Shown here: positions 1-64,000 of the stretch, piece by piece | How positions within the stretch are numbered: position 1 is the first letter of the stretch | How the letters are laid out: each line of letters opens with the position of its first letter | Virus record (IMG/VR): IMGVR_UViG_3300011858_000030 | Coordinates: 21,695 to 85,694 of that record | Reading direction: 5' to 3' (one strand) | DNA from: a virus | Taxonomy: Duplodnaviria; Caudoviricetes | DNA: 64,000 nucleotides | The notes under the pieces: model-generated | Databases searched by the model: none | Told to the model about the DNA's origin: nothing | The model's input: the letters and a program-made list of their open reading frames with translations, nothing else | Program-made: the position numbers and the translations under genes

Positions 1-125
1 CTGGCCTGAACGAGTGCGCCGTTCAGCACATCATCGTCAATCTGCCCGGTGTAGTTGCGGTCGGTTAGCGACACGCACTCGCGCTCACCAAACGCCCTGA
101 CCATGTCCTCCCGGTTCGCGTACAT
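1..125 (-). CDS. Mu gp36-like head-tail adaptor (DUF1320), 5' part only
   Basis: ATG at 125, read by eye as MYANREDMVRAFGERECVSLTDRNYTGQIDD; follows the gp35-like gene as in Mu; runs off the window. Confidence 0.75.
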   Translation of the reverse strand, partial: MYANREDMVRAFGERECVSLTDRNYTGQIDDDVLNGALVQA

Positions 126-128
126 GGC

Positions 129-536
129 TTACCCCTTGGCCTTTTTGTCCGTGTTTTCCGAACCGGCCTGCAGCGCATCAAGCTTCTGACTCAGTGCATC
201 ACGTACTGTCTCCAGCTCAGTGATGGTGCCGTTTGCACTGGCAAGCTGCTGCTTAAGCGCATCGCCATCCTGGTTGAGCTGCAGAACCGTCGCCTCCAGC
301 TCGCTGACGCGCGTTTTGAGGCCGTCACGCTCGGCGGTCAGGGCGGATACAGCATCCCCGTCTCCAGACTTTTCAGGCACATCCTGCAAACGGACCACAA
401 TCAGATTGGGATCGTTTTCCAGAATCTGGAGTTCGCCGTCGCTGAAATGGTCATCCGGCCAGGTGACGGTATTCGCGCTGTGGGCGATGCCGAGACGGCG
501 AAAGCCATCACGGCGGGCAGTGATTTGGATCGGCAT
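129..536 (-). CDS. Mu gp35/HI1506-like head protein
   Basis: N-terminal ITARRDGFRRLG motif and ILENDPNLIV; directly after the capsid gene. Confidence 0.75.
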   Translation of the reverse strand: MPIQITARRDGFRRLGIAHSANTVTWPDDHFSDGELQILENDPNLIVVRLQDVPEKSGDGDAVSALTAERDGLKTRVSELEATVLQLNQDGDALKQQLASANGTITELETVRDALSQKLDALQAGSENTDKKAKG

Positions 537-1444
537 TATGCTTCCTCCCCGGTAGAGCCATACGCCATCTGCCAGAAGCCGTAGCCACCATTTGCACGTG
601 CTTCAGCACCGAAGATGAACTTCTTGCGCATAAAGACGTTGTCAGCGTTGTAGTCGGTCTGCTCGACAAAGACCGGTTTTTTACGCTCCTGGTAAATCAG
701 GGGCTTCACGGGTTTTGACGTGTCCAGAAGGAACCAGGCGGTATCTGACGTCAGCTCCGGCACAACCAGAACCTCCGCCGTCCCCTTGTAAGGGTTTGGC
801 GTATTGTCCGGGAAGCGGTCAGCCGTCATCAGGTAGTTGGCATCGTCTTCGAGAGCCGGAGGCACAACCAGGATGGTCGGGCGAATTTTCAGGGACGCGC
901 CTTCATCATCCTTCAGGCTGCGCATGGCGGTTCGTGCAGCGCCGTAACTTGCTTTTGCGGCGGCAAGCGAGGTGACGGCAAGCTTTTTCGTGCCTTTGTT
1001 AGAGACCGACTTGCCCCCCGAAAGGTGGTCAGTATCAAAGAAGGGCTGACCGTCGTAGCAAAGATTGGTGAAACCTTTGCTCAGGAGCGCGAAGACGATA
1101 TCGGCAGGCAGTTCGGCAGCGGACTGGCCCGCACCTTTCGCCTGCAGGGCATAGCCCATGATCTGATCGTCTTCGATATCGTTACGCTCAACTTCTACCG
1201 TCGCTTCCCAGTCTTTGTTGCGGATGGTGTAGTTGAACGCGGCGAGCGCTTTCACCACCTTGTCACCAATCCACTCACGCATTTTCGGGAAACGGCTCAG
1301 CCAGCTGTAATCGTTTTCTTTCCCGGTTGACGGCACCACCATGGCAATCTTCTGCCAGTCGGACGGAGCCTGATCAAAGGCGTTCTGGAAGGTCGCTTTC
1401 AGATTAATGAAAATCTGACGCACATTTTTTACGTTAATTAACAC
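536..1444 (-). CDS. Mu-like major capsid protein (gpT)
   Basis: 302 aa; WLSRFPKMREWIG and GYGFWQMAYGS motifs; synteny. Confidence 0.93.
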   Translation of the reverse strand: MLINVKNVRQIFINLKATFQNAFDQAPSDWQKIAMVVPSTGKENDYSWLSRFPKMREWIGDKVVKALAAFNYTIRNKDWEATVEVERNDIEDDQIMGYALQAKGAGQSAAELPADIVFALLSKGFTNLCYDGQPFFDTDHLSGGKSVSNKGTKKLAVTSLAAAKASYGAARTAMRSLKDDEGASLKIRPTILVVPPALEDDANYLMTADRFPDNTPNPYKGTAEVLVVPELTSDTAWFLLDTSKPVKPLIYQERKKPVFVEQTDYNADNVFMRKKFIFGAEARANGGYGFWQMAYGSTGEEA

Positions 1445-1457
1445 GGTTCTCTCCTTA

Positions 1458-1850
1458 TTAAATCAGAACCCAGACGCCATCATTCTCAAGACCCAGCACC
1501 TTTCCGGCGATCGGACGCGCGTTGGTATCACTGGTTTTGGCCACGGTCTGGCTGTCCACCACGTAGCAATCCTTGCCAGTCTGCGCCAGCGTGACCGGGT
1601 CAGCAGTGCTGTTGGCAAGGAACCAGGCTTTACCGCGACGAACCAGCACGCTCGCATCACCGGCTGCACCGGCAGTGTTATCCACCCAGCCATCACAGAT
1701 GCCGAGGGTGGTATTGGCTGCAGTGGCGCTGCCTGGTACAGCAAAGCCCGCTGCGTTGGCCGCAATAATGTGGCCGCCAAAGAGTTCTGTGGCTGCCGCA
1801 ACCGGGACGGCAAACAGCTGGCCGTCGCGATAAGGGGTATGACGATCCAT
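1458..1850 (-). CDS. Head decoration/cement protein
   Basis: 130-aa Ala/Gly-rich beta protein between the protease and capsid genes. Confidence 0.7.
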   Translation of the reverse strand: MDRHTPYRDGQLFAVPVAAATELFGGHIIAANAAGFAVPGSATAANTTLGICDGWVDNTAGAAGDASVLVRRGKAWFLANSTADPVTLAQTGKDCYVVDSQTVAKTSDTNARPIAGKVLGLENDGVWVLI

Positions 1851-1861
1851 TTCGCTCTCCT

Positions 1862-2977
1862 TTATTTGAGGTATTTCGCGACACTTTCCGGGTCATTGCC
1901 CATCATTGAGCAGATGGCCGGGTCAATCGCATCATCTTCAGCACCCTGTGACGGGCGTGACGGAAGGCCAGCAGGCGGTTGCCCCTGCGTCTGACTGGTA
2001 GTCAATGCGGCAATCTTTGGCGCTTTTTCGATAAAGGCGGTAAGACTGGCCGGATCGGATTTCGCCAGTGATGCAGCCCATTCCTGCTGTGCCGGAAGCA
2101 GACGACCGTCGCCGAGGGCAACCGTAATCAGCGCTTCAGCCTGCTGAGTGGCGAGTGCGGCGGTATTTCCCGCACCGGCACGCTCTGTCGCCTGCTGAAC
2201 GGCTGAATGCATGACCTCCACTGAAACCCACTTAGCCGGGTCAGGCGTGTCGAGTTTCGCCGTCAGGTCGGCGATGTTCTGCGCGTTCTGGTTCAGGATA
2301 TCCAGCAGACTGACCGACGCCGCTGCAGTCCCCTGGCCACCGGAAATCATGGTGATGATTTTTTGCAGCTCAGCCATGATCTCTTCTTTCGTTGAGGCGG
2401 TTGGCAGATTGAGCATCCAGCGCAGGTTGCTCAGTAGCTCGTTGAGAAATTCTTCATCCATTTCGGTCTGACCCTCTGTGGTTAAATGCGCGGCCATCAG
2501 GGAGGCGGCAGCAAGTAACACTTCCTCCATCCCGTCGACCGCTGGTGTATTGGTCAGAGCGGCGTTGAGCAACTCCATCACCTGACCGGTTTTGTCGTAA
2601 GAAAATACGGGGGAAATAAAGCGATACTCCTTCGCCTCGACCATCGCAGCCGCAGCGGCTGTCCACTCGACATCGATGGCGAACAAACCTTCACCGTCCC
2701 GCCACTCCAGCTTTTTGAAGAATGCAGCTGCAGGCGCAGGCAGACCGTTTTTAGCGGCCCGAAGGGTCTGGTGTTCGTAGTCCAGGACGTAAGGGGTATC
2801 GCGGGCATCAGCTGCGGCAATAAGGCGCTCTGCAATTTCCCGCGTCATCAGCCAGGCGGCGCATTCGGTCGGGCGACCATCTCGGGCGCGGAATTCACCA
2901 GCCGGAAAGAGCTGAATGACACCGGGGGTAGCGGTGTTTATTTCCTGGGTGAGTGAAGCGATGAGTGTCTTTTTCAT
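1862..2977 (-). CDS. Mu-like prohead protease/scaffold (gpI)
   Basis: IQLFPAGEF, LDYEHQT, YRFISPVF and AALTNTPA motifs. Confidence 0.93.
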   Translation of the reverse strand: MKKTLIASLTQEINTATPGVIQLFPAGEFRARDGRPTECAAWLMTREIAERLIAAADARDTPYVLDYEHQTLRAAKNGLPAPAAAFFKKLEWRDGEGLFAIDVEWTAAAAAMVEAKEYRFISPVFSYDKTGQVMELLNAALTNTPAVDGMEEVLLAAASLMAAHLTTEGQTEMDEEFLNELLSNLRWMLNLPTASTKEEIMAELQKIITMISGGQGTAAASVSLLDILNQNAQNIADLTAKLDTPDPAKWVSVEVMHSAVQQATERAGAGNTAALATQQAEALITVALGDGRLLPAQQEWAASLAKSDPASLTAFIEKAPKIAALTTSQTQGQPPAGLPSRPSQGAEDDAIDPAICSMMGNDPESVAKYLK

Positions 2978-2984
2978 GGTGCCG

Positions 2985-3031
2985 ACGATACGGCACCACT
3001 GCGGGGGGGTTCAGATGAAGGGGTTCAGTGG
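2985..3031 (-). promoter_or_regulatory. Putative activator-dependent late promoter of the head operon (PI-like)
   Basis: 21-bp box at 3011-3031 matches 11181-11201 at 20/21 positions; -10-like TATCGT (2990-2985) lies exactly 20 nt downstream. Confidence 0.7.
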
Positions 3032-3032
3032 A

Positions 3033-3242
3033 TTAACGCTGAGGATCGTTTTCTTTGGTTGTCGGCTTATCGGGTTTAGCAGACTGACGCTTCTGATGCC
3101 TGCGGGAAAAGTATCGGTCAGTGAACCACTCAGCAACCTTTATAACCAGGCCCCCAAAGATGCCAATGAAAACCCACTGCTGCGGGGTGAAATAATCAAG
3201 GAAAGCTTTGAATGTGTCCAGTTGCTCGCTCCCGTAATGCAT
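3033..3242 (-). CDS. Small single-TM hypothetical protein
   Basis: 69-aa ORF with hydrophobic WVFIGIFGGLVIKVAEW and a basic tail; weak RBS. Confidence 0.4.
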   Translation of the reverse strand: MHYGSEQLDTFKAFLDYFTPQQWVFIGIFGGLVIKVAEWFTDRYFSRRHQKRQSAKPDKPTTKENDPQR

Positions 3243-3251
3243 TTATGAGCC

Positions 3252-3284
3252 CAGACCTTTTTAAACCGCTTTTAAAAACGTCTG
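3252..3284 (-). terminator. Inverted repeat downstream of gpG
   Basis: cagacctttttaaa-ccgct-tttaaaaacgtctg: 14-bp arms, 1 mismatch. Confidence 0.55.
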
Positions 3285-3358
3285 AACACCTCTTTGGCGA
3301 ATCACTCTAGCACAATCAGACTGAACGCGTCACAGCGCGTTACAGGACGAATTTGCCC

Positions 3359-3901
3359 TCAGTCTAAAATACGTTTCAGATACTGCTCAGCCGTATTCTC
3401 CATCTTCTCCACGTCATCTTCGGTGAGATGCAGGAAAGGACGCGCGGGCATCTTAATTTTATACGCCCCGATAGTGTTCCACTGCTCAAAGTTGGAGCGG
3501 GATTTTTTAACGAACCGGTTACCCACTGAACCATCCTTGTTCTGGCGGTAGTAGGCTTTCTGGCTGCGGGCCGGAATGCTGATTTCCCCGCCCTCCTGGT
3601 GGATGCGGGCGTATTTCACATTGGTCCCGACCGTCGCCTCATCATTCGTGCTGTACTGGGTGATACTTGCCGCCAGTCGACCGCTCTTCTGGAGAATTTT
3701 ACCGCCCCGGCGCTGACGGGCGTATGCCGGGCTCCAGCCCATCCACGCCGGTCGACCCTGTTGCGCGAAGTTTTCTTCGACGGCATCGCCCATGGCAGCG
3801 GCCATCTCGCGCATCAGGGGAGCGCGGTTTTCCAGCTTTTTAATGAGTTCACCGAGTGAGCGCTCAAAGTCACCAATGTCATACCTGATGGCGTAGCTCA
3901 T
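3359..3901 (-). CDS. Mu gpG-like virion morphogenesis protein
   Basis: ILQKSGRLAASI, VGTNVKYARIHQEGG and MPARPFL motifs. Confidence 0.9.
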   Translation of the reverse strand: MSYAIRYDIGDFERSLGELIKKLENRAPLMREMAAAMGDAVEENFAQQGRPAWMGWSPAYARQRRGGKILQKSGRLAASITQYSTNDEATVGTNVKYARIHQEGGEISIPARSQKAYYRQNKDGSVGNRFVKKSRSNFEQWNTIGAYKIKMPARPFLHLTEDDVEKMENTAEQYLKRILD

Positions 3902-5157
3902 GATTTCAGCTCCAGCAGCTGCGCCGCGCGTTCAGACAACACATCACCAGGTGTGACGGTGGCACCGGCGTTCATCAGCGACAGACGCCAGCCATCGTCA
4001 GACTGCACACCACGTACCGCGCGGATGCCGTTCTGCCCGGAGAGGAGCCACACCAGAGCATCATCATCAAGCCAGACACCAGCTGGCTGACGGAGCAGAA
4101 CGGGAAGCTCTGACCACATCGGGCCTGGAGCCAGCCGGACATCCTCTTCATGAATGCTTAATGTGATCGCACCGTTAACCCCACGCTCTTCGAGGCGATT
4201 CAGCAGCTCAGGCTGGATACCGCCAACGCGCCTCAGGTCGCCACGGGTCTTCTGCCGCACGCTGACGGTGTCGACCCAGCGACGCACATCATCGCTGACG
4301 GCATCCAGCACAGCAGGTTCAGACAGTGTTTCATGGATGGCCTGAGAGGCAATCCGGGGCGTGGTGGTTGCAGATTTATCCATAAGACGCTGTCCGAGAG
4401 AAGAGAGCCAGCCCTGACCTGGATTGTGCCCGAATCCGGCATCAGGCGTGTAAAGCTCGCCGTTGAAGCGTAACGCCTTAACGTCACGGGTTTCTTTTGG
4501 TCCCCATGCCTGCTGTACCGTGACAATGTCCTGCTCCCACGATTTAACCTCAATCCCCATACGGTCTGCATCCGCCTGAGTTCTGGCACGAATGCGGCAG
4601 CGGCAGTGGTATCCGTCAGGCGGATACATGAACTGCCACACAGGATCGTCATAGCGGGCTGTGAAACCATTGAGCCTGGCGTGGAGTGGCCGGGTGTGCA
4701 TGTCCATGACGGCCACGCGTTCCCATATGGGGCGAAACTCCGCGTTGGCCATCTGCTCCGCATAGCGACCGGCACCATACGCCGCCTGCATATTGGTTTC
4801 AAAGATGGTGCGCAGACGGCGTGGTGTGAGTTGTTTACCCTCCAGAACGCCATCTTCATCGGCGACCAGCCTGGCACGGTCGGCAAGCCAGCCCTTACGG
4901 ATCAACGTTGGGGTAATCTGCCGTTCGAAGTCCCGGAGCGTGCCGCCGTTAACAATATGCTCGCGCAGCGATTGATGAATATCCTCAAGCACATCCTGTT
5001 TAAGGACGCCCGCCACGGTGAAACTGGTGGCGTGGGCGCGGGCTTCAACATCGTGCCAGTTAAAGCCGGTGGTGTAGCCCTTCGACTCAAAGTAGGCTAT
5101 CGCTTCTTCGGGCTTTAACCCGATGGCGTACCCCAGATCAACATCAGCTTTCGGCAT
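3898..5157 (-). CDS. Mu gp30/F head morphogenesis protein with C-terminal extension
   Basis: RLRTIFETN and MYPPDGYHCRC motifs; start taken at MPKADV. Confidence 0.9.
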   Translation of the reverse strand: MPKADVDLGYAIGLKPEEAIAYFESKGYTTGFNWHDVEARAHATSFTVAGVLKQDVLEDIHQSLREHIVNGGTLRDFERQITPTLIRKGWLADRARLVADEDGVLEGKQLTPRRLRTIFETNMQAAYGAGRYAEQMANAEFRPIWERVAVMDMHTRPLHARLNGFTARYDDPVWQFMYPPDGYHCRCRIRARTQADADRMGIEVKSWEQDIVTVQQAWGPKETRDVKALRFNGELYTPDAGFGHNPGQGWLSSLGQRLMDKSATTTPRIASQAIHETLSEPAVLDAVSDDVRRWVDTVSVRQKTRGDLRRVGGIQPELLNRLEERGVNGAITLSIHEEDVRLAPGPMWSELPVLLRQPAGVWLDDDALVWLLSGQNGIRAVRGVQSDDGWRLSLMNAGATVTPGDVLSERAAQLLELKS

Positions 5158-6712
5158 TGAGTCGCCCCCAGACCTCGCTGACAAACAGCGCCTGCTTTAT
5201 CAGCTGTTGCAGCTGCGCATCATCCAGCTGTGGATAACTCGCAGCAATGATATCCAGCGCCTCATCAGGGCTTTGCCCCTTGCTCAGGGCCGAGACCAGC
5301 GGCGCAATCAGCTTATCCATGGCCACCGCGATGCTCTCCCCTGGCGATGTGGCGCTGTCCAGCGCATCCTGAGCATGGTCAACAACCTCGCCCGTGGTGC
5401 TCAGTGCCGCGAAATGGCGGAATACCGGCGTGGTGCTCAGCCCCACCGGAGAGGGGGCTGCAGGCGGCGTAAGCACAGCTTCGTTCTCTTTTGGCACCGG
5501 AATCCCGACCTTTTTGTGTATCCATGACGTCGGGATAGTGTCCATCCCGGCGCGTACCAGCGCGGAAACACCATTGGCAAAGGTTTCAATGCTCTCCAGC
5601 TCACGGGTATCAAATACCAGGCGCGGCTGACGGCGCGGGCTGACGTTATAACCATTAATGGCCAGTAACATACGAATGAAGCCACGATAAAACCCTTCCA
5701 GCTGGCGGGCATCAGCGGTCAGCAGATCGTGGCGGACTTCGTTATGCACATTACCAAGGGCATTTGTTGAGGACTTGCCGTCCGCCTGTGACGTCAGCGT
5801 GCCGCCGAGAATGACCTTTGATTCGGTACGTTCGCACCAGTTAATCATCGCCATGAAAGGATCGGACTGCCCCTCGGCGGCATCCTTAAATTCGATTTTG
5901 GTGTTATCAGGGATGATCCCCGAGGCGTTATGACCGATGCTGACCAGCGCCTCCATAAGTTTATCCTGTTCATCCTGGCTGGCCCCGGACATATACGACC
6001 CGATACGCGGTGGCAGCCCGTAGATTTCCAGGAACTCAGCGAGATCGCGCACACTGTAGTTTTTAAACAGATAAGGCCAGACCAGTACGCGGTATAAGCC
6101 GGACTGCGCGATATAGCCTGACTTGGCGTTGTGCGTATGCACCAGCCAGCCAAACGGCCAGAGTTCTTCTCCCCCCAGCGTGCCGGTGTTAAGACGCACC
6201 TCATCCCCGGCTTCCGGCGTGGTACAGAACCAGCGATGCGGACGCAGTTTGATTTTGACGGGAAGCCAAAGATTGCCGTCAAGCTCCCACTTTTCAATCT
6301 CCTGAGCGGAAAAGCCATGCCCGATAGCTTCAGCCGCATTCAGGGTAATATCTTCCATCTCCTGAAGGTCCGCGAACCAGCTGGCCACCATCGCGGCGAT
6401 CTGTTTTTCTTCCGCCGTCGCGTTCGGCGGTGGCTCGATGCTCCAGTCCAGAGTAAGCAACGCATTCTTGCGTTTGGCCATTTCGGAAAAAATGTGCCCG
6501 TCCCGCTCAACCATATCTTCGAAGAGGTCAGCCTGAGCAGCCAGGTCGCCGCGTTCAGCCGCTTCCAGCAGGCGAGGAAGCCGGGCAATGGTCATTCCCC
6601 GCGATGGGTGCGTTGGCCAGTCACGCTGCAGCTCGAACGTGCGGGAGGTCTGGGGGGCTTTAAGCACCTCTTTATTTAGCGGGCGACCATACTGGTCAAG
6701 AATCTGAACCAT
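5144..6712 (-). CDS. Portal protein (Mu gp29, DUF935)
   Basis: LAEFLEIYGLP, VILGGTLTS and ALGNVHNEVR motifs. Confidence 0.93.
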   Translation of the reverse strand: MVQILDQYGRPLNKEVLKAPQTSRTFELQRDWPTHPSRGMTIARLPRLLEAAERGDLAAQADLFEDMVERDGHIFSEMAKRKNALLTLDWSIEPPPNATAEEKQIAAMVASWFADLQEMEDITLNAAEAIGHGFSAQEIEKWELDGNLWLPVKIKLRPHRWFCTTPEAGDEVRLNTGTLGGEELWPFGWLVHTHNAKSGYIAQSGLYRVLVWPYLFKNYSVRDLAEFLEIYGLPPRIGSYMSGASQDEQDKLMEALVSIGHNASGIIPDNTKIEFKDAAEGQSDPFMAMINWCERTESKVILGGTLTSQADGKSSTNALGNVHNEVRHDLLTADARQLEGFYRGFIRMLLAINGYNVSPRRQPRLVFDTRELESIETFANGVSALVRAGMDTIPTSWIHKKVGIPVPKENEAVLTPPAAPSPVGLSTTPVFRHFAALSTTGEVVDHAQDALDSATSPGESIAVAMDKLIAPLVSALSKGQSPDEALDIIAASYPQLDDAQLQQLIKQALFVSEVWGRLNAES

Positions 6713-6714
6713 TA

Positions 6715-8364
6715 TCAAAATCCTCCTGAAGGACCGAACCTGTCCCCGCTATGGCCACGGCGGGGAACAGCTTTAAACTCGAAATTACCAGCACCGGAAA
6801 CGGCCAGCATCCAGAGCATATGCAGGGCATCAGGCCCGTCATCATGGTCAGCTTTGGGGAAGTGCCGGAGCTGGTCGATGAGAGTAGTCTGCGAAGGGTG
6901 CAGGCGTATCAGGCCGTTGGCCATATGTGGCTGCAGTGACTCAATGCGCAGGAGCTTATCAACCGAAGGCGTGACGGCTCTGGCAGGAACGGGGATACCC
7001 ATCGCAGCGGAGCGCTTCACCAGTTCGGTGCGCAGGAACTCCTGGAACTGGACGGACTCGACCGCCCAGACGAGGCAGTTATATTCCCGCTGCAGCTCGA
7101 TAACGTCAGAGATAATTTTGTCCGGCACACGCTTTCGGATACGCGCTTCGACCACATCCAGAATGCCGGTGAAGCGGTTGAAACCGCCAACCAGCAACGC
7201 AGAAGGGTCCCGGCTGTTGCCGTGTTTACCCAGGCTCGGATCACATGCGCCATAGAAACGCCACTCGTTAAGGCGGTTGACCCAGAAATTAATACAGCCG
7301 GTAAATGGCGCATCTTCGCCGCTGACGGGATCGTTCTGATATTCCGCATCAAAGGTACTGTGGCCATCACGGGCACGGATGAGCATCAGGGCATAAAGCG
7401 GACGCGCAGCCCATGACACCACGGCTCCTTCATCCATCTCAGCCTGATGCTCACGGTAGTACGCCTGTGCCAGCATCTGACCATCTTCGTCGTTGTTGCG
7501 CAGGATTTCTTCCCACTTATCCCACAGCGACATATTGTGCGGCCAGCTGATAAGCGCTTTGAACCGGGCCCGCGTCCATAGCGGATTTTTAAGGGTGCGG
7601 GAAAGCACGGAATCGTAGTGCAGGATTGTCCCGATATACACCACATCGAATTTGGCCCCCGCGCCGCCGAGCGGCAGTACGGTTTTTTTGAGCCAGTTAT
7701 CGAGCTTGTCGCGTTGCTCAGGGTTACGCACCAGCTCATCGTTCTCGATATCATCGAGCACAGCCAGGTCAGGACGATACGGGCCATGGCGCAGACCACG
7801 CAGCTTTTTGCCACTACCGGCGACCTGTACCTTAATGTCGTTTCGGGTGAGGATTGTCCCGGCCTGCCAGACGCGGCCACCGCCCGTCGCTTCAGGGAAG
7901 TCCATCAACAGGCGGGGGTTAAACTGCAGCTCCGCCTTTATCGCCTCCAGCATCGGATAGGCCTGGTCGATGGAATCCATAATGATGACCGGGTAATGCT
8001 TGAGCGCCAGCACAATGCACCAGATGACAAAAAGCTGACTCACGATGGTGGATTTGGCTTCACCACGCGGAGCTGCGATCGCATCGTTCTGGCTCCCCGT
8101 GGCCTGGATGATTTCAGGCAGGCGCTTATAAAGATAGTTATGCAGCTCACTGCGGGCGGAATGGCGGACATAGTGCGGAAAATAATGCTGCACAAAGTAT
8201 TCAAACCCCGTTACAGGGTCAGCAACGAGGCCGCGACGCTCAGCAATTGCTGCAGCGGAGGGGTCAAAGCCCACATCTTCGGCTTCAATGGTGCGACGCA
8301 GACTGGCGGAGAGTTCCGCCAGTTCGGCAAGAAAATCTTTGCTGGATAACTTAGTTCTGGCCAT
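6715..8364 (-). CDS. Terminase large subunit (Mu gp28-like)
   Basis: AAPRGEAKST Walker A, GLRHGPYRPDLAVLDDIEND, and C-terminal HDDGPDAL nuclease motif. Confidence 0.93.
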   Translation of the reverse strand: MARTKLSSKDFLAELAELSASLRRTIEAEDVGFDPSAAAIAERRGLVADPVTGFEYFVQHYFPHYVRHSARSELHNYLYKRLPEIIQATGSQNDAIAAPRGEAKSTIVSQLFVIWCIVLALKHYPVIIMDSIDQAYPMLEAIKAELQFNPRLLMDFPEATGGGRVWQAGTILTRNDIKVQVAGSGKKLRGLRHGPYRPDLAVLDDIENDELVRNPEQRDKLDNWLKKTVLPLGGAGAKFDVVYIGTILHYDSVLSRTLKNPLWTRARFKALISWPHNMSLWDKWEEILRNNDEDGQMLAQAYYREHQAEMDEGAVVSWAARPLYALMLIRARDGHSTFDAEYQNDPVSGEDAPFTGCINFWVNRLNEWRFYGACDPSLGKHGNSRDPSALLVGGFNRFTGILDVVEARIRKRVPDKIISDVIELQREYNCLVWAVESVQFQEFLRTELVKRSAAMGIPVPARAVTPSVDKLLRIESLQPHMANGLIRLHPSQTTLIDQLRHFPKADHDDGPDALHMLWMLAVSGAGNFEFKAVPRRGHSGDRFGPSGGF

Positions 8365-8388
8365 GATTAATTTGCCCTTAACAGCCTG

Positions 8389-8595
8389 TTAATGGTGATT
8401 GCGGAGGGCTTTATTAACCTCGCTGATGAAGCGGTTCATCGACTCGATGCCGGTTTTATCTCGTTCAACATCGAGGCTGTAGCAGCCTGTCGACGTCGCG
8501 ACGGTTACGTTTCTGCCGCCCGCGAACCGGACGCCCAGCACGTCACTGGCCATCACATAGTTTTCACTGTTAACCCGGATTAACTGGTCAGCCAT
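8389..8595 (-). CDS. Hypothetical protein, 68 aa (MADQLIRV...)
   Basis: Start overlaps the terS stop; fills the terS-terL gap on the operon strand. Confidence 0.65.
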   Translation of the reverse strand: MADQLIRVNSENYVMASDVLGVRFAGGRNVTVATSTGCYSLDVERDKTGIESMNRFISEVNKALRNHH

Positions 8596-9088
8596 AGTGT
8601 TGCTCCATCTCCTTGCCGAAGGGTTCAAGGATTTCCACGAATGCGGCCAGATGCTTTGGATAGTGCTCGGCGACAAATGCGCTGAGCTTCTGGATAACAT
8701 CCAGCGCCACCGCCAGCTGGCTTACCTCCGGCAGTATTTTCTTGTTTGCTGCGACAGCTTTGTTAAATGCATCAGCAAGGCTTGCCAGAAGCTCGACGCG
8801 TTCCCCCGGAGGGAGCTGAGACTCGGTTGTAAGCAGTTCCAGCGTGGTCTGATACTGGGTCATTAACCCGGTGAGAATGGCGCGGCCAATCTCTTCAAGT
8901 CCATTACCGGCCATAAGGTGAGCGGCGCGTAACTTATCCCAGTCATCGCCTGCGTCCTGTGCTTCCTTTTTCCAGCGGCGAGCTGTCGCAAATGCCACGC
9001 CAGCCTGAGCGGAGGCGATTTCGAGCGACATCTGGCCGAAGATATAAGATCGTCGCAGTTTTTCCCGTGTTTCCTGCGGATGCGCCAT
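8588..9088 (-). CDS. Terminase small subunit (DUF1804, Mu gp27-like)
   Basis: MAHPQETREKLRRSYI and TARRWKKEA..GDDWDK motifs. Confidence 0.88.
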   Translation of the reverse strand: MAHPQETREKLRRSYIFGQMSLEIASAQAGVAFATARRWKKEAQDAGDDWDKLRAAHLMAGNGLEEIGRAILTGLMTQYQTTLELLTTESQLPPGERVELLASLADAFNKAVAANKKILPEVSQLAVALDVIQKLSAFVAEHYPKHLAAFVEILEPFGKEMEQHYG

Positions 9089-9089
9089 A

Positions 9090-9374
9090 TCACAGCTCCA
9101 GTTTTGCGCGAATGAGCAGAATCGCTACCGTGATGACGCCGCCCGCGATGCCACCTGTAATCGCACCCGCAGAGGCACCACGGCGAGCGGCATCGTCGCT
9201 GATGGTAGTGAGACGAACATCAATCCGGCTCAGCTTGTCATTAATCCCGCCCAGAATGTCCGGGCTGACGGGAGCCTGCAGGCGATCGAGCTGAGCGGAA
9301 ATCCGGCTCAGTGTTTCCTGTTCGCTCTGGCTGATTGTCGCGCGGCGGGTTCGGCGCTTGTGTCTGGCTTTCAT
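9090..9374 (-). CDS. Mu gp26-like protein
   Basis: Coiled region plus C-terminal GAITGGIAGG TM segment; synteny. Confidence 0.65.
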   Translation of the reverse strand: MKARHKRRTRRATISQSEQETLSRISAQLDRLQAPVSPDILGGINDKLSRIDVRLTTISDDAARRGASAGAITGGIAGGVITVAILLIRAKLEL

Positions 9375-9625
9375 TTATCCTGTTTCCTGTCCAGTTTGTT
9401 ATCAATGCGCTCGATAGCCGCTCGCAGCTCCCTCATCGCATCCATCATTGCGGTGTAGTTACTTTTTGCATCCTCACGGCGCTGGTATTCATCCCGGATG
9501 CGATCAACCGCCTTTTCCAGGTCGGTGATGTCTTTTTGCAGACGACGTATCCAGATGGTGCCGAAGGTCGCTGCCAGCGCCAGCGCAATCTGAAAGGCCA
9601 TATCAAGAGTCATAATGTTTTTCAC
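9371..9625 (-). CDS. Mu gp25-like membrane-anchored coiled-coil protein
   Basis: N-terminal TM followed by heptads; between the spanin and gp26-like genes. Confidence 0.7.
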   Translation of the reverse strand: MKNIMTLDMAFQIALALAATFGTIWIRRLQKDITDLEKAVDRIRDEYQRREDAKSNYTAMMDAMRELRAAIERIDNKLDRKQDK

Positions 9626-10254
9626 TTCCTGTAATACTCGTTTATTGCCTGCAGCCTGCTCTCAATGAGCTGGCACCATGCGCCGTATTCCGCTGAAAAC
9701 GCCACTATACCCCTGGGGGAGAGTCCGCCACCGGAGCCTGTGGCCTGGCCGGAATGACCAGAAGTGCCGCTGGCGGTGGCTGGCAGATACTGACCAGCGG
9801 GGAGACCTTCGGCTCCGGGGTAGCCGAAGGCTTCGCGGAAGAGCTGCAGGCCGCCAGGACCAATGCCGGTATAACCAGGACCATCTTTATCAAGTGCATC
9901 GTCAAGCCTCTTTTTAAGATCGCGAACAGTCTCATCATGTTTCTTTTGCTTTTCAGCCAGCTCGCGCGTCAGCGCATCCGCTTTCTGCTGCCAGGCGTTC
10001 TGCTTATCAAGAGCAGCCTTCAGGTCAGCTGCATACTGATTCGCAGCGCTGAGACGCTCCTGATCCCACTGCCGTTCTTTTTCACTGAAACCATCAGTCA
10101 GGCGTTGCTTCTCCTGGCTGAAGGCCAGCGCCTGAGCGTCCAGCTTGTTGCCTGTGATGAAGGTGCCGAACCATATCCCGCAGCCTGTCAGCACCACGAC
10201 GACGAGCAGCGGTTTCCAGCTAACCTTCAGGATTTTCAGGGCTGCTTCCCACAT
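9622..10254 (-). CDS. Inner-membrane spanin (Rz-like)
   Basis: N-terminal TM (KPLLVVVVLTGCGIWFG), periplasmic coiled coil, embedded lipoprotein gene. Confidence 0.8.
   Translation of the reverse strand: MWEAALKILKVSWKPLLVVVVLTGCGIWFGTFITGNKLDAQALAFSQEKQRLTDGFSEKERQWDQERLSAANQYAADLKAALDKQNAWQQKADALTRELAEKQKKHDETVRDLKKRLDDALDKDGPGYTGIGPGGLQLFREAFGYPGAEGLPAGQYLPATASGTSGHSGQATGSGGGLSPRGIVAFSAEYGAWCQLIESRLQAINEYYRK
9705..9899 (-). CDS. Outer-membrane spanin lipoprotein (Rz1-like), embedded in the i-spanin gene
   Basis: MHLIKMVLVIPALVLAAC lipobox and Pro-rich CQPPP in an alternate frame. Confidence 0.8.
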   Translation of the reverse strand: MHLIKMVLVIPALVLAACSSSAKPSATPEPKVSPLVSICQPPPAALLVIPARPQAPVADSPPGV

Positions 10255-10483
10255 CGCGCACCTCTCTGGCTCGTTTGATGGACATGTGTTTTGATGCCTG
10301 GCTCTGTGCCACCCATGCGCCCAGATAGGTGAGATACAGCTCACCAGGTGTTTCTGGACGGGTAACGGTGAGCCAGACCAGCACGAAGGAACTGACCAGA
10401 AAGGCCAGAAAAACGATGGTGTCTGACGTTGAGAGACGACCGGTGGCCGGGTTCGTCACCAGATCGCGCAGAGAGATCGTCAT
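10220..10483 (-). CDS. Putative holin (DUF2644-like)
   Basis: DLVTNPATGRLS motif, two hydrophobic segments, between endolysin and spanin. Confidence 0.7.
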   Translation of the reverse strand: MTISLRDLVTNPATGRLSTSDTIVFLAFLVSSFVLVWLTVTRPETPGELYLTYLGAWVAQSQASKHMSIKRAREVRDVGSSPENPEG

Positions 10484-11124
10484 AGTGCCGCCTTGGCGAC
10501 ATTCAGCCGCGCCACGCGGTCGGCCTGACCTTCAGCCGGAGGGTTGATACGGCGGGTGACAGCCAGAAAATCGCCTTTGTCCGCCAGCTCATTGCAGCCA
10601 TTAGCCTTCCAGTACCAGGCCGCGCTGCGGGCTGCGTTGAGATACTCCAGTAACAAATCGGGATTAGCGATGAGATCGAGACCCAGCGCCTTACCACAAA
10701 GCAGGTAATTATTGCGCAGGGTAATCTGAATCAGGCCACGCCCGCGAAAGCGCCAGCCATCGCCTGATGCTTCATTACCGTTACCACCCTGATTTGCGTA
10801 AACATAATTCGCCATTTTTTCAGGGTTACGGGTATAGCGGCGGGCAAATTCAATCTCGCTGGGCTCAATAATACGATTCTTATTGAGATCGAAGTCGCTG
10901 CGGAAAATACGCGCCACGCGCTCAGCATCTGAATAATAGAGATTTTCACTGAGCCGACTGAAGCCCGCGCTCTCGTGGCCGGTTTGAGCAATAAAGGCGG
11001 CAAGCCGGGCTGGTGTATTAATCTGGAATTCAGCGGTGGCTTTACTGAATGGTTCAAACCAGCGTTGCGCCATCACTGGCGAAAGGCCCGCTGCTCGCTG
11101 AAATTGTGGGAGTGTTAAAAGCAT
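10480..11124 (-). CDS. Endolysin, glycoside hydrolase family 19
   Basis: AAFIAQTGHES and FRGRGLIQIT..NY motifs. Confidence 0.92.
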   Translation of the reverse strand: MLLTLPQFQRAAGLSPVMAQRWFEPFSKATAEFQINTPARLAAFIAQTGHESAGFSRLSENLYYSDAERVARIFRSDFDLNKNRIIEPSEIEFARRYTRNPEKMANYVYANQGGNGNEASGDGWRFRGRGLIQITLRNNYLLCGKALGLDLIANPDLLLEYLNAARSAAWYWKANGCNELADKGDFLAVTRRINPPAEGQADRVARLNVAKAAL

Positions 11125-11125
11125 A

Positions 11126-11201
11126 ACGCCATCCGGTTAAAAAGGGATGGCGTCAGTATTTCATCGGGTTAGGTGAATAATCAGGTGAAGGGGTTCAGTG
11201 G
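11126..11201 (-). promoter_or_regulatory. Putative late promoter of the lysis operon (Plys-like) with an RBS-masking hairpin
   Basis: Second copy of the 21-bp box (11181-11201); AATACT 20 nt downstream; 9-bp perfect stem at 11126-11153 next to the ATG. Confidence 0.7.
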
Positions 11202-11202
11202 C

Positions 11203-11709
11203 TTATTGACTAACATCAATTATCTCTACATCGTCACTTTCTTCAATATGCGCAGGAGGTGGGTTGTTAATTGCAAATTTACATTCCTTACCCTGTTTTA
11301 TGTATGATTCACCCTGCGCATTCACAGCCTTAACATTATCAGTTTTTAATGAAGATAGCCTTGATATCCAATATGAGTAAGCTGCTGCTGGTAACGTAGC
11401 GCAAGAGCTAAAAGGTGTAGGGTTTAAAAGAAGATTCTCCCCATACAATTTTTTCGCATCCTCATCAAGGAGGAGGAAATGACGACTCACTGCAACAACT
11501 TCAGGTGTAAGATATCCCAGACTCTTGTACATATCAAAAACAGCAGTTGCACCCATTAAAGTGCTCAGCGTTTCATTAAATATTCTCTTAGTTTCCTCAA
11601 GTTGATTTTTATAAGTCTCAACTGCTTTTGTATTGGGTACTGTTTTTGCTACTGCAGTAGTACTAAATACCACCAAGAAAAATGCCACATATCTCATTGC
11701 ATTGCCCAT
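11203..11709 (-). CDS. AT-rich exported hypothetical protein (moron)
   Basis: Signal peptide MRYVAFFLVVFSTTAVA, two Cys; start overlaps the activator stop (TAATG). Confidence 0.8.
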   Translation of the reverse strand: MGNAMRYVAFFLVVFSTTAVAKTVPNTKAVETYKNQLEETKRIFNETLSTLMGATAVFDMYKSLGYLTPEVVAVSRHFLLLDEDAKKLYGENLLLNPTPFSSCATLPAAAYSYWISRLSSLKTDNVKAVNAQGESYIKQGKECKFAINNPPPAHIEESDDVEIIDVSQ

Positions 11710-12143
11710 TAGAATAATTTTCCTTGACTGTTACAATCTTTGTTTTTCTGCTGTGCAAGAAGTTCCCACGCAAAGCGATCACTAAAACCATACTTAGGGC
11801 AAAGAAAGGTCATGGCCATAAGAGAGGATGAACCTTGTCCACGCACTTCGGCGAACTCGGCTAGAAAGCGACGGTTACGTAATTCACGAAGGGCACGATC
11901 ACAGCGGGGTAAATAGAGAACTTCGCCGCCAAAATTCTTGATGAGTAATTGGGTTTTCTCATCGCCGATAGTATCGCGCAGGAGGGCTGCGCGGCTGGCC
12001 CCCATAGCGCGGAGGCCTTTACCTATCGGGAACGTGGTGCCACCAAAAGCAGAAAGAAGCTGCTCGGTCGCCGGGAAGCCTATCAGGTCAGCTATTTGTA
12101 TCACTGCTGATGGCAGCAGCTCCGTTACCTGTTCCAGATTCAT
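11709..12143 (-). CDS. Mor/C-family transcriptional activator
   Basis: IADLIGFPAT..L..FGG and GGEVLYLPR motifs plus C-terminal HTH. Confidence 0.9.
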   Translation of the reverse strand: MNLEQVTELLPSAVIQIADLIGFPATEQLLSAFGGTTFPIGKGLRAMGASRAALLRDTIGDEKTQLLIKNFGGEVLYLPRCDRALRELRNRRFLAEFAEVRGQGSSSLMAMTFLCPKYGFSDRFAWELLAQQKNKDCNSQGKLF

Positions 12144-12564
12144 TATTACGCTCCCGCTTTTTTCGCCGACTCGCATCAATGCTGAGAGCCTGCATGAGTT
12201 TGGTTAACTGTTCTGTCGTCAACCACTCGATGTATTTGACGTGGAACATATGATCGCACATTTTCTCGGCATAATTCCACGGACGTTTTGCATCTGCAAG
12301 TAATGCATGAATTTTAGCAAGAATTGACTCGCGCGTATTGGCAACCTTTGGACGTCGACCGTGCTTTACCGAGTAGCGAGGAAAGCCCTTATCATGCATA
12401 TATTCCCTGACAGCCTGCAGTTCGTCGAGAGTGCATTTAGTGGATGATGTTTTACCGTTGCATAAGCGAGACAGGACACTACGGTAGGTTACATCATCCC
12501 ACCCAAGATATGCCTGACCGGCTTTAATTGCCCCTATAAGACCTCGTTTTGCTGGCGTGGACAT
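12088..12564 (-). CDS. GemA/gp16 family protein (DUF1018)
   Basis: LGWDDVTYRSVL...KTSS...LDELQAV and YAEKMC motifs; adjacent to mor as in Mu. Confidence 0.88.
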   Translation of the reverse strand: MSTPAKRGLIGAIKAGQAYLGWDDVTYRSVLSRLCNGKTSSTKCTLDELQAVREYMHDKGFPRYSVKHGRRPKVANTRESILAKIHALLADAKRPWNYAEKMCDHMFHVKYIEWLTTEQLTKLMQALSIDASRRKKRERNNESGTGNGAAAISSDTNS

Positions 12565-12625
12565 AATATTTCTCCTGTTGGTTGCCATTATCGCAGGCAC
12601 TTTGTGAAGTGCCTGCTGTAATGAC

Positions 12626-12841
12626 TTACTTTAAAGGTTCCATTTTGCTGACGGATATACCACCGATTTTCCCTTCAACCCTGACAACCAGACGACCATT
12701 GCGCATATGCCAGGCTTCTGAGCGGGTTATTACGGTCTCCCGTTCGGGCATACCTGGTGTCGGGTGATACAGGAAACTGGAGCCGACAGGAAAACGCTGG
12801 TTAAATGTCTTCGCCGTCAGGTTTCTGAGCAGACTTTTCAT
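12626..12841 (-). CDS. Hypothetical protein, paralog of 15418-15609
   Basis: AKTFNQRFPVGSSFLYHP. Confidence 0.7.
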   Translation of the reverse strand: MKSLLRNLTAKTFNQRFPVGSSFLYHPTPGMPERETVITRSEAWHMRNGRLVVRVEGKIGGISVSKMEPLK

Positions 12842-13022
12842 CGTTCTCCTCCATATGTGCATCGGTTGCAATAATGCTTAATGGCCATAAGAGAAATGCG
12901 AACCAGCAATTCTGGCAGGATAAATTAGCCAATCCCACCAATCGGACCAGGATGCATGCCCAACACCAGCCAAGTGTCAAATACATCGCCAGAAATATGA
13001 GGATGAAAGCTATATCCATCAC
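12801..13022 (-). CDS. Small membrane protein
   Basis: Two hydrophobic segments; coupled within the early operon. Confidence 0.65.
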   Translation of the reverse strand: MMDIAFILIFLAMYLTLGWCWACILVRLVGLANLSCQNCWFAFLLWPLSIIATDAHMEENDEKSAQKPDGEDI

Positions 13023-13234
13023 TGTATTCCCCGAAGTTTCTTGAAAGACTCAATCGCCTTTCTCATATCAGCCTGAATCCCCTTATTAAGAACGTTGCGG
13101 TTACTCGCGTCGTAATAGTTGAACCGCAACTTAAGAGGAACCGACAACAACTCAACAACCTGGCTGTTATCACGGAAGAACCAGACACGGCGGTTGCCGT
13201 TATCCTGGAACTGGCAACCCGTTACGCTATGCAT
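13019..13234 (-). CDS. Hypothetical protein, 71 aa
   Basis: ATGA-type overlaps with both neighbours. Confidence 0.7.
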   Translation of the reverse strand: MHSVTGCQFQDNGNRRVWFFRDNSQVVELLSVPLKLRFNYYDASNRNVLNKGIQADMRKAIESFKKLRGIQ

Positions 13235-13601
13235 AACTCACCTCCGTTAATGGGTGACGTTTACGGTGGATCGCAATCGACACGCTTTCCCAGTCCTGGT
13301 AAAGAAACAACAGACCAAGCTCACAGGCGCGATCAAACTCCCTGGTTGCGCCTGTGCTCTTTTCCCAGCCGTTCAGGAGGAAAACAGCATCAGCCTGCTC
13401 AAGCATGGACAATGTAATTTGCAGGTACTGCTCATGCTGCAGGCCGTCAGGAAGAATGGCCGGATTGAGGACGGTGAAGCCGCGCTCTTCCAGGATGCGA
13501 GCCTCAGCGTTGAATTCATCGCGGTTAAAGTTGTGATACCCGGTCATTGGACCTGCAATGAAAACCACCGGCTTACGCTCAGAATGTTTGTTTAAATTCA
13601 T
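13227..13601 (-). CDS. DUF4406 family protein (nucleoside deoxyribosyltransferase-like fold)
   Basis: VFIAGPMTG, VLNPA and GWEKSTGATRE motifs. Confidence 0.85.
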   Translation of the reverse strand: MNLNKHSERKPVVFIAGPMTGYHNFNRDEFNAEARILEERGFTVLNPAILPDGLQHEQYLQITLSMLEQADAVFLLNGWEKSTGATREFDRACELGLLFLYQDWESVSIAIHRKRHPLTEVSYA

Positions 13602-13771
13602 CAGAGATACCTCACATGATTTTTCCAGCGGTTCTGTGCAGCGCTGCGTTTCTTCTTGTCGCACCACTCGTTGCCAGACTGGGGTATCGTTGCCGGCCAT
13701 CCTGTCATCGCTTTACGGTTACTGAATTTGAAAGGCATGCGCAGCAGTCTTCTTGCTTTGCGGTTTGTCAT
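13601..13771 (-). CDS. Small basic protein, 56 aa (MTNRKARRLL...), not in the ORF track
   Basis: Read by eye; overlaps both neighbours; similar to 60102-60326. Confidence 0.7.
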   Translation of the reverse strand: MTNRKARRLLRMPFKFSNRKAMTGWPATIPQSGNEWCDKKKRSAAQNRWKNHVRYL

Positions 13772-14028
13772 TTGGCAGCCTCCTCAGAGCGAAACATCAT
13801 GATTGTCAGAGCGCCCTTTGTGGCAAGACGAACGGTTGTACCAGGCTCAATGCTCTGCAGTTCGAAAGCGTCGTATAACTCATCAATAGCCTTCTGACGA
13901 CGTGATGACTTGCGGTGTTTATCCCACGATTTCAGAACAGCAGAGGTAAACCACTTACCGGTCTGGACCATGATGAATAGCCAACCCATGAAGGCGAGCC
14001 CGGTATTCAAAATTTCGGTGATTGTCAT
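13768..14028 (-). CDS. DUF4752 family protein
   Basis: LNTGLAFMGW...ELQSIEPGTTVRLATKG motif. Confidence 0.75.
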   Translation of the reverse strand: MTITEILNTGLAFMGWLFIMVQTGKWFTSAVLKSWDKHRKSSRRQKAIDELYDAFELQSIEPGTTVRLATKGALTIMMFRSEEAAK

Positions 14029-14032
14029 TTCT

Positions 14033-14278
14033 CTATTCATCTCCCTGGTCGAACAAGATTCGCGAGTAACCCGCATTGGTAGATACTTCCAGCCATCCAT
14101 CACACCGTTCACCGGTTCTGAGATTTATCACGCGAGAATGCTGGTATTGAGAGCCTCGGATATCTTCCAGTTCATCATCGCTGAAAAACATCGGCTCTCC
14201 GCAGTGAGGGCAGTAGCATCCGTAATCACCATCAGCGCGCCCAATTTTGTTAACTATGAGAATTTCGTTGGTAGCCAT
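14033..14278 (-). CDS. Zn-ribbon hypothetical protein
   Basis: CPHCGE plus a distal Cys. Confidence 0.65.
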   Translation of the reverse strand: MATNEILIVNKIGRADGDYGCYCPHCGEPMFFSDDELEDIRGSQYQHSRVINLRTGERCDGWLEVSTNAGYSRILFDQGDE

Positions 14279-14282
14279 GTCA

Positions 14283-14621
14283 CTATCCTTTACCGGCAAC
14301 GCGTTCTGCGTCATACAGCCATGCATCAATCGGATTCAATGAGTTTTCGATTGGTGCCCCTCCTGATTGATACATCAGCTGCCTTGCACGTAAAAACAGC
14401 TCGTTCACAGCTTCCAGCTCATCCAGCTGCGCCAGCACATTAGGGTCACAAACATCAACAACCGTTAGCGCGTTGGCACGAGCAAACTGGACATCAAGCG
14501 CTGTAGCCAGATTGCGAACCAGCGCGGCAGACTCAGCGCAATGTAGTTCTTTCGCCAGCGCATGCCCGGCTGCTACGAGTTCTTTGACTGGCGTAGTTTC
14601 CAGTTGAGGCGAGGTTTTCAT
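14283..14621 (-). CDS. Ead/Ea22-like hypothetical protein
   Basis: VKELVAAGHALA..LVRNLATALDV helical motif; ATGA overlap. Confidence 0.6.
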   Translation of the reverse strand: MKTSPQLETTPVKELVAAGHALAKELHCAESAALVRNLATALDVQFARANALTVVDVCDPNVLAQLDELEAVNELFLRARQLMYQSGGAPIENSLNPIDAWLYDAERVAGKG

Positions 14622-15337
14622 TTTGTCACTCCGATCTGTTCGCATTTATTAGCTGAACTGCTTACCGCGTGATGTAGCTGCGCATTACGTCCAGCCAGAT
14701 ATCCCTCGCTTTCCGCCTTATCCGTTCCTCTGGCTTTGCCGGGTTTGCGCGGTTCCAGCCTTTTCATGCCTTCGCTTAATTTCCTGCTGCGGTAGCACTC
14801 CATCAGAGTTGTCTCCGCCTCCGTGACGGCGAAATCACTGACAACGGCATAAGCACCGTTGACCCATGCGGAGCAGAAGGTATCGGCGCGGGCAACTTTT
14901 GTGGCCTGTTTGATGTTCTTGCGTAATGTGGATAGGTAATCACGGCGGGCTTTCACCAGTTGCTTACCCAGAACTTCGAATGAGTATGCCGCTATCTGAG
15001 GGCGTTCGTCGGGGCCGTAATAGTGTATGGTGCGTTTTGCTGGCTTGCCCCACTGCTCAGTGCCATGGCTGGTGTAAAACTTCACGCCAAAAACGCGGGC
15101 GACCATCTCTGCCAGTATTGCCATATATTCCGGCATCTTCTCAGCATGAGAGGGGGCCTTCTGGGTAGAAGCTTCATTGATATCAATCAAATCAGCATCA
15201 GCCTCAGTCAGCTTGTGGGTTTCTATCAGACGCTGAGCACGGCGCAGGGCAAGTGCAGCTTCTTCAGCGCTGGAGTTATTACGCGCCATCGCGAGCAGCT
15301 TTTTAATTCTCTGGATATATTTCTCTTTATTTTCCAT
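14618..15337 (-). CDS. DUF2786 domain protein
   Basis: RIKKLLAMA...EEAALALRRAQRLI N-terminus. Confidence 0.85.
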   Translation of the reverse strand: MENKEKYIQRIKKLLAMARNNSSAEEAALALRRAQRLIETHKLTEADADLIDINEASTQKAPSHAEKMPEYMAILAEMVARVFGVKFYTSHGTEQWGKPAKRTIHYYGPDERPQIAAYSFEVLGKQLVKARRDYLSTLRKNIKQATKVARADTFCSAWVNGAYAVVSDFAVTEAETTLMECYRSRKLSEGMKRLEPRKPGKARGTDKAESEGYLAGRNAQLHHAVSSSANKCEQIGVTK

Positions 15338-15417
15338 TGTTCAACTCCTGGATTTGGCGTAAGCCAGCCCCTGCGGGTTTACGCCATTTTTAAAAGTGAT
15401 TTAAATTAAGGTTAAAA

Positions 15418-15609
15418 TCAGTTCACGGGTTTAAGCGATTTAATATTCGCGAAATAAGGCTCCTGATTTATTTCCACGACCGTGACCTTATAAAGGTCAT
15501 TTGCCACATCTACCGTTCTGACTACACGGCCACCGCGTAAACCTGTGGCTGGCTGATAGATAAATGAACTGCCTTTAGGGTAAAGGGCATTGAATTCTTT
15601 AGCTTTCAT
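15418..15609 (-). CDS. Hypothetical protein, paralog of 12626-12841
   Basis: AKEFNALYPKGSSFIYQP. Confidence 0.7.
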   Translation of the reverse strand: MKAKEFNALYPKGSSFIYQPATGLRGGRVVRTVDVANDLYKVTVVEINQEPYFANIKSLKPVN

Positions 15610-15832
15610 CTGGAACACCCCAGCCACGATGTGCGGCATGACGACAGAACTCCATACGCGAAGCCGCATAAATAGAGTTCACCTCCATTTTTGCCAGACT
15701 GAATGCCTGTTTCCATGAATCCGCCGCCCGCTGAAACTCGCCGTTCTGTTCGGCAATGACAGCGCTGGTTGCATACGACATGAAAGGGCTGCATGGTTTG
15801 TCCGATTTAGCACGATCAAACAGAATGGCCAT
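15599..15832 (-). CDS. ANR-family small phage protein
   Basis: AVIAEQNGEFQRAADSWKQA...SRMEFC motif. Confidence 0.7.
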   Translation of the reverse strand: MAILFDRAKSDKPCSPFMSYATSAVIAEQNGEFQRAADSWKQAFSLAKMEVNSIYAASRMEFCRHAAHRGWGVPDES

Positions 15833-15833
15833 C

Positions 15834-16478
15834 TCACACCCCCACGCCAGCGATATCGAGAGGGATGGCGCGATACTGATCGCTTTCACCAACGCGCTCA
15901 TAAACACGGATATAAGAACGGCTGCCGACAACCTGAACAGCCTCGCCGATGGCCTCCATCGCCTTAACCCAGCGAGCGTCTGTAATATCGAGGCGGCGCA
16001 ATGCCAGAACCGCGCCGGTATTCACTTCACCTTCTTTTTCCGTCTGGAATGCACGGGTGATGATGGCGCGAATCTCCGGGCGGGCATTCTCGGTCCAGTC
16101 TGCCAGACATTCATCAATCAGTGATTTAGCAGCCTGCAGGCGCTCGTCAAATGCGATACGGTCCTGCATGGCACGCTGAACCTTATAGCGGCCATCATAG
16201 CTGTAGAGCGTGACGTTACCTTTTTTGCCACCCAGGCTGACGCCGTACTGACTGGCGGAGATATCAACGAAAGCTCCGATATCGGAAAAGCCGCTAAGCT
16301 TGAACTCTGCCAGTGCAGCACTCAGGGCTGTCGCTTTTTCGACGATGCTACGCACCAGATCGTCACGCATCTGGTCGGTATCTTTAATCAGACTGACAGG
16401 GGTCAGTACGCCCTTGGCGTCAATCCAGTAACCCTCTGGCGCTGTTTTTTCAGTGAATTGCTTGTTTTCAGTGGACAT
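15834..16478 (-). CDS. DUF3164 family (Gam-like position)
   Basis: GYWIDAKGVL, GGKKGNVTLYSYDG and SYIRVYER motifs. Confidence 0.85.
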   Translation of the reverse strand: MSTENKQFTEKTAPEGYWIDAKGVLTPVSLIKDTDQMRDDLVRSIVEKATALSAALAEFKLSGFSDIGAFVDISASQYGVSLGGKKGNVTLYSYDGRYKVQRAMQDRIAFDERLQAAKSLIDECLADWTENARPEIRAIITRAFQTEKEGEVNTGAVLALRRLDITDARWVKAMEAIGEAVQVVGSRSYIRVYERVGESDQYRAIPLDIAGVGV

Positions 16479-16674
16479 TTTTACTCTCCTTAAATTGACG
16501 CGTTACTTTCTTAACGGCTTCGTTAACCTTTGCCAGCACATGACCAGCCAGACCTTTACCCACTTTGTCAGCCACTTTGCTGATGATATCGCTGTCGCCG
16601 TCATCAGGGATAACCCTGCAACCGACTTCAAAACCGCGAGATTTGTCCTTTATTTCAATAACAATCTTTGCCAT
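16468..16674 (-). CDS. Hypothetical protein, 68 aa
   Basis: Coupled ORF in the early operon. Confidence 0.7.
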   Translation of the reverse strand: MAKIVIEIKDKSRGFEVGCRVIPDDGDSDIISKVADKVGKGLAGHVLAKVNEAVKKVTRQFKESKNVH

Positions 16675-16686
16675 ATATCCCTCTGC

Positions 16687-16977
16687 TTAATGAAGTGATT
16701 CAGACCAGACCACCCGACACCCGCTTTCATCCTGATAGACGCCCTGGCGAAAGCGCCCGTGGCGGTCATTGCCGGTAATATCAAATCGCGCCAGACCTTC
16801 TTTTTTCATCCGCTCGCACCATGCATGGCGCACGATACGAATGACCGGTTGTGTGTTGCGCAGGGATACGCTTTTCACCTGAACTCCCTGTGCTGACAGA
16901 AATAAAATCAGCGTTTCTGCCCGGATCAACGCAGAGATAACGCCTGCGTTGTCGGTATTTCCTGATGTTCTGGTCAT
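16687..16977 (-). CDS. Hypothetical protein, 96 aa
   Basis: Start at MTRTSG after a GAGGA RBS; follows MuB. Confidence 0.7.
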   Translation of the reverse strand: MTRTSGNTDNAGVISALIRAETLILFLSAQGVQVKSVSLRNTQPVIRIVRHAWCERMKKEGLARFDITGNDRHGRFRQGVYQDESGCRVVWSESLH

Positions 16978-16987
16978 GGTTAAATCC

Positions 16988-17881
16988 TCAGTTAATGAGC
17001 ATTTCTGCGAACTTGCGGACAGCGCCAGCGCTGACTGCATGGCCACTGATATCGCTGTGACGGCTGACACCGCGCACCAGTTTGAAAAGACGTCTGGCGT
17101 TGCCGTTGCTCGCCCGGAATAGCGCCTCAGATACGTCAGGGTTCTCAGCATCCGGCAGCATACTGATCGCGATATCGCTGATATCAGCCTGCGGCAGGGA
17201 TTCGCCGATGTTGAGCGCCAGACCCACGCGGCTGAAAAGCTGCTGATATTCACCGCGCTTGCCTTTCAGGTTGATAATGAGGCGAGGCATCCCCGCCAGA
17301 ACGACACCGATACCGGCTTTGTCATGGATGCGACGCAGTGTTTCCAGCGCACGGTATGGAAGGTTCTCCGCCTCATCGACCATAAGGAGGCGACCAGAAT
17401 CACGCAGGGCAGCAATGCAGGCTTCGCTGAGTTCATGCATATTGCCGCGTTTGCTGAGGCCAAGCAGTCCACAAAGCTCTTCGAGCACAACACGGGCGGT
17501 ATAACCGGGGTCGGCCTCTATCAGCAGCGCATCACGATGTCTGGACGCGTATTCGCGCAAAATCATGGTTTTACCCAGGCCAGCAGCACCATAGAGAACG
17601 TTGATCTCCCCATCCAGGTGCGCCAGGCGAATGACCTCAATCCCCTTGCGGGAGGTCACTGTGGGGATATAGCGCGGCGTGATGCGACGCGATTTTTCCT
17701 TGTCGGCTTCGCGGGCAATGAAGCTGCGGGCCAGTTCGTCGATGCTTCCCACATCCCCCTGATATTTTCCCTGCAGGTACTGATTAACCACTGCCGGGCT
17801 TTTACCAAAAGCGCGGGCTACCTGTGTCTGGCTGTAACCCTTGCGGGACATAAGTTCATTCAGTTCTGTTTGTAGGCTCAT
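16988..17881 (-). CDS. Transposition ATPase (MuB-like) with N-terminal HTH
   Basis: GAAGLGKT Walker A and LLMVDEAE Walker B. Confidence 0.95.
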   Translation of the reverse strand: MSLQTELNELMSRKGYSQTQVARAFGKSPAVVNQYLQGKYQGDVGSIDELARSFIAREADKEKSRRITPRYIPTVTSRKGIEVIRLAHLDGEINVLYGAAGLGKTMILREYASRHRDALLIEADPGYTARVVLEELCGLLGLSKRGNMHELSEACIAALRDSGRLLMVDEAENLPYRALETLRRIHDKAGIGVVLAGMPRLIINLKGKRGEYQQLFSRVGLALNIGESLPQADISDIAISMLPDAENPDVSEALFRASNGNARRLFKLVRGVSRHSDISGHAVSAGAVRKFAEMLIN

Positions 17882-17892
17882 ATGTCTCTCAC

Positions 17893-19947
17893 TTACCGGG
17901 TATTACCGGTTTTTTTCAGATATTCATCGCGGTCGGTTTCGAGGAAGAAATAATGTTCTTCTTCCGTAATCCGGCTGAATTCAGCCGGGATAAAGCTCCC
18001 CAGATCGTCGAAGCGCTGGCCCGGTAATACAGAGCGGCCCTCTGCCTCAATTTCCTGGCGTTTGTCTTCAATACGGTTGAGGCGGCGCTGGCGGCGTTTC
18101 TCAACTGCCACATCCATTGCACTCACCGGTATTGCGGCACGTTTATTACCGTTCCAGATCGCAGTACAGACGTAGGTACCATCCATCCGGCGAACGATAA
18201 CGGAAGAGGGATCGTGAATATCGAAAGCCACGCGAACCTCTTCGCTATCCACCTGGATCAATTCTTCAGAGAAGTAGTCGTTGTTGAACAGACGCAACCA
18301 GCCACGCTGCGCGGTACGTACCATCTCCGGCATAAAGGCTTCGCGCAGCTCAACATCAGTCAGATATTCAATGTCGTCGCCTTCAGCTTCGAGAACGGCC
18401 CGACGATAGGCCGACGGTGTCATATGACGCCCGTTACGTTTTGGAAGCTCACGGTGTTCATGCGTGTTGTTGTATGCGTCAACTTCGCTGGCGATTGCGT
18501 CAAGCAGCTGCTGCCAGGAGGGTAATTTACCCAGAGCATTACGTTGCACAGGCGTCAGCTCCCGTCCGTTCTCCTGCGCTTTGATGGCTGACTGGATAGC
18601 ACGCGACGTGATGCGGGCATGCTCCCGGTCAGCACTGTCGCCGCTGAACGTATCGAACTGCATCGCAACACGGCGGGGAACACCCTTGTTAAGCCGTTCG
18701 ATGATGCCGCGAGACTGAGGACGCCCCGGAATACTGGTCGGGTGCTCAATACCGAGGCGGCTGAAAATACCCGTCACATCGGCATCAAGCGTTTTGTTTG
18801 TTTCACCGCCGCCGTTATCGGAATACACAAATAACGGTTTGCCGAAATGACGCATGGCGTAACGGTAGGCATCAGCCACAGCAATAACGCTTTCTGAAAG
18901 TGCCAGGCTCCAGCCCGTAATAAAGCGTGTCCGGCCATCAATAATTAACGTCAGCTCAGGAGTGAACGGGCGACCATGGTCAGGGTGTGCCACTTTCATC
19001 TCAAGAGATTTACCATCCGCAATCCAGCAGCCATTAACCGGCATAAGGGACCAGTCACGCTTCTGGAAGCATTCATAAGCCAGCGCAGCGGAACCGCTGA
19101 CGCGACCGCGCACACGCTCGCGCTTTGGCAGTTTTGCCATGGCGCGGCGAACGGCATCATATGACGGGCAGGCGGCTGCAATTGCCGGCTGGTCGGCATA
19201 CGTGTTTTCCCATTCAGCTTTAAAATCACTGTAAGCATCCCTTAGCGTCGGCCCCTTTCTTGATCGCCAGTGGGCCAGAAAGTCAGGAAGCCACTGGATC
19301 TTTTCAGGCGTCCTAGCTTTCAGTTGTCCAGGAGCAAGCAGCGTCAGACGCTCAATACCTGGCCGGGACGCCTCGTAAATAGACACCCACTCTTGAAGGC
19401 TGCGCTCACCAAAACCTTTACGGGTTGAACCCTTGCGGGCGTTGGCGATAACCGCAGCATCTTTAAGGTGCTCTGGCAGTGAATCGGTGCGTGCAGCCTT
19501 CACGATAAATTTGACGGCAGCGGTGCGTGATGAACCCGCATTCCGCAGACGTTCAACCTCCATCGCCAGCGCCGCGCGGGCATCGGCGATCTGTTTTTGT
19601 TTAATGGTCAGTTCGCCGACCTTCTGCTCAAGAATGACCGGGCACTGGCGCAGCAGGGCTATATCCTGACGGTCTGCGGTGGCCTTACGTGCAACAACCG
19701 CACGGAGTGCATGCTCGCCTGGCTTAGAGGCCAGCACTGTCTGATACACTTTTTCGCGGATGGCTGACTGCATATCATGAGGAAGGCTTTCGATGAGAAA
19801 TTCATAGGCGATACCTTTAACGCCTTCTCTTTTCCTGCATGTCCACTGTTCATTTTTTGCTTTGCGCAAAATGGTGCTAACGGCAGAAGAAAAACCGGGT
19901 AACTCAGTTATCTCTTTAGCAGTAACCCAACCATTAAATGAAGACAT
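17893..19947 (-). CDS. Mu-like DDE transposase (MuA-like)
   Basis: N-terminal Mu HTH domain; WIADG, YSDNGGGE and GIIERLN catalytic motifs. Confidence 0.96.
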   Translation of the reverse strand: MSSFNGWVTAKEITELPGFSSAVSTILRKAKNEQWTCRKREGVKGIAYEFLIESLPHDMQSAIREKVYQTVLASKPGEHALRAVVARKATADRQDIALLRQCPVILEQKVGELTIKQKQIADARAALAMEVERLRNAGSSRTAAVKFIVKAARTDSLPEHLKDAAVIANARKGSTRKGFGERSLQEWVSIYEASRPGIERLTLLAPGQLKARTPEKIQWLPDFLAHWRSRKGPTLRDAYSDFKAEWENTYADQPAIAAACPSYDAVRRAMAKLPKRERVRGRVSGSAALAYECFQKRDWSLMPVNGCWIADGKSLEMKVAHPDHGRPFTPELTLIIDGRTRFITGWSLALSESVIAVADAYRYAMRHFGKPLFVYSDNGGGETNKTLDADVTGIFSRLGIEHPTSIPGRPQSRGIIERLNKGVPRRVAMQFDTFSGDSADREHARITSRAIQSAIKAQENGRELTPVQRNALGKLPSWQQLLDAIASEVDAYNNTHEHRELPKRNGRHMTPSAYRRAVLEAEGDDIEYLTDVELREAFMPEMVRTAQRGWLRLFNNDYFSEELIQVDSEEVRVAFDIHDPSSVIVRRMDGTYVCTAIWNGNKRAAIPVSAMDVAVEKRRQRRLNRIEDKRQEIEAEGRSVLPGQRFDDLGSFIPAEFSRITEEEHYFFLETDRDEYLKKTGNTR

Positions 19948-19948
19948 A

Positions 19949-20161
19949 TCAATATCTCCCAGGCCAAATATCTTCAGGAGTCATACCGATTGCTTCAGCA
20001 ATAATTTTTTCAGCTTTTGGGTATGGTTTATCTAGGGCATTTTTTAATGTGTAAGGCGATAGGTTGTGCTCCCGCCCCAAACTAGAGAGAGACATGTTTC
20101 TTTTGCGCAAAGCCGCGACGATATCCGCTCTGTGCATGTTTTCTCTTTTTTCGCATTTCAT
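19949..20161 (-). CDS. ner: Ner-like DNA-binding protein
   Basis: DIVAALRKRNMSL...YPKAEKIIAEAIG..PEDIWP.RY motif. Confidence 0.93.
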   Translation of the reverse strand: MKCEKRENMHRADIVAALRKRNMSLSSLGREHNLSPYTLKNALDKPYPKAEKIIAEAIGMTPEDIWPGRY

Positions 20162-20189
20162 TTCATGCCATCCTTAAAAGTTAACCACT

Positions 20190-20359
20190 TAGCTAGCCTG
20201 CAAAGTACCCAGCTAGCTACTTAAGAAGATACTTTCATTGCATTGTGATTGCAATGCGTGCAACGACAAATAATTGTCAATGTTGGCAATATAATCACTA
20301 TGTGATTGTTTTTATTGAATTTAAATTTGTCATTTCATTTATCTTCTGCAACGACAAAT
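20190..20359. promoter_or_regulatory. Divergent ner/c operator-promoter (and likely transposition enhancer) region
   Basis: AT-rich; direct repeat TGCAACGACAAAT at 20259-20271 and 20347-20359; palindromes at 20190-20219 and 20237-20257. Confidence 0.7.
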
Positions 20360-20780
20360 GAAACCACAAAGGGTTTTTGTGATGGCGTTTAATGAATGGT
20401 TTTCGGCAAGTGAGCTTGCAGGGCTTCCGGGAATGCCTGGTGATAAGAGCAGTGTCAATCGGAGGGCTAATAAGGAGGGTTGGAAGAAGCGTCAGCGCGC
20501 TGGTGTTAGGGGGACGGCTTTTGAGTTCCACATCTCATCTCTTCCCTCTGCAACTAGAGAGGCGATTGGTACAGAACAGGCTGACATTGGAGAAAGCGAA
20601 ATCGATACGGAGTTACTATCAAAAGTTATCGAATCTGTTGAATTACTTTTGATGAGTAGGAAAAAAAAGATAAGCCCTTCGACCAAAGCAAAGGTGATCA
20701 CGGTGCTTTACCGGGCTTTTAAATCAAGTAGTTACATAGACATGAAGTTGATACAAGAAACGATCGAGCTTGTTGCTTAG
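20358..20780 (+). CDS. Mu c-like immunity repressor (alternative start 20382)
   Basis: N-terminal domain aligns by eye with the transposase N-terminus (EWFSASELAGLPG vs GWVTAKEITELPG); divergent from ner. Confidence 0.92.
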   Translation: MKPQRVFVMAFNEWFSASELAGLPGMPGDKSSVNRRANKEGWKKRQRAGVRGTAFEFHISSLPSATREAIGTEQADIGESEIDTELLSKVIESVELLLMSRKKKISPSTKAKVITVLYRAFKSSSYIDMKLIQETIELVA

Positions 20781-20794
20781 TCTGGGAGGCTGTA

Positions 20795-21451
20795 ATGAAA
20801 GACGACAAAGTTGTACATCTTGGTAGAAAGAAAAATGCATTTGAGGACGAGTTGTTAGAAATTGCTCAGCTTCTTTCGCAGGATAATGAGGATGCAGCTG
20901 ATATTGATGGGGGTAATCAGACAATCCCATCAATCAACGTCAATGGTTCAGCCAATGTGATTGGCAACGGAAACACCGTAAATAATGTAATAACCTTTAC
21001 AAGATCCATACAGAAAAAAATTCAGGTCAAAACGGCAGATGGAGTTATTGATGCGACACAAAAATTCCAGATAAAAAGCCTTGTAGATGAATGGGTTGAA
21101 AATTTTAACGCTATAAAGAAGTCAAAACTCACACACCAAAAAGCATGGTCACTTCTTAATCGCCACATGAAAGTGAATAGTTATCATGAAATCAAAGACA
21201 TAAACCATGCTAAAGCAATAAAATTCCTTCGTTCAAGACTGGGCGAATTGCGCAACATGCCATCCGCTCCGAAAAAAGTTCAAGACTGGAGAGCACAAAC
21301 AATTAAGTCAATCCAAGCCAGGTGCTCTGAAAAAGGGTGGCAGGCATGGCGTAAACTCTATATGCAACAGAAATTTGAAAAAAATTCGATGACTGAACTT
21401 ACCGATGTAGAACTAAAACAACTGTACCAAACTGTATGGAATAAGAGGTGA
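20795..21451 (+). CDS. AT-rich accessory protein with an ORF6C-like segment
   Basis: 218 aa directly after c; MKVNSYHEI...AIKFL motif. Confidence 0.8.
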   Translation: MKDDKVVHLGRKKNAFEDELLEIAQLLSQDNEDAADIDGGNQTIPSINVNGSANVIGNGNTVNNVITFTRSIQKKIQVKTADGVIDATQKFQIKSLVDEWVENFNAIKKSKLTHQKAWSLLNRHMKVNSYHEIKDINHAKAIKFLRSRLGELRNMPSAPKKVQDWRAQTIKSIQARCSEKGWQAWRKLYMQQKFEKNSMTELTDVELKQLYQTVWNKR

Positions 21452-21467
21452 GGTAGAGCTGAAGAAC

Positions 21468-21510
21468 CGCATTAGGATCGTTTAAAAGTGATTTAAACGG
21501 TTCTAATGCG
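21468..21510 (+). terminator. Long inverted repeat closing the c operon
   Basis: 19-bp arms (21468-21486 / 21492-21510) with 2 mismatches. Confidence 0.55.
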
Positions 21511-21522
21511 TGCTAATTTTAG

Positions 21523-21671
21523 TGCAGAATATTTCGCCTTTTTTACTATTTTTGCTCAAAATCCAGTAGCGTGTGCAGAATTACCTCACAGCTGTCTACC
21601 CCTTGATAGCTCTGCCTTTCAGCCTATTACCCCTCGTTTTCCCTCTATGCAGAAACGATCACCTCCCCACA
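21523..21671 (-). repeat. Mu-like left end with three candidate transposase sites
   Basis: Minus strand starts TGTGGGG at 21671; TTCTGCA at 21648-21654, 21574-21580 and 21523-21529. Confidence 0.6.
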
Positions 21672-21819
21672 CTAGATAAAATTTCTGGTGAAGAACAACC
21701 CTGACATAACCTTTACCGTCGCGATTTTTAACTTCATCGCCTGCTTTTACAGGCCCTCTATGGCTGTGCCTCCAAAAGAGTTTTCCATCCCGATATTCGA
21801 AATAATCACTCCAATTCAT
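21672..21819 (-). pseudogene. HNH endonuclease 5' fragment truncated by the Mu insertion
   Basis: MNWSDYFEYRDGKLFW...KGYVRVVLHQKFYL stops just before the expected HR-xx-W motif (compare YHAHRLAW and VMAHRIVW in the other HNHs here). Confidence 0.8.
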
Positions 21820-21826
21820 ATCTACC

Positions 21827-22294
21827 TCACAGATACTGAAGTCCCGTGTACTCGACTGGATCATAAAGGCGACCAATGTTGTTGTTCAGAGGGTTGGTGA
21901 CAGACAGAGTGACCGATGAGGCCTCGGCATCGATATCCACCGTCTTGACGTAAAGTTGCCACGACTTAATCGGCATCGACACATCGCCGCTGTCGAAGAT
22001 CTGCCGCGTGGCCGTAATAGCTGTTAGCCGGGCCGCTCCCTTCCACTGCTTCATGAGAGCTTTGATGTCAGACGACAGACGCCCTAACTTCACGGTCGCG
22101 TCGATCACCGGCGTGCCGCTCTGCTGGCTCTCTTCGATTTCAAAACGCGCTGGCGTGTACGTCTTGCCGCCAAGCGTCTTCGGGAAGAACTGCTTGTCTA
22201 CCAGGCGGACATAGCCAAAGGATGGATGGTAGAACGTGATGGTGTCGTACAGCCCGCGCGTCGGGCGCTGTTGTTTGTACTGGCGGAAATTCAT
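21827..22294 (-). CDS. Minor tail protein (DUF1833-like)
   Basis: YDTITFYHPSFGYVRL and NPLNNNIGRLYDP motifs; two genes after the TMP. Confidence 0.8.
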   Translation of the reverse strand: MNFRQYKQQRPTRGLYDTITFYHPSFGYVRLVDKQFFPKTLGGKTYTPARFEIEESQQSGTPVIDATVKLGRLSSDIKALMKQWKGAARLTAITATRQIFDSGDVSMPIKSWQLYVKTVDIDAEASSVTLSVTNPLNNNIGRLYDPVEYTGLQYL

Positions 22295-22296
22295 GT

Positions 22297-22830
22297 TTAA
22301 CCGCTCCTAAAAGTAAACCCCTTGTGTCTTTTGCGCTTTCCCGCCACACAGTTTCTAACTGTCGCGTAATCAAAGCCCATACCCCTAATTTCTTTTTCTC
22401 CACATAAGGTGTACTCCTCACCTGAACTCAGTCGCGTAGCAATAACTGGCGCTGAGAATCGGTGATGATCCTGTCCAGACTTTGGCACCCTCAACCCATG
22501 AGTTAAGGCGTGAATGTTATTGTCAGAGTGAGTGCACCATTCCAAATTACTCACGGTGTTATTCAGCTTGTCACCATCGATATGATTTACCACCTCCCCT
22601 TCAGCGCAACTTCCCAAGAAATGAGAGGCAACAATCCTATGAACACTCAATTGCTTGCAACCATTTTCATTGCATAGTGTTACATGAGCGTACCCACGAA
22701 CAGCTCTTGGCTTAAGAACTCTTTCTTTGATATTCCTTCCATCAGAAGTAAGTCTCGCAAGGCTGGTAATTACTCCTGATTCAGAAACGGTATACAGTCC
22801 TTCATATCCATTAATTGGCATTACGCGCAT
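22297..22830 (-). CDS. NUMOD4-HNH homing endonuclease
   Basis: PINGYEGLYTVSESG (NUMOD4) and VHRIVA..VNHIDGDKLNN...NLEW (HNH). Confidence 0.92.
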   Translation of the reverse strand: MRVMPINGYEGLYTVSESGVITSLARLTSDGRNIKERVLKPRAVRGYAHVTLCNENGCKQLSVHRIVASHFLGSCAEGEVVNHIDGDKLNNTVSNLEWCTHSDNNIHALTHGLRVPKSGQDHHRFSAPVIATRLSSGEEYTLCGEKEIRGMGFDYATVRNCVAGKRKRHKGFTFRSG

Positions 22831-22883
22831 GATTCGTTTTCCCGTGGCTTACACTTCACTGATTATATCATTTTATGTAGGCA

Positions 22884-23381
22884 TTACGGCACTCTCGGTA
22901 AAGATTCCGGGTCGCGCCCGTCAGGATAACCCGTTACCACGATATCCAGCCACGAATCCCACGGCGGCGGAAGTTCAACTATGATATCGTCGAACTCATC
23001 GTCGGCGTTGTACAGATGGTTAGCAATTACGGTTCCCGTCCAGGTTACCACCCCGCCGTCGATACTGGTTTGCACTGGCATCTGAGTGAAGTGAAGTTCC
23101 TGGAGTTGCAGGCCACTGCCGCCAAGATTGATATTCATCCGGAACCAGTTCAGTCCCCGGTTGAGATAGTTCGGGCTGCGCAGCCACTGCTGGAAAGCTC
23201 GCTCTTCGGCCAGCGTGAAGATCCACGTCACCGACCAGGTCGCTTTTAGATCATCGGTCTGGTTCTGAAAGATAGCCGGGCCGACCGCTGGCTGATCGGT
23301 CTGGAACCCGGTATCGAGCGTCATGTTTTTGCTGGCCTTCTGCGCCAGTGGCAGCCAGTCGGGATAGTCGATAATTGGCAT
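22884..23381 (-). CDS. Minor tail protein (distal-tail-like)
   Basis: MPIIDYPDWLP start; directly after the TMP. Confidence 0.75.
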   Translation of the reverse strand: MPIIDYPDWLPLAQKASKNMTLDTGFQTDQPAVGPAIFQNQTDDLKATWSVTWIFTLAEERAFQQWLRSPNYLNRGLNWFRMNINLGGSGLQLQELHFTQMPVQTSIDGGVVTWTGTVIANHLYNADDEFDDIIVELPPPWDSWLDIVVTGYPDGRDPESLPRVP

Positions 23382-26300
23382 CAGCCCTGCCCCCTTGGCG
23401 TGCGCTTAACGTTCAAATTGCTGGTAATGGCTTGGCTTGCTGGTCCACCATTATTCATGTCAGCGATGAATGCATCGATGGTCCATGTACCGTCACTGCC
23501 CTGCGTAGCCTGTGCATCGACAGACGCTGAAGAGTAATTGTTGATATTCAAAATCACCCCGCCACCGCCTCCGGCAGTCATCTCCTTGTTGCTGATCACC
23601 CTGCCGTTGTCGCCCGGTATCATGTACTGCTTACCGGTACTGGCCTGGTAAATCTCCGGCATGCCACCTTCGCCTACCTGGTACATACCGCCAGCCGTCA
23701 CCGGCCCGCCGTTTTTACGTTTACCGAGAAGGTTAGCACCAATAACGCCCGCAACCGCACCGAGACCGATAGCCGCCGCTGTTCCCATTGAGGCAATGGA
23801 GGATAGGATAGCCGCCGGAGTCCATGCCGCAGCGGTTGTCGCTGCCGCTGCTGTGCTGGTAGCCGTCTGCGTGGCCACTGCCGCCGTCTGCACTGCTGTC
23901 ACTGTGCCGATAGCCGCCGTTTGTGCCGCCTGGCCCATGATGGCTGACTTGACCCACTCAACGCCCATCTGCACGAAGGTATTAACCAGGCTGTTGAGAA
24001 CCGTGCTACCAAGAGATCGCATTGCATCACTAGCCGTCATGCTGCCGGTGATAATTCCCGTTAATGCGTTGGAGGCATTTCCTGCTAGCGCATCGATTGA
24101 AGCCGCCAGCGCTTCATTGCCCGCGCTCTGGTTACGGAAGATCTCCCACTGTGCAGCGATGCGCGCCTGCTCGTACTCCCTGTCAGCGTTAGCACGCAGC
24201 ATAAGGGCGTTCTGGTGAGTGATAATCCCCTGCTGCTCGTATGACTGAATAAGCGCGAGTTTACGGGCATTTTCATTCGCCAGTTGCTGCACTGGGTCCA
24301 CGCCGCCAGCAGCTTCCTGCTGCGGGCTGACGGCCTGATCGGCACGGATTTTCGCAAGGTTGGCCTGGTGGGTTGCTTCCAGTCTCTCAGATGTCTGATT
24401 GAACTGCTCCTGACTGATTTTCTTCGCAGCCAGAGCGGTATTCAGATCCTCAACATCCTGCTTATAGCTGGCGTTTTCTCGCGCTTCTGGCAGGAGCTTC
24501 TCGGCTGCCGCCTGCGCCTTAATGGCATTGGCCGTATCCCATTTCTCTGCAGCATACTGCCGGGCCTGTGCGATCTGGGCCTGAGTCGCACCTTTCCCAA
24601 GAGATTGCTCGGCATTGAGCATAGCCTGCTCGCGGCTGAGTTCTTGAGTTGACCCCGCCGCCAGTTCTGCTTGCTGTTTCAGGTTCGCCAGCTTCTGAGC
24701 AACAGATTCAGCAGAAGACGCTGATTTTTTCCCCTGTTGCTCACTCTCTTGTTGAGCTTTTTTTCTGGCTTCTTCGGCCTTTTGCAAGTCGTAGTTTTCT
24801 CCAGCAAGCTTTCCAGCTGATGATATCTGATTCTTGTTATCAGTTACCTTGGCGGCTTGCATTTGAGCTTTAACAACGGCTCTTTGTCGCTCATCCTGAA
24901 TTTTAAGAAGTTCGTTTTGCTCCTCAAGATTGAGGATGAGCTTATCGCCCTCTTTCGTGGCCGGAGAAATTTGCAGTGCTTTCGGATCAAAATTCTGCCC
25001 TGCCTGATTGGCCCGGTTTATTTCATCAGCTGTATCACCAAAGGCTTTCGCTACCGCACCCTGAACTTGCTCAAGAGACCAGGATTTTTCGATGAGTTGA
25101 TCATGAACGCCCATCGCCGTAAGCATGTTGTTCGTGAGTGTGCGAGTCGCCTCAGACGCGGTTTCTTCTGTCCGGGATAATTTATCCTTTGCGGCCTCAA
25201 GATCTCGCGTCTTGCGAGCCAGTTCATCAGACACTTCCGCCTGTTGGCGGGCAAAATCTGTACCTTGCCCCATAGATTCAGCAACTTTCTGCGCTGCAGG
25301 GGTAAAGTTCTGATACCTGTCTCTCAGAGAGTCAACTTCACTCTGCAGATCAGCAACAGCTTCTTTCTGAGCTCGTATAGAATTATTGGCATCAGCAATA
25401 GCTCCGCGGAGCTGCGTGTTCGACATTGCATTCATGGCAGCATTGAGCTTATCCAGCCCATCGGCAAAGGCGATTGCCTCCTCTTTTGCCTGCTGGGCTT
25501 TCTGCCAGAAATAGAAGATCGCTCCGGCTGCGAGCATAGCAGCACCAGCAGGACCACCTATGAGAGCAAGCGCACCACGCGCCATTCCAATACCTATGGA
25601 CGCTGCACGAGCAGCTGTCGCCGCACGGGCCGACGCAGCAGCCTGGGCAGTTTCAGCCTCCGCAAGAGCAAGAGACGCGGTAGTAGCCCGTGTTTTTGCG
25701 GCCACAAGAGCATCCATTGCCAGCATTTCTGCAGCACTACCTTTTGCCACGTTATATTCAGCCTGGGCCAGCGCGAGAGAAGATAGAGCAGCCTCTTTAT
25801 CAGCAAGAGCCTTACGCTGAACAGAATTAGCAGCAACCAAAGCAGCCTGTGCCGTCTGATTGTCTGCTACGACCTGCTGACGAGATGCTGCGATATCTGC
25901 AATTTTCGCAGAGGTGGCCATGGTCAGCGCACCGACATACCGCGCACCCATTACGCCGGCAACAATCGTGAGCGTAGTGCTGAGAACGTCCAGGTTTTCA
26001 CTTAGAGATATGACTGAGTCACTGAATATTTTGACGCCAGTTTTTACAGTGGCATTCTCGCCAAAGAACTTCGTGATGTTGTTGTTGGCAATTTCAAGAG
26101 ACTGGCTGATCGTTGCAGTAGTTTTAGCGAACTCCTGTCCAATTTTATCGCCCTGGGAGAGTAATCCATTCACGATCACATCAGTGGTTAACTTACCCTC
26201 TGCAGCCATGTTTCTGAGCGCCCCAATGCTGACATTCATGGAGTCAGCAAGAGCAATCATGAGCCGGTTACCCTGCTCATTCACAGAGTTAAATTCATCG

Positions 26301-26863
26301 CCTCTTAGAGCTCCGGACGCCAGACCTTGAGCAAGCTGGATGATTGCGTTGCTTGCCTCCTCCGCTGTTGCCCCTGATACCACGAAACCCTGGTTAATAA
26401 TGGTTGTCAGCCTCGTGATGTCCTCTACACTGACGCCATAACTCCTTGTTGATCGCTCGAGACGTGCATAGAGAGTGGCCGTCGCATCGAGACCTGAACG
26501 AGTCTTTTGAGAGATGTCAAAAACACGTTCTGTGACATCAGCCAGTGTTTCAAACGGCGGTACGGAATCCCTGACGGCGTTTGCCAGTTTATTACTCAGG
26601 TCCTGCCATGCCTGGGCATATGCGCCAACCTGTTGTACAGAAAGAGCAGCTATGAGCGCTTTCGCGACACCAGTTAAGCTTGACATAGTGCCTTCAATCG
26701 AAGACAGGGATCGCTCAGTGCGATTTAACCCAGCCTCAAGACGACCCATGCTGCCGTTAAGCCCATTCAAAGCGGCATCAATATCCCGGCGTCCCTGAAG
26801 GATCCCGGCGGTGTCCATGTCAACTTCATAAACAATCGTTCCAGCGCTGACAGTACCAGCCAT
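23381..26863 (-). CDS. Tail tape measure protein
   Basis: 1160 aa, Ala-rich; IIQLAQGLASGALRGDEFNSVNEQ tape-measure motif. Confidence 0.95.
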   Translation of the reverse strand: MAGTVSAGTIVYEVDMDTAGILQGRRDIDAALNGLNGSMGRLEAGLNRTERSLSSIEGTMSSLTGVAKALIAALSVQQVGAYAQAWQDLSNKLANAVRDSVPPFETLADVTERVFDISQKTRSGLDATATLYARLERSTRSYGVSVEDITRLTTIINQGFVVSGATAEEASNAIIQLAQGLASGALRGDEFNSVNEQGNRLMIALADSMNVSIGALRNMAAEGKLTTDVIVNGLLSQGDKIGQEFAKTTATISQSLEIANNNITKFFGENATVKTGVKIFSDSVISLSENLDVLSTTLTIVAGVMGARYVGALTMATSAKIADIAASRQQVVADNQTAQAALVAANSVQRKALADKEAALSSLALAQAEYNVAKGSAAEMLAMDALVAAKTRATTASLALAEAETAQAAASARAATAARAASIGIGMARGALALIGGPAGAAMLAAGAIFYFWQKAQQAKEEAIAFADGLDKLNAAMNAMSNTQLRGAIADANNSIRAQKEAVADLQSEVDSLRDRYQNFTPAAQKVAESMGQGTDFARQQAEVSDELARKTRDLEAAKDKLSRTEETASEATRTLTNNMLTAMGVHDQLIEKSWSLEQVQGAVAKAFGDTADEINRANQAGQNFDPKALQISPATKEGDKLILNLEEQNELLKIQDERQRAVVKAQMQAAKVTDNKNQISSAGKLAGENYDLQKAEEARKKAQQESEQQGKKSASSAESVAQKLANLKQQAELAAGSTQELSREQAMLNAEQSLGKGATQAQIAQARQYAAEKWDTANAIKAQAAAEKLLPEARENASYKQDVEDLNTALAAKKISQEQFNQTSERLEATHQANLAKIRADQAVSPQQEAAGGVDPVQQLANENARKLALIQSYEQQGIITHQNALMLRANADREYEQARIAAQWEIFRNQSAGNEALAASIDALAGNASNALTGIITGSMTASDAMRSLGSTVLNSLVNTFVQMGVEWVKSAIMGQAAQTAAIGTVTAVQTAAVATQTATSTAAAATTAAAWTPAAILSSIASMGTAAAIGLGAVAGVIGANLLGKRKNGGPVTAGGMYQVGEGGMPEIYQASTGKQYMIPGDNGRVISNKEMTAGGGGGVILNINNYSSASVDAQATQGSDGTWTIDAFIADMNNGGPASQAITSNLNVKRTPRGQG

Positions 26864-26882
26864 AATCTAATCTCCGGGCAAT

Positions 26883-26910
26883 AAAAAACCCCGCCTGAGC
26901 GAGGTTGTTT
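26883..26910 (-). terminator. Rho-independent terminator-like hairpin before the TMP
   Basis: Minus strand AACCTCGC-TCAG-GCGGGGTTTTTT. Confidence 0.6.
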
Positions 26911-26924
26911 TGGTGTGTTCTTTT

Positions 26925-27602
26925 TTACTTGGCCCGTTCCGCCCGGGCTAATCGCTTCGCTTTCTTCGCCATGTAATCATCGGCGATCGCATCGTACTCA
27001 TCGCGAGTGAAGCCTTTCTGCTCCGGGTATTTTGCCGACAGAAGCATCTGAAATTCGGTCATCGTTAACTGAGAGGCTTCTTCGCGGATCATGCCGAAAT
27101 GAGTACGCGCCGCGCTGATGTAGTCGAAGGCTTTAAATTCGTTAGTTCTCGCACCTGTTTCGTGGCGCTGCAGCTGGCGAACCTTTGCCTTTCCGACGAC
27201 GCCGTGCTGCATGAGGTGCTGCGCCAGCACGATGATGTCGTTCTTCGGCATTTGCCCTGGTCGGTAGACGACGCAATGCCGCCACCCTTTCCATTCTCCG
27301 ATCATCGGTGTCAGGTCGTCATCGCAGCACGCCTGCAGCACCAGCATGCACGTTGATAACAGCTTCTCGGCAGCGCGGTTGAATGATGGGGCCAGCCATT
27401 CAGGAAAACGCCCCAGCGTGCCAGCGCACACATCAATGAGTTGAGCGACATCATTGCCATGAATAGTGGCGTACGCCTGCACAATCTCTTCCGGATTGCC
27501 GATCCTCGTCATAGCCTCGAATGAAGGTCGCAACAGGTAATCTTTCCCGCCTTCGCGGCTGTCGCTGATAGAGAGTTCGCCAATATCGGTTAAAGCGGTC
27601 AT
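26925..27602 (-). CDS. Tail assembly chaperone (DUF6246-like)
   Basis: Between tail tube and TMP; LTMTEFQ..KYP C-terminal motif. Confidence 0.75.
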   Translation of the reverse strand: MTALTDIGELSISDSREGGKDYLLRPSFEAMTRIGNPEEIVQAYATIHGNDVAQLIDVCAGTLGRFPEWLAPSFNRAAEKLLSTCMLVLQACCDDDLTPMIGEWKGWRHCVVYRPGQMPKNDIIVLAQHLMQHGVVGKAKVRQLQRHETGARTNEFKAFDYISAARTHFGMIREEASQLTMTEFQMLLSAKYPEQKGFTRDEYDAIADDYMAKKAKRLARAERAK

Positions 27603-27659
27603 AGGCCTTCCAGTAAACGGTCATTATCAAGGGCAGCACGCCGCCCTTTGGAATGTCCG

Positions 27660-28403
27660 TTAGGTAACGGTAACCGTATGCACGGCCACAAAGTTGCCAT
27701 CTTCGGTGTTGATGATGATCTGCGCGCTGCCGGTGGCAACACGCGTCACGGTAACGGTGTTGCCGGAGGCGGTGGCCGTTGCTTTGGTCGCGTCGGTAGT
27801 CGCCACAGTGAATTGTTTGTTGGTAGCGCCGGTTGGTGCGATGTTCACCGTGAAAGTGCTGGTGCCGCCTGCCGTGCCGGTGCTGGTTGTCGGCGTTACC
27901 GTCACGCCAGTCACCGCTACCGCAGTGATTTCGTTCACTTCGATAGTGCTTGCATCACCTACTTTGAACTCAGTAGAGAACGTGACGATGTCGTTGGTGC
28001 CACCGTCAGAGCTCAGCGCCGTGATGTTCATATATCCGACGAATTCGACCGGGCCGTAGTCCATGCGCACCCAGATCCCAGGCTGGCGCTTGGCCTTCAG
28101 CTCGTCAGCGAAATACTTGATGAATTTGCCGACACCGTACTGATCCAGCTTATCCTTCTTGCGCACTTCACCCTCAAAGCTCAGGGTGAAATCACTGTTG
28201 GTGATGATGGTCTCGACATAGCCGCCGCCGTCATCCGCATCAGAGGTAACCGAGTTAGGGTTGAAGTCGAAGCCCTTCGACGTACCAGCGGCCAGCGCCA
28301 TCCACTCACCTTCGAGTGGTTTGACGTCCGGGCAGCCATCGGCGACTTCCAGCACGACCGCACCGCCGAACAGGCGCTCGTTCGAGTTCTGGCAATTAGC
28401 CAT
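27660..28403 (-). CDS. Major tail tube protein with C-terminal Ig-like domain
   Basis: Thr-rich VAVTGVTVTP...TGATNKQ Ig domain. Confidence 0.88.
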   Translation of the reverse strand: MANCQNSNERLFGGAVVLEVADGCPDVKPLEGEWMALAAGTSKGFDFNPNSVTSDADDGGGYVETIITNSDFTLSFEGEVRKKDKLDQYGVGKFIKYFADELKAKRQPGIWVRMDYGPVEFVGYMNITALSSDGGTNDIVTFSTEFKVGDASTIEVNEITAVAVTGVTVTPTTSTGTAGGTSTFTVNIAPTGATNKQFTVATTDATKATATASGNTVTVTRVATGSAQIIINTEDGNFVAVHTVTVT

Positions 28404-28466
28404 GTGAAACTCCTCTTTGACGTATAAAAGAAAACCCGCCGGAGCGGGTTATTTGGTTGGGAATGG

Positions 28467-28850
28467 CTAGTCGCCAAACGTGCAGGCAAATTGCAATCGG
28501 AAGACTATTCGCCCTTCTTCTGTGAGCACCGGCGCGGGAATTGCGCCCATGTTCTGGATGTAGCCAACGCACTCGTCAGCCATGGGGTTAGCCTTGACGT
28601 AATCGACGATGCGGTTAGCTGCCTCCAGCGCCGCTTTGCGCTTATCTTTTGCGCCGACGACGTCGACCAGAACGTGGTATTCGGACCCGAGATTGGTTCG
28701 AATATTCGAACCGCCGTTTGGCCTGAATACCATGATCGCCTTCGACAGGTCGCCTGGGTCGTCATACATCAGCTGCTGCACCGTGAAGCCATTCGTTAAC
28801 CCGGCATCACCGAACATGTTTCTCACCCGTTCATGCATCATGGGCGTCAT
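28467..28850 (-). CDS. Tail terminator-like protein
   Basis: Size and position before the tail tube; TEEGRIVF motif. Confidence 0.7.
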   Translation of the reverse strand: MTPMMHERVRNMFGDAGLTNGFTVQQLMYDDPGDLSKAIMVFRPNGGSNIRTNLGSEYHVLVDVVGAKDKRKAALEAANRIVDYVKANPMADECVGYIQNMGAIPAPVLTEEGRIVFRLQFACTFGD

Positions 28851-29215
28851 AACGACATCTCCTTGGCGATCACCGCATCAATCTGGCTGCGGGTATCCTC
28901 AAAGCCTTTGGTCAGGAACTCTTTCCGCGCGGTGGCCCGGCGGAAGGTCTGAGGCACATTCGGATCGTGAACGAAAATCGCGTAATTAGCGGAGTAGCCC
29001 ACACGACCAGTCACCCGACTACCTTTCACGGTTATGTCGCGAAACTGGCTGTTTAGCAGCGTTGAAGTGTCGATTGGCGTATACAGCGCGGCCTGTGAAC
29101 CGCCGATAATTAGCGCTGACTGGATGGCCCTCACTACCTTGCGCCCCTGAATGTCCTGAATGATTCGATTCAGATTAGCCTTCGCCTCGCGCATTCCACG
29201 TACTTTTCCCGCCAT
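28847..29215 (-). CDS. HK97 gp10-like neck protein
   Basis: TPIDTSTL.NS, YAIFVH and KEFLTKG motifs. Confidence 0.8.
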   Translation of the reverse strand: MAGKVRGMREAKANLNRIIQDIQGRKVVRAIQSALIIGGSQAALYTPIDTSTLLNSQFRDITVKGSRVTGRVGYSANYAIFVHDPNVPQTFRRATARKEFLTKGFEDTRSQIDAVIAKEMSL

Positions 29216-29217
29216 GG

Positions 29218-29574
29218 CTACACTCCCGTAATTATTGCCCAGTCGTCTTCCATGCCTTCCAGCGTGTCGTTCCAGCGCGTAACGTGGCGAACCTCATCAG
29301 CTCCTGCAACTACCGGGTCTGTTTCAGTGCTCACACCAATCAGGATGTAGTCGCCTTCATCAGCCAGCGCGTACGCCGTGAAAAAGGTGTTTTTGACAAC
29401 AACCTCTTTACCGAGTGAGCCGAGCTTTGCCGACATGCCGCCGATGTAGTCGCACATGATGGTTTCAGGAGGCTCATAAGCTGAAATCGGGTCCCCGTAC
29501 TCATCGTTGCCGCCCGCACCTTTGCGCCACAGGGTGCAGGGTTTGTTGTATGACCATTGTCCCGCTGAACTCAT
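29218..29574 (-). CDS. Head closure-like protein
   Basis: 118 aa in the head-tail connector block. Confidence 0.65.
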   Translation of the reverse strand: MSSAGQWSYNKPCTLWRKGAGGNDEYGDPISAYEPPETIMCDYIGGMSAKLGSLGKEVVVKNTFFTAYALADEGDYILIGVSTETDPVVAGADEVRHVTRWNDTLEGMEDDWAIITGV

Positions 29575-29741
29575 TCACGCCACCTCAGCACCTTCGCGCC
29601 TGTCGCCCGGATGCGCGGGCAGTTGATATGCCACTCGCCGTCCGATTTCACGTAGCCGGTAGTCTCCCGCCCTGTGTCAGTCATCACCCAGACTCGGGTG
29701 AACGAGCACGGCAGGCCGTGCTTAACTGATTTGTACGTCAT
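29571..29741 (-). CDS. Small conserved-type phage protein, 56 aa (MTYKSVKHGLP...), not in the ORF track
   Basis: Read by eye; overlaps both neighbours (TGATG and ATGA). Confidence 0.7.
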   Translation of the reverse strand: MTYKSVKHGLPCSFTRVWVMTDTGRETTGYVKSDGEWHINCPRIRATGAKVLRWRE

Positions 29742-30121
29742 CAGCAGCCCCCGACTACCATGAACAAGCCGACACTGTTACCTGCACTGATCGGCAGCTC
29801 ACCGGTGCAGCCGCTGGTATCGAGCCTGGCCAGCGAGTCACGCAACCAGGTAATACTGTCAGCACCGTAATCGAATGAGCGGGACGCGCCAGACGGCGCA
29901 CCCTGCGATTTGATGCGGCGCGCGCCGGAAGACGTAGCCATAAGCGCGGCGGCGTACATCAGGATCAGCTTAGCGGTGCAGTCGTCATAGCCAGCACCAT
30001 CGAGGCACGGGATAATCTTGTTCACCACGCAGAGAATCGGATCCAGCAGTGCGCCCGGAATGGAGTAACCCAATTCACCGAGGAACGCCTGCACGTCTGC
30101 CGCTGTGATTGGGTCAGCCAT
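29741..30121 (-). CDS. Head-tail adaptor-like protein
   Basis: RRIKSQGAPSGASRSFDY motif; position. Confidence 0.7.
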   Translation of the reverse strand: MADPITAADVQAFLGELGYSIPGALLDPILCVVNKIIPCLDGAGYDDCTAKLILMYAAALMATSSGARRIKSQGAPSGASRSFDYGADSITWLRDSLARLDTSGCTGELPISAGNSVGLFMVVGGC

Positions 30122-30123
30122 GG

Positions 30124-30489
30124 TTATTTCGCCTTCTTGATAGCTTCTTCCAGTGCTGCTTCGGCCTCATCAGCACGTTTTGTTTCTACTGCCATCGCGT
30201 CGGCGTGAGCCTTGTCTTTTGCTTCACCATCGGCGATTAGCTTTTGGTTCTGCTCCAGCGCGTCGGCGAGTTGCTTTTGCAGGCCAGAAAGGTCTGCCGC
30301 CTGCGCGGACGGAGTTGACACTTCGAAGGAAAGCTTCTCGCCTTTCTTCTTGTCAGTGTCCTTTGCTTTGCCAGACGCCTTCCAGCGCGCTGCTGTTGCA
30401 TCGTCCACTTCTACGATCGCACCAACCTCCAGTTTGCGGAGGTTGGCACCGGCGAAGACGTTACCTGCTGTGATTTCTACCAGTGCCAT
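30124..30489 (-). CDS. Hypothetical head-associated protein
   Basis: Follows the capsid gene; N-terminal beta domain plus coiled coil. Confidence 0.7.
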   Translation of the reverse strand: MALVEITAGNVFAGANLRKLEVGAIVEVDDATAARWKASGKAKDTDKKKGEKLSFEVSTPSAQAADLSGLQKQLADALEQNQKLIADGEAKDKAHADAMAVETKRADEAEAALEEAIKKAK

Positions 30490-30500
30490 TCAATTTCTCC

Positions 30501-31586
30501 TTAGCTGCTCGCGAAGAGCACGCCATGTTTGAGGTTGATATCCTGCTTGACCATCAGGCCCATAGCGCCCCAGGTGCGCCAGATGTAGTCGCTGTTATAG
30601 AACTGACGAGGGTCAGCAACAGTGCCCACAGCCTGGCCAGTGATCGGAGCGATAACGCCGGCAGTCAAAGGAACAACCAAAATCTGGTTACCTGTGAGTT
30701 CGGCGTCTTCTTTCACTGCGGCAATGCCGGACAGCTTCAGGATTTCCTGCAGGATGGTACCGGACTGGTAATTGTCGCTGAAATAGCGCTCCCAGTTGGA
30801 CATGATCTCGCTGGATACGTACCAGGTCTGCGGCGCGTACTGGTTATTGGTGATCTTCATGGTGTCACGCAGGGCGATCGCACCGTCTCGGTTCTGTTCT
30901 GCGGTTGTAGTGCGGCTGGAGAAGTCGATGTTCAGGCCAGATGCACCCAGATCAACCTGGCCGACGCGCTCATCGTTCTTCAGGCCTTTCCACGTTTTTC
31001 CATCGAAGGTAACGAAGTTGCCTTCCGAGTCGCGGAAACCGTTGAACATGTAGTCCACGATTTTACGGCGCACATCATCAACAGAGCCCCGCTGCGCATC
31101 GGCAAGTGATGCCAGTGCTGACCCTTTGTTGAAGATTGGATCACGCCAGTGGAACTTGAAGCCGCTGTCGTGCACTGGAACCATGGTGCCGTCAAAGCTG
31201 TACGCGCGAGCATCCAGCGCCGCACCGATCTGGCCTGACATGGAAGTGTGAGCCCAGCCACGACCTCCGGTACGCGCATATTCATACACTGACTCTTCCA
31301 GGCGGACAGAGCGAGACAATGGCATCAGGTCGTTGAAAAGGGTGAATTCGGTGTTCGGCTCGAACTGTGCCAGTACCGTCTGATCGTACGCTCGGTACAT
31401 GCGGCGGATATCGTCGACAGCGTTCACCGCGTCCAGATGTCCGTTTTCACCGAAGCGAGCACGGGCAATGAAGTCAGCGACAGACTGCGCACTCATGTTG
31501 CGCGCCATCTCCAGCTCGCGGAACTGTGCCTGGTTGACTTCGAGGTTACCGGTGCGTTCACCGATAGAGCGAGAAAATACAAGCAT
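30501..31586 (-). CDS. Major capsid protein
   Basis: 361 aa after the protease/scaffold and decoration genes. Confidence 0.85.
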   Translation of the reverse strand: MLVFSRSIGERTGNLEVNQAQFRELEMARNMSAQSVADFIARARFGENGHLDAVNAVDDIRRMYRAYDQTVLAQFEPNTEFTLFNDLMPLSRSVRLEESVYEYARTGGRGWAHTSMSGQIGAALDARAYSFDGTMVPVHDSGFKFHWRDPIFNKGSALASLADAQRGSVDDVRRKIVDYMFNGFRDSEGNFVTFDGKTWKGLKNDERVGQVDLGASGLNIDFSSRTTTAEQNRDGAIALRDTMKITNNQYAPQTWYVSSEIMSNWERYFSDNYQSGTILQEILKLSGIAAVKEDAELTGNQILVVPLTAGVIAPITGQAVGTVADPRQFYNSDYIWRTWGAMGLMVKQDINLKHGVLFASS

Positions 31587-31597
31587 TCAGGTGCTCC

Positions 31598-32029
31598 TTA
31601 CTTGATAACGACGCGCAGCAGATCGCCTGCAGCAACGGTGTACGCCGTGTCTTCTTCGACATATGCGCGGATGGACTCGCCAGAAGCGTGGGCTTTCACC
31701 TGGCCGTTTGCGATGGATAAAGGTTGGCCTTTTTTGTACGTGCCGGCAGCGGCTCGCACGTTCAGGAACATGCCCGGCATCGGATGGATGCCAACCACCA
31801 ACTCATTCACAGGGATTGAGTCGTCAACCGTCTGGCAGCGAAGATAATCAAAGTCAGCGACATAGAGGATCGCCTCTTCGTTGCCATCAACCGAGGCCGT
31901 GAACTTGGCGGCGGAGAAGAAGCCAACAGTACCTGGCTTGGTGGCGGCCGCCGCGGCACCTTCACGGTTAAGCAGCGGATTAGGGAATACGCCACCGGCG
32001 TGAATTACGTGTTTTCCGTCTTTAGCCAT
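31598..32029 (-). CDS. Head decoration protein
   Basis: 143 aa between scaffold and capsid genes. Confidence 0.7.
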   Translation of the reverse strand: MAKDGKHVIHAGGVFPNPLLNREGAAAAATKPGTVGFFSAAKFTASVDGNEEAILYVADFDYLRCQTVDDSIPVNELVVGIHPMPGMFLNVRAAAGTYKKGQPLSIANGQVKAHASGESIRAYVEEDTAYTVAAGDLLRVVIK

Positions 32030-32032
32030 TTT

Positions 32033-33418
32033 TTACTCCGGCATTTCGCTGACTGATTGGGTGTTGGCAGCCTGACGGAATGCACCGTTCAGGCCGAAGG
32101 AGGTTTGGCACTTGGCATACATGGCGTCGAGCGCCTTGCCGTCCAGATCTGCGACTTCTTCATCGCTCATGTTCATCGCCAGCTTCACAGTCGCGCGCTT
32201 TTCGCCTTTCTCATTGTCGACGTTCGCGTTCAGGCTGTTGAAAACGACGTCCACGCGATCGGCAAGTGCTTTCGCCCACGCTGGCATCTCTTCGTTATTG
32301 GTGGCCTGCTCTTTTTTCTTTGGCTTTCCGGTTTCCGGGTCGATTTCTTCATCGCCTTTTTTCTTGGCGGTGGCTTCTTCGGCCTTCATCTGGTTGTATG
32401 CGTCCATCAGCTCGGCGTCGGACTTGCCTTCAGTCGGCTTACCAGCGGCTTGCAGCGCATTGATAATCAGTTCTTTCATCGGATCGTTCTCTCCGTTGGT
32501 TTTAATCTCGTACTCAGTGGGTTTGCGCACGACTTCTACAGGTTCGCCGACGAACACGGCCTTGCCGTCGTCATCGATGAGGTACTTCTGCTTCAGATAT
32601 TTGGTGTCATTGCGGTAGATGAAGCTGTCCGGCCACACCGTTTCAGGCCAAAGCCACTTATCTTCGTCGTCACCCTCGCGCAGCTTGTCGCTGATGGCTC
32701 GGGAGATGTCGTCAAAAGAGAAGTTGGAGGCATTGGTGAAGAAGAATTTGGTTTTGTTGATCAGGCCGTCGCGAGTGCAGTCGATACCATCAGCCAGGCG
32801 GGCAACTTCGATCTGCTGCTCATCACCTTCTGAGTTAACGAAGATGCCTACGCCCTCCTCCGGCGTTCCGGCGCCAGGCTCATCAAGCAGCACCGCCACA
32901 TGGTCAAACATCATGTTGGTGGCGATTTCGTTGTACTTCTTGCCCTTCGACTCGCCGTTGGCGGCGATACCGGAATACAGCAGGCCGGTGGAGATGTGGA
33001 TTGGGTCGGAGTTGGTACCGGCCAGCATCTCATCCAGACGGTTAATCAGGCGCTTGCCCTTGTCGCTCGACTCGGCGTACTGGCGGTTAACAAACATGTC
33101 ACCCGTCACCTTCCCGTCTTTATGGCTGACGTTCTGCAGCCAGGCCCCGACGTGGTACTCGTTCACCGCCCGGACATCGCGCGCAGACACATGCTTGCCG
33201 TCCACTTTCGGGTGGCCCAGCGGCATTGGATTACGCTCAAGCGTGTTGTAGGCCTTTTCGATTTCTGCTGCCGGGTACAACTTCCGGTTCATCACGATAT
33301 CGTCCACGACAGGCGTGATGCCGCGAACCACGATATGTGGCTTGCCGTCGATGGTTTCAGTGGTGATGTTTGAAGCGGAGTTGACGACGGTCAGCACGTT
33401 AACGCGGTTGCGTTTCAT
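32033..33418 (-). CDS. Prohead protease/scaffold
   Basis: PMPLGHP, ISTGL and FDHVAVL..EPGA motifs; charged scaffold-like C-terminus. Confidence 0.8.
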   Translation of the reverse strand: MKRNRVNVLTVVNSASNITTETIDGKPHIVVRGITPVVDDIVMNRKLYPAAEIEKAYNTLERNPMPLGHPKVDGKHVSARDVRAVNEYHVGAWLQNVSHKDGKVTGDMFVNRQYAESSDKGKRLINRLDEMLAGTNSDPIHISTGLLYSGIAANGESKGKKYNEIATNMMFDHVAVLLDEPGAGTPEEGVGIFVNSEGDEQQIEVARLADGIDCTRDGLINKTKFFFTNASNFSFDDISRAISDKLREGDDEDKWLWPETVWPDSFIYRNDTKYLKQKYLIDDDGKAVFVGEPVEVVRKPTEYEIKTNGENDPMKELIINALQAAGKPTEGKSDAELMDAYNQMKAEEATAKKKGDEEIDPETGKPKKKEQATNNEEMPAWAKALADRVDVVFNSLNANVDNEKGEKRATVKLAMNMSDEEVADLDGKALDAMYAKCQTSFGLNGAFRQAANTQSVSEMPE

Positions 33419-33430
33419 GCTGGGTCCTCG

Positions 33431-33613
33431 TTATTGGATGGTTTTGTGTAACGCTCTGACGATGGTTTTTACCTGGCGCACGTTGCCGCGGCCTTGTGAC
33501 TTGATGACCTTGCGATCGCCTACCTGCTTCATCATCGCTTCGATGCCGCCGATCTTAACGTGCGTGCATGAGATATCGCCAAGTCGCTTTGATTCGAAAT
33601 AAATGCCGCTCAT
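33431..33613 (-). CDS. Hypothetical protein, 60 aa
   Basis: GAGG RBS; operon strand. Confidence 0.6.
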   Translation of the reverse strand: MSGIYFESKRLGDISCTHVKIGGIEAMMKQVGDRKVIKSQGRGNVRQVKTIVRALHKTIQ

Positions 33614-33673
33614 ATGGGCCTCATTGGTGGATTTCAGGCAATAAAAAAGGCCGCCGGAGCGACCTTGTTGTAT

Positions 33674-34366
33674 TTACATCAGCCCCAATTCTCGGAGCTT
33701 ATTCAGATTGTGTTCTATCTTTCGCTTGCCATATTCGCCGTGAAGCCTTTCGCATTCGGCGTTATAGGCGAGGACGGCAAGCTTTAAATCATGGAAATAG
33801 CCAATGTGGTGGTACTCCCCACCTCGAGCAATCTTAGCCACCCATTTTGACACTTTTCTGCTGTCTGTAGGGGTGTGCCAAGATACTCCAATAAATCCAG
33901 ATTGCGAGTCGGCTCTTAAGCTCTCGTTTAGCTTGTTAATCGTCTTGGTGGCGGGTCGTAAATTCTCAATGCGGTTATCAGAGCGCACGCCGTTAATATG
34001 ATCGATAAAATCTGGCTCATCGCCGTTGAACATCTTCCAGACAATTCGATGGGCCATTACCAGTGCGCCATCCACCTTGACGCGGATGTAGCCATCTTTG
34101 CGCTTATAGCCACAAACTGAGCCACTCTTGACGCAGCCGCGAGATATCTTGGCTATCAGGTCAGACCCTAACACCTCAAAAAGCTCATTCAGCCTATCCT
34201 TTGATGGCAGAGGGACAACGCCATCTTTGCTGGCTGGAAGACATTTTGTTTTGTTAAGCAAAGAGGCGCACGCCTTACAGCTTCCGCGATATCCATCAGT
34301 GCATTTTTTGCTTCTGTAAAACTCAGATAACGGCTTGGTCTCACCGCATTTCTTGCATGATTTCAT
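33674..34366 (-). CDS. HNH homing endonuclease with N-terminal Cys-rich and C-terminal AP2-like domains
   Basis: CKKC..C..CKAC, HRIVW, IDHINGVRSDNRIENLR and GFIGVSW motifs. Confidence 0.92.
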   Translation of the reverse strand: MKSCKKCGETKPLSEFYRSKKCTDGYRGSCKACASLLNKTKCLPASKDGVVPLPSKDRLNELFEVLGSDLIAKISRGCVKSGSVCGYKRKDGYIRVKVDGALVMAHRIVWKMFNGDEPDFIDHINGVRSDNRIENLRPATKTINKLNESLRADSQSGFIGVSWHTPTDSRKVSKWVAKIARGGEYHHIGYFHDLKLAVLAYNAECERLHGEYGKRKIEHNLNKLRELGLM

Positions 34367-34465
34367 TCTAAACCTCGTAGCAGGTTTCGTAGATGATGGG
34401 TGCGGCAGGGGTGTCTACGTTCACCCTCTTCGACTGGCCGGTCTAGCCGCACGTCAATTTTACCA
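34367..34465 (-). ncRNA. Structured cis-regulatory leader, copy A, with extended -10 (TGG-TAAAAT)
   Basis: Three-way junction that covaries with copy B at 42886-42970. Confidence 0.6.
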
Positions 34466-34467
34466 CT

Positions 34468-35457
34468 TCACTTTTCGTCAGGCTTCCATTTCTTGCGCTC
34501 GGCAGCCAATTTATCAGCCAATCCCTCGTTATAAATCTGACCATCATCTGTCAGTAATACTGGGATTTGGCTGCAATAACAGTTGGCGCGGTTCTTCATT
34601 TCACTGTAGAAATCGCGCACCTCTTCGGTGGTGTAGACCTTGCCGTGACGGCTGGCGTGCCAGGTGCGAGTCGTCGGCTTGAGCGCTGACAGCCACAACA
34701 ATCCGGTATTCAACCCTAGCCGGTCAGCAGCCCAGTCGGTTTCGTTCCATTGCGCCTGGCGCAGCGCGCCTACCTGCTCTGTCTGAGCAATGGCCTTAGC
34801 CTTCGACATGCTCACATCGAGGCGTTTACTAATAACCTGGGCGGTATCTCTTGGTGACACCCCGCGAGCCACCGCATCGGTGATGATGTTGGTCAGATCG
34901 CCGCGGGCAGTGTCGCTGATGACCTTCCAGTCGCTGAACGTTGTCAGCCTGGCCGCCGCAACCTGATTAAGGTGACCGGGACTGCTTAAAAGCTGCTGTA
35001 GCGTTGTCTGACTGGCGTACACCTGCGACTGCTGCGAGAGGTTGTTGAAGGCCTCCAGCGTGCCGCGCTGCGCTTCTGCGACGACGTAATCCATCGCCCA
35101 GAGGTTTTGCTCGCCACCCTCCAGCAGATGGTCATCGAGAATAGCCTGTACCGCCTCCAGCAGGTCAGCCAGTTCCTGCGCCGACATGTCGTAGATGAAC
35201 TTGCCGGCGTTTACCTGGTAGAGCCGCACATCCTCGCCGCGGTCATGGCAAAGGAAGTGCCAGTTATGGCTATTTACATCACGCTCCCGCCCGGTCAGGC
35301 GCTGGTCGAACAGAGCTTTCAGCGCGCGCTTGATGCCGAGATACCGATCCTCTATATCCCGGTACATCGCGGTTACCTGCTTTGCCGATCGGGTCGGGTC
35401 AACCTTGCTACGCGGAACTATCGGCAGGCCCACCTTTGCCGTCTGTTCTGGTGTCAT
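34468..35457 (-). CDS. Minor head protein (Mu F/SPP1 gp7 family)
   Basis: IAQTEQ, TTRTWHASRHG and RANCYCS motifs. Confidence 0.88.
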   Translation of the reverse strand: MTPEQTAKVGLPIVPRSKVDPTRSAKQVTAMYRDIEDRYLGIKRALKALFDQRLTGRERDVNSHNWHFLCHDRGEDVRLYQVNAGKFIYDMSAQELADLLEAVQAILDDHLLEGGEQNLWAMDYVVAEAQRGTLEAFNNLSQQSQVYASQTTLQQLLSSPGHLNQVAAARLTTFSDWKVISDTARGDLTNIITDAVARGVSPRDTAQVISKRLDVSMSKAKAIAQTEQVGALRQAQWNETDWAADRLGLNTGLLWLSALKPTTRTWHASRHGKVYTTEEVRDFYSEMKNRANCYCSQIPVLLTDDGQIYNEGLADKLAAERKKWKPDEK

Positions 35458-36868
35458 CGGCCAGTGGATCATCGGTAGTCACCTTCTCGTCCGGTTTTGG
35501 TGGTTCTTTTTGCTCCGGTAGCGGGTCAAGCCCCACAACTTCGCGCAGCTCATTGGCTGTAATCGGCGGCTCACCGCCATAGAAGCCAGTGGTTTTCTGC
35601 ACAATGTCGGCAAGTTTCGAAGCGTTCTCGATCTTCTCTTTCTCGCCTGGCGCCAGCAGGTCGCTCCATGAGATGGTGACCTCGCCTTTGGTCGGCGGGT
35701 CGATAATCCCAAGCGTCCAGAAACGCTCCAACAACGCGGTGATCCGGTCTGTCAGGAAGCCATTACGCCGCGTGTTGCGTCGGATAGCCCAGTCCGTTTT
35801 ATCCTCATCGCTCGCCAGTCTCCCGGTCTGCTGACCGAACAGGATGGTGAACGGGATCTGTACGGAGGCGGCCAGTTCATTCGCCGTGACTTCCCATGTC
35901 GGCCCCGGGTCTCCGGGTGTAACGCTCAGAACATGCATCTGACCGGCCTGCATTACGGCCGCCGCATCAGTACCACGGTTAAGCTTGTTGACCTTGTCGC
36001 CCATCGCTTCGCCGAGATCGGCATAGCCAGCCTTCTTAGCCTGTTCTGCCAGCGTGGCCATGTCGGTTTCTTTGCTGAACTCGACGGCGATCTGTCGACT
36101 GGCGTTCTTCAGGAAACCCTCAGCGCCACCACCAGATACTTTCTCAAGGTCGAGGCCCTTGTTGTAGCCAGCTTCCAGCAGCGGGATGCCGGACAGCACA
36201 TTGTCGTCTTCAGAACCTTCGCAGAACAGGATTACGCGGCTCGTGTGTACCGGTTCGCCGCGCAGCGGGCCGACAAAAGGCTCATCACCGACCGGCTGCT
36301 CGTTGAAGTTGAACATCTTCGGCTGGCCGAACGTTTCAGACTGACGGTCGTTATCCCATTCGGCGACTGTTAACTGCGGCTCCCATACCGGGATAAGTTT
36401 TACAAGCGCTGACTCTCCGAGTCGTTTTACTAAAGCAGTATCGACCTCCTGATCCCAGTTCCGATTGTCTTTCACCTGAAGAAGCAGCGCTGAATAACGC
36501 CCTACCATATTGCGGCGATCTGCATCCTTCACCTTCGGCCACAACTTCTTCATGAACTTGGTGACTTTCTTTTCCCAGGCGTTTGTATTCTTCGCCTCCT
36601 GAGCTTCATCACCGTCAACAATGACCGGATAGTCTTGCCAGCAACCATCCAGCAGACGATGCACCACAGCGAAGCCAGCGGCGTTGCGGCGGTACATGTT
36701 GTAGAAGTCGTTGAAGGTGATCGTGCGCGGGTAGCCAAATTCCTGGTAAAGCGTCGGGCGCTTCGTGTTCCCACCACCGATGCCGATGGCATTCAGGTAA
36801 TTTGCTCGCCTCATTTCAGTGGCGAGGTTGTTCACAGCCAATTGAAGGCCGTTATCTTGTTCGCTCAC
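35408..36868 (-). CDS. Portal protein (DUF1073-type)
   Basis: After terL; IPFTILFGQQTGRLASDED motif. Confidence 0.88.
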   Translation of the reverse strand: MSEQDNGLQLAVNNLATEMRRANYLNAIGIGGGNTKRPTLYQEFGYPRTITFNDFYNMYRRNAAGFAVVHRLLDGCWQDYPVIVDGDEAQEAKNTNAWEKKVTKFMKKLWPKVKDADRRNMVGRYSALLLQVKDNRNWDQEVDTALVKRLGESALVKLIPVWEPQLTVAEWDNDRQSETFGQPKMFNFNEQPVGDEPFVGPLRGEPVHTSRVILFCEGSEDDNVLSGIPLLEAGYNKGLDLEKVSGGGAEGFLKNASRQIAVEFSKETDMATLAEQAKKAGYADLGEAMGDKVNKLNRGTDAAAVMQAGQMHVLSVTPGDPGPTWEVTANELAASVQIPFTILFGQQTGRLASDEDKTDWAIRRNTRRNGFLTDRITALLERFWTLGIIDPPTKGEVTISWSDLLAPGEKEKIENASKLADIVQKTTGFYGGEPPITANELREVVGLDPLPEQKEPPKPDEKVTTDDPLADDTRTDGKGGPADSSA

Positions 36869-36880
36869 TGGCGATGCTCC

Positions 36881-45148: not shown

Positions 45149-45582
45149 GCAAGCCTCCCGAAATAGTCGCCACGATAACGGACATCGCGAAGCTGGATGT
45201 TCTGGCTGACGACGAAAGCCTGGGTGTACTCAATCAGGCTGTTCATCCGTTTGATCCCCATCGATGAGGTGCTTTCGCGAATTGCCACCAATTCGCCCTC
45301 AAGCCCGGAGATAACCTTCCCCTGCCCGCCAGTGGCAATGGAGTGACCGGAAACCAGAATTGACTTCCATGACGGAAGCGACCACGCAGAGCCAGCCCAC
45401 TGAATGCGATGCTTTGCCAGATCGCCGCAAAGCGCGTGGAACAGTGAATTCTGAGGAAGAGTGCGCTTAGGGTCGGCAAAACTCACCACGAGCGGGAAAT
45501 CTGCGTTTACAGGCTGCTTGTTGATGTAGTCGATGAGGTTGCGGCGAACCTGCTCATCACGCAGGTAGAATTTGATACTCAT
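45145..45582 (-). CDS. NinB/YbcN-family recombination protein
   Basis: RTLPQNSLFHA and STSSMGIKRMNSLIEY motifs. Confidence 0.85.
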   Translation of the reverse strand: MSIKFYLRDEQVRRNLIDYINKQPVNADFPLVVSFADPKRTLPQNSLFHALCGDLAKHRIQWAGSAWSLPSWKSILVSGHSIATGGQGKVISGLEGELVAIRESTSSMGIKRMNSLIEYTQAFVVSQNIQLRDVRYRGDYFGRLA

Positions 45583-45759
45583 GCGCCACCTCCGAGAGGT
45601 AACGCAGAATGCAGAAAATCGCAGGTGCCGTTAAGCATCTGTGACAAGGTGAGGAGTTCAGATTGTGGTCGCATTTAAGTCCCCTTAAATGCGCAGAAGT
45701 CACCGGAGTTGTTCAGGCTCCGATGACATGATTATGGACGGTTGATTCAACAAAATCAA
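45579..45759 (-). promoter_or_regulatory. Sigma70 promoter with a two-hairpin leader and 31-aa leader ORF (IsrK-like architecture)
   Basis: TTGATT-17-CATAAT; two 10-bp stems; the second buries the RBS and ATG of ORF 45579-45674, whose stop overlaps the ninB-like start. Confidence 0.65.
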
Positions 45760-45828
45760 CGCGAGAAAAAGGCCTCCGGAGAGGCCCTGGCTGTCGATAT
45801 GGGGATTCCCATATCGCTTGTATGGCAG

Positions 45829-46071
45829 TTACACCAAATCGGGCAATTTGAAGCCTGCCATGTCTTCCGCCCGGATTGGAGGCGATAGGCAGTCAGCAAA
45901 CACCAGGGTGCCATCGAGCAAAATCACGAAACCCCACCCCATAAACAGGTTGGCACTACACCAGTCAGCCTTTAGGGGCACATCTGGCATCTTGTCTGGA
46001 AAGACTGGGTAATGCTCAGCCAGCCACTCCATTGCGTCGCAGCGATTGAGAGTATATTTGTCGTACATCAT
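45829..46071 (-). CDS. Hypothetical protein, 80 aa
   Basis: Coupled to the upstream gene; terminator at about 45767-45790. Confidence 0.65.
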   Translation of the reverse strand: MMYDKYTLNRCDAMEWLAEHYPVFPDKMPDVPLKADWCSANLFMGWGFVILLDGTLVFADCLSPPIRAEDMAGFKLPDLV

Positions 46072-46706
46072 GCCTCCTGCTGTGGTGCTGCTGGCAGAGG
46101 CATCCAGTGGGTCACTCCATAACCATCCTCAAGCGGGAACACATTCACGGTCGCATTACCTCGCCTGAATGTTGAGCCGGTAAACTGGGCATCGTGGATG
46201 CTTGGTGGAACAGTATCAGAATTGAAATTTATGAAAATAAGCACCCTATGATTCTTAGTCGGCATCCGATCACTGCACGGAATCCACCCCTGTACAGGCT
46301 CAGCACGCTGAAGAATGGCGGCGCGGCAGGCGTTCCAGCCGACAGCTTTTCCGTGTTCAAACGCGCTGTCAAAGTCATCATCCATTTCCATCGCATCAGG
46401 TACAGATACCGGCGCTGGCGGGGCGGTGTAAAACTTCGTGCCAAGCGGCAACCGTTTCATCTTGCTAGCTCCCTTAATAATTCGGTGAGTTGATGCTCCA
46501 CCGAGGTCTACCGTGCCGTCCATAACCAGTCCATCACGCTGCTCGGAAACCTCACCCACAGGCTCCGCTTCGAGCGATGCCAGCGCGATACGCAGAGCCG
46601 CCAGCGTGTTGGTTCCATCTTCGCCTAGTCCGAACGGGATTTCATCGCGGGTGGCTTCCATGCCGGCAATTTTCTGCTGCAGCCATTCTTTGGTAATAGT
46701 GCTCAT
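46068..46706 (-). CDS. Eaa-like protein with C-terminal DUF551
   Basis: GWIPCSDRMP...VTHWMPLPAAP. Confidence 0.85.
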   Translation of the reverse strand: MSTITKEWLQQKIAGMEATRDEIPFGLGEDGTNTLAALRIALASLEAEPVGEVSEQRDGLVMDGTVDLGGASTHRIIKGASKMKRLPLGTKFYTAPPAPVSVPDAMEMDDDFDSAFEHGKAVGWNACRAAILQRAEPVQGWIPCSDRMPTKNHRVLIFINFNSDTVPPSIHDAQFTGSTFRRGNATVNVFPLEDGYGVTHWMPLPAAPQQEA

Positions 46707-47140
46707 GATGCCTCTCCTTTACCGGCTGCGGCGGGGACATCGATGCCAGCAGCAGACAATGCAATGCTGAACGCCTCTTTCAAATCTGCAATCTGCTTGT
46801 CTTTGGCATCCAGCTCATCCAACATCCTACCCAGAGTTTTGGTGTGCATTTCTTCTCGCTCAAGCAATGCTGTTCCGCAATGTCGTTGCTCAAGTTCAGC
46901 AATCTCATTCAGCAGCGCCAGCATTGTTTCCGGGCTAGCTGCAGCGATATATCTCAATACGTTTTCAGACTGTTTCACTCCCCCTGCGGCTTTATTCAGA
47001 CAGTAGATAGCCTCTGCTCCGCCTACTGTGATATATCCCCGCCCTGGGGCGCTGAGGTCGCTGGTGTAGACGTACTCCCAGTCATTTTGTCCTGCACGTT
47101 CAGCCGCTTCACGTAATGCGCGTTTGTCGATGTTGCTCAC
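46703..47140 (-). CDS. Ead/Ea22-like protein
   Basis: MSNIDKRALREAAE...YIAAASPETMLALL motif. Confidence 0.85.
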   Translation of the reverse strand: MSNIDKRALREAAERAGQNDWEYVYTSDLSAPGRGYITVGGAEAIYCLNKAAGGVKQSENVLRYIAAASPETMLALLNEIAELEQRHCGTALLEREEMHTKTLGRMLDELDAKDKQIADLKEAFSIALSAAGIDVPAAAGKGEAS

Positions 47141-47415
47141 TGGGCGGCCTCCTTCTGCGCAATTTCACCCCATGTTTTCAGGCTATCCGTTTGAACAACG
47201 ACGCCAAGCAGCGCGAGAATTTCCTCAGGTGTTTCTCGTACAACTATCTTTTCGCCCGAGGTCATTTTGATGTGGCTTACTCCAGCAAACAAAAACGACT
47301 CAATATGCTCAGCCACAACAAAAACTGGCTCGTAGATTGTTTTCTCTTCCCAACCGATAATCGAATCGACCGGACGAGAAACTGTTGCCTGCTGACTCAG
47401 TTTTAAAATTTTCAT
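47137..47415 (-). CDS. Hypothetical protein, FlbD-like pattern
   Basis: Start MKILKL; HIESF..IKMTSGEKIVVRETPEEI motif. Confidence 0.65.
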   Translation of the reverse strand: MKILKLSQQATVSRPVDSIIGWEEKTIYEPVFVVAEHIESFLFAGVSHIKMTSGEKIVVRETPEEILALLGVVVQTDSLKTWGEIAQKEAAQ

Positions 47416-47711
47416 ACCCCTACCCTCCCCCAAACCATCAATACCCTTCTCATCGCCGGACTGTTCCGGCACTCCTGAAATATTCCATTGGTGCAACTGC
47501 GCGCGGTGCCGTCCTGCTCTTCCGGCGTCGCCAGGCGATAAGTCACCGTTCGCCAGACCTTGCTCACGCGCACAATCTTCCGGGCCCGCTCCAGATCGAT
47601 AGCGTTCTTCGTGATGCAGTTGATGGTCATGCCGCACTCTGTGGCCACATCCTTCGCGGTGAAGGTCCGGTGCGTTTCGAGATAACGCAGAATTGCCTGT
47701 TTGCCTTTCAT
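47412..47711 (-). CDS. Winged-helix DNA-binding protein
   Basis: ILRYLETHRTFTAKDVA..; start overlaps the helicase stop. Confidence 0.7.
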   Translation of the reverse strand: MKGKQAILRYLETHRTFTAKDVATECGMTINCITKNAIDLERARKIVRVSKVWRTVTYRLATPEEQDGTARSCTNGIFQECRNSPAMRRVLMVWGRVGV

Positions 47712-49147
47712 CAGAAGCCCCCTTTCTTTTTCGGCTGCTGCTCGCGCCCGCGGCGTTCTGCGGCGGCGGCCTGCTGGTCTGTGTCGTAAATTGCCCCGTT
47801 GATCTGATTGCAATAAACCGTACCGGTACTGCCGTGGCGGTTGAGTCGCAGGATTAACTCGGTTTCTCCAGGCGGCACGCTGTCATCGAAAGCACCTTCC
47901 CGGTGGATACCAACCCAGTAGTCGCAGTCCTGCTCAATCTGTCCTGTGTCGCGGGAATCGCTCGGTAACGGGCGTTTATTCACTCGCTTCTCCAGTTCGC
48001 GGTTGAGCTGGGTCAGCAGCACGACGACGCAGCCAAGCTCTTTGGCGAGGTTCTTCAGACCTTTGGTGATCATCCCGTAGGCCAGGTCATTACGGTCGGC
48101 CTTTTCGGCGGTCATCAGCGTCAGGTAGTCAACCAGAATCATGCCTACACAGCCCTTCTCGCGTTTGATTCGGCGGCTTTCGCTAACGATATGCGCCAGT
48201 GACAGGCCAGGAGTGTCGTCGATATACAGCATGTCTATTTCACTCAGTCGCCCGGCAGTAGCGATCGCCTTCTTAAAGTCGCCGTCGTAGTCGCCCTGGT
48301 ACTGGTCATCGGCGTCATCCGTGGCGGGCATGTAAAAAATGCTCGGGTTTATGCCGGACTTCTGACCAACCAGTTTTTCGAGGATCTGGTCACCAGGCAT
48401 TTCCAGGCTGAACATCAGCGCTGGTTTTTTCTCGCGAACCGCGCAGTTGATCGCCATCTGCCCGTACAGGGTTGTCTTGCCCATCTTTGGCCTTGCGCCA
48501 ATCACGAACAGTGAGCCTTTAACCAGACCTTTCGGCGCCAGCAGTCGGTCGAGTGACGGGATGCCGGTACTCATGCCGCGCTGTTCGCCTGAAGGGTCAA
48601 AGCGTTTCTCCAGATCTGCTACCCAGTCATCCATAACCTCGCCGAACGACCGCAACCCACGGCGACTACCGGTTTTTGAATGGTCTGCGAGCTGGGTGAA
48701 AATACCCTGAATGGCCTCGTACTTCTGCGTGGCGCTCATGCCGTTGCGGGAATACAGCAGCTCAGTAGCTTCGGTTAGGCGGTTGATACCGTAGCGCTCC
48801 ATTGCGGCTTCCCGGACTGATGCTGCGTAAGCAACGATGTTTGCAGCGCTGGGAGTGTTCTTGGCTATCTCCGCCAGGTAAGCAAAGCCACCTACCTGCT
48901 CCGCTAGCCCTTTGCCTTCGAGCGCGTCAAACAATGTCAGACCATCGACTGGCTTGTTGTCGCGAAACATCTGGCGCATCTCGGCAAATATCAGCTGGTG
49001 AGGTCGGCTGTAAAACGACTCAGGCTTGAGCATCGCCAGAACCTTCTGGACTCGCTCGCTGTTGTCATCGTCCAGCAGCAGGCCACCGATAACGCTCTGC
49101 TCTGCTTCGAGGTTATGAGGTACAGCCATGAATTCAGCGGTCATCAC
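47711..49147 (-). CDS. DnaB-family replicative helicase
   Basis: GARPKMGKTT Walker A; FSLEM, ILVDYL and LTQLNR motifs; no intein. Confidence 0.95.
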   Translation of the reverse strand: MMTAEFMAVPHNLEAEQSVIGGLLLDDDNSERVQKVLAMLKPESFYSRPHQLIFAEMRQMFRDNKPVDGLTLFDALEGKGLAEQVGGFAYLAEIAKNTPSAANIVAYAASVREAAMERYGINRLTEATELLYSRNGMSATQKYEAIQGIFTQLADHSKTGSRRGLRSFGEVMDDWVADLEKRFDPSGEQRGMSTGIPSLDRLLAPKGLVKGSLFVIGARPKMGKTTLYGQMAINCAVREKKPALMFSLEMPGDQILEKLVGQKSGINPSIFYMPATDDADDQYQGDYDGDFKKAIATAGRLSEIDMLYIDDTPGLSLAHIVSESRRIKREKGCVGMILVDYLTLMTAEKADRNDLAYGMITKGLKNLAKELGCVVVLLTQLNRELEKRVNKRPLPSDSRDTGQIEQDCDYWVGIHREGAFDDSVPPGETELILRLNRHGSTGTVYCNQINGAIYDTDQQAAAAERRGREQQPKKKGGF

Positions 49148-50039
49148 GATCCCCCTCGCGCACTTCGATGTAGAGCTTTTCGGTCAGGAACTTATCGAAT
49201 TTCATGCGGCGCCAGGTCTTCCCGGATTTCTGGTCTGGTCGGTCTTCAAGCATCCAGCGGCAGTTCTGAGCGATGTAACGCAGATAACTTCTGAAACCGT
49301 CCATGTCCATCGGCTTGCCGTCCAGGTTGCGGGCAATTTTGTTAGCCTTACCCCAGAATGTGCGGATCAGATTGCGTCGCTCATCAGTGAGGCATCTCCA
49401 TCCCCTGGCTTCAGGCAGTTCGTCTTTCAGGCATTGCCACACTTCATCGCATGACAAACGAGACTTTTTCTCTTCAGCGGGTTTCTGGTCATTTGCGACA
49501 TACTTACTACCGTTAGGTAGTAAGTTATTTAATATATTGTTATCTGTGGACACTGGCTGGACATCGGCTGGACACTCCACCCCAACAGGCATTGGTACGA
49601 CTGCGTTTGCGCTGGACACTGGCTGGACATCGGCTGGACAAAAATTTGACTGATATTCGTCATATTTGACCACTTTTAGAACAGTAAAACGGTTGTTCGA
49701 TTTGGTGGTGATCATGCCCAGGTTCTGGAATTTACGTAGCAGTGATTTAACGCGATCAGCGGTCAAACCTGTTTCCATTGCCAGCGTGTTTCGCCCGGTA
49801 ATAAACTCTCCGCGTTCGCAGATCACATCGCCAACATCAGTCGAAACCATTGTCTGTTCGTGATTAGCGCGCAGGAGCAGGTGAACCCATAAATGAGCCG
49901 CCTCAGCGTCCTTGTAGAACGGCACATCCATAATTTTACGGTGCAGCAAGGCAAACCCCTTACCGTCATTCGTGCGCGGTTTCTGGAGCCTTCTGGCCTC
50001 TCTGGCTTCGGCTAAATTGGATACGTTACCCACGGCCAC
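49134..50039 (-). CDS. Replication initiator (O-like)
   Basis: GFALLHRKI..WVHLLLRAN N-terminal domain; internal iterons. Confidence 0.9.
   Translation of the reverse strand: MAVGNVSNLAEAREARRLQKPRTNDGKGFALLHRKIMDVPFYKDAEAAHLWVHLLLRANHEQTMVSTDVGDVICERGEFITGRNTLAMETGLTADRVKSLLRKFQNLGMITTKSNNRFTVLKVVKYDEYQSNFCPADVQPVSSANAVVPMPVGVECPADVQPVSTDNNILNNLLPNGSKYVANDQKPAEEKKSRLSCDEVWQCLKDELPEARGWRCLTDERRNLIRTFWGKANKIARNLDGKPMDMDGFRSYLRYIAQNCRWMLEDRPDQKSGKTWRRMKFDKFLTEKLYIEVREGDRDDR
49502..49640. repeat. Replication origin: iterons plus AT-rich palindrome
   Basis: Identical 28-mers tggacactggctggacatcggctggaca at 49547-49574 and 49613-49640; 10-bp inverted repeat at 49502-49525. Confidence 0.85.
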
Positions 50040-50172
50040 TCTCCTTACGTTTCAGTTCTTCCAGGATGGCGCGCATCTTCTCTGCCACAATCGGATTAAC
50101 CGAGCGGATGAAGCGGTCGCGGGTTATGTTTTTATGTACAGCGGTATGGTAATAGCGTGGATTTTTTGCCAT
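50026..50172 (-). CDS. DUF2740-like small protein, 48 aa
   Basis: GGAGG RBS; TRDRFIRSVNP.VAEKMRAIL motif; between cII and O. Confidence 0.7.
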   Translation of the reverse strand: MAKNPRYYHTAVHKNITRDRFIRSVNPIVAEKMRAILEELKRKESGRG

Positions 50173-50207
50173 TATTCCTCCTGCAACTACTCTCTTTTTT
50201 GCACCTG

Positions 50208-50240
50208 AAAGCCGTTGGTGTTCCAGCACCGCGGCTTTTC
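50208..50240 (+). terminator. tO/oop-like hairpin terminator
   Basis: AAAGCCGTTGGTG-TTCCAG-CACCGCGGCTTTT between cII and O. Confidence 0.6.
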
Positions 50241-50252
50241 CCCTTTCTGCGT

Positions 50253-50474
50253 TCATGCTTCAAAATCTCCCTTCACCCCATCCCGGTTCGAAATCAGGAT
50301 GGCCAGCAGCAGCGACATGTTCGGCACCAGGTTCTCCCGCCACCGGCTTACGGTCGACTTGTTGACCCCAAGCACCTCGGCTATACGGGTGGCGCCAAAC
50401 TCGGCTATCTGGCTGTGTAACCAACTCTCGATTCGACGTGCCTCCGCTTTGTTGCGTGTCATTGATTTTTCCAT
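50253..50474 (-). CDS. cII: CII-like activator
   Basis: GATRIAEVLGVNKSTVSRW HTH and MSLLLAIL; after cro. Confidence 0.88.
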   Translation of the reverse strand: MEKSMTRNKAEARRIESWLHSQIAEFGATRIAEVLGVNKSTVSRWRENLVPNMSLLLAILISNRDGVKGDFEA

Positions 50475-50484
50475 TTGCGATAAT
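50452..50484 (+). promoter_or_regulatory. pRE-like CII-activated promoter
   Basis: TTGC-N6-TTGA, then 13 bp, then GATAAT, inside the cII 5' end and pointing at cI. Confidence 0.7.
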
Positions 50485-50511
50485 TCCTGTGATTTATGGT
50501 TAGGGCCGCCC

Positions 50512-50733
50512 TCAGGCGGCAAAAATATTCGGATACAGAACTTCACGCGGAAGCCCCGTTGCTTCTTCGTACTTGCGCATTTTTGTCACCGGCAGGGTGC
50601 CGCCACGCTTTTTGAGCATGTTGATAGCCTGCGGCGAAACGCCAACCTTCTCAGCCAGCACCTTTTGAGAACCACCGACTGCATCAATGGCTTTCTCAAG
50701 CGGCGTGCTGAACTGTGATGTTTTGTTGATCAT
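50512..50733 (-). CDS. cro: Cro-like repressor
   Basis: AIDAVGGSQKVLAEKVGVSPQAI HTH; divergent from cI. Confidence 0.88.
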   Translation of the reverse strand: MINKTSQFSTPLEKAIDAVGGSQKVLAEKVGVSPQAINMLKKRGGTLPVTKMRKYEEATGLPREVLYPNIFAA

Positions 50734-50753
50734 GATTTGCTCCGCTCATGTGT

Positions 50754-50827
50754 AATCAACACCATGTTAATTCATGATGTGGATTAAATCAACATTATGG
50801 TGATGGAAAAAATACACATGTTGTTTA
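50754..50827. promoter_or_regulatory. OR operators and pR
   Basis: Repeated AATC(A/C)ACA-N3-TG sites; minus strand TTGATT-17-TAACAT. Confidence 0.75.
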
Positions 50828-50850
50828 CCATGCATGGAGCGGAGGGTTTT

Positions 50851-51570
50851 ATGAGTAGCATTTCTGAAAGAATTAAATTTTTACTGACAAGGGAAGGCTT
50901 GAAACAGCGGGATTTAGCTGAGGCTTTATCGACCAGCCCTCAGACCGTAAACAACTGGATAAAGAGAGACGCGTTAAGTCGTGAGGCTGCGCAACAAATA
51001 TCTGAAAAGTTCGGTTATTCTCTTGACTGGTTATTAAATGGAGATGGCTCTCCAAAGAAAGATCAGGAGAGCAATATCCCGCCAGAGTCTGAGTGGGGAA
51101 CTGTCGATGCCTGGGACAAAAACACACCGCTACCTGCGGACGAGGTTGAAGTGCCTTACCTCAAGGATATTGAATTTGCATGTGGCGATGGCCGCGTTCA
51201 ATGCGAGGATCATAATGGCTTTAAGCTGAGGTTCTCCAAGTCAACACTACGCCGAGTAGGGGCAAACACCGACGGTTCTGGAGTTCTCTGCTTCCCGGCC
51301 ACAGGTGACAGCATGGAGCCGATCATTCCCGATGGCACTACGGTAGCCGTAGACACGAACAACAAGCGCATAGTTGACGGTAAGCTGTATGCCATTGGTC
51401 AGGCAGACGGCGGTAGCGGGCAGCTCAAGCGCATTAAGCAGCTATACCGGAAGCCGGGCGGCAAGCTAATCATTCGCAGCTACAACGGCGACGCATATCC
51501 GGATGAAGAAGCTGACATTGATGATGTTGAGATAATCGGTCGCATATTCTGGTACTCGGTGTTGCTGTAA
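50851..51570 (+). CDS. cI: CI repressor (HTH plus S24 peptidase)
   Basis: N-terminal HTH; ACGDG cleavage-site region, GDSMEP serine and RIKQL lysine; GGAGG RBS. Confidence 0.95.
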   Translation: MSSISERIKFLLTREGLKQRDLAEALSTSPQTVNNWIKRDALSREAAQQISEKFGYSLDWLLNGDGSPKKDQESNIPPESEWGTVDAWDKNTPLPADEVEVPYLKDIEFACGDGRVQCEDHNGFKLRFSKSTLRRVGANTDGSGVLCFPATGDSMEPIIPDGTTVAVDTNNKRIVDGKLYAIGQADGGSGQLKRIKQLYRKPGGKLIIRSYNGDAYPDEEADIDDVEIIGRIFWYSVLL

Positions 51571-51623
51571 AGACGAAGCTGCGACTGGTTTAGCAGGCGC
51601 ACTGAAATTACGCTGAGGGGATA

Positions 51624-52007
51624 ATGGAAGAATCAGATCAGGAAAAACGAGAGCGCGAGCTAATGGAGGTGCTTTGGCGAAAATTTAGAGCGCTATCACC
51701 TGAATTACTGTCTCAATTCCTAGCAGAACGAGGCGTTCCAATCGTCTCATGCCCTATATGTGGCAGTGCAGATATGGCCGTACCACAGGCCAGCGAGCAA
51801 ATTTATGACGGAGATAAGCCGACTGGAGAATGGTTTACGTATGTAAACCCATCAAAAGTAAGCTCATTTGGGTTTGAACCATTACACTCCTTGCTTCAGT
51901 ACAACTACCGCATAATTTGCAAAAATTGCGGATATGAAAACAGATTCTCTGCGCACCCAGTTCTATCGTGGCTGGAGAAGAATGACAAAAAAACTAATGC
52001 CGAGTAG
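51624..52007 (+). CDS. Zn-ribbon hypothetical protein downstream of cI
   Basis: CPICG...CKNCG; GAGGG RBS. Confidence 0.8.
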   Translation: MEESDQEKRERELMEVLWRKFRALSPELLSQFLAERGVPIVSCPICGSADMAVPQASEQIYDGDKPTGEWFTYVNPSKVSSFGFEPLHSLLQYNYRIICKNCGYENRFSAHPVLSWLEKNDKKTNAE

Positions 52008-52010
52008 ACT

Positions 52011-52340
52011 ATGAATCAGCACAAAGAAGATGCAACAGTCGTCTGGGATCGTTTTCCACAACATGGTGGCGGTAGCGGCGGAGGTGGTGAGATGGAAAGT
52101 AGAGTTGCAAGACTGGAATCCGATATTGAGTACATAAAGCGCGATGTATCTGATATTAAATCGGATATTAAGTCTATTGATTCCAGGTTAGCAACAATTG
52201 AAACAGCAATTGGCTCGCTTAAAACCACCATTAAAGCCTCCGCTGTTGTCATCACAGTGGTTTTCTCTTTTTGCGCATATATTTTTGGTAATTATGTAGC
52301 CAAAATACTTGATGCACTAAATGGGTTGGTTCTCAAGTAA
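52011..52340 (+). CDS. Coiled-coil protein with a C-terminal TM helix
   Basis: Gly linker, heptads RVARLESDIEYIKRDVSDIKSDI, TM AVVITVVFSFCAYIFG. Confidence 0.8.
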   Translation: MNQHKEDATVVWDRFPQHGGGSGGGGEMESRVARLESDIEYIKRDVSDIKSDIKSIDSRLATIETAIGSLKTTIKASAVVITVVFSFCAYIFGNYVAKILDALNGLVLK

Positions 52341-52346
52341 CCCCGG

Positions 52347-52368
52347 CCCCGGCATTGCCGGGTTTTTT
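52347..52368 (+). terminator. Terminator closing the cI operon
   Basis: CCCGGC-ATT-GCCGGG-TTTTTT. Confidence 0.75.
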
Positions 52369-52564
52369 AATTTCCTTTCCGCACTATCTCAGCAGCATCC
52401 CTGTTCACGCCCTTCCCTATCACGTTGCCAGTTTCCTTCCGGTACTGTTCAAGTTTTTCAATGATAGCCTCCTGCGTCACAGGCAGATCCGCCAGCGATA
52501 ACTCCATCACCGCGCGCCCGGCGGCATGAGCCATCATGTTCACTTTTTCTTCATCCAAGTCCAT
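52367..52564 (-). CDS. Hypothetical protein, 65 aa
   Basis: GGGAG RBS; convergent on the cI operon. Confidence 0.7.
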   Translation of the reverse strand: MDLDEEKVNMMAHAAGRAVMELSLADLPVTQEAIIEKLEQYRKETGNVIGKGVNRDAAEIVRKGN

Positions 52565-52619
52565 AACCCACTCCCTTTTTGATGTTTTTTGCAGCATATC
52601 ACTTATGCCACCAAAAAAT

Positions 52620-52706
52620 AAATCAACATAAAAATCAACAAGAAACGATTAAATCAACAAAATAAATCCACAGAGTGTTGACCTATAAATCCACATGATG
52701 TTTAAT
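52620..52706 (+). promoter_or_regulatory. OL operators and pL
   Basis: Multiple AAATC(A/C)ACA repeats; TTGACC-17-TTTAAT at 52678-52706. Confidence 0.8.
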
Positions 52707-53007
52707 TACCCCATCGAAACGAAACATCGACAGCTGAGCGAAGTTAGCCAGCGGCGGACAGCAAGTCGCCTGCTTTTTAACAACATACAAAGTCGGAACA
52801 GCACTCGGTAATCCTGTTTAGACCCCAACGTACAAATTCGGCGCAGCACCGGGCGCGATCCGGTCGGTGTGAGGCTACCCCCTCGCGAGAGCGATAAAGG
52901 CGTGGGAACGGGCAACACTGGCGGGATGAGAGGTGCGAAGCGCAAACAGATTTATTCCAGTCCATTCGAAGCTGAGTGGGCTGTGCTGAATCACAAGAGG
53001 ATTTTTT

Positions 53008-53220
53008 ATGACTCAGAAATACATTCCGGCGTGTTTAAGAGACCTTCCTAAGAATCGTCAGAAGCCACGCAAACAGGCGATTAAAGAAGCGCAAGTGGAA
53101 GTTCTGAATAAGGCAATCGCATCGATAAAAGACGATATGCGTGCGTTCAAAACAGAAGAGCAGCGTCGCGGTCATTACCAGGCGATCAGCACACTCTCAC
53201 AGATTCGTGATGAGTTGTAG
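53008..53220 (+). CDS. First pL gene, hypothetical, 70 aa
   Basis: GAGGA RBS. Confidence 0.75.
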   Translation: MTQKYIPACLRDLPKNRQKPRKQAIKEAQVEVLNKAIASIKDDMRAFKTEEQRRGHYQAISTLSQIRDEL

Positions 53221-53277
53221 CAGCTGATAGATAAAGCATTTCTCCCGCATCAGCGGGTAACTACAGAGGGCAAGAGG

Positions 53278-53607
53278 ATGAAGATTGGTGAATGCGATAA
53301 CAGTTACTTCGGGGAAGATGACACATTCAATACACAAATATCACCTAAGGCGCTTGCGGCCCTTATTCGGCAATACAAGCACTGCTGTAGGCTCTCGAAG
53401 GTAACTAGCCAAACTGCTGCTTACCGCTTATGCCCTCACAAGCTGGCTGAAGCTAAGCAGTACCAGATTCGCCGCGATCATCTGGAGTTATTTTTGAGGG
53501 TGTTGTCCGATTCAACTGCTGATTATGACGTGGAGGAAATCGACACTTACTTTGGCGGAGCTACTGATGATTGGTCGCTAATCCTCAAGGAAAGAATTTC
53601 TGACTAA
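53278..53607 (+). CDS. Hypothetical protein, 109 aa
   Basis: GAGG RBS; followed by a terminator. Confidence 0.65.
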   Translation: MKIGECDNSYFGEDDTFNTQISPKALAALIRQYKHCCRLSKVTSQTAAYRLCPHKLAEAKQYQIRRDHLELFLRVLSDSTADYDVEEIDTYFGGATDDWSLILKERISD

Positions 53608-53628
53608 CCCGCTTCGGCGGGTTTTTTA
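53606..53628 (+). terminator. tL-type terminator
   Basis: AACCCGC-TTCG-GCGGGTT-TTTT. Confidence 0.85.
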
Positions 53629-53767
53629 TCGGCCATACATAGGCAGATTTTCGAGTCTGCCCATTTATGACAACCGGCGGCCATCCTCCGCCCATTGAAA
53701 CACTGAATAAATGCGTTGAAGTCTTGTATTAACCGTTCCGTTCGCCGCGATAAGGCTAAGAGGATTT

Positions 53768-54025
53768 ATGAGCAACAAAACTGGAGGGCGCGCTTTCCCG
53801 TGTGATTCTATCGTGGAGCGCGACGAAGTTGGTCACTTACATGGTTTCGAAGTCAGCTCTGGCGGCATGACATTGCGCGATTATTTCGCTGCAAAAGCGC
53901 TGATAGTTGCTGCGCGAGGTGCTGATGGAGAGCCTGAAGGGGCCTACTTCGAAACTGTTGATGGGATAGCATCAAGAGCTTACCTGCTGGCTGATGCAAT
54001 GCTCCACGCCCGGGAGGCATCATGA
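53768..54025 (+). CDS. Conserved-type phage protein (GMTLRDYFAAKA motif)
   Basis: GGRAFP and GMTLRDYFAAKA motifs; GAGGA RBS. Confidence 0.8.
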   Translation: MSNKTGGRAFPCDSIVERDEVGHLHGFEVSSGGMTLRDYFAAKALIVAARGADGEPEGAYFETVDGIASRAYLLADAMLHAREAS

Positions 54026-54180
54026 CAGTTACCCACAACGGCAAGCAGTACACCGCCAAAAAGCTCAACGATAACGAGTGGCAGCTGACGTCGGTATCAA
54101 ACCCGCGTGAAAAGTTGGTACTTAACCGCTGGCAGATGCATATGGCTGGCTTACTGGCTCAGGTGGAGGGGAAAAAATGA
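54022..54180 (+). CDS. Small protein, 52 aa (MTVTHNGKQY...), not in the ORF track
   Basis: Read by eye; ATGA overlaps at both ends. Confidence 0.7.
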   Translation: MTVTHNGKQYTAKKLNDNEWQLTSVSNPREKLVLNRWQMHMAGLLAQVEGKK

Positions 54181-54683
54181 TGCGAAAGCACAAGTTGCCA
54201 AGTGCTGAGGAGATAGATTCCTTGCTGGATTACAACCCTGAAACCGGAGTATTTACGTGGAAAGTGACGAAATCAGGATGGGTTGTAAAGGGGCGGCCTG
54301 CTGGTTCAAAAAACAATAATGGCTATCTCCGAGTTGGTATTGGAAGAAGGCACTACTTCCTTTCTCGAATCGCATTTTTCTTATGCACCGGGGAATCACC
54401 TGAAGAAGTAGACCATATCAATGGTGACAGAACAGATAACAGGGCGTGCAACTTAAGAGCCGCAAGCCGTCATGAAAACTGCCTCAATAAGTCGGTAAGA
54501 AGCGACAGCAGGACTGGTGTAAAGGGCGTCTCATGGCGACCGGATGTTAAAAAATGGTCTGCACGATCAACTGATTCATCGGGGAAGAGAGTGTTTTTAG
54601 GTTACTACCGCACCATCAGAGATGCGGTGGCTGTCCTTAATGATTTTCGGAGAGAACAGCATGGTGAGTTTGCAAAAAATTAG
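54177..54683 (+). CDS. HNH-AP2 homing endonuclease
   Basis: LDYNPETGVFTW, VDHINGDRTDNRACNLR and GVKGVSW motifs. Confidence 0.92.
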   Translation: MMRKHKLPSAEEIDSLLDYNPETGVFTWKVTKSGWVVKGRPAGSKNNNGYLRVGIGRRHYFLSRIAFFLCTGESPEEVDHINGDRTDNRACNLRAASRHENCLNKSVRSDSRTGVKGVSWRPDVKKWSARSTDSSGKRVFLGYYRTIRDAVAVLNDFRREQHGEFAKN

Positions 54684-54894
54684 CAGCAACTTGCACTACG
54701 GTACCACCCCGCTCATTCGCCAGTGCGTCACGCCCGGCATGATGGCAATGCATGAAGGCCGAACCTATCGCGTCTCAGCAGTCATTCAGGAGCGCAAATG
54801 GGTGTATCTGCACACCGACGCAGAAATCATCCGCCTCAGTGACTGCGTTATTGACGTCCTTCTGGACGGTCACGGCAACCCTATCCAGCAGTAA
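54661..54894 (+). CDS. Hypothetical protein (HYGTTPLIRQC...)
   Basis: Operon strand; start overlaps the HNH 3' end. Confidence 0.65.
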   Translation: MVSLQKISSNLHYGTTPLIRQCVTPGMMAMHEGRTYRVSAVIQERKWVYLHTDAEIIRLSDCVIDVLLDGHGNPIQQ

Positions 54895-54963
54895 CCACCC
54901 TATTCAACCGATCGGCCTGGCTTCTGCGGGCGGGATCTGCACATCCAAATTTCAGGAGAAACC

Positions 54964-55134
54964 ATGAGCGAAGTAACGGACTTAACTGTCATCGAAATCA
55001 AGCCGGAGCAGGCGCCAGCACTTTACAGCGCGGGTGGACTTAATGGCTTTCTCGAGCAAACCCGCGAACAGGCTATCGAAGTGCTTATCGCTCTGAAAGA
55101 TGACCTGATCCCCTGCGCGAAAATTCATTACTGA
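54964..55134 (+). pseudogene. 56-aa ORF, probable in-frame deletion remnant of a longer coiled-coil protein
   Basis: Strong AGGAG RBS; N- and C-termini I recall from a roughly 300-aa phage family, joined at EQTREQA. Confidence 0.5.
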
Positions 55135-55142
55135 GGTGAATC

Positions 55143-55340
55143 ATGAATATCACATGCGAGTGCGTGGACATGCGCACATCTGTCGGCCCCCACAACACCA
55201 TCAAAGTTGAGATGGAAGGCGTTGTCCTGGCCGGCACCGTTAAAACCCGTGACGTACTCCCCCAGCTCGACGGTGCAGAAGTCATCGAATGGCTGGCTGA
55301 GCAGGGCTACACCGTCCTTCACCAGGAGCGTGCGGCATGA
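55143..55340 (+). CDS. Hypothetical protein, 65 aa
   Basis: GAGGTG RBS; ends ERAA overlapping the next ATG. Confidence 0.7.
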   Translation: MNITCECVDMRTSVGPHNTIKVEMEGVVLAGTVKTRDVLPQLDGAEVIEWLAEQGYTVLHQERAA

Positions 55341-55507
55341 GTGCTATGGAGCGCTGGGATGACGATGCTTTCGTCAGGCTGATGGCGGATGTACTGCCAG
55401 AGCAGCCAATGACCCACGAACAGGCGGCGCAGGAAGCGATCGCCGATTACCGTTCGGAGCAGCAGGAAATGAGAATGGAGGGCGCACTATGGGCACAGCA
55501 ACACTGA
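55337..55507 (+). CDS. Hypothetical protein, 56 aa, not in the ORF track
   Basis: Read by eye (MSAMERWDDDAF...); ATGA coupling. Confidence 0.6.
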   Translation: MSAMERWDDDAFVRLMADVLPEQPMTHEQAAQEAIADYRSEQQEMRMEGALWAQQH

Positions 55508-56169
55508 TCCTCGGTGAATCCGGAACCGGCAAGTCAACCAGCCTGCGGAACGTTGACCCAGCCGATGCGATCCTGATTAAGGCTGTAGGCAAGCCGCTTC
55601 CGTTTCGCTCTAAAGACTGGACGCCGTGGGATGCCAAAACAAAGACCGGAAGCGTAGTCGTATCTGATGACTGGAATTACATCTTTAACGTCATCAAACG
55701 CGCGCCTACCTACGGCAAGAACATCATCATCATCGACGATTTCCAGTACGTAATGAGCAACGAGTTTATGCGCCGCTCAGAAGAGAAGTCGTTCGATAAG
55801 TTCACTGAGATTGGCAGGCACGCATGGGAGGTTATCAAGTCTGCCCAGGACGCGCCGGACAACCTCCGGGTTTACTTCCTGGCTCACACCGAAGAAACGC
55901 AGATGGGCCGGACGAAGATGAAGACGATTGGGAAGATGCTGGACGAGAAGATCACCGTCGAAGGCATGTTCACCATCGTTCTCCGCACCCTCACCCGCGA
56001 TGACAAGTTCTTCTTCACCACCAAAAACAACGGATCAGACACCGTCAAATCCCCCATGGGGATGTTTGAGACCAATGAAATCGACAATGACCTCGCCCAT
56101 GTAGACGCGACCATCTGCGAATACTACGGCATCAACAACATTCACCACATTAAGGACTCCGCCGCATGA
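55489..56169 (+). CDS. Sak4-like (AAA_24) single-strand annealing ATPase
   Basis: GESGTGKS Walker A, IIIDDFQY Walker B, KTIGKMLDEK motif. Confidence 0.88.
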   Translation: MGTATLILGESGTGKSTSLRNVDPADAILIKAVGKPLPFRSKDWTPWDAKTKTGSVVVSDDWNYIFNVIKRAPTYGKNIIIIDDFQYVMSNEFMRRSEEKSFDKFTEIGRHAWEVIKSAQDAPDNLRVYFLAHTEETQMGRTKMKTIGKMLDEKITVEGMFTIVLRTLTRDDKFFFTTKNNGSDTVKSPMGMFETNEIDNDLAHVDATICEYYGINNIHHIKDSAA

Positions 56170-56753
56170 GCAACGTAATTTTCACCTATAGCGAAGAATC
56201 AGCACTGGCCGCCGGTATGGGCGGCTTTATTAACGAAACTGGGGCCTACGCTATCACCATCAGCGAAGCGTTGCTGACCACAGCAAAGAGCGGAGCAAAA
56301 GCCATTGAGTTCTCTGGTGAAGCTGATGACGGCCGTAAGATCCAGTACCTGAGCGTCTACGTTACGAAAAAGGACGGAACCGAAAACACCTTCGGCGCGA
56401 ACATGATTCACGCAATCATGGGATGTGCAGGTGTTAAGCAGCTGACGCAGTACATGAAGTCTGCTGGCGTGTATGTAGCGCCGGAGTTTGCTGGCAAGCG
56501 TGTCGGCCTGGTTCTGCAGAAGGTACTGTCGAAAAAGGATGATGGCAGCGATACCTATAAATTCGATATCCGTATGCCATTCAACGCCGACACCCGGCAG
56601 ACGCTGCAGGAACGTCATGAAGGTAAGAATGCCGAGACGGTAGAGAAGATGATCGCCACCCTGAAAGATAAGGATGAGCGTAAGAAGCCAACCCAAGGCA
56701 ACGCAGGCTATCACTACGGCATGGATGACGATCCGGGCCATAACGACTTCTAA
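56166..56753 (+). CDS. Single-stranded DNA-binding protein
   Basis: Coupled to Sak4; acidic aromatic tail DDDPGHNDF. Confidence 0.75.
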   Translation: MSNVIFTYSEESALAAGMGGFINETGAYAITISEALLTTAKSGAKAIEFSGEADDGRKIQYLSVYVTKKDGTENTFGANMIHAIMGCAGVKQLTQYMKSAGVYVAPEFAGKRVGLVLQKVLSKKDDGSDTYKFDIRMPFNADTRQTLQERHEGKNAETVEKMIATLKDKDERKKPTQGNAGYHYGMDDDPGHNDF

Positions 56754-56836
56754 TCCTTCCTCATCGAAATAACCAAGCGCCCCCTATTTCACCTCACGGA
56801 GACGGGTTAACCACACTCGTCTCACGCAATTTAAGG

Positions 56837-57394
56837 ATGAACATGAACCACTTAATGATTGACCTCGAAACGATGGGTAACGGGCCATATGCGCCGATCA
56901 TCTCCATTGGCGCTGTATTCTTCGACCCGAACACTGGCGCAATAGGCGATGACTTCCAGGTGAATGTATCGCTTGAGTCATCAATGAGGTTTCGCGCCCG
57001 GCCCGACGCCTCAACAATCCTGTGGTGGATGGAGCAAGGCGAGGATGCGCGAAAAGCGTTAACCAATGACACCGAAGAGCTTTCCACCGCTCTGTGTTGG
57101 CTATCTGAATTCATCGCCAAACACGCCAAGCCGAGATTCGTTCAGGTATGGGGCAACGGTGCATCGTTCGACTGCGTCATTCTCCGTAACAGCTATGCAC
57201 TGATCGGGCAGGAAGCGCCGTGGCAATGGTGGAATGACCGAGATGTCCGCACAGTAGTTGAGATGGGTAAAGCGAGCGGCTTCGACCCTAAGCGTGATAT
57301 GCCATTTGAAGGCACCCGCCACAGCGCGCTTGACGACGCTATTCATCAGGTCAAATACGTTTCTGCGATCTGGCAAAAATTAATCCAGCAATAA
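56837..57394 (+). CDS. 3'-5' DEDD exonuclease
   Basis: LMIDLETMG, WGNGASFD and HSALDDA motifs. Confidence 0.92.
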   Translation: MNMNHLMIDLETMGNGPYAPIISIGAVFFDPNTGAIGDDFQVNVSLESSMRFRARPDASTILWWMEQGEDARKALTNDTEELSTALCWLSEFIAKHAKPRFVQVWGNGASFDCVILRNSYALIGQEAPWQWWNDRDVRTVVEMGKASGFDPKRDMPFEGTRHSALDDAIHQVKYVSAIWQKLIQQ

Positions 57395-57416
57395 CCAATC
57401 CGGTCAGGAAATAGCC

Positions 57417-57638
57417 ATGAACAAATTTACCCCCGAGTATCGAAAATATCTTCTCCGGCCAATCCCTGACCGGAAGCTTTCACCCTCTGAGCGAGCAGAT
57501 CGCAAAGAGCTTTACCAAATCATCCAGCAAGAAAGAGCCAACGACGATTCACCCCCTTCCCCATCCAACTACACGCCAGCTGACCCATACCTAAACGACA
57601 ACCGCAAAGGCCTCGGTGGCGCTTCAAGGAGTGACTAA
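57417..57638 (+). CDS. Hypothetical protein, 73 aa
   Basis: AGGA RBS; coupled to the next gene. Confidence 0.65.
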   Translation: MNKFTPEYRKYLLRPIPDRKLSPSERADRKELYQIIQQERANDDSPPSPSNYTPADPYLNDNRKGLGGASRSD

Positions 57639-57790
57639 TGACTCACGCTCACGACGACATCAGGGTTGGCTCACTGTGCCTTCCCTTCATTGGTAACGGC
57701 TGGCTAATGCCATGGGGTGAAGTGGTCAGCAATCCATTAAAGGCGCAGCGTCTCGCTGAGGAATATCGGGAAAGGCAGGAGGCGGCATGA
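57638..57790 (+). CDS. DUF1317 family protein, 50 aa, not in the ORF track
   Basis: MTHAHDDIRVG...GWLMPWGEVVSNPLKAQRLAEE. Confidence 0.75.
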   Translation: MTHAHDDIRVGSLCLPFIGNGWLMPWGEVVSNPLKAQRLAEEYRERQEAA

Positions 57791-58446
57791 CAGCGAAATA
57801 CTCACTTCTGTATGTCGATCCCCCTTGGTCTTACGGCAACACCATCAGTAACGGTGCCGCCGCCGACCACTACTCCACCATGAAACTCATCGACATCAAG
57901 CGCCTGCCAGTGTGGGAACTTGCCGCCGAAAACGCCGTGCTGGCGATGTGGTACACCGGAACGCATAACCAGGAGGCTATCGAACTGGCCGAGGCCTGGG
58001 GTTTTGCCGTTCGCACGATGAAGGGCTTTACCTGGGTGAAGCTGAATCAGAACGCCGAACTGCGCATCAACAAGGCGCTGGCTGAGGGTGAAGTCACCGA
58101 CTTTTACGACTTCCTCGATCTGCTTAACGCCGAGACGCGCATGAACGGAGGCAACCACACCCGGGCCAATACCGAAGATCTGCTGATTGCTACCCGCGGC
58201 GCCGGGCTGGAACGTAAGCACGCCGGGATTAAGCAGGTTGTCTACAGCCCGCTCGGCGCGCACAGCGAAAAGCCGTGGGAAGTACGCCACCGGCTGGAGC
58301 TGCTTTATGGTGATGTGCCGCGCATTGAGTTGTTTAGCCGCAGCGCGGCGCCAGGTTGGCACCACTGGGGAAACCAGTGCGACACCGCCGCTGTAGAACT
58401 GCTGCCAGGCTGCGCCATCGATGTTGTGAAAACGGAGGCCGCATGA
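57787..58446 (+). CDS. MT-A70-family adenine methyltransferase
   Basis: YVDPPW catalytic motif; HSEKP..RIELFSR. Confidence 0.92.
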   Translation: MTAKYSLLYVDPPWSYGNTISNGAAADHYSTMKLIDIKRLPVWELAAENAVLAMWYTGTHNQEAIELAEAWGFAVRTMKGFTWVKLNQNAELRINKALAEGEVTDFYDFLDLLNAETRMNGGNHTRANTEDLLIATRGAGLERKHAGIKQVVYSPLGAHSEKPWEVRHRLELLYGDVPRIELFSRSAAPGWHHWGNQCDTAAVELLPGCAIDVVKTEAA

Positions 58447-58661
58447 CTCCAGAAACAGACAACGCCATCCGTGCAGCCTGCCGCCGCTGCACCGAGGAAA
58501 TCCAGCAGGCCATGCGCAAGAAGCCAAAGCCTAACTGGAACGAAACGGTGCCTCCCATCATCAACAAGCATCACAAGAAAATTGAAGCTCTGGGAGTTAG
58601 CCTCCTGGAGTTCGTCGTCAAAACTGGCCGCCTTAACGGGCGGTTCGGAGCCGAACAATGA
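58443..58661 (+). CDS. Hypothetical protein, 72 aa
   Basis: ATGA coupling on both sides. Confidence 0.7.
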   Translation: MTPETDNAIRAACRRCTEEIQQAMRKKPKPNWNETVPPIINKHHKKIEALGVSLLEFVVKTGRLNGRFGAEQ

Positions 58662-59269
58662 ATATGAAAACTGAAAAAATCGTGATGATGGACAGCGATG
58701 AAGCGGCCAGCATCCAGACTGTAACTGGCTGGGTAGACCGCCAAGGGCGTTTCTGGGGAAAAGACGAACACCAGGCGCGCTGGTGCGGTGCCACTCATCG
58801 CAAGTGTAAAAATAAACCTGATGAGCACCCGATTCATAGCACTAATGGCTATTGCGAAGAATGCCACCGCGAAAGCCGCCAGGCGAAGTTCGCCACCTAT
58901 GAACGCGCGGTATGGGCCGGAGAGCCGCTAGTTATCTTTGATGATGACCACTACTTTTTCGACGCTGAATCGCTGGCCGACTATTGCTATGAGCACTCCC
59001 TGCTGCCGAGTGAGTTGCAGTTAATGATCTGCGAGCCTAACTACCCGCCGGAGTTCGATCTGGAACAGCACTGCGAAGAGATAATGCCGGATGGCGATGA
59101 CTATTACTGCTTGCCGCAAGTTGTGCGTGATGCTGCTGAGGCGCTGAATAAGGCTCTGAAGGAAAGTGCTCCAGTATCGTGGAGCGCCAGCAATCGCGTG
59201 GCGATCGTCTCTGACGACATGCTCAACGACGAGCAGAAGGCCGAAATAATGGCGGAGCGAGCCGCATGA
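58658..59269 (+). CDS. Conserved-type phage protein with a Zn-finger-like segment
   Basis: EAASIQTVTGWV..GRFWG and CEEC motifs. Confidence 0.75.
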   Translation: MNMKTEKIVMMDSDEAASIQTVTGWVDRQGRFWGKDEHQARWCGATHRKCKNKPDEHPIHSTNGYCEECHRESRQAKFATYERAVWAGEPLVIFDDDHYFFDAESLADYCYEHSLLPSELQLMICEPNYPPEFDLEQHCEEIMPDGDDYYCLPQVVRDAAEALNKALKESAPVSWSASNRVAIVSDDMLNDEQKAEIMAERAA

Positions 59270-59354
59270 AATCGTTAATCACCCGGGAGCTTAAGGCTCC
59301 CTTTTTATTGCTGGCGTTCACCTTCAACCGAATTAACCGACAGTTCCGGGAGCA

Positions 59355-59663
59355 TTGATTATGAGAGAGTTTAAGGGTACGCCGGGCGAATGGAAGTACA
59401 CGATTAGAAACGTGAACGAAATGATGACTACTTTCCATGGCGTGACAATTGGCGACACGTACATCGAAGCAGCAACGAGAAATGAAATAGAGGACGCGCA
59501 GCTTATAGCAGCCGCGCCTGATTTGCTGGATGCACTGCAATGCCTGTTCGAAAACTATAAGCAGCTCGCTGATTCAGGCGATGCCGGTAACTGGCGACTC
59601 GAAGATGAACCCGCCGGAAAGAAGGCACTGCATGCCATCAACAAAGCCCTAGGTAAGGAGTAA
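59355..59663 (+). CDS. Hypothetical protein
   Basis: FKGTPGEW..DAQLIAAAPDLLDAL motif. Confidence 0.75.
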   Translation: MIMREFKGTPGEWKYTIRNVNEMMTTFHGVTIGDTYIEAATRNEIEDAQLIAAAPDLLDALQCLFENYKQLADSGDAGNWRLEDEPAGKKALHAINKALGKE

Positions 59664-59665
59664 CT

Positions 59666-59884
59666 ATGCCGGACATCATCGATACAGCAGCAGAGATTGA
59701 AGGGCTTCAGCGTAACGCTGCCCTTTCCGCTCACCAGCTAAACCGCAACGCTTTATCAGCTGAACGTTGTGAAGAATGCGATGAACCAATTCCCGAGCCG
59801 CGTCGCGCTGCCGTTCCCGGCTGCAAGACCTGCGCGGAGTGCCAGGAAGAGATCGAACTCAAGAATAAGCAGAGGGGGATGTGA
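59666..59884 (+). CDS. TraR/DksA-family C4 zinc-finger protein
   Basis: DIIDTA; CEECDEPIPEPRRAAVPGCKTCAECQ. Confidence 0.92.
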   Translation: MPDIIDTAAEIEGLQRNAALSAHQLNRNALSAERCEECDEPIPEPRRAAVPGCKTCAECQEEIELKNKQRGM

Positions 59885-60105
59885 TGGGAAAGGTAATGAC
59901 CAACCGCGAACTGGTAGACGCCGCGATAGAGCTTGCCGGGGAGTTTTACGCGATGCAGGGCTATTCGCACCGGCCTGGATTTGAGTATTGGAACTCCCCT
60001 CACCCGCATGAGCGCCTGTGTTTCGAAATGGCTTGTCGGGCGTTCGAGATGATTCGCGGATCCGATGTTATGGATGCCGTGGCAGACCTGGAGGATGAAG
60101 AGTGA
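59881..60105 (+). CDS. Hypothetical protein, 74 aa
   Basis: Coupled overlaps. Confidence 0.7.
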   Translation: MMGKVMTNRELVDAAIELAGEFYAMQGYSHRPGFEYWNSPHPHERLCFEMACRAFEMIRGSDVMDAVADLEDEE

Positions 60106-60326
60106 TGGATAACAGGAAGGCCCGTCGGCTGGTTGGCGCCCACATCAACAACACCTACCGGATCAGCAATAGACGCTGGCAGGTGTGGGGTAGCAATTGG
60201 CCTTTTGTTTGGGAGCATGCAAAACCATCACCTCGGCAGAAGAGAAAGGCTAAAGAGGTTACTGCATACCGCGAGGAGTTAAAACGCAGTCAGGAGCTAG
60301 CCAATGTTCAGGATAATCCAGCCTAA
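60102..60326 (+). CDS. Small basic protein (NRKARRL family)
   Basis: Similar to the Mu ORF at 13601-13771. Confidence 0.7.
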   Translation: MMDNRKARRLVGAHINNTYRISNRRWQVWGSNWPFVWEHAKPSPRQKRKAKEVTAYREELKRSQELANVQDNPA

Positions 60327-60543
60327 TACATGGTACGCCGATGATTTCGGCGCGCCCTGCAGAATCCTCCGTGCTACCCACGAAGTAATCCACTACATCC
60401 GCAACGGCCGCACCTGCATCGCCAGCATGGGCCGCTTTAACCAGGATTTCGAGCCGCTGACAAAAGCACAGGCTGAGCGGATCGCCGAAGAAATCGAAAC
60501 AGCAGATCACCTGAAGAAGCTGCGCGCCCAGCGTGCGGCATGA
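60304..60543 (+). CDS. DUF4222-like protein
   Basis: IQPNTWY.D..G..C...RFNQDFEPL motif. Confidence 0.7.
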   Translation: MFRIIQPNTWYADDFGAPCRILRATHEVIHYIRNGRTCIASMGRFNQDFEPLTKAQAERIAEEIETADHLKKLRAQRAA

Positions 60544-60552
60544 GGAGAGATT

Positions 60553-60879
60553 ATGCAGCAATACGAAACCGGTTCATCGCTTCAGCTACGAAACTTGATT
60601 CGCCAGCGCCACGCTGAATGGTCAGAAAAGACCTTCGGCGATGTCGGTCCGATCGGCCCGCTTAAGCATCTGTCGAAAGAAGCACTTGAAGCTGCAGATG
60701 ATGTTGGCGACCTCAGCGAATGGGCTGACATGCAATTCCTGTTATGGGATGCACAACGCCGTGCGGGAATAAGTGACCAGGAAATAACCGCGGCTATGGA
60801 AGAAAAGCTAAAAGTGAACATGGCGCGTGAATGGCCGGAGCCGAAAGACGGCGAGCCGCGCCTTCACATCAAACCATGA
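60553..60879 (+). CDS. MazG-like dNTP pyrophosphohydrolase (DUF550)
   Basis: HAEWSEKTFG.VGP.GPLKHLSKEALE..EWADMQFLLWDA. Confidence 0.88.
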   Translation: MQQYETGSSLQLRNLIRQRHAEWSEKTFGDVGPIGPLKHLSKEALEAADDVGDLSEWADMQFLLWDAQRRAGISDQEITAAMEEKLKVNMAREWPEPKDGEPRLHIKP

Positions 60880-60987
60880 CGCAACTGATAGCCAGTTATG
60901 AGCTGGCTATTGGGTGCGAAAGCACTGCCTCACATCCCTTGATGTTATTGCCGCCTATGGGCGGCTTCTTTTTGCCTGGAGAAAACC

Positions 60988-61236
60988 ATGAGCGACATTA
61001 TTCAGTTGGTACCGAATAAATGGGTCACAGAGGAACTTTTAACTGCGACAACCGGCATGTCAAAGCACATGATTCAGCATGCCCGCCGGTCTACCTGGAT
61101 GGAGGGAAAGCATTATCGCCATGTTGCCCCTGATATGGCACCTAAGCAAAACAGCCCAATCATGTATAACCGCGATGAGATAAACCACTGGATCGAGCAC
61201 CAAAGCCCAGCGAAACGCCGGAGAATATCTGCTTAA
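60988..61236 (+). CDS. xis: Excisionase-like protein
   Basis: PNKWVTEELL..ARRSTWMEG.HYR winged helix, directly before int. Confidence 0.85.
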   Translation: MSDIIQLVPNKWVTEELLTATTGMSKHMIQHARRSTWMEGKHYRHVAPDMAPKQNSPIMYNRDEINHWIEHQSPAKRRRISA

Positions 61237-61268
61237 ATGTCCTTTGGCACATCAAACGAGGAATGATT

Positions 61269-62549
61269 ATGGCAGCATACCCAACAGGCGTAGAGGTTCA
61301 TGGCGAATCGTTACGCATATGGTTCATATATCAGGGGAAGCGTGTCAGGGAAAATCTCGGCGTTCCTGACACGCCAAAAAACAGGAAAATGGCAGGCGAA
61401 CTTCGGGCTTCAGTCTGCTTTGCGATAAAGACAGGCACATTCAATTATGCCTCGCAATTCCCTGATTCATCGAACGCAGAGAAATTCAGCACTGTCAGAA
61501 AGCAAATCTCACTACTTGAACTGAAATCGAAATGGCTTGGGCTTAAAGAGATGGAGCTTAGCCTCGGGACGTTGAGGCGTTACGATTGCCACCTCACAAC
61601 CACTATCGAAACAATTGGTGAGCACAGGTATATCGGCAGCCTGAACACTGAAGATATCCTTAGTGCCAGGAAGGAGCTACTGAACGGCTGGCAGAAGACC
61701 AGACATGGCCTAAATCATCCACCCAAAAAGGGAAGAAGCGTTCCTACAGTCAATAGCTATATGGCATGTCTTGGCGGGATGCTGGGCTTTGCTTTCAAAA
61801 GTGGCTACCTGAAAACGGATCTGATGGCAGGCATCACCCCGCTCGCAAAAGAAAGGCCCGTTCCAGATCCTCTTACTTCTGACGAGTATCAGCGAGTGGT
61901 TGCGGCCTGCCCAACGCTACAGTTTCAGAATATGGTTATCTTTGCGGTAAATACAGGTGTCAGGCATGGCGAACTAAGCGCGTTAGCCTGGGAGGATGTG
62001 GATACTGTTAACTGGACTGTTACGGTGTCACGGAACTATTCCCTGAAGGGTAACTTCACCCTGCCAAAAACCAACGCCGGGATTCGAACAATACAGCTGA
62101 CCCAGCCAGCAATTGATGCACTCAAGGCGCAAATGCCACTGACCAGAATGATGGCATCCCACAAGGTAAGCGTCAGCCTACGGGAATACAAAAAAAAGAG
62201 AACCGATGAATGCACCTTTATATTCTCGCCGTCCATTACTTCAATGAACGGTAAGAAGACGATGTGCTACGTCCCAGGATCCATTAATTCAGCCTGGCGC
62301 ACTGCCCTGCGTCGTGCAGGCGTCCGACAAAGACGGTCTTATGAAACCAGAAACACATATGCGTGCTGGGCACTGGTCGCCGGAGCGAACCCAAATTTCG
62401 TTGCGCACCAGATGGGCCATTCGTCAGCGCAAATGCTATTCACGGTTTACGGTAAATGGATGACCGAGAACAACCATGACCAGGTGGGCATTTTGAACGC
62501 ATCATTTACTCAAAATGCCCCACTGATGCCCCATAGAAAAACCGCATAA
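61269..62549 (+). CDS. int: Tyrosine integrase with an arm-binding domain
   Basis: TGVRHGEL, PKT, YETRNTYA and QMGH...VYG catalytic motifs. Confidence 0.96.
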   Translation: MAAYPTGVEVHGESLRIWFIYQGKRVRENLGVPDTPKNRKMAGELRASVCFAIKTGTFNYASQFPDSSNAEKFSTVRKQISLLELKSKWLGLKEMELSLGTLRRYDCHLTTTIETIGEHRYIGSLNTEDILSARKELLNGWQKTRHGLNHPPKKGRSVPTVNSYMACLGGMLGFAFKSGYLKTDLMAGITPLAKERPVPDPLTSDEYQRVVAACPTLQFQNMVIFAVNTGVRHGELSALAWEDVDTVNWTVTVSRNYSLKGNFTLPKTNAGIRTIQLTQPAIDALKAQMPLTRMMASHKVSVSLREYKKKRTDECTFIFSPSITSMNGKKTMCYVPGSINSAWRTALRRAGVRQRRSYETRNTYACWALVAGANPNFVAHQMGHSSAQMLFTVYGKWMTENNHDQVGILNASFTQNAPLMPHRKTA

Positions 62550-62590
62550 CCTTAACTATCTGATTTAACATATTAATATCACTTCAATCA

Positions 62591-62610
62591 TGATTCATCT
62601 GGATGAGTAA
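62591..62610. other. Prophage attachment junction inside malX
   Basis: The malX frame (TTC ATC TGG ATG) starts at 62594 after an in-frame TGA; imperfect inverted repeat ATTCATC-TG-GATGAGT. Confidence 0.75.

Positions 62611-64000: not shown

Follow-up and report, generated by a model that had tools for sequence, protein, structure and literature searches.

The two RNA leaders that precede unrelated accessory genes on the minus strand of the window, by which we mean the whole 64,000-nucleotide stretch of viral DNA analyzed here, part of an 85.7-kb IMG/VR provirus, are, as judged from their sequence, members of the int-alpA RNA family (Rfam RF02996) and not a new family. What is new relative to RF02996 is that the unit extends into a covarying hairpin, with a second target for the loop of stem P3 (L3), the SD and the ATG. 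Judging from this anatomy, we consider it reasonably probable that the leader throttles or switches translation in cis and moves together with accessory genes. The same anatomy agrees with control of the start of translation in cis and with the known need to restrain homing-type nucleases in phage operons (PMC2988022).

Copy A begins behind an extended -10 box, TGG-TAAAAT (34457-34465, minus strand, as are all features described below), which ends 4 nt before stem P1, so that the transcript would be expected to start at the first P1 bases. Its three-way junction (34400-34452), identified by cmscan, minimum-energy fold and covariation, is composed of P1 (GUGCGGC, 34452-34446, with GCCGCAC, 34406-34400), P2 (GAC/GUC with the loop CGGCCA, 34443-34432), the junction strand GAAGA and P3 (GGGUG/CACCC with the loop AACGUAGA, 34426-34409), with L3 at 34414-34421. 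Downstream of the junction lies site 1, UCUACG (34393-34388), whose pairing with CGUAGA of L3 would give a pseudoknot, the "decoy" state. This is followed by the hairpin P4 (AAACCU/AGGUUU, 34370-34387, from the minimum-energy fold and covariation), the loop of which, GCUACG (34376-34381), contains site 2, CUACG (34380-34376), with AGGU directly after it. The SD, (G)AGG, straddles the P4 loop and 3' arm, and 3 nt separate the stem from the ATG (34366-34364) of the cargo gene. This gene (33674-34366) encodes an HNH endonuclease of 230 aa (Pfam HNH_3, E 3.2e-16; phrog_99 HNH endonuclease, E 4.1e-57) and is closed by the terminator AAGGTCGC-TCCG-GCGGCCTT and a T run (about 33645-33666).

Copy B is built in the same way. 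Its three-way junction (42918-42970; cmscan and minimum-energy fold) consists of P1 (GCUGUGGC, 42970-42963, with GCCAUAGC, 42925-42918), P2 (GAU/AUC with the loop AGGCCA, 42949-42960) and P3 (GCGGU/ACCGC with the loop AUCGUC, 42943-42928), with L3 at 42933-42938. Site 1, UGACGA (42911-42906), pairs with UCGUCA of L3, and site 2, GACGA (42897-42893, GGU next), is contained in the loop AAGACGA of P4 (CAACU/GGUUG, 42888-42904). The SD, GAGG, again straddles the P4 loop and 3' arm, and here 2 nt lie between the stem and the ATG (42885-42883). The cargo is a 74-aa ORF (42661-42885) with no Pfam or PHROG match, which recurs downstream of this leader in other proviruses (L085, L093), and its terminator reads AGGTCGC-TTAG-GCGGCCT, then a T run (about 42624-42644). 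The sequence-only reading had placed both copies on the minus strand at these positions and had drawn the same folds, and the sequence and the minimum-energy fold, which for each copy is a three-way junction plus a downstream hairpin, agree with it. The 20-nt core that the two leaders share, GGCTAGANNGGCCANTCGAA, is found at these two places and nowhere else in the window, against 0.13 occurrences expected by chance.

The family assignment draws on a cmscan search, in which copy B (42904-42970) matches int-alpA with 44.3 bits and passes the curated cut-off of 35.8, and copy A (34387-34453) covers the full model (positions 1-71) with 32.7 bits (E 2.7e-5), 3 bits under the cut-off. P1, P2 and P3 of RF02996 and their helix lengths are those of both leaders, and its junction strands UA, GAAAA and CU are present in both copies, with GAAGA replacing GAAAA in copy A. 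In the RF02996 consensus the P3 loop carries CCuU and the tail AgGG, and this pairing corresponds to the first of the two loop-to-tail pairings proposed in the sequence-only reading. That reading had implied that the motif was novel, while allowing that Rfam might already hold it; Rfam does, and the match had been missed there, as had the fourth hairpin, P4, whose loop is site 2.

The Rfam model, of 71 positions, ends at site 1 and is typed as an sRNA. In the leader sequences inspected, no terminator was seen between the junction and the ORF, as a stand-alone sRNA gene would have; instead, the SD-bearing hairpin and the ATG follow within about 30-35 nt of the junction, and the cassette terminators come after the cargo ORFs. 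Among viral records the Rfam model picks up too few of the copy-A-type leaders and misses many copies of this subfamily; we therefore built a model of our own (R1). The int-alpA motif is reportedly among the candidate RNAs of Weinberg et al. 2017, NAR 45:10811. It is not named in the main text of that paper, and our literature search found no functional study of it; the mentions were list entries only, or meant the gene order int-alpA. Other families gave no match: c4 was absent at the gathering threshold over the window and at E values up to 10 around copy A, PK-repZ and PK-repBA had no Rfam match, and a tRNA-like reading was rejected after ARAGORN found nothing.

One loop with two covarying partners

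Relatives were collected by searching viral records for the 20-mer core, which is present in >116 of them and gave 81 distinct versions of the leader; covariation was counted in 30 diverse versions. In these 30 relatives P1, P2 and P3 are paired in 98-100%, with many compensatory double changes, and the pairings of L3 with site 1 and site 2 in 73-74%, alignment slippage notwithstanding, against about 37% in slid controls. The covariation score is 0.43 versus 0.16 in shuffles (0/500), and RNAalifold recovers P1-P3 independently. The covariation of the three stems, read originally from two copies, is thus borne out. P3 also includes G-U pairs, which assign the selection to the RNA strand.

The loop pairings were further examined by an alignment-free count over 17 independent L3 types. 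A leader's own L3 forms on average 5.2 bp with its site 1 and 4.9 bp with its site 2, compared with 2.9 and 3.2 bp, respectively, for L3 sequences taken from other types (permutation test, 0/20000), and the column-based pairing counts agree with this result. The complementarity of L3 to site 1 and site 2 holds in about 20 independent sequence types. These results support the earlier proposal that the P3 loop has two downstream pairing partners, the second being located at the ribosome-binding site (RBS).

Site 1 starts 5-9 nt after P1 and adjoins P4, and P4 is a stem of 5-8 bp in 70 of 74 relatives, the 5-8-nt loop of which is site 2. The stem covaries, the SD lies in its loop and 3' arm, and in 64/74 relatives the 3' arm ends 0-4 nt before the ATG. 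This arrangement of site 1 and a P4-loop site 2 gives L3 two mutually exclusive partners in the same slot between P3 and P4. The predicted duplex energy is -7.5 kcal/mol for L3:site 1 versus -6.3 kcal/mol for L3:site 2, a slight advantage for the decoy, and site 1 is the stronger partner in 64 of the 74; taken by themselves, these energies would make the RBS-bound form the less populated state. Classical int-alpA copies from Enterobacteriaceae have the same tail, with CCUU in L3, AAGG in site 1 and AAGG again in the P4 loop. Exceptional sequestration of the RBS by secondary structure alone was looked for among 20 prophage genes and not seen, the folding energies of the two RBS windows being unexceptional at -9.3 (6th) and -5.9 (mid-rank).

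Cassettes in a lambdoid late region

The closest cultured relatives of the provirus are Klebsiella and Enterobacter phages, and both leaders are embedded among genes of a lambdoid late region encoded by the minus strand. Its order is gene Q, an HNH gene, an isrJ-like RNA, copy B, the 74-aa ORF, holin and lysozyme genes and the portal gene, followed by a Mu-F-like head morphogenesis gene (34468-35472), copy A, its HNH gene and a DUF2213 gene. A 490-aa ORF (36881-38353) with no Pfam family match lies upstream of the portal gene. A 60-aa ORF (33431-33613), missing in a related Klebsiella phage, separates the terminator of cassette A from the DUF2213 gene.

Immediately upstream of copy B lies a tR'-like terminator, and further upstream lies the Q antiterminator gene (43546-44229). 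A second HNH_3/AP2 endonuclease gene (43070-43546), this one lacking an int-alpA leader, is located between Q and a pR'-like promoter and starts with an ATG that shares bases with the stop codon of Q (UAAUG). The promoter (TTGCAA-17 nt-TATATT, 43058-43086), to which the label pR' is applied by virtue of its position downstream of Q and the HNH gene, is followed by an isrJ-like short RNA (42978-43054; cmscan, isrJ RF01393, 60.8 bits). This RNA ends in a strong, 11-bp terminator hairpin (42979-43004, terminator scan) directly upstream of copy B; in phage phi80, the sequence that matches the 3' part of the RNA is annotated as a terminator. The isrJ homolog probably represents the short transcript running from pR' to tR' in this prophage. 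The corresponding gene order in the Salmonella prophage Gifsy-1 is antQ-isrK-orf45-anrP-isrJ. We also observed that the 5' part of the isrJ-like RNA (43030-43045) reads AUAUCGUCGCCAUAGC and resembles L3 of leader B (AUCGUC) together with the 3' strand of its P1 (GCCAUAGC), about 100 nt downstream (42918-42938). A mechanism drawn from this similarity was dropped because other phages with copy-B-type leaders show no covariation between the two.

Among copy-A-type leaders, 48 of 58 have a -10 box matching at least 5 of 6 positions of TATAAT in the same place, ending 4-6 nt before P1, and 31 of these boxes carry TGn, so that the extended -10 noticed at copy A is a conserved feature of its type. 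A good -10 box is found in only 2 of 23 copy-B-type leaders, which follow strong terminators downstream of pR'-like promoters. An ATG-led ORF lies downstream in 75 of the 81 unique viral versions. Copies with their own -10 box mostly precede genes for HNH or other homing-type nucleases, and copy-B-type leaders precede small orphan genes. Of 60 downstream genes, 25 are HNH_3; others are of the GIY-YIG, T5orf172 and endonuclease VII types, and the small ones are unmatched. Outside this subfamily the cargo is mostly without known function. Defense genes were considered as cargo and rejected, as PADLOC finds homing endonucleases only. The leader had been called portable from its two occurrences in front of unrelated genes, and the survey extends this to many unrelated genes in >100 phage records.

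The other end of the cassette is also conserved. A terminator of the form AGGTCGC-N4-GCGGCC (3' arm GCGGCCTTTT) with a T run closes both cassettes and occurs exactly twice in the window, where none would be expected. Variants of it close many cassettes elsewhere, whatever the cargo, and a terminator of any kind follows the gene in 43 of 62 cases. With leader core and terminator both conserved, constant ends flank variable genes. In the Klebsiella phage ST101-KPC2phi6.1 (L206, 880-1104) the copy-A slot, between the head-morphogenesis and DUF2213 genes, holds a different gene, for a 74-aa hypothetical protein, which has the same terminator and no leader; the slot is thus a site of cargo exchange. 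In Salmonella siphoviruses, copy-A-type leaders are located downstream of the head-morphogenesis gene.

A candidate translational switch and its alternatives

The mechanism that we propose would work as follows. The three-way junction would hold L3 beside the 3' tail, where L3 could be parked on site 1, the decoy, as a pseudoknot, or could engage site 2 in the P4 loop by a kissing contact, whereby the ribosome-binding site would become buried; the balance of the two L3 pairings, together with P4 itself, would set or gate ribosome starts on the cargo gene. The cargo so controlled would here be a homing-type HNH nuclease (copy A) and a small orphan protein (copy B). Leader and cargo move as one unit, which in copy-A-type cassettes comprises an extended -10 promoter, leader, gene and terminator, and in copy-B-type cassettes has no promoter and stands behind the late-operon terminator tR'. 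We infer translation as the controlled step, with one of the two pairings as the putative "on" state and some factor that would shift the balance. A bolder form of this proposal, possible though in our estimation somewhat unlikely, is that int-alpA as a whole is not an sRNA but the front of a widespread, self-contained expression cassette that serves selfish and accessory genes from enterobacterial phages to Planctomycetia, and in which a latent anti-RBS loop parked on a decoy is released by a signal onto the loop of the RBS; processing of the RNA, a physical cue or a host factor could each serve as this signal.

If this were true, it would provide the first mechanism for the orphan Rfam motif int-alpA and a new design of translational switch, in which one loop has two covarying partners on a constant helical stack. 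As the two copies and about a hundred relatives make evident, the catalogued part of int-alpA is just the front of a longer unit, which runs to the RBS of the next gene and in which two partners compete for one loop; the orphan motif becomes a hypothesis open to tests by reporter fusions. The leader may also explain how phages tolerate nuclease and add-on genes in essential late operons, and, as it marks cassette boundaries, it is of help in annotating morons and homing-type genes in prophages.

Pairing of a hairpin loop with a short sequence adjacent to the RBS is found in the repZ/repA pseudoknot of IncI/IncB plasmids and in c4 of phage P1, where the short pairing sequences covary and set specificity; those systems differ in their reliance on a leader peptide or on an antisense RNA made separately. 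Homing endonuclease genes of the T4 type are kept in check by RNA folds that mask the RBS (PMC2988022). The I-TevI, segB and mobE genes resemble the present cargo in being selfish nuclease genes within phage operons, each preceded closely by a promoter of its own and with an RNA structure that covers the RBS and limits translation, but there the structures are simple hairpins, relieved by a late promoter that starts inside the hairpin (PMC2988022), whereas the promoter of the int-alpA leader lies upstream of the whole fold and its anti-RBS loop has a decoy partner; the hairpins have no sequence or family relation to int-alpA. IsrK of the Salmonella prophage Gifsy-1, located just downstream of Q, switches the translation of an accessory toxic gene (PMC4825925). 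It shares with our leaders the use of alternative pairings near the RBS and, with copy B, the slot after Q, and the window contains an isrJ homolog; however, it is an unrelated RNA, whose short isoform acts in trans on the read-through isoform and activates translation (PMC4825925).

Alternative functions can be written for the same parts, and each of them accounts for some of the evidence. The junction and the L3:site 1 pseudoknot might cap the 5' end of the mRNA against 5'-end-dependent decay and so act as a stabilizer. Flavivirus nuclease-resistant RNAs have a junction-plus-pseudoknot fold, which the order of parts in the leader (junction, L3-tail pseudoknot, hairpin) resembles, and the -10 placement in 48 of the 58 copy-A-type leaders predicts a transcript that starts at the first P1 bases. 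We nevertheless regard a stabilizer as unlikely: it leaves the second covarying L3 target, at the RBS, unexplained, the promoterless copy-B-type leaders (good -10 in 2 of 23) are internal to read-through transcripts, and cmscan gives no Rfam match to a flavivirus nuclease-resistant RNA or to any other structured family. We give an equally low probability to a processed antisense RNA acting in trans, in which L3 of a cut junction would bind the P4 loop of sibling transcripts, with site 1 silencing L3 in the uncut precursor, as can be compared with phage P1 c4 and the IsrK isoforms of Gifsy-1. The sRNA type given by Rfam would suit it, as would the Gifsy-1 short RNA after Q that acts in trans on its own read-through isoform (PMC4825925), but we saw neither a terminator nor a known processing site between junction and ORF, a site for either L3 was found at no further RBS of the window, and there is no match to the c4 family. 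Genomes with two copies mostly have different L3 sequences, which would favor trans action. We also considered an "address", whereby leaders in one genome must differ in L3. Among 8 two-copy records, however, 7 pairs differ and 1, in provirus G203, is the same, and as about 79% of pairs would differ by chance the address idea is unsupported.

A sensor, in which the junction or P2 would respond to a small molecule, a host protein or temperature and shift L3 between its sites, is in our view quite unlikely, although one loop with two alternative partners has the form of a switch. The 20-nt junction/P2 stretch is identical from enterobacterial phages to Planctomycetia, alphaproteobacteria and Acidobacteriota, and stays constant while P1, P3, L3 and both sites vary. 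The 20-mer was itself the search pattern, however, which makes its conservation partly a sampling effect, and the unbiased Rfam search shows several other P2 loops. The junction strands are just 2, 5 and 2 nt long, and the cargo genes have no common metabolic theme. P2 loops that are self-complementary (GGCC, GAUC, AGCU) were also considered as dimerization sites, an idea that was dropped because the commonest classical loop, GACG, is not self-complementary. It is very improbable that the unit acts at the level of DNA, with leader and terminator as portable homology arms for cassette swaps and the RNA fold incidental. The same leader core and the same terminator do occur at both cassettes and at many elsewhere, and in the related Klebsiella phage the copy-A slot is filled by other cargo, followed by the same terminator; yet the compensatory changes, the strand-specific G-U pairs and the covariation of L3, site 1 and site 2 show selection on RNA. 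A role in DNA exchange could coexist with one in RNA.

Wider occurrence of the motif

The occurrence of int-alpA in mobile elements is seen in the IMG/VR provirus of the window, in the viral records that carry the core and in the Enterobacteriaceae, where the Rfam model finds the motif in 18 of 151 genomes. It is also present in the Planctomycetia, alphaproteobacterial and Acidobacteriota genomes noted above. Whole-genome scans with the 20-mer have to be read with its 17 specified bases in mind, which lead to about 70 chance matches. The matches in Solirubrobacterales (L121, L126, L139 and others), a conserved stretch just upstream of nusG in MAGs, have neither P1 nor P3; we therefore rejected them as chance matches and not the int-alpA motif.

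Upstream of classical int-alpA copies in Enterobacteriaceae, at a distance of about 10-40 nt, we observed two direct GTAGAC repeats and an AGAATA-like box (loci L179, L189, L190, L198, L200 and L203), which may be the operator and promoter of a satellite or island.

Follow-up and report, generated by a model that had tools for sequence, protein, structure and literature searches.

A modular gene pair of temperate Enterobacterales phages, encoding a zinc-ribbon protein and a predicted membrane-anchored coiled coil, as a candidate phage-exclusion cassette

Temperate phages keep exclusion genes in the interval between cI and pL and in the neighbourhood of immI, and few of the cargoes carried there are understood. 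The cI-to-pL slot is a hotspot, occupied by rexAB in lambda and by bstA in BTP1 (PMC8585504). Here we consider a stretch of 64,000 nucleotides of viral DNA (Duplodnaviria; Caudoviricetes; IMG/VR record IMGVR_UViG_3300011858_000030, positions 21,695 to 85,694), referred to throughout as 'the window', in which two short genes, A and B, follow the repressor gene. What are these genes, and what might they do for the phages that carry them? A preliminary description, made from the sequence alone, had likened their position to that of rexAB and bstA. The occupancy of the slot by those genes is documented in the paper cited above, and the window pair does sit in the equivalent position. A search of the literature found no paper on the pair. 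Both are real genes and not chance open reading frames, because their homologues and their synteny are conserved.

The layout of the locus is given in Table 1. The repressor gene shares 85-87% nucleotide identity with the cI genes of phi80 and HK225; its longest ORF starts at 50797, and the likely start is the Met codon at 50851, which yields a protein of 239 aa (phi80 cI has 236 aa). A and B are separated by 3 nt (TAG ACT ATG) and lie in one reading frame. The two closely packed ORFs first described on the cI strand hold at the coordinates tabulated, as does the terminator placed after them, an all-GC stem of 6 bp (52348-52362) followed by a T-run (-11.3 kcal/mol). The pair has a GC content of ~43%, vs ~52% in its flanks. 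On the other strand, reading leftward, are cro, cII, and ORFs for a replication-initiator-like protein and a DnaB-type helicase.

Table 1. Features of the repressor operon and its two-gene cassette, in window coordinates
Feature	Position	Strand	Basis
cI-type repressor (HTH + S24 peptidase), phi80/HK225-like	50851..51570	+	Pfam Peptidase_S24 6.9e-16, Phage_CI_repr 1.6e-10
cI-A intergenic spacer, GAGGGG Shine-Dalgarno	51571..51623	+	
ORF A, 127 aa, acidic cytoplasmic zinc-ribbon protein (phrog_4293)	51624..52007	+	Homologues, AF2 model
ORF B, 109 aa	52011-52340	+	phrog_6136 match
ORF B residues 1-18, partner-class-specific N-terminal peptide with F-P-Q-H at its end	52011..52064	+	
ORF B residues 19-26, Gly-rich linker, at which the mosaic gene recombines	52065..52088	+	
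ORF B residues 27-74, helix start (M-E-x-R-V-A-R-L-E-S-D) and heptad coiled coil	52089..52232	+	
ORF B residues 75-109, C-terminal TM helix and conserved 12-residue tail, then stop codon	52233..52340	+	
Intrinsic terminator ending the cI-A-B unit	52348..52368	+	Hairpin prediction

The far end of the slot is marked by repeated sites. The sequence AAATCMACA occurs six times in the window, five times at 52620-52695 and once in the cro-cI interval (50786-50794), a number of matches that was reached or exceeded in none of 100 shuffles. These copies are probably repressor operator half-sites, belonging to OL and OR, and we read 52600-52710 as a putative OL/pL; on this reading the cassette occupies the cI-to-pL slot. 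Beyond the cluster lies an arginine-rich, N-like ORF (53008-53220). Three further features of the region can be recorded. A promoter-like site, TTGACC-17 nt-TTTAAT (52678-52706), is found at the right of the five-copy cluster. The remainder of the cI-to-pL interval is occupied by a 76-aa ORF (52367-52597, minus strand) of phrog_3975, a family of unknown function; it is convergent to A and B, its stop abuts the terminator, HK639 has a copy too, and it is conserved also beside cassettes of another partner class (locus L037). In the presumed pL operon, a 168-aa ORF (54177-54683, plus strand) appears by eye to combine an HNH endonuclease with an AP2-type DNA-binding tail, and so to be homing-endonuclease-like.

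ORF A was at first described as a soluble CxxC...CxxC protein, and this is borne out. Its two zinc knuckles, C43-x-x-C46 and C99-x-x-C102 (51750-51761 and 51918-51929), comprise four cysteines that are invariant across 45 relatives, and it has no TM segment (maximum KD19 1.14). The protein is acidic (pI 5.3; family median 5.4). The AF2 model built from the alignment of these 45 relatives is confident (pLDDT 90.8); it starts with a pair of helices at the N terminus, continues as a long beta zinc ribbon (residues 55-109) and closes with a helix at the C terminus. Within the family, variability is highest in the beta arms between the knuckles, whose spacing ranges from 45 to 69 residues, and an exhaustive HMMER search gathered 58 related clusters, nearly all of them 100-170 aa in length. 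Fold searches with this model, among them Foldseek, which the preliminary description had suggested, returned zinc ribbons of a generic kind only: the best Foldseek E-value in the PDB was 0.12, and the best Z in a VIA-wide search 3.9. The best match in BFVD (E 3e-3) was to an unnamed protein, and ESM Atlas returned only clusters that were unnamed or labelled 'zinc binding'.

ORF B, read from the outset as a Gly linker, heptads and a TM helix, does have these parts. V, I, L or M occupies 14 consecutive a/d positions (residues 28-74), the one hydrophobic segment (residues 74-92) reaches a KD19 of 2.06, and the 12-residue tail behind it is invariant within its C-module type. In the AF2 model, residues 25-108 form a single helix. 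The a/d positions are rich in Ile, which by coiled-coil rules suggests a parallel oligomer, perhaps a trimer. Among all partner classes and C-modules of the wider B family, which we describe below, the most conserved element is the helix start after the Gly linker, R-(V/I/L)-x-(K/R)-(L/I/T)-E, often RVAKLESDV-x-YIK. Its conservation might reflect a role as trigger site for the coiled coil, binding to some common host factor, or simply recombination at this point.

Can the pair be assigned to something known? It is not the 'orphan' that it had been called: A matches phrog_4293 (E 6.3e-22) and B phrog_6136 (E 4.7e-31), both nearly over their full length and both families of unknown function, and the two genes belong to a larger modular family. 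That no named defence family could be given was correct. PADLOC-DB v2 held no match for A, and for B only coiled-coil noise (E>=0.004); scans of both proteins with Pfam, NCBIfam and PADLOC yielded sub-threshold zinc-ribbon or coiled-coil noise only. No homology to RexA or RexB emerged as a significant match in PADLOC or as any match in Pfam or NCBIfam. The Lar restriction-alleviation family was considered and rejected, its scores being below the cut-offs (PF14354, 14.1 vs 28.6 bits; TIGR03655, 19.3 vs 39.6 bits). Ten partner proteins of B, covering all three of the partner classes described below, belonged to no Pfam family.

The one name that databases do offer is 'hemolysin XhlA', the NCBI/PGAP label on relatives of B. 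It would make B an accessory to lysis, aiding a holin or endolysin or setting the time of lysis, as does Bacillus PBSX XhlA, which like B is small and has its coiled coil on the cytoplasmic, N-terminal side of a C-terminal TM helix. Pfam XhlA (PF10779) matches 13 of 22 relatives of B at E<=0.01 (best E 7.7e-6); B itself scores 20.2 bits (E 7e-4), below the gathering cut-off of 34.7 bits. Lysis requires XhlA along with XhlB and XlyA (PMC5589764), but B lies outside the lysis cassette, in the repressor operon. The endolysin and Rz genes of this prophage are at 40987-41855, on the minus strand and 10 kb from the pair, and no context of the cassette that we examined had a holin or endolysin gene as neighbour. 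Moreover, the Gly linker, N-terminal peptide and obligate small partner of B are not known for XhlA. We give a role in lysis very little credence.

A and B go together almost without fail. The preliminary description had proposed co-occurrence elsewhere as a check, and the two do co-occur: a B-family gene is directly downstream, at gaps of -80 to +6 nt, in 69 of 70 A-anchored loci from viral and genome collections, the sole exception having a truncated A, and B directly follows A in all four of the species genomes newly found. The family is sporadic: of 301 genomes sampled from the order, 5 have A and 7 have B. Enterobacter phages ENT1, BHUENT3 and BHUENT6 carry the identical pair, and homologues of A at 36-44% identity, each then followed by a B-type gene, occur in Salmonella phages SPN3UB and 29485 and Klebsiella phage ST101-KPC2phi6.1. 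Cassettes are found in Enterobacter, Salmonella, Klebsiella, Escherichia, Cronobacter, Yersinia, Pectobacterium, Brenneria and other genera, and ENT1, SPN3UB and epsilon34 are isolated phages that have one; a megablast search of 5,426 complete E. coli genomes with the window pair gave no match. No fused A-B protein or longer form of B was found, the search returning one unrelated coiled-coil protein of 532 aa. In a Brenneria locus (L094, 4001-4804), as in the window, A and B share a frame with TAG and one codon between them, and read-through of the TAG would yield a fusion of 238 aa. The common frame is probably incidental, because at other loci the genes overlap out of frame.

When loci are anchored on B instead, at least three unrelated classes of upstream partner appear: zinc ribbons like A, a ~145-aa class and a ~90-aa class. 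Comparison across these classes shows B to be a mosaic gene. The window and Brenneria L094 are similar from 51615 to 52094, that is, over A and B residues 1-28, and unrelated beyond; similarity to three loci of the ~145-aa class (L016, L017 and L037) begins only at 52062-52077 and runs on through the terminator. These limits place the mosaic junction at the Gly linker. There are at least eight C-module types, several of them common to different partner classes, and the same C-module was found with three unrelated partner classes. Among 45 distinct pairs of the zinc-ribbon class, identity in A is correlated with that of the N-peptide (rho 0.51) and much less with that of the C-module (rho 0.15). 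Where A is at least 70% identical, a diverged peptide was seen in 0 of 147 pairs of loci, and an unrelated C-module in 65 of 147. Of 36 distinct N-segments of the zinc-ribbon class, 26 have the motif (F/Y/W)-P-(K/Q/R/W)-(H/Y/...) ahead of the linker; none of 22 from the other two classes has it (Fisher p ~1e-8, phylogeny ignored). From these sequence comparisons, A and the N-peptide of B are inherited as one unit, and the Gly linker is where the coiled-coil/TM half is swapped. Co-inheritance of A and peptide could stem from their adjacency in the DNA alone. In an AF2 model of the A-TAG-B read-through fusion, made with an unpaired alignment, the peptide was modelled at low confidence (pLDDT 50-61) and not seen to dock.

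The closest view of this exchange comes from sister cassettes in an E. coli E2348/69 prophage and in Salmonella phages epsilon34 (gp44/45) and g341c (gp39/40). They resemble the window pair in their slot after cI, in the Gly-linker junction, and in the C-terminal half of B, which is 70-78% identical in amino acids. They differ in the N-peptide of B and in the partner, an unrelated protein of ~145 aa that, unlike A, has no Cys knuckles. Sister cassettes of this class occur in 16 of the 5,426 complete E. coli genomes, as well as in epsilon34 and g341c, and all are annotated as hypothetical. In E. coli E2348/69 (NC_011601.1, 2620339-2621134) and in IMG/VR loci L016-L039, the cassette takes the place that rexAB has in lambda, after some prophage repressors that look, by eye, lambda-cI-like. 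One might generalize, and picture the B family as a universal, plug-and-play membrane scaffold or effector for prophage immunity, in which unrelated small sensors—zinc-ribbon, ~145-aa and ~90-aa—are each recruited by a docking peptide of their own and swapped, by recombination at the Gly linker/helix start, onto a shared tail-anchored coiled-coil output. Such a scheme would make the family a new and modular kind of anti-phage system, distributed over the prophages of Enterobacterales. We regard so broad a scheme as unlikely.

The same modularity bears on whether the two genes form a toxin-antidote, addiction-like pair, in which B would be a small tail-anchored membrane toxin neutralized by A, and which would stabilize the prophage or act as a suicide switch. 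B is indeed small, with a single TM and a helix that appears strongly oligomerizing, and the genes are tightly coupled with A first. The fold of A also weakly recalls the Zn-ribbon N-domain of the antitoxin MqsA, but the Foldseek match is not significant (E 0.47-0.69, probability 0.16-0.18), and A has no HTH or autoregulatory domain in a Pfam scan. Three structurally unrelated classes of partner, joined by way of a swappable peptide, would be unusual for antitoxins, and we consider this explanation improbable.

Where the cassette resides varies with its partner class. Of 26 contexts of the ~145-aa class, 16 have a repressor directly upstream, as do 10 of 60 distinct zinc-ribbon contexts; the other 50 of these 60 are not beside cI. 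Zinc-ribbon cassettes are mostly found upstream of the tape-measure gene, within the tail region of SPN3UB-like phages, and in 7 of 10 sampled tail-region contexts an antirepressor-type gene (ORF6N, KilA-N, Bro-N or P22_AR_N) comes directly before the cassette. In SPN3UB and phage 29485, a scan of the sequence on either side of the pair for moron-style promoters and terminators gave no candidate that exceeded shuffles. As nothing convincing of this kind was seen in the tail-region contexts, expression in the lysogen is plausible in the window but should not be presumed throughout the family. The claim that A and B are co-transcribed with cI thus survives in part: the layout of the window favours it, no terminator being predicted in the 53-nt gap between cI and A, but it cannot be carried over to the whole family, given the 50 contexts that are not beside cI.

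Since the cassette adjoins immunity genes in both kinds of context, after cI in one and after antirepressor-type genes in the other, it might serve the immunity switch, modulating the activity of repressor or antirepressor (by membrane sequestration, for example) and not acting on other phages at all. But a 100%-identical cassette occurs behind at least three unrelated repressor alleles, only 25-28% identical to each other, and so is not matched to one immunity specificity. Both loci, moreover, attract cargo in general; P22 sieA, for instance, adjoins immI. An accessory to the switch is, to our minds, another rather poor prospect.

Cargo need not be aimed at phages, either. The pair could serve lysogenic conversion, affecting the physiology of the host—its envelope, stress response or virulence—in ways unrelated to phages. 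Moron-type slots and low GC would suit such a role, and bstA was first tied to virulence phenotypes (PMC8585504). Against it, neither protein has a signal peptide, effector domain or enzyme domain, both are predicted to face the cytoplasm, and rapid swapping of modules is more typical of conflict systems. We therefore put little weight on host-directed cargo.

Slot, low GC, sporadic distribution and rapid swapping of modules all fit a conflict system, and we rank a membrane-anchored cassette for phage exclusion or abortive infection first. The preference is tentative, drawn from context and architecture and held with somewhat less than even confidence, but it stands above each of the rivals just discussed. 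The nearest precedent is RexA/RexB. As in lambda, where the order is cI-rexA-rexB-timm, A and B lie between cI and pL, on the cI strand, and are closed by a terminator; in both cases there are two genes, with that for the soluble protein first and that for the membrane protein second. The resemblance does not extend to the proteins. There is no sequence similarity (PADLOC), A is a 127-aa zinc ribbon that is not RexA-like, and RexB crosses the membrane several times, unlike B with its one TM helix and long coiled coil.

Other phages offer partial parallels. HK97 gp49/gp48 are also a small soluble protein and a membrane-anchored coiled-coil protein encoded after cI, but they have neither Gly linker nor Zn knuckles. 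Homology was rejected, hhalign giving probabilities of 14.7% for B with its counterpart and 0.2% for A. P22 SieA and HK97 gp15 are small inner-membrane superinfection-exclusion proteins, the products of single genes found beside immI or in tail-gene morons. Their tail-region or immunity-side location is the same as the second context of the A-B cassette. Unlike them, A and B are two genes, and no PHROG match of the pair is annotated as exclusion.

If A and B are an exclusion system, how might they work? We picture a two-part accessory cassette, a swappable cargo of temperate Enterobacterales phages. In the window, the maintenance promoter of cI would probably drive A and B as well, and translation of B would be coupled to that of A. 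B would be a tail-anchored protein of the inner membrane. From its single C-terminal TM helix, a parallel coiled-coil rod of ~47 residues would project into the cytoplasm, with the flexible Gly linker and the 18-residue peptide at the tip of the rod. The peptide, we infer, docks the acidic zinc-ribbon protein A and so keeps it by the membrane, on the cytoplasmic side, where A would serve as the subunit for specificity or sensing. The complex may then exclude other phages by stopping infection at an early step at the membrane. Alternatively, B might form an oligomeric bundle of helices that produces a membrane lesion and so aborts the infection, as proposed for RexA/RexB.

We consider the modularity of the cassette, namely the mosaic structure of B and a peptide linked to the partner, to be the main new result. 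It amounts to an unusual genetic design, in which a sensor gene and a putative docking peptide are exchanged as a unit onto a shared membrane rod. If the anti-phage role is true, A and B would represent a new family of systems and an example of modular sensor swapping, and they could bear on predictions of host range for phage therapy of Enterobacter and Klebsiella.
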